DNA of 64,000 bases from Utricularia gibba (GCA_002189035.1 CM007989.1:8246001-8310000), one strand, 5' to 3'; positions 1 through 64,000 are shown, numbered from the stretch's first letter. The notes: generated by a model not told the origin, from the sequence alone. Made by a program: numbers and translations.

Positions 1-30
1 ATGGGGGAGAATTAAAGAAGACCAATAGAC

Positions 31-55
31 TATTATTATTATTATTATTATTATT
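31..55. repeat. (TAT)n microsatellite
   Basis: tattattattattattattattatt read directly. Confidence 0.9.
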
Positions 56-100
56 GCTATGGGTATGGTTGATGTAATAAAGGCATGATGGGGATGGGGA

Positions 101-159
101 CACGTGATGGGGGGGACGTGATTGGTGAGCAAGTGCACCCCCATTCTGGCCCTCACGTG
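101..159 (+). promoter_or_regulatory. Cluster of G-box/ABRE-like ACGT elements
   Basis: CACGTG at 101-106 and 154-159, GACGTG at 115-120. The regulated transcript is not identified. Confidence 0.4.
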
Positions 160-562
160 ACCGCCAGCCACTGCGTTTCTGAATACAAAGGAGCAGGAGC
201 GAGCAGGAGCAGGAGCGCAGTCGGGTGAGGGAGTGAGCCAGCCCGAATCATACCGTTGCACTATTTATTCACCACACAACAAGCATAAGAGACAAGGGAT
301 CTCCCTCTCCCATTATTTGTATTGTCCTAAAAGGATCAGATCTTGTCCTCTTTTCTCCACCATGCCCTACGCTTGGACGACATCTCACAACCACCACCAT
401 CTCTGTCCTCCAAGAATTCACCACAACACCCTCATTGATTTCCACCCAGTTACAGTTAGAATGAATGATGGGTTTCATCATCACCATCCTCCATTGCCAT
501 TGCCATTGCTGTGCTGCCTGATCAGTGTCAGGGAGGCAGTGGGAATGCCCCAGGAAGGAATC

Positions 563-587
563 CTTTCTTTCTTTCTTTCTTTCTTTC
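563..587. repeat. (CTTT)n microsatellite
   Basis: About six CTTT units read directly. Confidence 0.85.
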
Positions 588-2029
588 CTTGTGTGTCTGC
601 GTCTGCTGTCCTCGAGGGAAGCTCCCAGACACTGCAAGTGCACAATTATTCTGGGAGACATGTCACGCGGTGCTGGGCGTCGGGTCGGGGCTGCTCCGCC
701 ACCGGCCAGCACCCTGGATCTCTAGTCTCCCTGTCTGCCTCGCCAATCATTCATCAAAGTTACTATTATCGAAATGTCTTCCCTTTTGCAGGGTCAAAAT
801 CATCAAATTTAATGCCGTTTTTGATTGTGGCAGTACTTCAAAACCTACGGTAGATGTAATAACAAGGCAGATGTTCACACTTAGCCCCCAGGATGCAAGA
901 ACCAGGAAAATAATTTTTTAAGGGTATTTTAATTGAAAAAATAAATACAGATCGTTGTCAAACCAAATATCTGGATCCCCGAGTCGAAATAACCGCTGTA
1001 TCCGACTGTTGCGCGATTGGCTGAAGGGGACACGCCGCGTGTCCTTTAACCTTCTCCAACTTGCCGACTCCGGTAAAAAAAGAAACACGTTTTTTTTTTT
1101 TTTAAATTTCTCGAAGACAGCTCGGGTTCAGCCCGGACACGGCGGGCGGGAGTACGCATTTTCAATAAAATAAAACAAAATAATCAATTAATTTCCTTGT
1201 CATAGATTCATCACCTCACACTCCCCTAAACAATCAATTTCACGCGGGTATGAACTTCCAAGCTTCAATCCCACATCCTCACTTGATCGATACACATACA
1301 TCATCATGGTTACCTCGTTTTTTGTCGGTCGAAACATACAATCCTCACGATTTTATTTTATTTAATCGTGTTCTTTTACTAAGGTAACTCAATAATTCTA
1401 TAGATGCAAGATTCATGTAAGGTAGTTAAATTAAACGAATCATATTGAGACAATTGAGTATAAAATTCTTTAAAATAAGAAATATTTCTAAAATTTTTAG
1501 AATGTAAATCGTTGGTATTTGATAATAAAATTACATTTGGACGGTTTTAGGGAAGGCTTAGTTGACACGGTTGGTTCACATTGGGTTGGGTACATGTGTG
1601 TGTACTCATATAATGTTGATGGATGGTAGGGCATTGGAGTCGTGGTCAGGAGTAATAAATAAATGGAAAATATGAAATTAATTTTGGCACTTGGGCGCTG
1701 AGTTGTAAAACTGGGGTGGGAGGCACGCGCCTGCCATGTCAGCTGGGCTTGACTGAGCGATCAGGTTACAGCTAGGAGGGAGGGAGGGGGGGCATGCGGT
1801 GGCTTGCCTTTTGGAGTTGGGGTCTATAAATACCCGGTGACTGATGCTAGCCCCTTTATCGCCTTCCTCTCAAGTACCGTCTCTCTCCATTAAAGAAAGG
1901 AGGAGGGTACAGACAGAATTGTCGTGAGTTGACATGAGTGAAATCGAGCATGTTTGAAGATTGACTGACCTTTTTGTTTGCTTTCTTCTGGGAGAGAGGG
2001 AGGGAACGATTCTTGTAACGTGAGCAGCC

Positions 2030-3615
2030 ATGTGCCAACAGAAGACAGCACCCCCGCCACCCGCATCCGTTCACCGTGACTCCTCCCCTGATCCACCTGC
2101 CGATTCCGACATGTTTCTTTCTCTCATACCCAAGCCGCATCCTCCTTCTCCACCGCCGCCGCTGCCGGAGGAGGAGGAGATGGTGACGTCGGTTGTCAGG
2201 GAGTGTGTTGCTTTGGGGAGAATTGCTTTGCCCATGATTCTCACGGGTCTTCTGCTGTACTCGAGGTCTATGATTTCGATGCTGTTTTTGGGGCAACTAG
2301 GGGACTTGGCTCTCGCCGGTGGAGCTTTGGCCATCGGGTTTGCGAATATCACTGGGTACTCTGTTCTCTCCGGTCTTGCTATGGGAATGGAGCCCATTTG
2401 TGGGCAAGCGTTTGGGGCGAAGAAGTTTGCGCTTCTTGGGTTGTCCCTGCAGAGAACTGTGCTTTTGCTGCTCATCGTTTGTGTTCCGATTTCGGTTCTG
2501 TGGATCCACGTTGGGAAGATCCTCCTTCTCTTCAGACAAGATTCCGCCATTGCTGCTCAAGCACAGTCCTATTTACTCTACGCCCTACCCGATTTGATCG
2601 CACAGTCTTTTCTTCATCCTCTCAGGATCTACCTCCGAACTCAATCTATAACCTTGCCCCTGACTTTCTGCGCCGCCGGCTCCATTCTCTTACACGTTCC
2701 CATCAACTACCTCCTGGTTCTGAAGATGGGCTTGGGATTAAAGGGGTAGCATTGAGTGGCGTCTGGACCAACATCAACGTGGTCGTTTCGCTGATTCTGT
2801 ACATTCTCGTGTCAAAGGTTTACAAGAAAACCTGGGGAGGTTTTTCATTGGAGGCTTTCAGGGGATGGAGGAGTCTTCTGGCTTTAGCGGTTCCAAGCTG
2901 CGTTTCCGTATGTCTGGAATGGTGGTGGTACGAAATCATGATTCTTCTCTGTGGGCTGCTGATTGATCCCAAGATCACTGTCGCCTCGATGGGGATTTTG
3001 ATTCAGACCACTGCATTGATTTACATATTCCCTTCCTCCCTGAGTTTCAGTGTTTCGACGAGGGTTGGGAATGAAATCGGAGCCGGAAAACCGTTCAGGG
3101 CGAAATTCGCCGCTGCGGTGGGTCTCTCCGGTAGCTTTCTATTGGGAATGATCGCCCTGCTATTCGCCTTCTCCGTTAGAAACGTATGGGCTCGAATGTT
3201 CACCGCCGATAAACAGATCATCGCATTGACGTCCTTGGTTTTGCCTATAATCGGCCTCTGCGAACTGGGGAATTGCCCCCAAACTACCGGCTGCGGCGTT
3301 CTCCGCGGAACTGCGCGCCCCAAAATCGGGGCGAACATAAACTTGGGCTGCTTTTATCTCGTCGGAATGCCGGTGGCGGTGGGACTCGCCTTCTATTTGA
3401 AGATGGATTTCCAGGGGCTCTGGCTGGGGCTCCTCGCTGCCCAAATGTCGTGTATGGTGACCATGATGCTGGTTTTGCTTAGAACCGACTGGGAATTCGA
3501 GGCCCTGAGGGCGGAGGAGCTCACCGGAGGACGCTGCGGTGGCGTCCTCGATGAAATCGATGACGCGAAAGAACAGATCAGAGCGACGGGCGTCGCCGGT
3601 GATCGGTTGTGCTAA
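2030..3615 (+). CDS. DTX50: Intronless MATE/DTX efflux transporter, DTX50-like; one-base frameshift at G4 run 2743-2746
   Basis: ORFs 2030-2749 and the 3' part of 2203-3615 join into a full MATE (GFANITGYSVLSGLAMGMEPICGQAFGA, QSFLHPLRIYLRTQS, CLEWWWYE, ELGNCPQTTGCGVLRG). One extra G restores GLKGVALSGVW. Confidence 0.9.
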
Positions 3616-5813
3616 TTTTCCTCGGAAGGTTTAAAAACATTTACGGGAATAACAGCGGTGATTGATGTAGGGTAGTTCTCCTTTTACTGTCCTAGTAATT
3701 TTGTTTTACTGTAATATGGACATAATTACAAAGTTAATGTATTTTTTTTAACTTTTTTAATCCGGTAAATATTCAATACAATTGAATTACAAAATAATAA
3801 TAATAAAAAAAGGGTGCTAATTGCTATGCCCTTCCCATTGGTCGCACGTGCTTTCAACCATTGACTCCTTCAACATATGAGGAATTCAATGACTTTTGAC
3901 CAAATTTAACATGAGACCATTTAGTAATAGATGTTACAAAAATCTTTTTGTTATTAAATAGGTCTAAAAACTTTAAAAATACTTATTATTTTTAATTAGT
4001 TATAGAATTCCATGTGATATATATTCCATCTAGTAAACTATTCTTATGTTAGAATAGCATACGAGATCAATTCCTATAATTTCATATATATATTTAGTTA
4101 TATCACTTTAATCTTTTAATGCTAGTTTGTTCACTTTAATTTAATTTTTATCATTTAATTCCAATATATCTACTTATTTTTTGTTTACTGCAACTTGACC
4201 AAAGATCTATTTTGGCCACTCAACCCATGATGCTACACAAATGTTCTTATACTATGTCAAAATTAAAGATGCGATAAGATTGAGTGAACACAAAGTACAC
4301 AAGAAACGTAAATGATATTAAAAAAATGTTAAATTCAATCTATTACTAGTAAAATATAATTTTCCAATGTATGATTGTTTGTTTTGATAAAGTTAACCTT
4401 ATTCACGTATCTTGCAACACATATGGTGAATTACCTTGCACGCACTTGTGTTGAAATTAGGAGCTCTATTATCAAAGGGTGATTATGATCGGATTTAGGC
4501 CGAGATTCAGTTATGACAAACACAACACTTTTAATACTTACACCAACCCTAGTATCATCTCAAGCCGATAAACACACCACGAAATTTGACTTTTTACTTT
4601 GACCCCACAGTAAAAAAATGCATACAGTAACAACCCTATAAGTCTTGGGCGATTGAATCAGCGGCATTGGATCTTCCCCACCCAATTCAATAACCTATGA
4701 ACCCGCATATCATCTTAGCGTCAAGATAAGATTTACTTGAGTTACCCTCATCTAAACAATCGTTTTCGAATGCTCGTAAAACCCTAAACCCGACTCTCTC
4801 AATTGGGCAAAAGAGGTAGGTATTTGAATGAATCTGCTGGTGTGCAGTTTCAATGTAGTCGGTAGATTTGATCAAAGACAAGGAGGTCAATGCATAGGAG
4901 TGGCAACGTTGTTTGAGACCCAGGCTGGCCTCCCCTTTTTTTGACGCTTTTGACTTTGAAAAATAATAATAATAAACTATTTTATTGACTGAATCAATTG
5001 TCACATGTACGTATCAACTCTTCGAACTCGAGTGGGAACCAAATATCTTCTTACGTCGGATGGATTCGCCGTTTTTTGAAAGTCAAAATGTTATCGAAAA
5101 AAATTGAAAAATCGAATACGAGAAATGGATTATTTGACTTTGTGGAGTCCTAATGAGGCTTACTCAACCATGTTGATCTTCATTTACCCGAAAAAAAAAA
5201 GAATTATTCATCGCTTCTATTTTATATACTAAGAAAAAAATTAACATTAAAAATAATTATTTTTTCTCACATGTGTGTTTCAAGGAGTCATCATTCAAAG
5301 ATTCTAGTTTTGGAATTGTGTAAAATGCTTATTTTTAATTGTAATAAAATTTAATGATCTCAAAGTACAAAAGTAGGTCACTTGTTTGAGCACGTGAGTT
5401 ATTACCATTTCCGGAAATAGTATTAATTTTTGGTGCATTTTTCACTCGCTTGCACTTGGCACCAAACCTCCAGAGTACAAAGTGAATTACTCAAAGTACA
5501 ATTACAGAAATCGTAATCGGATGATGCCATCGATAAACGACTTGATTTTCGATTGATACCGCTGAATTTTTATTCTCAAGCTCGTCTTATTATCGAAAAT
5601 AATCACGTTTTTTTTTTTGTAACAAGTGAGCCCCTACAGCAACATCATGAACGTGAGATGATGCATTATAGCGACAATTGGTGACAAAAAGAAACAAGAA
5701 GAATTAAGAGAACAAGTGTTCAAAAGGCACAAAGATCCTAGCATAAGATTCGATCAACGTGACCTAATTCCAGCACGTGGTATTATATTTCATGATCAGA
5801 ATCAACTTACCAT

Positions 5814-6071
5814 AACAAAAAGAGTATACATGGAGGAAAGATTCAAATTTGAAAGACTAGATGATCCGAATCTCGTTCGTAGACTACATGGTTCACGTGA
5901 TTCTGTAATTTTATAATAACATGAGGAATTTGTGTATGATTATAACAAAAAGAATAGAAAGATTTAAATTCGAAAGACGAAATGGTCCGAATCTCATCCG
6001 AAGACTCGATGGTTCGCGTGATTCTGCGATTTTATAACGATAACATGAGGGAGGAATTTGTGTGTGGTTAT
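5814..6071. repeat. Diverged tandem duplication, two units of ~130 bp
   Basis: Units start aacaaaaaga at 5814 and 5944 and share gaaagatt-aaatt-gaaagac, ccgaatctc, atggttc-cgtgattctg, ataacatgagg, gaatttgtgt. Confidence 0.8.
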
Positions 6072-8062
6072 CGATCCACGTAGGTGAGGGAGTTGTGTGT
6101 TCGTTCTAGTGGAGTGTCCAAGTGATAAAAGGAACACGTTTGTTGAAGTATCGGATTCGTTAGTTTCCCTTTCCGTTGATGCAGCGAGGAATCGTGCCCA
6201 ATCTCGCTCCTCCAAGCGACGCTTTCCAAGATCGTGCGCAATCTTGCTTCCTCCAATCAGCGATTCTGGATCTCTGTCCAATGATGGCTCTCTTTCTCTG
6301 GCCACGTGTACCCAGTCCCCCTGTGGATAAATTCCTATTCCTACATCATGGTGATGGGGATTGGATCTGTCCTAAACACATGGGGGGTAGGGGATGGCGG
6401 CTCTTCCTCCTCAGTAGCCGGCATTATCCCCTCAGCCGTCGCCGCCGGTCCGGCTCCGGCCGATCGGGATTCAGGGAGGCAGCCCACAGTGTGTCATTGA
6501 TTGAGCAACAGCAACCTCCTAACCGACGAGGGCGAGGCCATAACTAATCCGGAGGGGCTGTCTGCGGATGGAGGGATGCTCCAAGCTGTGTGTGGGCATC
6601 CCAACACTTTAATAAGTGGGAAGAAACCAAACGAAACCCTACCAGAAACGTTAGTGTCAATAATTGCAGCTGCTGCAGGTGCATGTGCATTTGTTGAAGA
6701 CTTGAGAAGTGTGTGTTGTTTGGTTGTGTTGGGTGGATGGGTTGTCATGATGGGAGTAATGGAGCATGCCCTTGGTAGTTAGTGTTGCAGCAGCAGCACT
6801 CCCACTCATCCATCTAACACATGATCAGCAGCCAAGAAACCGGGGCACGCCCTCCTCGCAACTTGTGGCTCCACAACCTTCAACTATTGGAGTCACATGG
6901 AAACAAGTTAAAACGATATTTATTTTATATGATTGATCAAATAATGAACAAATTATTCAATTGTACTAAATTGGATCACTCACGCTCGGGGTTATGCCGA
7001 TGGTGAAAAGAGGTGATACTCAACAATCACGCTGAATGTTTAAAAGAAAGATAATATAAGATCAATAAACTTATTATGGTATCTCACATTAAATTAAGGT
7101 GCTCTTTTAATCTTGACATATGGTATCATGGTGTCACTTTCTCTCATACACATTAAAGCAAAATATTTCATACATGGTAATCATTTTTCTCATATAGTTA
7201 TTGATGGGGATCCATTTTTTTAATACACTCCCAAATATATTAGTAGCTTTTATTTGTAAGAGTTATTTAGAAATATGACCACCCTCCTTCTCTATCTCTA
7301 TCATGCAGTTAAACAAAATTTTTCATTGAGGGTGACTAATTTTCTTAAACAATTAATCACGAATGGTCGTTTTTCTAATATAATTTATGTATGAGCAAAC
7401 ACCTTAATAGTTCTATTATTAGAAATACTTTTGGATAAATGATTCAAGAATAAAAAAAAAAAAGGAATAGTTTCACATTGTGTGTGGGGTGTCTCATAAT
7501 TTCAGAAAAATAATACAAGTGTGGAATTGTACTATTTTTTCTTTTATTTCTAGAAAAGGGGAGAGGTGCATCCTTGGAGGGAGACAGGTATGTATGTGGG
7601 TAACGTGTAAGATATCCATTAGATTCATGAATGAATCCAACGGCCACAATTATTGCTACTAAATAGTAGTTGTCTGGCCGTGTCGATAACTCCAAGAACA
7701 TCAGTTTGTTTATGGTACGAGGGCCCCACCCTTGTATTTAAGTACCGTTATTTCTTTACTATTTTCAAGAAAGAACGCAATTTTCGAAAAGTCGATTATG
7801 CCCTTTCATTCTTTTCAAAATAATTTTATTAATAGAAAATAATAATATGGGAAGTTCTTCTTTACACAAGTGATCATTACACATAATTTTCTAAGATTAA
7901 AACATGGTAATCCCAACCAATAAGCTTGATTAGTGTTTAAGAGAACCCAAATGGTAATATCAAACATCACTGTCGCCACTTCGCCACTCCATCCGAAGAA
8001 GAAGAAGAAGAAGCATGTGTGTGTCTGAATGGGAGGGTGGCATCCAGAGACAAGTGCAGTGG

Positions 8063-11000
8063 CTACCTAAAAGCCGCGGCTTCGTTCTTGAAGTGGATCA
8101 GGAGATCATCGATGCTCATGAGAGAACTGGCGTTGCCGTCCCTCACTCGCACAGCAACCTGCACAAAGGGAGAGCTGTCAGCAGAAGGGAGAGAGTTTGT
8201 GGAATGGAGGACAAGGAGGTAGATTGTTGAGTCAGGGAATGAGGTATTGGTGGATTATTCATTAAGGATAGTAGCAACATGCAGCAGAGTGTCTAGAATG
8301 TATTCCTAACAAAATTGCAGAAAAGACAGCATGTTACCTGCCCAGTTCCAACTTCTTTCTCTCCCACGACTAATATGTAGTTGAACTGTGCCACTTGAGC
8401 CTCCCGTACCTGACAAATAGCGCATGGAAGCTCGTCTTGAGTATAGGAGAGGTGATATCCTTATGGGTGAATTGTGGTAGACAAACCTTTTTGTTGATGG
8501 TGCGGTCAGTGTTGTCGATATCCACCTCAAATCCAGCTTCATATATGATGTCCCGCACCTTCATTTCGTAAGTGAAAACAAGGTAAGCACACTCAGGATC
8601 CTAGACAGAGATTTCAGAAGACTGATGGACTAGTGATGTGGTGGTATTCAATTATAACCTCTTGAGCATATGCTTGAGACTTTTCGGAGACTGGACAGAC
8701 TATTGCCTGGCGTGGACTGAGCCAAAAAGGCCATTTCCCTTTGTAGTGCTCTAGAAGAATAGCGAGCATGCGTTCTACAGAACCAAGAATGGCTCTGTGA
8801 ATCATAACAGGCCGCTCACACTTTGACTCATCTTCAGCAGAGAAGGATAAGTTGAAGCGTGCAGGGAGTTGGAAATCCAGCTGAAAGGAGGACAGCACAC
8901 AATCAACCCTCAAAGGTAACGGAGGATGTTGTGAAAGAACTAGAGGGGAAATCTTTCGTAGGTTTTCCAAATGCAGACAACTGCTAGCATGCATTCGACC
9001 ATAATTACATTAAACGTTAGAAAATGTAACCATCTCTAAACAAACCTGAAGGGTGGCACACTGAAATTTTCTTCTCATTGCATCGGACACGCTAATATCA
9101 ATCTTTGGTCCATAAAATGCTCCATCGCCTTCATTTATCTAAACAAGTGTCTGACATCAGTTCTATGGGAAACCAAATTTCCAATAAATATACAACCCCT
9201 AATGCACATGTGTAATAAAACACGAGTAACTTACTTCCCAAGACTTTCCAAATTCATTTAACGCATCTGCTAGGGCACTTTCGGCTTTCGCCCATGTCTC
9301 TAAATCTCCAAGATATTTTTCTGGCCGCTGAATAACAGGAACAAAAGCCCTTTAACATCAAGTAAAGTACAACGCGGAAATAAACGAAGAAAAAGAAAAC
9401 GCGCAATTACTTACAGTTGATAACTTCAACTCAAATGTGAAACCAAATATCCCATACACATAGCTAATGAACTCTAGCACCCCTTTAACTTCATCTTTGA
9501 CCTACGCAAAAGTAGGAAATATTTAGAAAGATGAGTGCTTAGGAGCATTGAAATAATATGATTTATACAAAGGAATCCTCGTTACCTGAGACTCCCGGCA
9601 AAAGATGTGAGCATCATCCTGAAACAATACTTGATGAGTCAGATGCCAGGGGAGCCGTAAACTTAGAATAGATAACAAAAAACAGTCTTGCAAAAAATAG
9701 CGTTACAGGAGGTAGAAAGAAAACTGAACCATTTTCACGAAGCTTCATGTCCAACTTCAAATGAGAGTTTCTAGCTCAAACACAAATATAAGATCTTGTC
9801 ATTAAATACCTGCTGAAATCTCCTGACACGAGTTAGACCTGTGAGCGCCCCACTTGCTTCATTACGATGCAATGCCCCAAAATCAGCCAATCTTAGAGGA
9901 AGCTCTGCAAAGCAGATGAATATGCAAAATTGACGATTGCCCAAATTTCAATAATGAAATAAGGAGCTTCAAACCATGTATGAATACAAATGTTTTAATT
10001 CAAAAGGCGTGTCTGCAAGTTCTAACCTCTATAAGAGCGAACTTTATGATCAAAAATCAAACAATGGCCAGGGCAGTTCATGGGCTTGAGCCCGAATTCT
10101 TGCTTTTCCACCTGCATAAACCCTACAATAGTTCAGTCATCTTATCTCACCAGTCGTTTCACGTAACACACCATCACATGGCACATTTACAATATAATTT
10201 CATGGTCAAATATGACATCTAACTAACCTCAAAGACAAACATATTCTCCTTATAGTTTGCCGCATGACCAGATGTCTCCCACAACTTCATATTGAACATA
10301 TTTGGAGACCTCACCTGCATGAATTAATCAATACAAATATGTGATTAAACTTGTAGATATGTCAACCCATGCTAAAATTGCTCCATGTTCAGATTATTCT
10401 TTTAAGAAAAAAATGAATGAGTGAGTTACCATCTTGTATCCTCTTTTTCTGTATTGTGTTTTTATAAAATCAGTCAGCTTCTGATACACTATTTCACCAT
10501 GAGGTAGGAAGAAAGCACTACCCGGGCTGAAACCACCAGAAAATATTCATTTATCAATATGGATAAAAATGGCATACATGAGACAAGAATACAATCCCGA
10601 GCACTCTACCTTAAAGGGTGAAAAAGGAAAAGCTCCTGCTTTTTTGTGAGTTCTCTGTGATCATATTTCTTAGCTTCCTCTAGGAATGCCAAATATTCCT
10701 GCAGAAAACACCATTTAATGAAAGATTTTATAACACGTACTTTTACTTTGAGCAACCCATGTGCTCAAGTTTTAAATGAAAGATTGTGAAATAAAACTTT
10801 GATAGACGGGGACCTTCAATCGTTTTTGATCTGGATAAGATATTCCATACACTCTTTGCAGGCTCTCACGGTCTTTGTTTCCACGCCAATATGCAGAAGA
10901 AGCCTACATTCATGGGATCAAAGATAATTCTTGCTATAAATCAAAGCATTTGCGTTTAGCATACAGAAGTCTCACCTTCAAACAAGAAAATGCTTTCACA

Positions 11001-12347
11001 AAAGACGTATTTGGAATATGGGGTCCACGACAAAGGTCAACCAAAGGTCCACATCTATACACTGTGATTGTTTTGTCCTCGGGAAGATCATTGATAATCT
11101 CAACCTACAAAGAAAAAAAAAACAATGTGATAATAACAACAAGAACTTTTACAGGATGATGGTAAACTCAAGCTATTACAAACATGAAGAACAAAGAAAC
11201 AAACAAGAAAAAAGCTGCTAACCTTAAATTGATTATCTGAAAACAAATCCAGAGCTTGTTTCCTAGTCACTTCAATGCGTTCAAATGGTTGCTTTTCCTG
11301 CAGTAAAATTACACAAAGTTACCTCAAAATGCAGCAACACAGGAATGCTATGCCATGAGCTTGATCAACTTGATTCGTACACACAGAACGTGAAGTATGA
11401 TGAACTAGTTAAAGAGACTTACATCAACCGCCTTCTTGGCAGCAGCTTCAATCTGCTTAAAGTGGTCCTCATTCAAGCTCAGATCGCCATAAAAAGCATC
11501 GTAATAAAAACCCTAAGAAGAAGTGACTGTAAGATATTACGGCAAAAATATTAATCTGTTCTCAGTTCCATATTATAATTGATACTTGGAATCCAGAAAG
11601 AGGATGCTCAGATCAGAACATACCTCGCCTCTAGTGGTGCATGGCCCGATACATAACTTGCATCCATATGTCTGCTCCAATGACTGAGCCAACAAACAGA
11701 AATTTGGCACCCAAAACAATATTTTTTTAATTTTACTTTACATCACCAAAGTTGAAAAACTGATCACAAGGTTGAGTGTTTTACTTTACCTCACCAAGAA
11801 TGTGGGCACTTGAATGCCAAAATGTATCGCGTCCTTCATCACTATCAAATGTAAACATCTGTAGCTCGCAATCGCCTTCCAGTGGTCTGTTCATATCCCA
11901 TAAAACTCCGTTGACCTTTGCAATCAGAGCATTTGCTGCCAGATTCTTGGATATCTCCTTTGCAATATCCAAAGGCGTCGTGCTCCATTTCTTACCCTCC
12001 TTCACCTTCTTGTCGGGCAGTGTGATCCTATCACCCAGAAAGCCGCGTTAACCATAGTGATACGAAAAAAAATGAAACGTGAAATTAACGAATAATGGGC
12101 AGCAAAAGTTACTGAATTGGATCAGAAGCATGTGCAAGCTTAAGCTTCTGTTCGCTTTGGATGGATTCAAATATAGCAATACGTTTGGGGATGACAGATT
12201 GGAGATACGCCTCGTTCTTGGCACAAACCGTTGGCACAGAACTCTCGACCTTCGAGTTACTTCGGGGGCCGAGTCACCCATGAAGCGGCGGCAGATAGAA
12301 GAAAACGGCGGAATACGGCGGGCAGAAGAGAGAACCCTAAATTGCAT
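8063..12347 (-). CDS. THRRS: Threonyl-tRNA synthetase, cytosolic/mitochondrial type, multi-exon; one-base frameshift at 12264-12268
   Basis: Exons traced with GT-AG ends: [17 protein letters not shown] domain ([25 protein letters not shown]), [80 protein letters not shown]. Stop TAG at 8063-8065. Confidence 0.93.
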
Positions 12348-12405
12348 AAAATATACGGTATGGCCAGCTCATAATCCGCAGTGGTTAAATTTTAAGCCAC
12401 GGTGT

Positions 12406-12421
12406 CCCCCCCCCCCCCCCC
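12406..12421. repeat. Poly-C tract (~16 nt; poly-G on minus strand) just upstream of ThrRS
   Basis: Read directly; exact length is uncertain given homopolymer errors. Confidence 0.85.
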
Positions 12422-14444
12422 AAAAAAAAATTAAAAGGATAAAATAAATAAAATCAGTCTGGGCCAAAGCCCACATACCAGTCTCTTGCTATTGAGCCGT
12501 ACCAGCTCAAAGCCTATATAGAAAAAAACGCTTTTTTTCTTCTTTTTTTTTTTGTCAAAAATTAACTTCTCCGACATGTTTTTCCAGAGAATGAACGTGT
12601 TCAAAGCCAAACTGGGAAGTCGTTCAACGGAAATGCCGCCATCAGAGTTTCTGGGGAATACCCACCTGCCAAGACACATTTTTTATTGCCAAAGAAATGT
12701 AAACGATTCCCCAACCTGGAGATACAAGTCAAGGATACTCCAATGTTCGTATGCTCTGTACAATCTGTATAAATCTTCTAGCCTTTTTATAGCTTTGATT
12801 TCTCGTACTACATTTCTAAAATCTCTTCTGCTTGTTTACACTTCCAGTTCTCTGGTTTCTGAAAAGGGCTCTTCTGGGACTCCAATCTGTATTAAGGGTG
12901 TTGGTGTTACTCTCTTGTTTGCGGGATTCTTAGTGGAAAGTCAGCCTTTTTCTTCTCCTTTCTTAATTATTTGAGAGCCCTTTTAATTTCTTCTACGTTT
13001 TCTTCTGTTATATCTGGGCTTAACTGCAAAAGCCTAGGAGCTCTTGAATTGTAGGAGTCCGGTGTTGGTGTTTTTTTGAAAAAGATGAAGCTTTGCTGTC
13101 ATTCACTAACCCAGTTTCTATTGTTCGAGAAGTTGAGTTTTCCTCGTGTTGTATTTCTCTTTGCACCGTTGAGATGCTCATACTGTTCAAAGGGATGATC
13201 AAACTTTGAGAATTAAAGGGTCAGAGCCCCATGTCTTTTGGTAGTATCTAGACAGAGGAACTTTAGAGACATCACCAGCAACTGAATTAGTGCAGGTGAA
13301 TCGAGAATGGTTGCTGATGGTTCAGTTTCTTGCTCCAATCCACTCTTTTTCAAATCTCCACTCTCCAGTTTCTGTGTACGTGACTCTGTCTTTTCACTTG
13401 ATTCTTCTCTTTGAAAAGCCCTTTGCTTATTGTTGCTGATTGGAATGACTTCTATGTGACTCAGCCGAAAATGGAATATGTTGGCGAGATCGGCTTCATT
13501 GGTGGAGCTCAAGGGAGCAGTTGTACTTCCAAGATGATCACTGGTGGCGATCCTTCCGGCGTCGCTCTCCTACCATCAGGATGCTATCGTGCCGGATTGT
13601 TTATCCAATTCAGCCGGGAAAGATGGCTCGTTACTGTCTTTAGGCTTCCACGTCTTGGTGAACAGCCTGCCGGCAGCCAAGCTTAAGATGGAGTCCGTGG
13701 AGACGGTTAGGTCCTTGATTGCTCGCCGTCTCCACGACATAAAAAACGGGATGGGACTTGCCGGAAACTGAAGCTCTCCGTTTGGCTTGGGATTTTAGTC
13801 AAGAACGAATCTTGAAGAAGAGTATTAAATTCGTTGTTGCTCGAGAAATGTGGTTCGGGTATCCACTCAAATAACCAACTGATCGGCCGGCGACCGTCGG
13901 AAGGGTAGTGGGACAAGTTTCAAGTATTTTTCATCCTTTGCCTTTGTTCGTAGATAGATGCTGATTCTTGGAGAGCACCATTTAGTTACTAATACCGAAG
14001 CCGATGCTTCCGATTTCCACTGTTACTCCTTTGCAGTTGGCCAGCAATTTCAATCGAGAAGCCGAGCTCCGAAGCTTCCTGCATTACCTACAAAGGTCTT
14101 CGGACAGTGAGAATCAGCATAGCCAGTGATTTTCCGGCGCCGGAGAAAATGATCGGAGATAACTTTCCGTGGGGCGTGATGCTCAACAATGACGGCGGAG
14201 GAGCATGACGTCGCCGTCTGCTCCCCAAGCAATCGAGGCTGTCAGAATCTTACACGTGTAGATTGATTCGGGCCAACAAATAATGATGCCTGGACCCAGA
14301 GGAAACGAATATGGGCTTAGGCCCAACAACGGGCCCATGAAACATACGGACGGACCCGACTCGCAGTAATAAGGTTTGAATTCGAGCATCTGAATTCCTA
14401 TTTCCATCCCTACGAAGAGTTCAGAGGAAATCCGAGTCTGCTGA

Positions 14445-15703
<1,259 letters not shown>

Positions 15704-16134
15704 ATTCCTCAGCACCCTGCACCTTTCACATCCATGATAGATTCATGGTGCCCCTTGTGATCTTGCGTGCGGGTGTTAGATCCTCGGTAGTTCCTAGATT
15801 ACAGTTAGCCTGAGACAGTGGATGCTATACTTCTTCCTAAGTTGTGTGTTCACTATTCTTCTTTGCAGACTTTAAGCCGCGTTGGCCTCCTTTTTTATCC
15901 CGAAATCTGCTCTTCACTGATGTACTTGAGAACCAATTGTTCTGAATCATGACATGAAATTAACTTATATCAGGCTTCTTGATGATTGTATCATCTTCCA
16001 TCAGCTCTCTAGCTCCAGAATGATACAGACTTATCTGATTGCAGCTCAACCGCTTGTTTATGACACTTTCTGCCAGTTTCACGGCCCCTCACGGCCATGG
16101 CAGCCACGTAATGAGGCTTCCCATAGGCCACAGG

Positions 16135-16234
16135 GCAATATCAGGTTCATTGTCCAGTCACAAGAACTCTGCCATTTCACTCGAACTGGATCCAATGGAG
16201 GGGATAAACGCAAAGTAGTTCATCATTCTCCTGC
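16135..16234 (-). ncRNA. Candidate box C/D snoRNA with possible 18S rRNA guide
   Basis: C box AUGAUGA (16226-16220), D box CUGA (16144-16141), 5/6-paired terminal stem. Internal CCCUCCAUUGGAUCC is complementary at 14/15 nt to the conserved 18S stretch GGAUCCAUUGGAGGG (recalled). D' box is not canonical. Confidence 0.4.
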
Positions 16235-16536
16235 ATACAAGCGTGAAGAGGCTATTGCTATAAAACGGTTACCGGAGGTCCGGTAGCGAGAAGGCATCTT
16301 CCGGTGGCAGCGATCTTCGTTTACAGGAAGAATGGGCCGAATGCCGTCGATCCGCCACGTCATCGATCCGCTTCTAGCCCATTGGATGGCTCTTATTGGT
16401 TGAGAATCTAAATATATAATGACGAAAATGGGGCTGACGGAAATTGCAATTATTAGGGCTGAGTTTCGGCCCGGGTCGAATCGTTGTTTTGGAGAAGGTG
16501 CGAACAGGTTTAGGGTTTTTGACGATTGCTCCTGGT

Positions 16537-18219
16537 ATGGTAAGCGACTGATTCCTCTCCGTCGATTTGCTGGTTTATTTGTGTGTCGGCTGCCTGTGGC
16601 TCAGGACGATAAAACTGAGAAAATTGTTCGCTTTTGCAGGTTGACTCACCTCGCAGAGGGTAACGCGTTCTTCTCTTGTTATCTGGGGCGTTTTCTTCGC
16701 TTTTCTCAGTTTTTTAATAGGTACTACTTCCAAATATTTTCGATCTATTCCTTGCGGGGAATGTTGTCGACGTTTTTGCACAAATTGTAGTATTATTACA
16801 TGGTTTGCGGGTAAAAGGTTTACATGGATTCTTTGGTCGGTTCCATGTAAGCTATCCGACGGTCGTGTTGGGGAGCTTTTGCGTTTGTGCAAGTTATTTG
16901 CTCGTAGTGGAATTACGTCTCCATTTCGTAACTTCCCAGTTTTCTGGACGCGCCAAAATTTTGTAGATAAAAGGATTATTGTCTTACTTTTACATGTAGA
17001 TCGGGACGGTCTGCTTCACCTGGTATGGAGCGTTCTAGATCTGGGTCACGGTCTCGTTTCAAATCCAGGTCACGTTCGAGATCCTGGTCAAGACCTAGGG
17101 AAAGGTCTAGGTCAAGATCTTTGTCCAGAGGCCGTGGCAGGTTTGCTTGTCACTCAGGCATCAAATCGCATCTTGGTTCATGTTTCCAATTTGTGATGTT
17201 TTTCCCCTGGACAGGGTTGATGCTGCCAATCCTGGAAATACTCTGTATGTAACTGGCCTGTCAACCAGGGTTTCCGAGAGGGATCTTGAAGATCACTTCT
17301 CTAAGGAGGGAAAGGTTGCTGCTTCTCTTATTTGCATGAATACGTTTCTAAGCCTTTGTGATGCACGCTGAATCGCTGTGTTTAATGTTTCTGATTGACA
17401 TTTACAGGTTAAGTCAGTTTTCTTGGTGGTGGAGCCTCGGTCGCGTACCTCCCGTGGTTTTGCTTTTGTAACTATGGACTCTGTTGAGGATGCAAATCGC
17501 TGTGTAAAGCACCTAAACCAATCAGTGCTGGAAGGGCGATATATTACCGTGGAGATGGTAAGCTACTATTCACGTCAAACTGGCGTCTAAACTTCTTTGG
17601 ATGCTTTTCTTTTTTTGTTGACGTGAAGGTTTTCTGGTTATATTCAGAAGATATTGCCTCAGCTATGTTGGCAGAAACCAATGCTGATCAGCTCACCAAT
17701 CGCAACAAGCTAAAACAGCTTTTCAATTGCATCTGATCAACTAAATAGCATCTATATTGCTCATCAACTTTACAACCTCAGCAAATACTCAACTCTCATT
17801 AATCAACGGTCTTTGTCAACATTGTAATCAGGCTTTTATGGTATCCCATACATGACATTGTTTTCTCTCTCATTTGTTCAGTCTAGACTGTAGGGTTCAT
17901 TGGGCAGCTTTTTCTATTGCCTATCTTTTCTCTTCCCTATTTGTGTGCATTGCTTGTGCTGCAGTTTTGCTCATGCATTGTTGAGTTATACATCATATTG
18001 CATCATTATATCACTGGAAGTGAGATTAGGGTGTTTTTAAATTTCTAGTCACGAAGAAAACGGGCAAGGACTCCAACTCCTGGTCATTATCTTGGCCTCA
18101 AAAGCAATGGTGAGTGTTTCTTCTCCCATACTCTGTGGTTCCCATAAGCACACTGTCCAAACTCAAACTCCTCAATGCTTTGATGAAAGGTGCTCGAGGC
18201 GGCGATCGTGGTGTTGGTG

Positions 18220-18251
<32 letters not shown>

Positions 18252-18452
18252 GGCGGTGGTGGTAGGTACTATGGAGGTTCAAGGCGTGAGGATTATGGTT
18301 ACCGAAGGTCTCCCAGGCGGTCACCATACAGAGGTGCTCGCGAGTACTCTCCTCGGTATTCACCTCCTGCAGGAAGGTCGAGAAGGGAGAGGTCCTTGTC
18401 ATACTCTCCACGCCGTAGCCTTGAAAGGGGCTATGGCCGTGGTTCAAGATGA
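16537..18452 (+). CDS. Transformer-2/SR45a-like RS-RRM-RS splicing factor
   Basis: ATG-only coding exon (16537-16539), 20-nt exon 16640-16659, RS exon from 17000, RRM (NPGNTLYVTGLSTRV, SRGFAFVTM, LEGRYITVE), RTPTPGHYLG, C-terminal RS/RSP region; stop 18450-18452. Confidence 0.9.
18216..18263 (+). repeat. (GGC/GGT)16 coding repeat giving poly-Gly
   Basis: Read directly in the last exon of the TRA2-like gene. Confidence 0.9.
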
Positions 18453-18791
18453 AGTGCTCCATCCCTCACCTTGCGATCAATGGCTATGCTATTGAAGCTT
18501 GTTAGTACCGAGTTTCAGGGATTGGTTCCCTGTCACCCATTATGTTTGGTTTATGCTTTGTGTTACAAGATGCTCTGCTTTTGCGCCATGGCGGCTGCAC
18601 CGTAGTTGACATTGTGTGGATTCAGGTCCCTGTTTCAGCGTGTTGCTAATTTTGCAAGTAGTCTCTTCACTTTTCACTGCGGCGCGTCAGTTTTAAACGA
18701 GTTTTCACAACCGCAATCCCACCTTTTCTGTACCGAATCTGAGCTCGACGCCTTCTCGTTTTCTGTAGCGCCGGCGCGGAGTATCGGAGCC

Positions 18792-21072
18792 ATGCCCGCG
18801 GCCGCTTGGACCTCCCCAATTACTACTGCGGCGGTGAAAACTTATCCAATCGTCTCTTACCCTCATACTTCCAGCTCTTTCGTAATTTGCGACCTCCAGT
18901 TTCCTGCGGTTCGTGGCGCTGCAGTTCGTCTCGCCCCTTCGAAGGTTTCGTATAATCCCCAAAACGCGGTTTCTCAAGTCCGGAACCGAGAGGAAGAGGA
19001 GGATGAGGATGAGGAATCCGTCATCGGGGACTGTGTCGTCTTCGACGAAGGTATATTCGATGGCTCCTTACCGCAAACCGGTGTCGCTCGTATCAGTAGC
19101 GGAGAAAAGAGTGTCTCGCCGGAGAATTTGATTCCGGATGAGTGGTCGGATGTGCAGAAGGAGATTAACATTACTAAGAAAGAGAGGCGAAGGCTTGCAA
19201 GGCAACTGGAGTATGGCAGAAGAGTGGAGAAGAGAAGGCAAGCCCTGATGCCGATAAATTCCACCGAGTACGAGAGTTTGAAGAATGAGAAACTCCGGCA
19301 GTTGAATCCGGTGGTGCTTGACAATCCAGAAACAGAGTATTTCAAAGAGAATGTGAATCAACTTGAACGTAATATTAACGAGGGTGCAGCAAGTAGAGTT
19401 ACGCCTAGAAATCCGAGGTTGGCTGTTTATGGAAAAGGGTTTGATGATATCTCAGCCCTTTTTCAAAGTGGGCAATACGTTCCTGGTTCTCCTGGCAATG
19501 CTCGAGGTATAAATTGCACATGCTGTGTTCAAAAGTTCTATACTTCGTATTTTGATGGATTACCGATTCTTATTTGCCTTGAACTTTTACCTCTAGATGA
19601 GTTTGGTTCTAAGCAGCAAATTTTAGTAGTGACTAGTGGGTACTACGGTTTGCTCCTCTACGAAAACTGGTATATAGTTATGTATCTCGGGGCATTACAG
19701 AGATACTGTCTTCTAAGTAGAGAGTGCCATATCTGAGATATCTCTCATTATTGAATCCTTTTATGGTCTGCTAGAGTGTGTGCTCTTCTTGGTTATTCAA
19801 ACCTATTAGGATGGTTGACGATATTGTTCCTTTGGCATGCATGATTGATGTTCTTCACAATAAGACTTTCTAAACCTTTGAACTATCTTCAGGTGGTACT
19901 CCTAAATTGTTCTCTAAAGAAGAAAAGATACTTGCGAATAAGCGTGTTCCAGACTTATCATTGGCTTCATCGGTTGGTGTCATTTTCTATATTGGACATA
20001 TAATGTGCTCCTCTTTTACACAATTCTAGTTCTAACGTTTCAGGGAAAGTGGCACCCTTTGCACTCTCTTGTTGCCTCCGGAGAGTTCTACCTCGCGACT
20101 TCCTTGCTAAAGCACGATGTCGATATTAATTCTACTGATCAGGTGGGCAGGATTTTCTGTCTTTTTATACATCGCTGGTTGTCAATGTTGGAAGTCTTGT
20201 TTAATGTTCATTGCATAGTGTAGCTGTGAGAGAAAGTAAACCTCCGTTGGTTCGATTTTTGTGTTCATGCTATTCTGCACTGAGTCTAATCTGTTCCACA
20301 CTATGAACAGGATGGATTGACAGCCCTTCACAAAGCAATACTTGGGAAAAAGCAGGCTATTTTTAATTTTCTCCTGAGAGAATCAGCCAATCCCTTCGTT
20401 CGTGATAGTGTAAGTTCAAAACTACAGTTATGTGGGAATTGATGTGGCTGAATTATTGTTTACTCTATCCATTACTTGCAATAAGCACAGTGTGATGTGA
20501 ACTGTTCTCCCTAAACCATGGGCATTGCTGTTGCCTCCTGTTGAACTTTTCTGTCTTCTGCATTGTATCATAGCAATGTGCAATGTAATTCAGACCTTTG
20601 TATCACCCTTCAATGACAGGATGGAGCTACCCTGATGCACTACGCAGTTCGCGTAGCTTCTAGTCCGATGATAAAAATCCTGCTGCTGTACAACGTAGAT
20701 ATAAATCTTCAAGACAATGTAAGCAAGCTGCTAGTTCCCTTATTATTCAAACTGCGAAGAGCATAGCATGCACACTTTACATGGCTTTGCTCATGTTTAC
20801 TTTCCCTTGTTCAAGGACGGGTGGACGCCGCTACACTTGGCTGTGCAATCTCTCCGGACAGATATAGTCAGGCTTCTCCTGATCAAGGGAGCTGATAAAA
20901 CGCTCAAGAACAAGGTAACATTTTTTACAAGGTTTCAACCTCTCCAGAATCCGTCGGGTCATCTTTTGATTTGCCTTAACAGGACGGATTGACACCGCTG
21001 GATCTATGCCTCTATTCTGGAAGGAATACAAGGACTTACGAGCTCATTAAGCTCCTGAAACGCCTCCCATGA
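18792..21072 (+). CDS. AKRP: Plastid ankyrin-repeat protein AKRP (EMB2036-like)
   Basis: Transit-peptide-like N-terminus, acidic patch followed by [12 protein letters not shown], then ankyrin exons ([52 protein letters not shown]); stop 21070-21072. Confidence 0.85.
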
Positions 21073-21566
21073 ACCAGTAAAATGCCCCCTGCTTATTGTT
21101 TCTGTAAAAATCTGTGTGCGGTATCCGTCGGCGAGTCTCCTACCGAATTCATTTGACTTTGAATTAAAAAATGTGGAGAAGCTTCATTTATTGAGAAGCC
21201 CTCCGTCCGGGCGGCGGGGGGCGGAAGCTTTGAATGCATGCTTGCCTGAGCCACTGCTAGACCATGAACCGGTCGCTGCTTTTTCCCATCTTTAGCGCAT
21301 CACAAGTTGTGAAAGGGAAAATATGTGATGTTTTATTATTTGATATATTTAAAAATTTATGAAATAGAACCATGCCTGTTGTCACTTGTCAGAGAGAGCC
21401 AGGGATAGTGTTGAGCTTTTTTACACAGACACCTCGGGACACTCTGAGAATAAATGCAGTGAAGGGGATACGCAGGACATCTATAGAGGAAGGACTCCTC
21501 GACCCTCCCGATCAACGAAGCTGGAAGGCGAAAAGCCTCGCGTATTTGGGTTTTGTTGATTTTTTC

Positions 21567-23086
21567 ATGGAGTTGCATCATACGCACCCATCTCATTCTT
21601 TAGCTCCTCGTCCCGAATCGATCCGGTCGTCCTCATCTCCATCGACGGCGGAGGCATATTCTTCGTCCGGGTCTTTTGTCATTCGGGTCAGAGAAGCCGT
21701 TCGATGTGCGGTTTCTGCTGTGCTTGGGAATGTTTTCTCCGCGATCTTGACTTTTGTGTTTGCTTTTGGTGAGCGCTGTGATCATTTCCCCTGAATTTGA
21801 ACACCGTTTGCGGGGTTTGAGTCTCATGTTTACTTCCTGATTAGGGTTGGTTGACCGGTGTCTTGATTTTTGCATGTGATTGTATAAAAAGATCTATGCG
21901 GCGGATTGGGGAATTGGGGGTGTAAAGTTATCCCAGTTCTGTTTTTTGTGTGGGATAAGGATGTGCTTCTGGATCCAGAGGGGCTGTGTTTTCTCTAGAA
22001 GCCCCTAGGATTTATTCTGACTAGATGCTCTCCGTATATGATGGTTAAGGACTTGTGTATTTGTGGATGTTTTTCATTTTGTCTCATTCGTTATCCCATG
22101 TGCAAAGACCCGAGTCAATGGTTTAAACACACCGTTGATATCGAGTTTATGTAGGGTGCTGCACTTGGACTGAATTTAGCATCTTGGTTATTTTTCTTTT
22201 TTTCCAGCATCCATTTGTGTTGCTCTGGAGATCCATATGTGATGCTAATGATGTTGTTGCTCTTGTATATGCAGTGGGCACCTTATTAGGGGCAGTGACT
22301 GGAGCACTGATTGGTCAGGAAACAGAGAGTGGATTCATTAGAGGTGCATCCGTGGGTGCTATATCTGGTGCTGTTTTCTCGATCGAAGTCTTCGAATACT
22401 CACTGCATCTCTGGCAGTCTGATGAGTCAAGGATACGTTGCCTCCTCTACCTGGTGACCACTCTTACTTTCTCAAGCTTCATCGGGCTCTTAGTTAATGT
22501 CTGCAGTTTCAGAAATGCAATACATTCGAATGAATGATCCGAGTTTTTCCTGCAGGTTGATGTTCTAGCAAGCCTCGTGAGTGGTCGCCTTGTCCGTGAA
22601 CGTATAGGCCCTGCGATGCTCAGTGCAGTGCAAAGCCAGGTATAAGTTTGCAAGCCACCTTTCCCTTCCCTCTCATCCTTACATTCTTCCCCTCTCTTTA
22701 ACTAGATGGGTGCTATCGAAACCCCCTTCGACGAAGTCCGCAACCTCTTCGATATCGGTGGGGCGAAGGGGTTGCTAGCAGACAGCGTGGAGAACATCCC
22801 CAAGTTCACCATCACAAAAGATTGCAGCTTTGACACCAAGGGAGACGAAGCCTGTTGCTCAGTTTGTTTACAGGTAGTTTCTCTCTGTCCTCTTCCATGG
22901 CGACTCCCTTAACCCCTTCTTAACCTTCTCATATGGCTCATCATCGTGCTCAATGATCAGGACTTCCTGGTCGGAGAAACCGTGCGGCGGCTACCGCATT
23001 GCCACCACATGTTCCATCTGAGCTGCATCGACGCCTGGCTGGTGAGGCATGGCTCTTGCCCTTTGTGCAGAAGCGGTCTGTGCTGA
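21567..23086 (+). CDS. NEP1-interacting-protein-like RING-H2 E3 ligase (NIP1/NIP2 family), 5 exons
   Basis: [51 protein letters not shown]2 CSVCLQDF...[27 protein letters not shown]. Confidence 0.9.
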
Positions 23087-24038
23087 TCCATCCACTCCAT
23101 GAAATCAGACCCCCCGGTTCGTTTCAGTTCCGTACTGGTACATACCTGTGACCTGGCCCTCACCCTATACCATATGAACCATCTGCACTGCACTGTACAG
23201 AAATTTTGACTCACGATCCGTACACGAATCCTCCACTCCCACTTGTCCTGACATTAGTTGGGTTGGGTTGACACCGAGTCGTACTCGGCGGCCCGGCCCA
23301 TTTGTTGACTTGGGCAAATGGGTTGACCTGGTTGAATTATTAATGGAGGAGTTGTTGATGCTGCCGTCTCCGGGCCCTCCTAAAAGATACGACGGCGTAG
23401 GTTTGTAGGGCCGCCCAATTATTATTAGGAAGCTGCATAGGCAGGTGGGGGCCACTAATCACCCAGCTAATTGCTTTTTAATCCCTAGGGTTGGGTAAGT
23501 AGTGCATAAATTTAATCTATGATAAATATCATATATCTTGGTAATAATTAATAATTAATCTTATGAATTAGATAATTAATTAGTTTTTTTTCAGTAAATA
23601 TTTTTTTATTTAAATATTCATTCATTATGAAATACAAATTTGTTGTGAATTAATTTCATCCTATCATGTTAAAATATAATTTTTTTAAAAAAACATATTT
23701 ATGTTTTTTAAATTATATATTTATTTTATTTATATTTAATAATATAAATAAATTTAAAACATCACATCAAATAATTCCAGAGGCCCAAACCCCTTTTGAA
23801 TTTTTTTATAAAACAGATAATTTTTGGATTTTTTTCTTGGGGGGTGGGAGGGGGGGGGGGGTGGTTAAACCGGGCGGTTCAGGTTAGTCAAACTTTCATT
23901 GGTTGAATCTAGAAGGCGTGAAATTGTCAATGGAATGCGTCTCTTCCACATAATGGGTTATTATAATATGCCTTCCTTGAAGCTCACCTCTTCCAAAATT
24001 CCACCATTTCCTCCTAACCTCTGCGCTTTGGCTGAGCC

Positions 24039-25040
24039 ATGGACAGGGAACAGGATGAGATCCAGTTTCTGGGGTTCTTTGGGATTATGAAGGAATCATG
24101 CAACTTGACCCTACGTTGGAGAAGGATTTTTGCTCAGATCTTCGTCTTCTTGATCATCCCTCTCTGCTTTGTTTACTTGTCCCACATCCAAGTGAGCAAC
24201 GTCCTGTTCACCAAGATCATGCGCAACGAGTACATGCTCGATGTTGCTCCTCAGGGGACCGAGTTCCGTACCACGATTTCCAGGATATTGGCTTCCGAAT
24301 GAACGGCCTTCATCTTGTTCAAGATCGCTTACTTTGTCTTCTTCATACTTCTGGCTCTTCTCTCCACTGCCGCGGTCGTGTACACCATCGCGTGTATTTA
24401 CACGGGCAAGGAGATATCTTTCAGGAACGTGATGAGTGTCGTCCCCAAGGTGTGGAAGAGGCTGATCATCACTTTCTTCGTCAATTTCATCCTCGTCTTC
24501 TCGTATCATATCGTGGGTATCGCGGTTTTGATCTTGGGAGTGGTCGTCTTCGGATCGATAAAGGTCCTCGCAACGATTTTCATCGTCGTGTTCTTGGTAG
24601 CATACTTGTTTGGGTTCCTGTACATCACCATCATCTGGCATCTAGCGGGCGTAGTCTCTGTGTTGGAAGATAGCTACGGGGTGAAGGCGCTGACCAAGAG
24701 CCAGAGCCTGATAAAGGGGAAGATGGGTATCGTTTCAGCTGTCTTCATGGTTCTAGGCCTCGGCTTCTTTGGAGTAGAGCAGATGTTCAAGTCCCTGGTG
24801 GTTTCCTTTGATGATCAGCCACTCTGGAGCCGAATCAGCATTGCAATCGTATGCTTGCTCCTGCTTTCCGTCGCGATGCTCTTCGGGCTCATCGGCCAAA
24901 CCATTGCGTACTTCGTCTGCAAATCGTTTCACCACGAGAACATCGACAAGTCCCTGTTGGCTGATCATCTCGGAGGTTATTTAGGAGAGTACGTTCCTCT
25001 CAAATCGAAGGATATTCAGTTGGAAAGATACGAACCATAA
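24039..25040 (+). pseudogene. Intronless plant multi-pass membrane protein of unknown function with in-frame TGA at 24300-24302
   Basis: ORFs 24039-24302 and 24315-25040 share a frame. Family motifs EIQFLG, LLSTAAVVYT, WHLAGVVSVLE, YFVCKSFHHENIDK, HLGGYLGEYVPLKS. The stop sits at the conserved E-W-T tryptophan (TGG>TGA). Confidence 0.75.
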
Positions 25041-25142
25041 GAGATGAACACTGTAATAAGCTGAGATTTCTGTTACCTTGTACCCCCCGTTTGTATTTTG
25101 TAACGTTTGTATTTTGTAACAGTACATGGTTCCAGTGTACAT

Positions 25143-26351
25143 TTACATGTTGATGGGATGCAGAACGAGTGCTTCTTCATTCCCCATCGATCTCAGCAGC
25201 CTAAGCAACCCTTTCGCTTTAGCTTTGGCTCCGCCGCTGCACTGGCTTTGAAGAAGGAGAAGCAGCTGCGTGAGGATCCCATCAGTGACTGCTTTTTGCC
25301 TTAGAACCTTGGAATGAGAGCAGATGATAAGCAGTGAATTCAGAGCACTTTCGCTTCCTTGATGATTCGAGACTCTGAACACCATGTTCACTATTGCTCT
25401 GATACCCGATTTGTGATCGATGATCATCTCTTTCACGCCTTCGACACTCAGAAGGTTTTCGATTGTCTCCATTGCTACCGGAGCTAAATCGCTTCTGCGC
25501 TGTGTCCCAACTTTGGATAAGTAATCGATCAGCTTCTCTACCGCGCCTTGTTTTGCGATAACTTGCTGGCTTCTTTGCAAAGAAGAGAGTGCTGCAACTG
25601 CTAGAATCCCTGCTTCTGTTGCACCAGAATCTTCATGGATCAGAGGTAGAATGTGATGGATAAGAGAAGAGGAATCAGAGAGCATTTGGCACAGGTCTTG
25701 AGTCTCTGAGTTGAAGACAATCGCTTCAACAAAATGGCACAAGGTTCTCTTCATTGCAATAGTCCCTTGCTCGAACAAAAACAGGAACATTTTGAAGCTG
25801 GATTCTTGCTTCAATGTGTTAAGAGCAGATACATCGCTAAAGGGCAGCAGGATCAAAGCACAATCAAGAGATTTCTCAATCAAGATGAAATTTTCCAGTG
25901 AAGAAACTTCAGCAGAATCTACAAAAATCAATCCCAGAAGAGTCTGAAGGAACCCCAGATCAATCAACACGGAATTCTTGGTGGGTAGTTCCAAGCACAA
26001 GGAAAGAACTTTTTCCAGAACCTTGATCTTGTCTTCGAATGCAGATGTACCAGACTCCAAAACCTGCTTAAACTCAGCAATGGTAGTGATTTCCTTCTCA
26101 TGGGACCCATCAGAATCCTCGACGGCGTTGCAACGAAGCCACTCATCAATCACACGACGAAGCGCATGATTAGGCACCAGTGACAAATCCTGGAGCTCCT
26201 GCATTGTAACAGGACATGTAGTATTCCCTTTTGCGATCCATTTCTCGATCCAGAAACGCTCGTAGGTTTGGCCAGTGCAAAGAGTTACTGGGTCTTTGAG
26301 CAATTCCAAGCTTATGGGGCATCGGAAAAGAGGAGGGACATCCATTTCCAT
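25143..26351 (-). CDS. Intronless U-box/ARM-repeat E3 ubiquitin ligase (PUB)
   Basis: U-box VPPLFRCPISLELLKDPVTLCTGQTYER...CPVTMQEL...LVPNHALRRVIDEW, followed by helical ARM-like repeats ending QCSGGAKAKA. Confidence 0.92.
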   Translation of the reverse strand: MEMDVPPLFRCPISLELLKDPVTLCTGQTYERFWIEKWIAKGNTTCPVTMQELQDLSLVPNHALRRVIDEWLRCNAVEDSDGSHEKEITTIAEFKQVLESGTSAFEDKIKVLEKVLSLCLELPTKNSVLIDLGFLQTLLGLIFVDSAEVSSLENFILIEKSLDCALILLPFSDVSALNTLKQESSFKMFLFLFEQGTIAMKRTLCHFVEAIVFNSETQDLCQMLSDSSSLIHHILPLIHEDSGATEAGILAVAALSSLQRSQQVIAKQGAVEKLIDYLSKVGTQRRSDLAPVAMETIENLLSVEGVKEMIIDHKSGIRAIVNMVFRVSNHQGSESALNSLLIICSHSKVLRQKAVTDGILTQLLLLLQSQCSGGAKAKAKGLLRLLRSMGNEEALVLHPINM

Positions 26352-29003
26352 TACTCCGACGAATCAATTGCCCACGTACTGGACACAATAAAACACCATT
26401 TCAGTTCAATGCGAAAAGAGATTGGGCGAAAACAAAAAACGGACTGTTACGCGGATCATAAAGGACACGAATCTGAGCAGGGGTGATTCAGAATTCAGCA
26501 GATAACAGAAATCTGGGACCTCCGATGCTCCTTGTGGGGAGGACTTCAAATCATTTCAGACAATAACTATTTCCACAAGTTGGGCCTACGATTTCGATTG
26601 CCGGTCAAATACAAACTTGTTGCTTGTCTTTTACCCGCAACGGGGACTACCAGACCAGACCAAACCCACGTTGAATTCAACTTTTTGAACAAATCTCAAG
26701 AAGCATCCATGGCCGCCTGGAATCCACCTCTATACCCATTACGCTCTTTTCTGGTTTGCTAATCCTTATCCGAATCATAACGCGGTTCTAGAAACCCAGA
26801 AATGGATTCGGCCCAAGATTCCATAGCCCTGAAAGCGAACTCCTTCGCAGCCCTATAAAAGGTCAAAATTCCGTACAGGCACATCGGCGTTTGCGCCGGA
26901 GAAACCGCACAGCTCGCCTGCGTTTCCTTATCATGCCTAATTTCTGACGCATCAGCAGCGTAAACATCAAATCCATTTGCTTCTATCAACTATCAGTGAT
27001 CCATGCAGCTATCCTCCCGTCATCGTTGCAATGCGACTCCAGGCTCTATACCCGTTTCTAGATTGCTAATGTGAGCCGCCCTTCCAAGGGAGGGGTGATG
27101 CTAACGTGGACCACCTTATCGTGCGCGATAATATAACGTAGCAGATAACTAATGCTAAAATGCACAGTATCGTGGGCCACATCGTAACGGGCTCCTGAGG
27201 TCGGTTGTACGGAACCATTTGGTCCAAATGGTAACAGACTGAAAAGCCCACACGGGCCCTGCTGATCTTCCTTGTGAATCCCAGTTTCCTTCAACGGTCT
27301 ATCGTCTCCTTTCTGCAGATCCAAGGCAACTACTGTCAGTGATCTCCTGAGGTCGGTTTCCATATTGTTTTCAGGGGATTTCTGTGAAGGGGAGTTTGGA
27401 AGTGGCTTAAGTTTTGTGAAGAAATGGTGAAGCTTTCCGCACCCAGTTGCGTGAAACGTGGAAGCAAGTAAAGTGTTGCTTTTAATCTCATTTCAGCAAG
27501 TGCGATCTTGGTAGATGCGGTTATGATCAATCGGTTGTGTTGCTCTACTAAATGCGCGTGTGTTTGGTTTAAAACTTGGAATATTAGTTGCTGATTTTCC
27601 TAGAAGTAAAAGAATCATGGCGAACAGGATATTGTTTTATATGCTCCTTTACGCTTTAGAGGGCAAAAACAAATGTCGAGAATTAAATGAGGGAAAGAAC
27701 TGCTGGACAGGGTGCAGAAGACCGTAGAGCTGGACAGAGTATGGGAACTGAAAGCCGGAGGACATTTGGTTAAAGAATGGCAACAGAGGACTGCTGTGCT
27801 TGGATCATGGAAACCCGACCCGCACTTCTCAGATGGATTGAATCTTAGCTTCCCCTTCTTGTTATCATTTTTTTCTGATTACAGGCAATGTGAAGACTGA
27901 ATATTGGTGCTAGACTCTATTAAGTCTCTTCCTATTATACAAATACCAACTCAGAAAGTTGTATCTCTGCCCATAACAGGAGGCGAATTTTAAATTGCCG
28001 CCCAACAAGTAGATCTGGGAATCCTTCCCTGTGGCTGACAACTTCAGAAAGCAACCAACTTGTTTCATGCCTATGCCCAAATTTGTGGACAGGGAACCAA
28101 GACCCCCACCCCCTCCCTCCTTTTTATTTGCAGGTTCTGGTCATGGTGCCTTATCCTCCAAAAAAAAAAAGACCCTTCATTGCATCGGATACCCAACTAT
28201 CTATCAAGTACTTGTCAGTGGTGACTCTTACGAAAGAATGAGGTAACGCCCTGGGGTCTTTGTTTGGCCTGTAGCTTCTTAATGGATAACTCATGGACTG
28301 CTACTTTGTGGCACATCTCATCCCAAGCTTTGGATCTCTCCTTTACACGCCTTCACCAACTTTTGGTCTGGTGGCGACTCATTGTCCTGACCTGAACACA
28401 CCATGCTGTCCCACGTTTATACGAATCTGGTAAATTTTTTCTTTACCGTAAATGGAGGAGCAGAAGTTGATGACTGTAGCAGTAGAGGCTGCTGAGATTT
28501 ACTGGTGTAGTGTGATAGATCATGAATGAAGTTCTTTATGTGAATGACACCTGATCTTCTGGCCAGGGCAAGTCAACTTAGGAAATGAGATTTCAGCACC
28601 TGCTCATAGGACATAACCGGATACCAAATTCTGGACAGTTTTGAAGGGTTAAATCATGGGGTTTGTGGATCGAGACTATCTGCTCCACTGCATTTCAAAG
28701 ACACGCAGTGGTGTTCTTAAAGTTTTACTTTTTACCGCATGGTTTTGATTCAGGGCAGTAAAATTGGAAAACGAACTTTCTTGTAGTGTTTTAGGGGGAG
28801 TGTTCAAGTGTAGTGGATAAAAAGCCTTCTGCTTTATTGGTCTCTGTATCCACAGTTTTTCATCGGTCTTAACTTCAGCACTTATTCTCTTATAGGGTTA
28901 GATAACTTTTTTTTTTTTTACTGCGGTAGAAAAAACAAGGCCAATTAAAGTGGATCAGATTGCACATACACAACAACAGCAGAACGGTAACAATTCATGG
29001 GAT

Positions 29004-29873
29004 TTACAGATAAGGATGGTGGCGTCCATGGCTCCAACCAAGAGATGCTTCGCTGTTCATTTGCGCCGTGCCGCCATTGGCAAGAAAATTCTGGATATTG
29101 TGAGCTTCTTGATTACCGGCAGAAGGGTCGCTCTTACCACTGTGCTGCACCGCCGTCTCTGTCCCGCCGCTGTCCTCGTCTTCAATCGGCAGCCGCTCGT
29201 AAGTAGCGTTTGTGAACGTGGAGGCGATTACCAGGACTGGCCCAACTGCAGTCAAAGAGCCCACCACGCTTCCGCCGACGACTTGCCCCTGTCCGGCGGA
29301 TAAGTACACCGTGAGTCCGGTGGCTCCCGGCGGCGCCGGCCCCGGAAGAAACGAGCCAGTGAGGGAGAGAATCTCGTAAGTTCCCTGAAGAGACATTACG
29401 GCTCCGGGAGCCGAGGGCTGACGGATGGCGACGTTCGCAACTGTTCCATTTGCGCAGAGAACGCAAACCCCCTTTTGTCTTCTCATGGCGTAGTGGGCGA
29501 TGGAATCAGCGATATCTTTTCCGTCGGCGACTTCCAAAACGTAGCTGCAGAGCGCATTCGGGCTGTCCCTGGTGACGAAAATCGGCGGTTTAGGCTTGTT
29601 TTTCGATCCCGGCGGCCTCCCTCTTGCGCGGCGTGTGGGCATATCCATGGCACCTTCTTTCGGCTCATCGCTATGTCCTCTTTCTTCCTCTTCATCCCTA
29701 CCACCGCCGTCGTTCATAGACATACTCAGATTTGGGCTCTTGACGGAGCAGCCGAACGGTTGCCTCATGGATATCGCAAGATCGGGTTTCATGGTCAAAG
29801 AAGACGAGGACAAGTCACCCCCCGCCTCCCCGGCCGAAAAACCCACATCCTTGGTCCACCACCGGTTCGCCAT
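29004..29873 (-). CDS. Intronless clade A AT-hook motif nuclear-localized protein (AHL15/19/20-like)
   Basis: MANRWW start, AT-hook [23 protein letters not shown]296 domain ([41 protein letters not shown]). Confidence 0.93.
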
Positions 29874-31696
29874 GAATCAAAAGCAAGCTGGAAGAAGATG
29901 TACCAAGACAAGTAGAAAACAAGTTAAATCGATCGGGCTTTTCCAACTGAGAGTTGAAAAAATAAAAGAAAGCAAAAAGACAGAGAAGGCAGAGTTGCAG
30001 CGATGACTAAGGGGGAGAAAATGAAAACGCAGAGAGAAGAGAAAACCTACCAGTGAAGATAAATAGGGCCGGGCTTTCGGTTCTTGGTGGTGGGTTAGCT
30101 ACTGGTTCAAAGTTATGGGCGCTTCTCCGCTGTGTCGTCCTCTTCCAAGCTGCCCCTCCCGCCGATCCAGGCCCCGCCTTCACTTCTCAGCTTAGAATGC
30201 AACTCCGATCATCTCCTTCGCCTGATTTGGTTCAGAGGAAGGCAGGCACTGTGTTGGTCGCCGTGCCGACTGTGTTCCAATGCACCTGGTCAGTCAAAGT
30301 CCTTACCTCAGACACCGCACACGCACCCACAGTCAGCTACTATTAAATTCCTAGATACCATCACACGTATGCATTTTTGTAATATTCAAAAAAATTCAAA
30401 ATAATGATTCACTATGAAAGTACTGTCTACCACAATATTTTAACTGCCCAGAAAAAAATTCAAAAAATATCCACGATATGTATATAATATTATCAACTTT
30501 TATATCTAATTCTCCCATATGTCACGATTCATGTTCTTCTTATATCAATTATTCATTTTGGACATTTAATTCTTATAGTTCTATATTATATTTTTATAAT
30601 AAAAAATTTTCGTACAAAATTATAATGATACTTAATTAACATAGAATATTCTCAAAAGACTGATGGACTTATGTTAAGCATTTGAATAATGATTTTTAAA
30701 CATTAATTTATCATCTAAAAGAAAATTAATTACTAAGGATATCTTTGGTAACTCTTTTATATAGTTTTCATAAAATTTTGGTTATAGTGATAATCACTTT
30801 TATAAAAAAAAATCTAAAAAATGTTAAAATATGATAGGGAGATTAAAAGTAAAGAGTGATGAAATGTTATTTAAAGAAAATATTTAACTTCTCACCAAAA
30901 GTATACTTTAATAATTCCACTACTAGCTAGCTACCATATATACTAGAAGATTCTACCTTTATCCTTGAGAGGTGGACCAATGTTAAGGGGTTTTTTGTAA
31001 ATCAGTATTTTTAAATAAAAATGAATCTTAGGTAACATTGTAAAGAAATAAATGCGATAATATGTACAAGATTGGTATTTTATACTTTATATTTAAATGT
31101 ATAAATTAATTTATGAATTATCAATTGATACAAGTATAAAGAAACTAATATATTTCATGGTTGAAGCTAATATAAATGAATAATTAGTTTTTAAATAATT
31201 CAAAAAATTGTATATCAGTAAAATTTTATAATTAAAATTAAGCATATTCAACTTTTATTTTTTAAAAATAAAAAATGTATTCAACTTGAATGTTCTCAAG
31301 TGAAATGTGTTTTTAGCTGTAAATTAATTAATTATTTTTTGAGAAAAGAATTTTGAAGCTATATTAGTGAGTTTATATAATGTGCAATTTTTAAAAATAT
31401 TATTATTATATTGTTGTGGGCTTATTGATTTAGGAGCAAGAAGCCCACTTTTAGTAAACGGTTTGGGCTGTTAAGCCTTTTATTGATCCAATAGCGGCCC
31501 ATTTATATGTGCAGAGTGTTGAGATGGGAACTGGGCGTCAATCAAGTGTCGGTTTGCAGTGCTCGTCGTTCCGACAAGGGCTAACCTTCTGGTGGGGTGA
31601 TCGGAATACGGCGGTTTCGTTTCAGCTGGAGGAAAGGATCGTTCCTGGAGTTGCGCCATTCTTGAATTGATTGTATCTGGGTTGAAAAAAGAATAA

Positions 31697-35146
<3,450 letters not shown>

Positions 35147-35784
35147 GTTAGGCGGCGTTCGATACATTGTGAAAGTGTCAGTATGGAGAGACTGGAAATT
35201 GGGATCTCTGGTCCACGAAAGGCCAAGCTTCAAAGAAGTGATGAATATCATGCAGCGCCCTCCCTGACCAGGTGCACTTCGGACAGACAATGTAATGCAA
35301 TTTGGACAAGGAATGTTCTTTTATTACATCTTCCTTCTAAAAGCCTGGGGCCTGATACTTTTTATTTTAATTTGATATATTATCTATTAGTAATATTTTA
35401 AAATATTACGTAAAATATAATTGCAAACATTAAATTAAATACATGATAATTAATATTTTTTAAAATAATATTATTTATAAAAACACATTCATATTTTTTA
35501 AAATTATTTATTTTTATCAATACTATAAAACAAGCAAATAAGAAATGGACTGGGCTTCTTCCTCTGGAGCCCTAAATTTTTGAAAGGCTTTTAATTTGGA
35601 ACGTTAATATGATCTTTTGAGTTCAATCCAGTGATGAAATATCGCGTGCGTAGCCCAGCCCATGAATGTCTCTTGAGCGCCGTTCGATCGGCATACGCTT
35701 TATGGCGTTAATTAGGCGGCCGGTGGAGTATCGTCGTGAAGAGAACTGAGGAATGCTGGTTTCCGGCGGCTCATTTTCCTGAAA

Positions 35785-38700
35785 ATGCCGTTTGCTTCGA
35801 AAATTGTGAAGCAATTGGATTATAGCAGATTTTCTTCGAACCACCCCATCGTTATCGACAACGGCGGATCCTACTTCCGGATAGGGTAATTCCTTGGGAA
35901 GTTTGGCTGACTTCTTTCGGTTTTAGCTGTGTATATTGATTTCTTCTTATGTATCTGTTTGTGTGCTTCTGAGTTGTTGGTTTTTGCAGATGGGCTGGAG
36001 AGAAGGATCCCCGGGTTTATTTCAGGAGTCTTATTCAGAGACCTCGCCATAAGATAACAGGTGCTGTGCTGTTACATTGGGGTTTCTTTATTGGAGTTCC
36101 TGCCTGCCATGCAGCATTGGTAGTATGTAGATGTTCGATGAATGGATAAAACACCAAATTGTCTTTTTTTGGGGGGAAACTGAAGGAATTGACTACTAAA
36201 AAGGGAGAGTGCAGCAATATGTTTTTTCAGCCATGTAGTGCTCTAGCTTCTAGTAGCTTTTTCGTTCGGTTGTGGCGAATGATCTTGTTTTGTTGTGTCA
36301 ATGCTGGTGAATGTGTCGAAAGTCGTAGCTTTCAAAGCACCCTGAACAAGAACATTCTTTGGTCCCTTTGTTTTTTTCATGGCCCCTGTACCACACCTCT
36401 GATCAATGTTTTTTTTCTCTTTCTTATAGGGGAAACTATGACAATTGTTGGGGATCATGATCCTGCTTTAATGAAGTTATTTGACTGCACGAGGTCAGGA
36501 CCTCGCTCCGCATTCGATGTCAATGTGGTGTATCAATTTGAAATAATGGAATATGTAAGGCTGAAGATCATGGTTTCAATTATTTTCCCGCTTCCTTTGT
36601 GGGCCTGATTATGTGTGCGGTTGCTCAATACCTCTGCTTGTTCAGGATGCATTCCGCTATTGCGAAATGCTCTGTTTGTATTGCTTTTCTATGATTGTCC
36701 CATTTTCATTTTCCTTTTCTCGTACGTGCAACTGTAGATCCTTGACTTCGGATTTGATCGGTTGGGGGCTGATCAGTCGCAGGTTTGCATTCTTTTTTTC
36801 TCATCTGCCATTTGAATGTTTTTATGTAAGGACACTGAACTTGACAAGGAGTTACTTCTCCGGAAGATGAGTGGTTGAACTCTTCCTGGAGCTCCTTGTC
36901 ATGGATTGTCCTTGAAATCCATGGTTTTAATTTTTGGCTCATTGGATTCATCCAAAGAATCTTTTATAATTTTTTTTAATTGTTCAAAAGCAGATTAATC
37001 ACCCTGTCTTGATTACTGAGTGCCCATGTAACCCAGTTCAGTCTCGAAGTAAAATGGCTGAACTCCTTTTTGAGACTTATGGAGCACCATCGATTGGTAA
37101 TTTTTTTTTCCCTGGTTTCATGGGATCTGTAATTTTTTTACAGCTTCATGTTTGGTCTGCGAATATTTTTCAGCTTTTGGTGTTGATGCTGCGTTTAGCT
37201 ACAAGTACAATCAACAATTGGGCATTTGCTCTAATGACGGTCTTGCAGTTTGCTCTGGTTTCAGTACCATCCACGCAATACCAGTACGGTGTGCTGGATT
37301 GAAAGTTGTTTATCATTTTGATAAAATGAAGATTTTTCCTCCATATTACCTGTGACTTTATTTACATTGGCATTCAATTTCAGTTTTTCAGTGGAGAACC
37401 TGTGTATGAAGCATGTTGCCGGACCAATGTTGGTGGATATCATGTCACAGATTATCTCAAGCAGCTTCTTTCTCTGAAATACCCTCATCACATGTAGGCT
37501 TAATACAAGATTATTCTCCAGAGGATGGAAATGTGAGTTATACTGTTTGTTGCACTAAAACATCTATATGAACTAGGTCTCAGTTTACATGGGAAAAGGT
37601 TGAAGATCTGAAGAGAGAGCACTGTTATATTGCTCCTGAATATGGATCAGAAGTTAAACTTTTTCAGGTACTCTCATGTCTAGTAAATAACTTATGAGGT
37701 CTTGCTCTCCCCGTATTCTCTTTTACCTCACTGGAAAGTATTACCTCAGAAAGGAGATAAGGAAGCTGAAGAAAAGAAAAGGTGTTGGCAGATTCCTTGG
37801 ACACCCCCACCAGCTGAGGAAGTCCCGTCAGAGGAAGAAATTGCTAGGAAGGCTGCGTTGAAAGAGAAGCAAGTTCAAAGAATGAAGGAGATGGCTGAAG
37901 CCAAGAGGTTCAATAGAATAAATGACCTTGAAAATGAACTGAGGGAGTTAGAGATGCTGTTGCGTCAGCTTGGACTGACAAGAGACGAAGAGGAGATTCC
38001 TTTGATCCTGGAAAATACTGTTTATACATCCAAACAGGATGTAGAGTCTGCCTACGCCAAGGTCATGCAATCTTTGCGAAAAGCGAAAGGTGAACCTGTT
38101 GAAACCAATGAGAAGACAGATCTTTCTGCTGAGAAATACAATTTGATTAACGTTCCAGATGACATGCTGACCCCAGAGCAGGTTCCTTGATTTGTGACTA
38201 TTAGTTCTCTCTTGTCCTTACTTGATTGCTTTCGATTTTTGGTATTTCACTTTCTAATTGAGGCTCTTTCGTGCCTGTGATGATTTTTGAAATGTTCTAA
38301 TTTCTTGTTTCTTGACAGATAAGGCAAAAGAGGAAGCAGCTAGCATTTAAAAACATGTCAGATGGGAGGCAACTGAAAAAACAGAAGCAGTTTGAAGAGG
38401 AATTAGAGAGGGAAAGACAGAAGAAATTAGAGGAAGAAAAGCGCTTGTATGTCACAAAAACTATTCTAACACTGAAATTATTCCCAAATTTTTTAAATTT
38501 TGCTTTCAATACAATTGTTAAGTGACTATGTTGATCAGTATCATCTCATATGTTTTTCCATGATTTTATAAGAGAGAATCCCCAGCAGTATTTGGAGGAG
38601 CTGCGTGCAAAGCATAGAGATCTATCAGAGAAGGTGGAGCAACAACGAAAATCCAAGACAAATGGTGTGTATGCCACTGGAAACCATAACGCTTCTGGAG

Positions 38701-39531
38701 GTGTTGGTCGTGAAGAAAGGTTGAATCCCTTGCAGAGGGAGAGGATGCGTCTCCTGGCCTCGGCAGCCTTTGATCGGGGCAAGGGAGAGGATACATTTGG
38801 TGCCAAGGATGAGGATTGGCAACTGTACAAGCTTATGAGTCGTGACAATGATGATGACGATGATGATGATGATCAGCAAGATGAAGATGAAGCAGAGCTA
38901 GCCCGACTCTCATCCAGACTCCAGGTGAGTCTCTTCTCTGCAGATGCTGTAAACTCTTTTACAGCATATGCTCCAGTTTAAGAAACTAACTATCTGCATG
39001 ATCTATAATTCTGGTTTCTAAATTTGCTTACAGGAAATTGATCCTACCTATTTCAACCTGGAACTGGTCTCCAACTCCACAGAGGCACCTTCTTTTCGTC
39101 CTGTAACAAAAGAAGATTTTCAGATTATTCTTGGAGTTGAGAGGTTTCGTTGCCCGGAGATTCTCTTCAATCCCAACTTGATTGGCATAGAACAAGCAGG
39201 TTTAGATGAAATGGTTGGCATTTCGTTGAGGAGGTTGCCTGATGTAAACGAAGGCCTGGAAGATCGGATGACCAGTTCAATCCTCCTAACCGGTGGAAGC
39301 TGCCTTTTTCCTGGACTCCCAGAACGCTTGGAAGCAGGAATACGAATGATTCGACCCTGTGGAACTCCCATAAAAATTTTCAAAGCCTCAGATCCTGTTC
39401 TAGACGCCTGGCGTGGAGCTTCTGCTTATGCTGCAGGTGGCCAATTTCTTGACCATACTTTTAGTAGGATGGATTATTATGAAAAGGGTGAAGACTGGCT
39501 TCGGGACTACCAGCTCAGGTACACCATTTGA
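35785..39531 (+). CDS. ARP5: Actin-related protein 5 (INO80 subunit), multi-exon
   Basis: PIVIDNGGSYFRIGWAGE, YQFEIMEY, HPVLITECPCNPVQSRSKMAELLFETYG, charged insertion, LGVERFRCPEILFNP, SILLTGGSCLFPG, WRGAS. Confidence 0.93.
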
Positions 39532-40305
39532 TTTGCATGACCTGCTAAATGCTTCCTTCCTGACCTTGTTCTGAACACCCAAAAAATGGAGATGGTGATT
39601 CACAGCACCCTGTATTATTGCCCCATCTGTAATCTTATTGCTCTAATCACACAGAAACCTGTTAGTTCTTCTGTGGAATGGATTTCTTACTGACCCAAGA
39701 GCTGTGTTCAATATGCATTCTCATGTCTTCTTTTGAGCATGCAAAGATTCCCACACAGCTTAGCAGGAGAGGACACGTTGTCCCGGGTGGCAAATGACTT
39801 AATTACCCCTTATCTAAAATCGATACCTACAGTTTTAAAATCAGATAAAATTGATTCTTGTAAAATTAATCTTCACTATTTCAATAAATAATTATAAAAA
39901 TATTCTCTATTATTTTTCAAAATATCAAAATTGATTATTATAATCAAATCTTAATTTTATTCCTTGCAAGAAAATAATGGAATAAAATTGATCTATAGTG
40001 TTCCAAAAACCCAACCCCCGACAGAGTTTTGCGTTGGCCCATTGGGTTTTCCTGTCTGGTGTTCTTACATGTGGATCCCCCCCAACACTTTTTATTACTT
40101 TTTTTATGCACGTGTGAGATATAGCTTCTGAATAAAGAATATTATTGTTTTAGGAATAAAAAAATATCTTGATGGATGGATGCTGACATGACAATTTTAG
40201 GAAAATACTAAATATCTTGTCCGAATGTGTTCACGCTAGTGGATTGGTAGCCGTTGAGCGCAGAGACGAAGACATGAACTGAATCCAAGAATAGGCGTAA
40301 GGTAA

Positions 40306-41843
<1,538 letters not shown>

Positions 41844-42199
41844 GAAATCAAGACCCAAAAAACAGAACCTTGGCTCCAGAATCACAATAAAGAAGAACCG
41901 ATTTTTTAGCTTTTAGGGAGCCCTGTCTCGCTCCTGATACCCCTTTTCCTGCAATAAAATGGTTAAGATTGAGGAACTTGATGTATGTTATTTTAAATCC
42001 TAAATTAATGAATTGGATTCAGAATTGTTCTTTAGTGTATATCAATAAAATCAATAAGAAACATGAATGGTAACAGGGCTTTGGGTCCAGCTCTGGAGGA
42101 GTACATGATGTTCTCCTCTGCCACTTTCGCAATGGTTGAACCCTTCGGCCTGGCTCCATATATTCTCAAATGAAGTCCCTCGTACCAGTCTTTGAAATT

Positions 42200-44150
42200 T
42201 GATCTTCTCCTTTCACATTTAGGCATTCTCTGATGAAACTACACCTTGTCTCATTGTGTTTACTGCTTCCATACATCATCAGGTTTTTTCCAACAGTAAT
42301 TGTAGACTTATTATCCATCATCATCTTTGTTAGTTCAGCTTGAGAATAATCAAGATTTTGTAGCAGATGCCTTAGCCAAAGTCCATTCTTGCTTCTTTCT
42401 TCATATGACATACGTTCTATATCAAGAAAGAGACAAAATTCAGAATAGCCACATTTCATAAGATGCAGGAGATGTCTTCTCATAAATATCTCTTTTTCCT
42501 GGTAGACAACTTTTGACTCACTCCCACAGCTTGTATCCGTTTGTTCAGAACACTGGAGAGACATCATTGGGAGTAGTTACTGGTAGTTGTCCTCTTTCAA
42601 TTGGCTCCATATATTTGTCCAATAAATGGATGGAGTACCAACCATTGTCATTTTCCGTCCAAACATGAATGGTGAAACACGACACCTCGTGGTGTCTTTA
42701 TCAAATACCACATCTGGACTTAACTAATACTACTTGCCTTTTTTTTTTCAGGATTAAACAGCGTGTATGATTTGGATGTTTGATCATACTCGTCCAAGAT
42801 CTATTTTCTTGTTTGCATATGCATGTAAGCAATGCAACCAAAGATTCTCAGATGAGAGACATCTGGATCTCAAACTAAGCTTCTTGTGTGTTTTTCCAGG
42901 AACATTTCTTCTAGTACACCTATAGAAGATAAACAGCAGTAACAACAGCATTTCCCCATAGTTCTTTAGATACATTCTTCCTTCTAATCATGCTTCCCAT
43001 CATGTTCATCACCATCCTATTTTTTTTTTTTTTTATCTTTGCCACAACATTTTTCTAGGATGTTCATGCAGAAGTAGGAGACCCTTGCGTATTCCAATTT
43101 CTTCACAGAATTGAACAAACTGATTTGAAGTGAATTCTCTACCCTGATCTGTTCTTAGAGCTTTGATCTGTAAACCACTTCCCCTATCAGCCATAGATTG
43201 AATCTGTCCTTGGCCCTTTTGAGGAAGGTACTTCTTATTCTGTGAATATACTTCATAACCTCTCTCCAATAAAAATGTCTTTCATTCCGGGAACAAGTTG
43301 AACGTCTGAAATAGTTTTGTGACTGGAAAGGGTAAGTTCCAGAGCTATTGAACCTTTTCCTGCCACTTTTATTTCGGAAGAGTCACCAAGTGTAGTACTT
43401 GCACACGAGTCTCATTAAGTGGCTAAAACATATTTCTGGCACCCCAATCCTAATACCATTTCTGGTACACATCTGGATTTTTATCTTCCTCATATGCCAC
43501 CAGCAGTACAGGCTGTTGTTCTTCCTTGGGTTCCTCTTCAGAAAAATTAGACTGATGATTTCTAGCATTGCTCCTGCAGTCCCATGATAATGCCTTTTTT
43601 TTTCTGACAAGAATGACATTCCACACTCGATTTATCTATCATTCCTTGATGCATTAGAACCAGTATAAGAGCCTCTGGATTTCCAACTGCCTCTCTCCCT
43701 AGTATTCCACCTTCCTCTACCGCCTTCAAAAGGGGATTCATAAGCTTTCCCCTGTGCTTCATTTCTATCATAATTTCAACCTCCACCACGGATCTTTCAC
43801 ATGGTTCTTTCTTTCTGGCACTCTAACTACATAATCTGAGACAAAATCCCCTGGCTTTTGCTTCGTAGTTCTCAATTTCGCCTCTCAACGTCTGCATCCT
43901 TACCCTTTTCACACGGTCCACACCTTGAAAGAAAGCTCTCAACATATCCCATTCTTGCTTAAGCATGGTCCATTAGTGGCTGTTGCCATCCATCCTGGCA
44001 TTCTGTCATTTATAAATCAATGCCAAGGCCTTCCTCTCCTTCTCCTGTATCTGTTATGGCTGGTGTAGTGGTGATTACCTCCATCACTTACTAAGCTCCA
44101 ATTTTCATAATTCTCCACGGTTAACATTGGAACTCTGAGTGTACCATTGT
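42200..44150 (-). mobile_element. Degenerate, internally deleted Ty1/copia LTR retrotransposon
   Basis: Minus-strand fragments in copia order: gag (QTLRGEIEN, zinc-knuckle remnant VECHSCQKK), integrase (IKALRTDQGREFTSNQFVQFCEEIGI), RNase H (LWLRHLL, DNKSTI, SKH). PBS-like TGGTACACTCAGAG follows a CAACA LTR-like end at 44148. Confidence 0.85.
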
Positions 44151-44335
44151 TGGGCCGTACGACCGTAGATAGCTGTGGTACCACTTTGATGGAGGGTTTT
44201 AATGTTCAGCAAGGTTGATGAGGCTCTGCACACCGAGAGTTCCTTTGAAATTCTGCTTCAACTTTTTGGATGACTTTTGCAGTTGAATTTCGTTATTTTA
44301 TGGTTTGGCGGAGTTGGGGGTTTGGAATTAGAAAA

Positions 44336-45769
44336 ATGGCAAGGACTCCCCCACGCCTCATCTTCTTGGCGTTGCCGGTGCTCGCGGCGGTTCTGACGTA
44401 CCATCTTGACGAACTTGACCCGGTCTCGTATCCGGATGATGAGCTTCTCCGGTACCACCAACCCCTCTTCGTCCCCAAGCACAACCCCGGATGCTGCATG
44501 GCGTAGAGATGATCGGAAATGGGGAGCTCCTCTTACCGGAGGATGTTGCCTACGACCCCAAAACCGGCTTCATGTACACCGGTTGCGCCGACGGGTGGAT
44601 CAGCCGCGTCCGTGCTCCTCCTGTTCCGGGGGCATCGGCAACCGTTGAAAAGTGGGTCAACACCGGTGGCCGTCCCTTGGGCATCGCGCATGGACCTAAC
44701 GGTGAAGTTCTGGTTGCTGACGCTGAAAAGGCAAGTCCATTAATTGTTCTTTTGGTGAACTAACAGACAAACTGTGGCTGACTTTGGATGCTTCGTCGTT
44801 TGGTGAATAAGCACGTAATGAGGGAGATAGATTGAACCAACTGAAAAAGAAAGTGCCATTGCAGGGATTACTGAACGTGAGTAAAGATGGAGTCATCAAG
44901 GTGCTAACAGATAAAGCTGAGGGCATCAAATTCAAGATGACAAATGCTGTGGATATCGGTCCTGGTCAAATGATCTACTTCACCGACTCGTCGTTCAAAT
45001 TCTCCATAAAAGATCACATTTTGGACATCTTTGAGGGTAGACCTAATGGCAGATTGCTCAGCTACAATCCCTTCAACAAAGAAACCAAGGTTTTGGTTCG
45101 AGATCTCTTCTTCCCCAACGGTGTGACCCTGTCTGCTGATCAGCAGTCTGTCCTTTTCTGCGAAACCCCATTGCAAGTTCCAATCTTTATCTCTTTTCTT
45201 CTACTCTTTGTTTAGTTTCAACCACGAAAACCAAAGAGACTATTGATTGGTGCAGGAGGAGATGCAAAAGGTACCACATTCACGGTCCCAGGGAGGGATC
45301 TACTGATATCTTCGTGGAAAACTTGCCCGGCTTGCCTGATAACATTCGATACGACGGGGAAGGGCGATACTGGATCGCCTTAACCATGGTAAGATGATGA
45401 TCATTGAAAAATGGTAAATGGGAACGTGGGCTGTATGGCTCTCAGTGAGATCCAAAAACATTACTATCGTGTCCCACATTGCGTTTCTTCTATGCACAGG
45501 AAGCTGATACATGGGAAGTTGTGCAGCGACACCCTTTGCTTAGAAAGGTGGCTCGGATCGTGAAGGAGCGTGCTGGGGAGTGGATCAAAGTAGACAGGAA
45601 TGGAGGGGTGATCGCTGTCGATGTGCATGGGAATCCCCAGGAGCATTACTACGATCGCAACGCACGAATGGTTTCGAGTGCGATCAAGATAGGGGAGCAT
45701 CTCTACTGCGGATCCATTGTGCTCCAAAGCCTCGTTCGGTTGAACGTGACTCGGAACCCCGCAGCCTGA
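44336..45769 (+). CDS. Strictosidine-synthase-like / APMAP-like beta-propeller protein, 4 exons; one-base frameshift at C4 run 44485-44488
   Basis: N-terminal anchor, PEDVAYD, YTGCADGWI, GGRPLG, IYFTDSS, GRLLSYNP, LFFPNGVTLS, NLPGLPDNIRYDG. Introns 44731-44864 and 45173-45255 start GC. Confidence 0.88.
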
Positions 45770-46707
45770 GAAACCACTCCACTTTATTTTCCGATGAGTT
45801 TATGTTTTTCCCCGTTCATCATCGTGGGACGCTGTAGCGTTTCTCAAGAGCAAGGGGGTAACATCATTCAAGCTTTCTTCCAAGTAACTTGTGTCTCCAC
45901 ACGTTAATCTATGCGGATTCCCTTGTACCTTTTCCTGTTTCCTCTCCCTCATGCATATCCTCCATGGGAATATTTAAGAAACACTCAGATAATCTCAACT
46001 AGGTTGGATTCTTCTAGGGAGCACGGATTTCAATGCGCCTGCTGTGCTACAATAGCTAGTTTCTGTTATTCGGTGAATGAATGCGGGTGCGGTCCCTCAG
46101 GACGACTCAGACCCAGAGGTCCCTCTTGGGGCAATAATGCGGCGGCGAACGACTGCGACAGTTTTGAACCAAGCAAATGTCAGGATGATTATCAGAGGTC
46201 ATCAATCTGATGAAGGGAAGTAGAATGCGATCTGGTGCTTGTTTGTGCTCAGGCTGTGTATGAGCAGAACAACTCGAGATGCTGCTCCCAATGCTGCAAA
46301 CCTTTTACAATCCTCGTTTCTAAGGAAAAACAAACAGCTACGACTGAAGACTTGGCAGTTGGCCCGCGCAGTCCACTTCACTGATCTGGCTTCAACTCCC
46401 AAAAGGAAGAGAGGTTCATGGATCGCGATCATGCGTCAATTTTACACATTTATGGTCTTCTCGTTGCTCATTGTTTGCGGATTCCAAACTGCAATGAGCA
46501 TGACCATCTGAATAAAGCAGATATCTGTATGAACAGAAACGAAAGAGAACATGTTGGTTTATGCATTTTTTATTCTTATTTAATGTTTTGACATTAACTT
46601 TTTCCTTTTTTATAAGTAAAAAAATAAGAAAATCAGCATCATGATGTGATGGTGACATGGCATTATTTAATTAAAAATTAATTTGATAGTAATATTTTAA
46701 ATATTTA

Positions 46708-47042
46708 GGCGTGTTTTGTTTCTGAGCTTAACTAGGTTTATAGACATGTTTAATATTTTACAATGTTTGGTATATAGGTTATTGTTGGATTTAAATTTAC
46801 CCAACAGATTTATATAAACCCATCAATAACCCATGGATATGAGTTTATATAAACCCACCTAGGGGTGAGTTTAAGTATCATCATATTAATTATAAATACC
46901 TTTATCCTAAACTAATGCATGTAATGATAAAACCAAATAATTTTAACACATGAACCAAATAAGTTTACACATGAAACCCATTAATATGTATTTAAAGATA
47001 CCTAAATAATTTATATCACCAACCCCTCAACCAAACGGGGCC
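46708..47042. mobile_element. Tourist-like (PIF/Harbinger) MITE, 335 bp
   Basis: Imperfect TIRs GGCGTGTTTTGTT / AACCAAACGGGGCC (about 10 of 14 match), TTA on both flanks (46705-46707, 47043-47045), AT-rich non-coding interior. Confidence 0.55.
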
Positions 47043-47659
47043 TTAATGTATAAGTGAGTCGGACACGGAGGGTAGGCAGTTGGGTTGGGCCTTGCTAAAC
47101 CCAGACTAGTTAATGGGTCTGGACTGCTTTCCCGTAGGTGGGCTCAACCACTGAGCCTGTCCGCCCGAGTCTGGACTTGGGCTGAAAGTGGGTAACTTGG
47201 GGAGTAGGCCCAATTCACCAAGCCAAGGCCCTGTCTAGGACTGGCTTCTGAGTTCGTGTAGGGTCTCCGTTGACGAGATGGCAGGCGCGGTAGGGTCTCC
47301 CGCTCATTGAAGGTTTTCCAGTCGGGATCTGCCTGCCTGCCTGCCTCATTCCGGCCGTACACACACACACCCACACAGACCCAGACCTAGCTCTGGAAGT
47401 ATGTATGATATTCAAGATTAGAGGCCTTATTAATGATGTGGGTTTCGCAGAGATGTTCTTGGAAGGATGATACTCATGGCAGGAGGCCACAATACTTACT
47501 ATCTGAACACGGAGACATGGCATTCTGAACATTAACTCTAGGATATGATATGAAGCTGAGTCTTCGAGGGGAAAAGGGGTATCTGTGGGAGGATGCAGGC
47601 GCACGGAGGCTACTCAGCGTGGTTATTTTGAAGATGAGATGGGCTGGTGAGGTTGGCCG

Positions 47660-48643
47660 TCAAGGGCATTTGAGCCGGCCGCCGTGGGTTGTCATGTTGG
47701 CGTAGCACTTACCGCACACCTCTTTGTTCCCGAATTGCCCGGGTGGCACGCACTTGCATCTGTCGCAGCAGGTCACGCAGGCTCTCAGGCAAATATTCAG
47801 TCTCGAGTGCAGTTTGCATCTCACCTGGCACGGTGCAAAGCATTCTGCAAATCACCCACAGCCACATCACAAACATCAGGGGTGGTTCTTAAAGCTGAGG
47901 AGCACTGAAAGTTTATGCCGGTGAAGGGTGAAGTAAGCAGGTACCTTTGGTGTTTCTTGGTGTGGGCAATGCCGGTGTGGGAACTAATGGCTTTGCCGGA
48001 GGAAGTGATGGTTTGGCCGGTGGCGTCAGGGAAGGCTTTGCCGGAGGAAGTGATGGTTTGGCCGGAGTTTGCCGGAGGAAGTGATGGTTTGGCCGGAGGG
48101 GTCAGCGACGGCTTTGCCGGAGGAAGTGATGGTTTGGCCGGTGGGGTCAGCGACGGCTTTGCCGGAGGAAGTGATGGTTTGACCGGTGGAGGGAGTGACG
48201 GCTTTGCCGGAGGAAGCGACGGTTTGGCCGGTGGGGGCAGCGACGGCTTTGCCGGGGGAAGTGATGGTTTGGCTGGTGGAGGAAGCGACGGTTTGGCCGG
48301 TGGCGTCAGCGACGGCTTTGCCGGAGGGGGCAGAGATGGACTGGGCGGCGGCAGTATAGATGGCTTTGGCGGAGGAGGAAGTGATGGCTTGAGCAGTGTG
48401 GGTGGTGAGGAGCTGGGCGTTGAAGGCACTAGGGAGGATTCTGTGTCCACATTGATAACTTGTTCATCAAAAATCTCTGCACAAACCTGTGCAAGCAAGC
48501 AACATATCAGATCTCAGTCTCCTCAGGCAACCCAACAAGCTAAACTTGAGTGAATTCAGGTTCCCGAGAAAGCATACCTGAACATTCACGAGAAGAAGCA
48601 GACAAGCACATGCCACTACGAGAAACGCAGGCTTTGAAGCCAT
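47660..48643 (-). CDS. GASA14: Proline-rich GASA/Snakin protein (GASA14-like); frame broken by a 14-nt deletion in the repeat
   Basis: Signal-peptide exon 48578-48643 (MASKPAFLVVACACLLLLVNVQ), PAKPSL repeat exon 47945-48486, last exon 47660-47844 with a 12-Cys GASA domain (ECFAPCQVRCKLHSRLNICLRACVTCCDRCKCVPPGQFGNKEVCGKCYANMTTHGGRLKCP). Confidence 0.85.
47988..48385 (-). repeat. Coding tandem repeat of 21/24-nt units (PAKPSLP / PAKPSLT/PP)
   Basis: Alternating ccggccaaaccatcacttcct and ccggcaaagccgtcgctgaccc units read directly. Confidence 0.9.
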
Positions 48644-49557
48644 TTTTCGCAGAAAGAAAAAAAACTCAGGAGGGCCTCCTCATTCTGAATCTGATAGCTG
48701 AATATGGTCTTCTGTATTTATAGAGAGTCAGTTCCTGCAACCGGAGACGTGTGCTTCGTGCACCGATCTGCACCTGCATCATTCCACATGCACCAGCCCT
48801 CACCTGTATTAAACAAACTTATCTACCCTTTGCCATCCCATGTGCACTCCCCAAGGGAATTCAAAAGCACGCCTCATTTGAAACATTCGATGCACCGAGA
48901 ATTGGTACTAGATACTCAGAACTATTATCAGGAGTTTTTTCAATAGGAAACACTCACATAAAAATGTTGTTTGAACCCAGAATACACATGTCATCCATCA
49001 ACTATTACCACGATGTGCTGGAAAATAGTGGTCCACCAACTCACATGATCATGCTATATCATGAGAGCAAAAAACTGTGAAATAATAAAATTAGCTATAG
49101 GCAAAAGGTGAAAACTTGGCAATGACTCTCGAGGTAATAAATATCTGGGCAGGTAACCTCTGGGGAAAAATAAGTGGTGATGGTCCACAAAACAACTGTA
49201 CAAAATTTATGTGTTTCCTTGCATCGTTTTGAGAGCTTGGAATTCAAGTCCTGGACTGTAAGCTCAATACCAAAAACCATCGAGATAGATGTCATTTCAA
49301 AGCAGGGGCAAGACAGTGGAGTTAAAGCACACTCAGGAAGAAATTACAGCACACTCGAGCAGGCTATCATAAATAAATCGACATAAAGCCAGAAACTGTC
49401 GGATTCCTTTTTTTTTTCCAGCTTGGTCCATTGTAGATGACAAGAAACAATGTCAGCTCATGTACGAATTTGGGCCAGAAATACAGCACCTCATCATCAC
49501 AATTTACAAACGATGTTTGGGGGTCTTGCACCAGATGAAACTACACGAAATGCACCT

Positions 49558-51396
49558 TTATTTCATATCGCACTCGACTTGGACTTCGCCATCTGCAAAT
49601 GAAGTTTTTTTTAGAGAAGCGCTAATAGATGAAGAATGACACCCTGAAGGCAAAGATTAACAGATTTTACTCTTCAAATGGATCGCAAGATTAGCCTGTG
49701 CATCAGCTTCACAGTTGTACTCCTGAGGGAATTAAGTTAAGTTCACAAATATACACAAATGGAACTACTAACTGAGACAATAACCAAATAAAAATCCCTG
49801 GTTATAGCTTATGCACATGCACAAAGCTCACCCTTTCAACATGACGCATCTGGAAAGACGTAAACCGATCCCTGAGCTCTTTTGCGACCCTACACAGATC
49901 AGCCATATTCTGGTTTTTAGTCTTCCAAAGTTCCTGAACCTGACAAATAGTAGAGCAAAGAAGTCGAGCACAAACATCACGACCACAAAAATCTTCCGCT
50001 CCAAAAAAGATAACTGAAAGCACCACATCAAATTCTTTGGTTAAAGATAAGGACATACAGGAAACAGAAAGTAGCATGAGAAACGTGATAACCTGCATGC
50101 AGACAAGTTTTGAGTCCCCTTGAATACGAACATGTTTAAATCCCTTCTGAAGAGCATATCTTAGGCCCAAAATGGCACCTCTATACTCAGCCACGTTATT
50201 AGTTGCAATGCCCACACCTTCCCGCAATCGTAAAACCTGTAAAATTTCCACCAGTGGTATTCTAGGTGTCATTGCAAGAACAGTCTCGAGAAAACAGCCC
50301 ATTTCTTTACACAATGATACGTAGAATCAAGTTTTGAAATTCAAACATGCAGTACCATGCTCCCATCTGCTGTTCGCAGCACAGCACCAGCACCAGCCAG
50401 GCCAGGATTTCCTTTTGAAGCACCATCAAATTCAATAACACAGGAGCTCTGTCCGTGCAAGAGGAAAATAAGGCAGGCTTCACCCCCAACTCAATCACAA
50501 GTCAAATAACACAAAATTACAAGAGCTGCAACCATACAAGTACATTGCTGCACAAGATAACATACAAACTTGCGTTGGGGTTGAGGTTAACCAATAGTAT
50601 GAAGTAAACAGAAATTATTTCTTTCGAGAAAATGCCTCCATTGTAGAGACTTACACAGTAAGAAGACACAGGTTCAACTTCCATGAAATTATCTGATCCG
50701 CCATGCTTGACCCGTGGAATTGCAGATGCCGTTGCTCCAACCACGTCCTGCCAATATAAAAAATTGCGTGGTGGTTTACTAAATGGTCAGGCTCCAAGAA
50801 AAAGACGAAATGAGTTCAGAAGTCACTTGTTGACTCCTTTCTCCATGGTTCTTGCCCGGCGATTTGTTAATAGCAAAATTAGGTTCCTGCACAAACAGGA
50901 ATTCTTATTAAGCTCTTATTCCTTCAAATGATATCTGATGTAAAATCTTCATTCAAGCAATTAACCGGCATTGTCACCCTATAAAAAAGGCACCAAAATA
51001 ACTCCCAGGTGGTAAATTCCATACGCCAAAGAAATTCAACTTTTACACGAGTTCCAGAGCCGAACCCTGAAAGGACAAACAGCCACTTGACCAAAAAGAT
51101 CATCTTGCACACTGCTGGCTTCAACAGAGTACATAGCATTCTTTAGCCCATGAGACGCGAGATACTCCTCAGCCTTCTTCGACAGGCCGTAACCTTTAAA
51201 CACCCTCACAGAAGGATCGTCCTCCTAGAAAAGGAAAGATATTCTCCTGGAATCACCCCAGCAAGAGTTATACGTACTGAAATTAAGATATACGTACTGA
51301 AGATCGAAGAAAAGACTGAAGATCAGTCATGCTCTTATACACGCCGACATTATCCCCCTTCCGCACAACATAAAAAGCATCTCTTTCATCTCCCAT
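49558..51396 (-). CDS. RNH1A: RNase H1 (RNH1A-like, no transit peptide), multi-exon
   Basis: Starts MGDERDAFYVVRKGDNVGVY (hybrid-binding domain) with an in-frame stop upstream. Catalytic motifs FDGASKGNPG, TNNVAEY, QGDSKLV, NCEADAQAN intact. Confidence 0.85.
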
Positions 51397-51975
51397 TCTT
51401 CCGGTTTTCCCGTAACAGAACAGTTACGACGAAGTTCCAGGCTTTCAGCACAGGAGAACCAGAACGGCAGAAGCCAAAGAACGCATGCTTGAAGGTCCCT
51501 CGAAATAAGTAGAAACTCACCCCCGAGACCTTACGACAACCGCCGGAGAAGTCACCGGGAAAACGGAATGGATTTGGGTGTGTACCCGGAAATGCAAGAA
51601 AGGTTGCATCTCCGGTAGGCCCATCCAACGAGCCCAAATAGAAATATTATTTTTAAAATATAATATTATTTATTACTAATCTGTACCGTTTTTTCGGTTA
51701 GAAGAACCATCCATACTTTTTTATCTGTCTTTTGTATGCATTTACTTGCACTTCCAGTTGTATGATTTCACAAGTAGTATATTTACCCATGGAATCTGCT
51801 GATGGTGATTACTGTCAACTGCAAAGGTATTTAACATTCAACAGAAGGGTAGTGTTTTACCTGCTTGGGATTTCTTTGATGTCTGTCTCCCTGTTGTCAT
51901 CAGAAACAAGCTGAGGTCTATGGGGCTGCAAAATCCTTCTCTCCATGTCAACGTTTGCATGTATCATCTTTGCCT

Positions 51976-53607
51976 TCAGATGTAACCAGTGACGGGGACT
52001 CGCTTCAGTAGCATGGCGAGATCATAAGACTTGAAATCTCTGCCGTAACATAGACTTAGATCCAGTGCTGTGTTTCCATCCTGCACAGAACCCCATAATT
52101 CAGTCAAAGATTTACACAGGCAAACAAATGGCTCAATGATAATGAAGGTTGATGATATGGGATTATAGATCCTATAACTTGAAACTGGTATTGAATCATG
52201 TCATTTAAGTGCAAACATATCCCTGTAGTTTCGAGTATCACCTTGTTCCGCCTTGTTCTATCAGCGCCATTGACCAAAAGAATCTTGGCTATGTCACGGT
52301 TCCTTGTTTGGATGGCCACATGCAATGGTGTCCAGCCTTCCTGCACATAGAACTTGGCAATGAAGATATATATGTGTGAAGTTTAGCAGACCCCTTTGTT
52401 GCATATTTGAGACAAAATGCATTCATTTCTAAGCACAATAGCTCCTCACGTTGTCAGCAACATTCACATTAACTTTACACTTGATCAACAACTTCACGGT
52501 TTGCATGGCCCCAACTTGAACAGCATAATGAAGGGGCGTGGCGCCATCCTGTGATGAAAAGGAGAATCAAGTAACGCATCCTTGATGTGTAGGTTAGTAC
52601 AGAAAAACTCAACAAGCAAAACAGATCATCTCGTACCCGGTCCTTCGCATCAGGATTTGCTCCTTTTCTTAAGAGATGACTTGTCACGGCCTCTCTTTTA
52701 CCAATAACAGCTAAATGCAGGGGAGTCAAGCCATCCTGCCCCAAGAAATTCGCTCATATATAATAATCGACCCACCTTTAAACACAAGCCGTTGCCTCAC
52801 TAGTGGGGTTACCTTATCAGGCAGGTCAATGTTACAACCCATCTCAAGCAACTCATCCATGAACTTTATCTGTCCAGAGAGAGCATAACTATGGAGAGGC
52901 TTCCATCTTGCCTGTTAATAAGGTCTTCAAACTAAGTAAACATCATTAAGAACAAATCCAAACATTTCAAAAAAAAAAGCTATCATATCATCCAGCATAC
53001 AGTTGATAACTTCTCCAAGCTAGGCACTGTATTCTGCTTCAAAATTTCCCATTCCTCTGGTTCCAACATCTGTTCAACCTCTGTGCAGAAAAAAAGATGG
53101 ACAGAATCTGAGCTTGCTATTTGTATCCATGGAGAACATGCTTATCGCTTCAATTTCCTAGTTCCTAAGCAGTGCACAGCTCCCCTAGTGCTACATATAC
53201 AACATCCACCATTCACCTCGCAGTAGATCGTCTTCGGTGTTCTCCGTGGTGAGCTCCTTAACGCTGACGTTGGTAACTGCAGCCTTGCCATGCCCGTTGC
53301 CTTCCCACCCAATTCCGTAATCCAAATCATCCTCTGTCATATCCTCATCTTCACCTTCAGAATCATCTTGATAGTCACTGTCATCAGAATCAGGGTCTTC
53401 CCACAGTCCATAATTTTCGACAGCGTGAAATTTCCTTCCAGAATAACGTTTAGAAGAACGAACGGAGCATTGGTTCCATCCTCTTAAGCATAACCTAGAG
53501 AACCCTGCGCTGCTCAGGCAGCTACACGGCACCAGGTACGCCGGCGACGCCACATTATCCAATCGCAGCTTAGGCGAGAGCAAATAATTACACGATGAAA
53601 GTATCAT
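51976..53607 (-). CDS. EMB506: Plastid ankyrin-repeat protein EMB506
   Basis: Transit peptide, LWEDPDSDDSDY acidic region, EVEQMLEPEE, WKPLHSYAL, IGKREAVTSHLLRKGANP, GWTPLHVAIQTRNRDIAKILL, LCYGRDFKSYDL. Confidence 0.9.
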
Positions 53608-53901
53608 TCTTCAATATACGAGCTGGCGCGTTTTATCAAACACCTGGCGGGCAACAAATGCTTCGACAGATAAACAAGAGTTCCGAGCAAGACTCGGTTC
53701 AGAAGTTGAGAATTTGCAGAGATACATCCTTAGGGTTTGCTCTTATTTCGATTCAACCCCAAATTCCCTATTCCATAAAACAACATTATCTTCGCTTTTA
53801 TATCATAGTTGAGAAAAATCCGATTATTTTATGGTTCTTCGCCGGCCCCCCGCCGCGAATCAGGAGGGCAGGGAGCCAATACAATAGAGTGTTCTTCAGG
53901 C

Positions 53902-56900
53902 TCAAGTACGTTGCCTGCTGCGCATGATGTCTCTCACCGAATCCAGAATCCTAACGTAATCAAAGAAGAGGGAGGACTCCTTACCCTCCAACCCGTCCCG
54001 GCTCACCCTGTTGCTTCCGGCGAGATTGTTGCATGGGCTTCCACCAACCACTAGATCGAAACCTCCGACTGTGTCGACCATCTGGACTAGCTTTTCACAA
54101 TCAAACTGCTGTACGTCATCGAAATCTATGAGGTTTCCAGTTTGGTTGGTCTGCTCCCACCAGCTCCTCACGATGTCTCGGTTGGCCTTCGACTTCTCGA
54201 TCGAGACGACGTTCTTCAACTTTATACCCAGACGATGAAGCGCAACTTCAGCGCCACCGATCCCAGAGAAGAGTGAAAGAAGGTTGATACCGTTGGGGTA
54301 GAGATTCCGTAACACAGAGAGGTGATATGCCACTGTATCGACCTGAATCATTGAGAAATGACTGTTATATATGCATGGCACTTGTAGTGGCATTGCTTGA
54401 AAGAAAATGGAGAAACTACTAACCTGGAATGAATTTCCAAGTGACTTGTATCGATCTGTCCTGCTAATTCCACCTCCTCTCGTGTGGTTCTTCGGAAAGC
54501 CCAATAGCATCTCCACTTCATCAGGCTCTAAAGGGGCGACCTTGTTCCTGCCAACCCAGACCAGATTCCACTTCCTACACTGATCGAGGATGTACTTCTG
54601 AACTGAATCTGGTGGATCGCCCTCATAACTCTCCAGGGCAGTGCGAATCCGCTCTGTCAACTTTGCACTAGCGATAGCAGTCTGTATACAGTTCAGCTTG
54701 TCTCGGGGATCCCATGAAGGCCACCATCTCTTGTGAAGTGGGAATGCCTGCTGAACTGTGAGAGGAGGGAAAGGAATCAGAGGTTCCCTGTCTTCAATAG
54801 GAAGGTTATGGATGTAGCCTCTCTTCCTCGCGGCAGCACAAAAGTACTTGGAATCAACAAACTCAGGCTCAATCTCATAGAGATGCCTGGATATCGTGTC
54901 CCAAACTCCCTTAGGAGCAAGAGCAACATTCTCGTAGTAGAAGTATGGAGGACCCCTGGCATGCTCTGGAAGACAACGGGTACACTGCTGAATATGCTCT
55001 AAGGGTACACCAAACCCTATCATAGGATTCGGTAGACGAATAATTTCCTCCATCATCTCCTTCTTCCGGGACATCTCACTAAATTTTCTCTTCTTTTTGT
55101 TGATTTCTCCAAGATTTGGCTGCAGAGAACAAACAACTGATAATCGAAATGATGCCCGAGTATCATTGTTAAAAACAGTATACGAAACTGTAGACGAAGC
55201 TGAACCTTGATTTTTTCATCAGGCAAATAAAAGTCCTCCTCTCTGGCCATTTGAGCAGCACATAAGAAATCAGTCAAAACCACAATGGAGGCACCAGGAC
55301 CTGCAACAAATAAAGTTTTGTTGGCAGATCAGCATCTATTAACAGATGCTACATTTCATTACGCAATCATATGACACTGATGCATAACTCCACTAGACTT
55401 GTTTAGATGCTCTTTTGGCCGGATATCACATATCAAAGACTAGCAACGGGACGTAAGTGTTTGAAACATGCCTGAGTTGACGGTAATGTACCAATACAGG
55501 CAAATAGTTGAACACCTACCGCATCTGTCCATGGCGATTGAGGCCTCTTCCACGGGGTACCCCATATTCGCCAAATCCAACAGCGTTTTGTCTTTCTCAG
55601 ACAAGGAGCCCGTACTTGCACGGGATAACAACATCTTATGCTGTTCAGATTGTGGTTTCTTATCATCCTGCCGATGAAAGTTATACCAACGCGGATTACA
55701 GCAGCTTACTCTTATTAATATGCCTTATAGTTTCCTCCATAACAATAAAAAGAACTATAGATGACACAGTCCATGATAGCTAGAATTAAAAAGCAAAAAA
55801 AGCACCTAGTCTTTAACAGAGTTAAGAAAACCATAAAAAAGATGACAAGAAAATAAGCATTCCAGAAAATAACGTACTTCTTCAATGTCAGACCAGTTTT
55901 CAAAGTCCGAAGGATCCTCCATAATGTTCTCATTGTAATCTGAGGAGCATGGATCGGAATTGACAGAGAGCTGCTGCTCAGGAGAGTCTTCAAGAGTCTG
56001 CAGTAAAAGACACAGGCTAGGTTATAATCTCATTGAAATGATGGAAGCGCTTGACAGTATGCAATAAAAATCACATAATATTTCTGATTCGCAGCCACTG
56101 TCAGAATGGGTGGAATCAGCTATAGCCATCTGGCTACTGTGAAAAAATATGCTAGACACGCTGCCGACAAACTCCGATTGGAATAGCCCACCACCTAAAG
56201 CTATAAAACATTGAAGCCATAACCATAAACCCGAAACACCACAAAACCTCAACAGCTAAAAGTATTGCACAGTGAGAAACAATGAAGCATCGAAAAATCT
56301 TAATCAACAAGCACATGACTTCAATAAGAATAAATTCCAGACGTTCTGTCTGCTGAAAATGCTAATCAGCCTTCATAATGAGTAACGTAACAGTCAAATC
56401 TAAGGTGCCACATTTACCGATGAAGAAAAACAAGCAAAATGAGCACAAAATCAGATTCTGGAAAAGGGAAAATGACATACTGAGTATGTTAGAAGGGCAT
56501 TTAGTATCAACTCGGTGTTGTCTTCTCCTGCTCGTAAGAGTTTAAGTCAAATACTGCTGTTGTTTCCTTAGTCACAAAAGAAGAAATTAAAGGGATGTAC
56601 CATTCTCCAAAATGGCCTTCATGACCATCTTTTCAGCAAATCCCATTCCAACAAATTCATTAATTAGCCTTGAACGGGTGACTCCTAACGAGGAGCTTGC
56701 CTTCATGCGAAATAAGAGTCATTGATTAGGTGACGATGTCCACTAAATGATCCGTATCAAAGCAAAAGAGATCAATCAATCAGTAACAATTCCCAAAATC
56801 TCAAAGGTGATCTAGGAAAGTAAGAGATGTGGAGCCATCCAAGCTTAGTGCTACATGAATATGAAACTTTGGCAGAATCCAGGACCTGTGTGTTTACCTC

Positions 56901-57151
56901 TCCAATTGTATTTAAAGATTCTGCATTACAAGACACATTGAGCTGAGACGAACCCACTGTTACAGTAAGAACTTCCTCTTCATCATCCGTGGTCCAATCT
57001 ACCTCAAACTCGTCTTCAGCTTCCCGATCCTGCAGACAAGGTCAAGAAAATACAATACGACAAAGCTTAAGTTAAATAGCATCGATGCACCTAAACATGC
57101 ATTTTCTAGATTAATAAAGCACAAGGGTCGGAAATTGAGTAGGACAACCAT
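53902..57151 (-). CDS. DRM2: DOMAINS REARRANGED METHYLTRANSFERASE (de novo cytosine methyltransferase)
   Basis: UBA exons (FVGMGFAEKMV, LANMGYPVEEAS), PPYFYYENV, SLGNSFQ/VDTVAYHL, LSLFSGIGGAEVALHRLG, GGSPCNNL with catalytic Cys intact. ATG-only first coding exon inferred at 57149-57151. Confidence 0.93.
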
Positions 57152-57871
57152 GATTGTGTAAAGTTCCGCGAACGAGAACAGCACAGCCTGCAAGATAAAA
57201 TACTCAAATCAAGGATCCAGCCAACAAAACCGATTGATACAACATCCCAGTCTGTTCGCAATGTATAGCACCTTAAGATTCATTATGTCACTTCATAACA
57301 CATCATATTGCTGATCAAACAAACAGAGAATACGGGCATAGCTCGAATTCATCAAAAAGCAAAAAATTCTGCATTCTTGAAGGATTATCAAATTGGAAAT
57401 TCAAGCGACACCTCAGGCTGCCAACATCAGGTGCAACGGAGGCCGCGAAACCACGGCATCCAGCCGAAGCAATCCCAGGAGCACAGTCAAATGAACAAGT
57501 GCAAATTCAACAAAACCGCTTCCTTCAAAATTAAATTCCAAACCCTAAAATTAAATTTTAAAAAAAACGAACGCAAATCTCAACCAAATTTGATTCAATA
57601 TGCAAGATGATGAATACCAAAAATAGCATGTTCTTTTATAAATTAAATTATTTAAATGAATTTTAACTCTTTGTCAGCAGTTATAAACGACACCGTCTTG
57701 TGTATATTAAAATTAATATTAATGAGGAAAAAGGGGATGTTTCCCCCACGATAGACGACCGCTGCCTGAGTAGCAGTCTTAGGGAGGGTCTTCCCCTCCC
57801 CTTAAATTCAGCTGCTTCGAATCCCACGTCTGTTTTCCGTTTTCCGACTCTGCTATTGCTCCTTCTTCGAC

Positions 57872-58141
57872 ATGCGGACATGGGGTTCTGCCAGCTGGTG
57901 CTGCCCGCCGCCGCTGCTTCTCACCAAACCCGTCGACGAACACTATGACGCGGCTCCGAAGACGCCGACCGCGGGTGAGTCGAGGATACCCCATATCCTG
58001 CCGTGTCCTCCGCCGCCGAAGAAGCGGCGAGTGACGTTCTCCGCTACGTGCCGTGCGGATAACCTGGAATTTTTTCACCTGCCGGAGGACCTCGAATCTA
58101 TCTTCTTCTGCCGCTCAACTGCTAGGCTCGGTTCCGGCTGA
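57872..58141 (+). CDS. SIAMESE-RELATED (SMR) CDK inhibitor; start codon uncertain
   Basis: PKTP, RIPHILPCPPPPKK and FFHLPEDLESIF match SMR motifs; intronless, 89 aa. Confidence 0.8.
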   Translation: MRTWGSASWCCPPPLLLTKPVDEHYDAAPKTPTAGESRIPHILPCPPPPKKRRVTFSATCRADNLEFFHLPEDLESIFFCRSTARLGSG

Positions 58142-59652
58142 AGACAGGTGTTCCTGTGACTGTTGTTGTTGTAGTAATCACGTCCTAATGGGGTTTTCTT
58201 CTTAAGCATGTAGATTAGTTTAAGTAACTGCGTTGTACACCAAGGGAAACCCGTACTTTACCCATTTCTCCATCTTTACGACAACAACGTAACTGTCTTT
58301 TGAGATGAGTTCAACGAAAAAAAATAACAGGAAGAAGGTGAGAGTTTGAAGTTGGGTGTTAAAGAGTCAGAAGTGTGTCTGTGACTCGGCCAGCATGAAG
58401 AGAGTAACCGTGCGAAGTGCATTAACAGAAAGCAGTTAAAACCCAAGTGACTCGCAGTAAAAAAAGCCTTTTTTATCTCATCTTCAAGATCACTTTCCAT
58501 CCATGATCTTTCGTTTTTGACCAATGGGTATTGAGTTTTACCAACCTTCGCTCTCCCTTTTTGTTAAAACTAATCCTGTCACTTACCAAATGCAGGTTTC
58601 ACCTCTGCATACTCTAATAATTCACATCATCACTCTAAGTATACGCAAAAATGGACTGTGAAATATTAAGATAAGTTGTAACAAAGGCAAACCCGTGGTG
58701 GGGGGCGGGGGAGTTGGTCGGTGAAACAGTGAAGGAACGTGAATTGGTTCGTGGTTTGAAGAAATGCAAGAGTTCTGTTCCTGGGCCTGTGAAGTGTCTG
58801 AGCAGAGTGCCTCGTAATTTGGTTCACCGGGTGGCAGCCACACGGGCAATAGCATAAAGGGGAATCCAATGTGGAGTTCTTTATCATAGCTCAGAGTTCA
58901 TGCATAAACATCCAGCACAACACTTGCAATTACTAGAAACTGCGTTCACATACTAAAACATGGAGGGAGACAGAGAGCCCAACGAGGGAGATGAATTATG
59001 CAGATGAAGGTGTAAAAGTAGCGTCGTTCCACGCCCTGGTGACTCCGTCCAATCCCAGAAATCACTGAGCCTATGGGTGCTGGAAGAAACATGAGAAGTG
59101 CCAACAATGCGTTGCGGATACTGGGCATAAAGGGAGCATCACTAGTGCTACAATCTCGCCGATCGCGAAGTTTAACAGTGGACGCCATGCACATCGGCAA
59201 ACGTGCATAACTCCGCCGCCCAGATTCAAACGACTGCCCGCCGGAGTTTTATATTCTACTCTTGCATAAAAAAAACTGACAAAATGTTGAAATGATCCCA
59301 AAAAAACCAACCTTGCCTTCAACAAATAGAGTAACACTGCTTTGATTCTTGCGGTTAATAATTTTTGTAATAAAGTAAAATACGGTCAATGTAAGAGCCC
59401 CATTTGCTGTTATTTACTTTTTTAAGGGAAACCGGTAAAAGTTAATGCAGAAGAATCACCGTAAGCAAATTGAATGGCGTTCTCTTCCCCTGTTCCGATT
59501 CTTCAAATGTGATCCTCAGGATACATTTTCCGCTTGGGTTCAGAACTTTCGTCCTCCCCACTTGTTCGCTCGATCCTGAGGCTGAATCCCTCATCTCCGT
59601 GTTTTGGAACTCCCAGATTGGTCTTCCACCTTCGCTTCAATTCCGCGTTTCG

Positions 59653-60114
59653 ATGACTTCTGTAAGTACCCAAAATGAAGCATTGTTTTCTTGATTCGTC
59701 ATTCGATTGCTGCCGTTTTTGAAAAAACAAGACGCGGTTTGAATTTCGATCGGCGGTGAAGATTTCTTCTTTGGTTAATCGAAATTTCAACTGTCTTTTT
59801 TTTGGGATCCGGCAGCAGGAAAAGGGCCGCCCGCTGCCCAAGTTCGGGGAATGGGACGTAAACAACCCGGCATCGGCAGATGGATTCACGGTGATATTCG
59901 CCAAGGCGAGGGACGATAAGAAATCCAAGGGCGCGGCTGGCGAAGGCGGCCCTCCGTCGAAGGATGGCGTTTCCCCGTCACAAGATCACCAGGATTCTCC
60001 CCCGAAGGTACCCTCAACTCCCTTCTCTACCCTCATCGGTAAAACTCTGCCGTGACGGTGATCATGTCGCAACCGTATACGTGCTTGCAGAAAAAATGGC
60101 TTTGCTTTTTCTAG
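59653..60114 (+). CDS. Small NOI / RIN4-like protein (AvrRpt2 cleavage-site family), 3 exons
   Basis: Exons 59653-59661, 59816-60007, 60091-60114: MTS-QEKGRPLPKFGEWDVNNPASADGFTVIFAKARDDKK...KKWLCFF with C-terminal Cys. Confidence 0.9.
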
Positions 60115-60603
60115 GGCACCGCGGGTGGCAAATGTGGAAATAGAGAACAAAAATCAAATGCCTAATGGCTCTCCTGTGCTGACTCCTCATTTTCTAAAAA
60201 TAAATCAAACATTTCTTTTGCATCACACTCAACCGTCGTCCATGGAATCACCGCCGTGATTTTCCGTTTCATCTCAGGTAAAAAAGGATCAAGTAGTTAA
60301 AAAGGTAAATTTGTGTGTCAGCCTCAGGAGGTAGGGATTCATTCCCTCCTTCAGTATCAGAGACTTTTGTCTCACTCTCAGACGTGTGAACAATGGACCC
60401 AACCCTCCAAAAGTCTCGCCTTCACCACCATAACTCCTCCGCAGTCATAGGGCAATGGCCAGCCATATCCGCAGCAACCTGCGGCGGAGTCAAAGCTTAG
60501 GACTTTCTTTCCTCTAGGCTTGATTTCGGAAGCTTTGTGTTATCCCAATGGAGAACACTGTATATATATCCTCAACTGGTTTTTTCTTCCTCTTGCATCT
60601 GAG

Positions 60604-62080
60604 ATGAGCATGATTCTCCCGGTCTCTCCTTCGCTCTGCCGCCTGTTCTTCTTCTGGGTTCCACTGGCTTCCTCGATGCTGCTGGTGTCATCTTCCTTGC
60701 TTGCAGACCCTCAGTCTATGGCGGGGCGGTGAGTTGTCTATTCTTGCATGTCGAAGGGTAAAATCAAGCAGTAGGGATGGGTAGTATGATAGCGTCAACA
60801 GATTGTTGAGAAATTGAATGCTGAGTTGCCTGAATTTAGGGATGATTGGAATGGGAGTAGAAGAAATTTAGGATACAGATACCGTTCCTGCTACACCGGC
60901 AACGCCATCGACGACTGTTGGCGCTGTGATCCCAACTGGGAATCCAACCGCCGCCGTCTCGCGGACTGCGCCGTCGGTTTCGGCAAGAATGCCGTAGGTG
61001 GCCGAGATGGTGGCCTCTACGTCGTTACCGACCCCTCCGACGATGATCCGGTGAACCCACGACAGGGAACTCTCCGCCATGCTGTCATCCAGGACAAACC
61101 CCTATGGATTATCTTCAAGAAGGACATGACCATACGCCTGAAACAACAGCTCCTAGTCGGCTCTTTCAAAACCATCGACGGCCGTGGCGCGAACGTCCAC
61201 ATCGGCGCCGGCAGCCCCTGCATCACCATCCACTACGCGAGGAATGTGATCATCCATGGAATCCACATCCACGACTGCGTCAGCGCGGGAAACACCATCA
61301 TCAGGGATTCCCCTGCCCATGCCGGGATGTGGAGAATGTCGGACGGGGACGGTAAACTTCGACCGTGTTAACCTTTTCTCAAAACACTAAATCATGGATC
61401 TGGTTTTTGAATAGGTATCGGCATTTTCGGTGGGAAGAACATATGGATCGATCACTGCTCCCTGTCAAGCTGCCAAGATGGACTGATAGACGCCATCCAT
61501 GGATCTACAGACATCACAATTTCCAACAGTTACTTCACTCACCACGACAAGGTGATGCTGCTGGGACACAGCGACGACTACCTTCAAGACAAGAACATGC
61601 GTGTCACCATTGCCTTCAACCATTTCGGAGAGGGGTTGGTGCAAAGGATGCCCAGATGCAGACACGGCGTCTTCCATGTCGTGAACAACGACTACACCCA
61701 CTGGGAAATGTACGCCATCGGTGGAAGCGCGTCGCCGACAATATACAGCCAGGGGAACCGCTTTCTTGCTCCTAACACTCGATTTGACAAAGAGGTATGC
61801 AGTGCTAATCCGATGCAGTTTATAAGGTTTCTCTAATGGGTTTTTATGGAACTCGAAGGTGACGAAGCACGAGAACGCGCCGGAGAGCGAGTGGATGCGG
61901 TGGGATTGGAGATCGGAGGGTGACTTGATGCTCAACGGCGCTTATTTCCGGCAGTCAGGGGTGGCGATGGGGTCCCCTTACTCGAGGGCATCTAGCGTAA
62001 GTGCTCGGCCTTGTTCGTTGGTCGCCTCCATCACCTCCGACGCCGGCGTACTCAACTGTCTTAAGGGCTCACCCTGCTAA
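60604..62080 (+). CDS. Pectate lyase (PL1/PLL), 4 exons
   Basis: Signal-peptide exon, [87 protein letters not shown]. Confidence 0.93.
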
Positions 62081-62275
62081 AGCCTTGCAAAGCCGATAAG
62101 TAAAAAAAAGATGTAATTTTGAAGTTTGGGGTAACAATGTTGTCTCAATGACTGCAAATTCTGCCTACAACATAAGGAAAAGTGCACTGGTTTTTGACAA
62201 TTTTGGTGCCTAAAATGCAGAATATGTCTCAGTCACAGAAAGCAATCAGCAGTAGCTGCCTGCACGGCTCTGGGA

Positions 62276-63394
62276 TTAAAAGGCACACTGCCCTGCTCGA
62301 ATTGGTATCTCCATGAGAGCCTCTGGGTGAAACTTCATGATCTCATCCATAATCCTACCCCGGAGTTCTTTCTCTCCGATGCAGTCATTGACATCTACGA
62401 GCATTCTGTCCATTGCCGGACGAAAATAAGCGTTTTTGAAGCCTTTGTGGAAGTAAGGATGCTGAAGAGCCGCCTCGGCCGTAATCCTTTTTGATGGATT
62501 CAGAGCAAGCAAATTAGATAAGAGATCAATCGCCAGTGGGTCAGCTTCCGGGAACAGAGAAGCAAATCTGGCTTCCTCTGCATGACTGGCTGATTTCACG
62601 AGCATCAGCACCTCAGGGTGGTCTATGAAATAATCCGTCTTGGATTCGAAGCCGATGGTTTCCAGTATGAGTTCCAGTTGATGTCTTGTGTTTTTTCCTG
62701 GGAAAAGCGGCCTTCTACCGAGAAGCTCTCCGAATATGCACCCTGCTGACCAGACATCAATGGCGGCATTGTAGTTCCGGCAGCTAAGCAGAAGCTCCGG
62801 CGCCCGATACCTCCTTGTTACAACATAATCTGTCTTCAACACCCCTGTCCCAGACGCAGTTATCGCCTGCCCCATATCACCGATTTTCAGATGACAATTG
62901 CTGTTGATGAATATGTTCGCCGGCTTCAAGTCCCTGTGAAGAACATTGGCAGAGTGCAGATACGCCAAGCCACTCAGTATCTGATACATGATGCATTCAC
63001 AGTGGGCTTCGCGCAGCTGGAGAGGGGACCGGATGATGCTATCGAGATCGGTGTCCATCAGCTCGTAGACCATATAAACATCATTGAAATCTGCCGGGCT
63101 CCCCGGAATCATCACTTCCTTCAGCGATATCAGATTCACGTGACTCAGATTCCTCAACAAGATGATCTCCCTTACAATCTGGGCAGCATCCTCCGGACAT
63201 TCGAACACGCCGGCAATCTTCTTGATAGCCACCTTTTCTCCGGTTTCTTGGTTGATGAATGAAGCCACCACCCCGAATGATCCTTGGCCGATTATCTTCA
63301 ACGGAGCGTATTTGGCGTCGACTTCGAAAGATGGCCCGTTTTTGTGCGTGTACACCTTCTTCATCGGCACCACGTAGTACTGGTCCATCTCCAT
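62276..63394 (-). CDS. Intronless atypical MAP kinase (TDY activation loop)
   Basis: IGQGSFGVV, VAIKKI, REIILL, VYELMDTDL, LHRDLKPANI, GDMG, KTDYVVTRRYRAPELLL, IDVWSAGCIFGELLGRRPLFPG. First ATG at 63394. Confidence 0.88.
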   Translation of the reverse strand: MEMDQYYVVPMKKVYTHKNGPSFEVDAKYAPLKIIGQGSFGVVASFINQETGEKVAIKKIAGVFECPEDAAQIVREIILLRNLSHVNLISLKEVMIPGSPADFNDVYMVYELMDTDLDSIIRSPLQLREAHCECIMYQILSGLAYLHSANVLHRDLKPANIFINSNCHLKIGDMGQAITASGTGVLKTDYVVTRRYRAPELLLSCRNYNAAIDVWSAGCIFGELLGRRPLFPGKNTRHQLELILETIGFESKTDYFIDHPEVLMLVKSASHAEEARFASLFPEADPLAIDLLSNLLALNPSKRITAEAALQHPYFHKGFKNAYFRPAMDRMLVDVNDCIGEKELRGRIMDEIMKFHPEALMEIPIRAGQCAF

Positions 63395-63784
63395 CTCGAT
63401 GTCTGCTCTGCTCTGATGAAGAAGAAGAATAAGAAGAAGATTGAGAGCGACGATCCAAAAATATGATGGTGGCGTTAGGGAATTATGGGAACTAAATAAT
63501 TCCTTAATAAGCGCATCAGGTAAGATTACAGATACGAAAGGGATTTTTTTTGGGAGTTCTGCTTGGATTCTTAAATACTTTCTATCCAATCAAAAAAGGC
63601 CACGTTATATATTTGCAGATGCACCTCGCCGCACTGGAATATTTCTGTTAGAGTGCGAATCTCGTTCCCGCCCAATTACTGTTACGTCAATTTACAAAAG
63701 TACCCATGAAAATCCTTCGTCTGATTTTCGAGTCGCTGCCAGCCGTCGGATCACAAGCCAGAGTAAGAGGCTATCCGTTGAACA

Positions 63785-63830
63785 GAAACCCTAGCCTCTG
63801 TCTCAGCTAACTGCCGCAAAGTAAGAAATT
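63785..63830 (+). promoter_or_regulatory. Probable 5' UTR exon and first donor of a gene running off the window
   Basis: Telo-box AAACCCTA followed by AAA|GTAAGA donor consensus; no coding sequence recognised. Confidence 0.3.
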
Positions 63831-64000
63831 TCAAATGTTTGAAAAAGGACGATGGAACGCAGCCTCCGAAGGGGATGACCGTTTGTTCATCTTTCCGGAA
63901 TCCTACGTGCGGTTCCAATTCTGAAAATTTACTGCGGTTTTTATGTGGATGAGAATTTGGGAGGGATTCGAGTGCCCGAAAGCTTATTCGTCTAGGATTT

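Follow-up and report, generated by a model that had tools for sequence, protein, structure and literature searches.

A 64,000-nucleotide stretch of the Utricularia gibba genome (GCA_002189035.1, CM007989.1:8246001-8310000), which we call the window throughout and from whose first nucleotide all positions are counted, contains an intronless reading frame for a MAP kinase (MAPK) that joins a short scaffold to a T-D-Y activation motif. This locus raises the questions of which group of plant MAPKs the gene descends from, whether selection has maintained it, and whether its product is still a kinase under the usual control. Our comparisons point to group C, the most conserved and least variable of the plant MAPK groups, as the likely source, and suggest that the gene is on balance probably a lineage-restricted, still catalytic paralogue with altered regulation.

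The minus strand of positions 62276-63394 holds a single uninterrupted 372-codon frame for a complete MAP kinase (ORF listing and minus-strand sequence), in agreement with the original prediction of an intronless MAPK whose frame is fully open. The open frame runs from 63589 to 62276 on the minus strand; its first in-frame ATG is at 63394, in a good start context (G at -3 and +4), and the TAA stop codon at 62276-62278 ends a product of 372 amino acids. The catalytic residues are all kept in the translation (GQGSFG loop, K58, E76, H153-R154-D155, N160, D173 and APE), including the catalytic Lys, helix-C Glu and HRD that had been expected to survive, and the TDY, DMG, TRRY and FHKGFKNAYF sequences were likewise found where they had been predicted (Table 1). 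A scan for bacterial-type promoters and terminators found nothing, a result that is irrelevant to a plant gene.

Table 1. Features of the MAPK frame, with positions in the window.
Feature	Position	Strand	Basis
Intronless MAP kinase coding sequence, 372 aa	62276..63394	-	ORF, translation, Pfam, structure matches, predicted fold
Catalytic Lys58 (VAIKK), kept	63221..63223	-	Translation; invariant alignment column
Gln72, helix C; Arg in 124/139 diverse MAPKs and at least 98% of group C	63179..63181	-	Alignments
HRD catalytic-loop motif His153-Arg154-Asp155, kept	62930..62938	-	Translation, alignments
D-M-G (D173-M174-G175) replacing D-F-G; Met in only 2/139 diverse MAPK representatives	62870..62878	-	Translation, alignments
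Ile178; Arg (DFGLAR) in 134/139 MAPKs	62861..62863	-	Alignments
T-D-Y dual-phosphorylation motif Thr188-Asp189-Tyr190; 12 residues from DMG, group C spacing	62825..62833	-	Translation, spacings
T-R-R-Y (T193-R-R-Y196) replacing T-R-W-Y; Arg195 in 1/139 representatives	62807..62818	-	Translation, alignments
FHKGFKNAYF, residues 315-324; position of group C 'SxLYDPxxxP' stretch	62423..62452	-	Alignments
TATA-like 'tatataa', 211 nt 5' of ATG, then CT-rich leader; possible promoter	63605..63611	-	Inspection only

By its translation and predicted structure, the product is a MAP kinase, with a kinase domain, a T-x-Y motif and a MAPK fold that includes the MAPK insert and the L16 extension. The Pfam Pkinase domain covers residues 30-315 (3e-64), and the best solved relatives, Arabidopsis MPK4 (2e-92) and MPK6, are collinear with residues 19-358. 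An AlphaFold model built on 54 aligned sequences (mean pLDDT 88.5, pTM 0.89) is weak only at the termini and the activation loop, and places helices at 341-354 and 357-361 after the kinase domain as the C-terminal, MAPK-specific L16 helix. The top 50 matches in a fold search with this model were all MAPKs, with AtMPK4 first (TM 0.87/0.91).

The frame is not an assembly artefact, as a DNA contig from a separate study (run X4) covers 58001-64000 unbroken at approximately 99% identity (56 substitutions and 10 gaps), and the indel sites listed for it (58324, 59089, 59185, 63556 and 63801) all lie outside the ORF. Upstream of the ATG, the frame stays open for 65 codons without an in-frame ATG (63395-63589, minus strand) and includes a hydrophobic stretch, YFWIVALNLLLILLL. 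A short upstream ORF of 13 codons begins near 63516. Positions 63395-63589 are probably leader sequence, and may alternatively provide an N-terminal extension via an upstream exon.

Group assignment and the missing intron

The similarity searches consistently ranked group C (Arabidopsis MPK1/2/7/14 and tobacco NTF3, which act downstream of MKK3) above every other group. Among the best 120 matches, all named sequences that could be checked carried group C-type names (MPK7, NTF3 and MPK1; 366-385 bits), while an A-like and a group D representative scored 318 and 278 bits in a protein search with the MAPK product. The same order was obtained by tblastn back onto the window (358 bits for group C, 301 for A-like and 258-271 for group D) and by BLOSUM62 sums over the whole protein (873 for C, 770 for A/B-like and 682 for D). 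When the protein was divided into six regions, group C scored best in four and was at most 9 units from the best in the other two; group D was lowest in five and fell below group C in all six.

Lengths within the protein gave a concordant picture. Four of them equal the group C mode, namely KY..IG (5), DxG..TxY (12), HPY..HPE (41) and the 172 residues after APE; the 12-residue spacer is found in 111/113 scored group C matches and the 41-residue spacer in 96 of the 104 scored. In group D the loop spacer is 15-18 and APE is followed by 337-416 residues in the main set (maximum 525), whereas A/B-like sequences have spacers of 11 (loop) and 42 (HPY..HPE). The KY..IG length is 6 in the group A-like P0127 and 5, as in the query, in P0124. 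With group C the ORF further shares its overall length, a short tail that ends just after HPEA, the lack of a canonical CD motif and a complete catalytic core. With group D (e.g., Arabidopsis MPK8/9/15-20) it shares TDY, the lack of a CD motif and the residues S39, A211 and A306, but it lacks that group's 15-18 spacer, 180-350-residue C-terminal extension, 'VA' after TxY, N-terminal FFTEY..RY motif and multi-intron structure. A tblastn search of the window downstream of the MAPK stop codon found no remnant of a group D C-terminal extension.

Phylogeny with the plant MPK groups, which had been put forward as a check on the original prediction, did not settle on one position. In a 63-row tree the ORF takes a basal position in the seed-plant group C clade (SH-aLRT 91), and in a tree without the other long branches it moves beside group D (support 55), a placement that was flagged as long branches meeting. 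AU tests rejected neither placement (p 0.34 with D and 0.39 with C), leaving membership of the group C clade without statistical support, and the 17 residue columns diagnostic for C versus D are divided into six in the C state, six in the D state and five in neither. Since the trees disagree on its position and the AU tests do not discriminate, we judged the group on the length characters and on similarity, which are less liable to converge, and on these the MAPK ORF is likely to be of group C origin (MPK1/2/7/14 - NTF3). A clustering with sequences from Macleaya (P0265), Ginkgo (P0210) and 'Phyllobates' (P0236) was set aside as long-branch attraction, the three being only 39-41% identical to the query.

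We consider it very improbable that the gene instead arose from a group D (TDY) MAPK as a truncated retrocopy, or from group A/B. A group D source would account for TDY together with the GxGSxG loop, for the resemblance of 'TAE.AL..PYF.KG' to the group D sequence 'TAEEALADPYFKGL', for the six diagnostic columns in the D state, and for the tree that places the ORF beside D with no rejection by the AU test. It is at odds with the regional and tblastn scores, the spacer of 12, 'VV' instead of 'VA' after TxY, 'HPY' instead of 'DPY', an N-terminal FEVDAKYAPLK of the TEY type and the absence of any downstream trace of the extension, and the join with D is the one flagged as long branches meeting. 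Derivation from group A/B is opposed by the loop and HPY..HPE spacers of those groups, by the CD motif that the query is missing and, to the extent that P0124 allows, by the KY..IG length of P0127.

If the gene derives from group C, its TDY motif would be convergent. TEY is found in 111/113 scored group C matches, and a 40-species survey reported no novel activation-loop motif in this group (PMC4363184). TDY is nevertheless only one base change (E to D) away, and it is also seen in an MPK7 of Populus nigra (isoform X2, P0059, whose cluster numbers 23 sequences), which combines T-D-Y with a short group C scaffold and the 12-residue spacer. P0059 is otherwise canonical (DFG, TRWY and LAR), whereas the U. 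gibba ORF differs further at 19 near-invariant positions. The short, group A-C-like scaffold of the original prediction therefore stands, with four lengths that match group C, while its use of TDY as a group D signature does not, group D being the least similar group.

Three other degenerate sequences deserve mention in their own right. P0236 (XP_073525816.1, labelled Phyllobates terribilis) is a degenerate MAPK in a frog assembly that groups with a divergent Macleaya cordata MAPK (SH-aLRT 94) and sits inside a clade otherwise made up of plant group C sequences alone; it is likely to be plant contamination of the frog assembly or a case of long-branch attraction. P0265 (M. cordata) and P0210 (Ginkgo biloba) are singleton group C-like MAPKs with degraded activation loops that have no TxY. 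Such sequences suggest that seed plants have repeatedly given rise to fast-evolving offshoots of group C.

In poplar and Arabidopsis, the coding sequence of group C genes is split into two exons by a single intron (PMC1574314), and the same structure, with the intron near codon 143-148, was observed at each of four group C loci from the Lamiales (Erythranthe, Paulownia, Primulina and Penstemon). With a single intron in group C, the intronless state of the U. gibba ORF amounts to the loss of one intron. Seven intronless genes were recorded among 589 plant MAPKs surveyed (PMC4363184), and these sporadic cases include PvMPK7-2, PaMPK7-1 and PaMPK2, several of the genes having group C-type names (Mohanta et al., 2015, PMC4363184); the likeness is by description only, and nothing indicates that they form a clade with the ORF. 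The genes flanking the four Lamiales loci are unrelated to those of the window (flanks of 10 kb compared), so the ORF appears to lie at a new, non-syntenic place, which fits a dispersed duplicate such as a retrocopy. No poly(A) remnant was found in the 195 nt after the stop codon, and no target-site duplication among the repeats of 61900-64000; such scars could have decayed. Retroposition is thus plausible but unproven. The retrogene of the original prediction keeps the missing group C intron in its favour, yet its inference was overstated, given that only one intron is involved, intronless MAPKs are already known and no scars were seen.

Divergence, selection and expression

The MAPK product has no close relative in any collection searched. 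Its best matches among 5.8 billion proteins are 49-52% identical, and a search of 1.84 billion cluster representatives returned nothing closer. Searching with the C-terminal 147 amino acids for orthologue fragments found none, with nothing closer than approximately 52% identity overall. P0293, 71% identical over 38 residues, was rejected as an orthologue, as it is a marine eukaryote exon (TARA metagenomes) that matches only the conserved subdomain XI. An exact-sequence look-up found no record of the protein; two other intronless ORFs of the window are likewise absent, so this look-up shows merely that the proteins of this genome are not in the collection.

The ORF is approximately 50% identical to group C proteins, whose members are typically 85-90% identical to each other, and its terminal branch measures 1.8-2.1 substitutions/site in our trees, where the median is 0.10-0.12, which makes it some 15 times the normal length. 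The CDC5 exon in this window shows 81-85% identity to its counterparts in many Lamiales and 78-80% to those in rosids, from which it follows that the divergence is specific to the MAPK gene and that the genome overall has not diverged to an unusual degree. The gene is therefore as fast-diverged as had been predicted, and the proposed orthologue search, extended over full-length, cluster-representative and C-terminal fragment searches, agrees with the prediction. The further suggestion of a lineage-specific signalling component may hold with respect to lineage, no orthologue having been found in these collections; no RNA was found (see below), and we regard the gene as an oddity and not yet as a new signalling component.

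Selection was gauged against four Lamiales group C coding sequences, with codons mapped residue by residue and exon by exon. The dN/dS comparison planned in the original prediction gave pN of 0.33 per site and pS of 0.75-0.86; the synonymous sites are saturated, and no numerical omega can be given. Differences at the three codon positions were 0.37/0.30/0.62. Of the columns with at least 98% conservation among 115 group C proteins, the ORF retains 87%, as against 37, 19, 29 and 8% in column classes of increasing variability. When neutral drift was simulated at 0.37 substitutions/site, a stop-free frame survived with a frequency of 5e-5 (5/100,000, indels not counted). The contrast between 87% and 8-37% retention, together with this low neutral survival, argues for purifying selection on the fold and catalytic core for most of the history of the gene. 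Judged from these sequence comparisons, the kinase fold was maintained by selection while most of the divergence built up, and so were all the catalytic residues. In the same simulation, a frame survives 0.02-0.05 neutral substitutions/site with a probability of 0.2-0.5, and a recent gene death would thus be invisible. The open frame stressed in the original prediction consequently reflects past selection, as the simulation and conservation gradient indicate, while no orthologue was found with which to gauge present constraint.

The outcome of the expression check that had been proposed was negative. Sampled words of the MAPK ORF gave 0.00 in all seven RNA-type runs of the species, and no contig fell on 62200-63900 in the three RNA runs placed on the window, where Logan contigs show presence, not absence, and the RNA tissues are unspecified. 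The same three runs yielded GT..AG-spliced contigs on the neighbouring NOI and pectate lyase genes, joints which establish that these runs are truly RNA. In the reading favoured below, expression of the ORF would probably be narrow or conditional, no transcript having been seen.

These data bear on the alternative that the gene is a silent relic, a long-functional duplicate that is no longer expressed and has just begun to decay, and whose frame stays open only until the first disabling mutation. We consider this unlikely, although it is the main rival reading. It would explain why neighbours on both sides are covered by RNA contigs while the ORF is not, and why this singleton has no orthologue; the 19 replacements at positions conserved at 98% or more, among them Phe of DFG, Trp of TRWY and two Arg, would be a sign of relaxed constraint, and, given the simulated survival at low divergence, a recent death would leave no mark on the frame. 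On the other hand, every catalytic residue is intact, the conservation gradient is steep, and between two accessions approximately 1% apart no listed indel falls in the ORF, compared with five in the flanking non-coding DNA. The good start context and the TATA-like element and CT-rich leader 5' of the ORF also speak against a relic, and the RNA evidence has the limits of contigs and tissues given above.

The activation switch and docking surface

At 19 positions that are near-invariant in group C (at least 98% in 115 MAPKs), the U. gibba ORF has a different residue. Eleven of these replacements occur in at least 7 of 139 other eukaryotic MAPK representatives; the eight that are rare among the 139 are R72Q, Q125L, L162F, F174M, L176Q, R178I, M187K and W195R, and six of the eight lie in the activation segment or at the helix-C Arg. 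Among invariant columns, changes were not significantly enriched in the activation segment (5/19 versus 14/121, Fisher p 0.14). Compared with group C, TEY, DFG, TRWY and LAR have become TDY, DMG, TRRY and QAI, Arg has given way to Gln72, and a basic patch stands in place of 'LYDP'.

We take residue 72 in helix C to be the Arg65 position of ERK2, and residue 178, the Arg of DFGLAR, to be the position of a phospho-Thr ligand in ERK2. In phosphorylated ERK2, the Arg of DFGLAR and the helix-C arginines bind the phospho-Thr. The DFG Phe belongs to the regulatory spine, and both this residue and the Trp of TRWY are structurally important, for which reason the catalytic competence of the product is not assured.

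The original prediction also drew attention to a missing CD docking site. The canonical motif is indeed absent from the ORF (alignments), but this is no novelty, as groups C and D generally lack the (LH)DxxDE(P)xC motif (PMC5451138). What is new is that, at residues 315-324, the last acidic residue of the group C 'LYDP' has been replaced and the patch is basic (alignments). Taken singly, features of the ORF have precedents among the sequences compared, TDY having been seen in group C, DMG in a further MAPK and the lack of introns in other MAPK genes; their combination, on a branch approximately 15-fold longer than normal, is without precedent in the same comparisons.

Replacements of this kind raise the possibility that the gene, expressed somewhere, encodes a non-catalytic MAPK-like protein in which DMG, QAI and TRRY abolish activation or catalysis, and which would act as a scaffold, decoy or competitor for MKKs, phosphatases or substrates. 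The concentration of rare replacements in the activation segment and helix C is what such a protein might display, and the degraded TxY loops of Macleaya P0265 and Ginkgo P0210 show that drift of this type recurs in the family. Against this, the VAIK Lys, HRD Asp and DFG Asp, one or other of which is missing from a typical pseudokinase, are all present in the ORF. Met in place of the DFG Phe and Arg in place of the TRWY Trp are each found in another MAPK representative, a decoy would depend on the docking patch, which has changed as well, and no RNA contig lies on the ORF. We therefore regard a non-catalytic role as improbable.

The reading that we favour is that of a rapidly evolved paralogue of the short, TEY-type plant MAPKs, most likely of group C descent, which would have lost the single intron of that group and come to lie at a non-syntenic site in a Lamiales genome. 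Its product is probably still a working Ser/Thr kinase that could be phosphorylated on Thr188 and Tyr190. The switch and docking surface would have been rewritten through DFG to DMG, LAR to QAI, Arg72 to Gln, M to K before TxY, TEY to TDY, TRWY to TRRY and the basic patch, with the change of LAR to QAI presumably removing the Arg that binds phospho-Thr in ERK2. MKK3 interacts with and activates Arabidopsis MPK1/2/7/14 (PMC5177658). A changed dependence on MKK3, the usual activator of group C, and on D-motif partners is a potential consequence of these replacements, and the product may or may not have kept MKK3 as a partner.

A more far-reaching version, which we consider fairly improbable, would make the gene a lineage-specific 'atypical' MAPK whose phospho-switch was remodelled as a unit (loss of two Arg that bind phospho-Thr, a Met within the regulatory spine, a P+1 loop with one more Arg, TDY in place of TEY and a docking patch of opposite charge). 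Such a kinase would no longer rely on phosphorylation by MKK3 or other MKKs and would be auto-activating, constitutively active or controlled by new partners, in a narrow tissue such as pollen.

A group C-like copy in which the catalytic residues have been selected while the switch and docking patch have been rewritten would offer a natural experiment on which parts of the MAPK switch can change with the kinase kept. If expressed, it is a candidate for a kinase that has escaped from the MKK3 module; if silent, it is a well-preserved duplicate on its way out, and an example of TDY convergence outside group D.

Genomic neighbourhood

The window is gene-dense plant DNA that includes genes for a MATE transporter, a U-box protein, an AHL protein, CDC5, an actin-like protein and a cytosine methylase; no other MAPK copies were found within it. 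An 89-codon ORF at 57872-58141 (plus strand), rich in Pro and basic residues (PPPPKKRR...EFFHLPEDLE), resembles the small SIAMESE-related CDK inhibitors and has no Pfam match. A small NOI/RIN4-type gene follows at 59440-60110 (plus strand). Its exon at 59813-60004 matches Pfam AvrRpt-cleavage (1.7e-22), and the gene is transcribed and spliced in RNA run X13, with an 83-nt GT..AG intron (60005-60089).

The MAPK gene stands tail to tail with a pectate lyase gene at 60580-62080 (plus strand; Pfam Pectate_lyase_4), with 195 nt between the two stop codons. The pectate lyase gene contains a 111-nt GT..AG intron (60727-60839) and is transcribed in RNA run X9. Segments of it (61239-61275 and 61671-61730) have further matches in other contigs of DNA run X4, an indication that paralogous pectate lyase copies are present elsewhere in the genome. 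On the other side, approximately 515 nt separate the MAPK start codon from a transcribed unit with its start near 63910, which is possibly divergent from the MAPK gene; RNA contigs of X9 (1197 nt, depth 15) and X10 begin at 63910-63936 and run past the end of the window.
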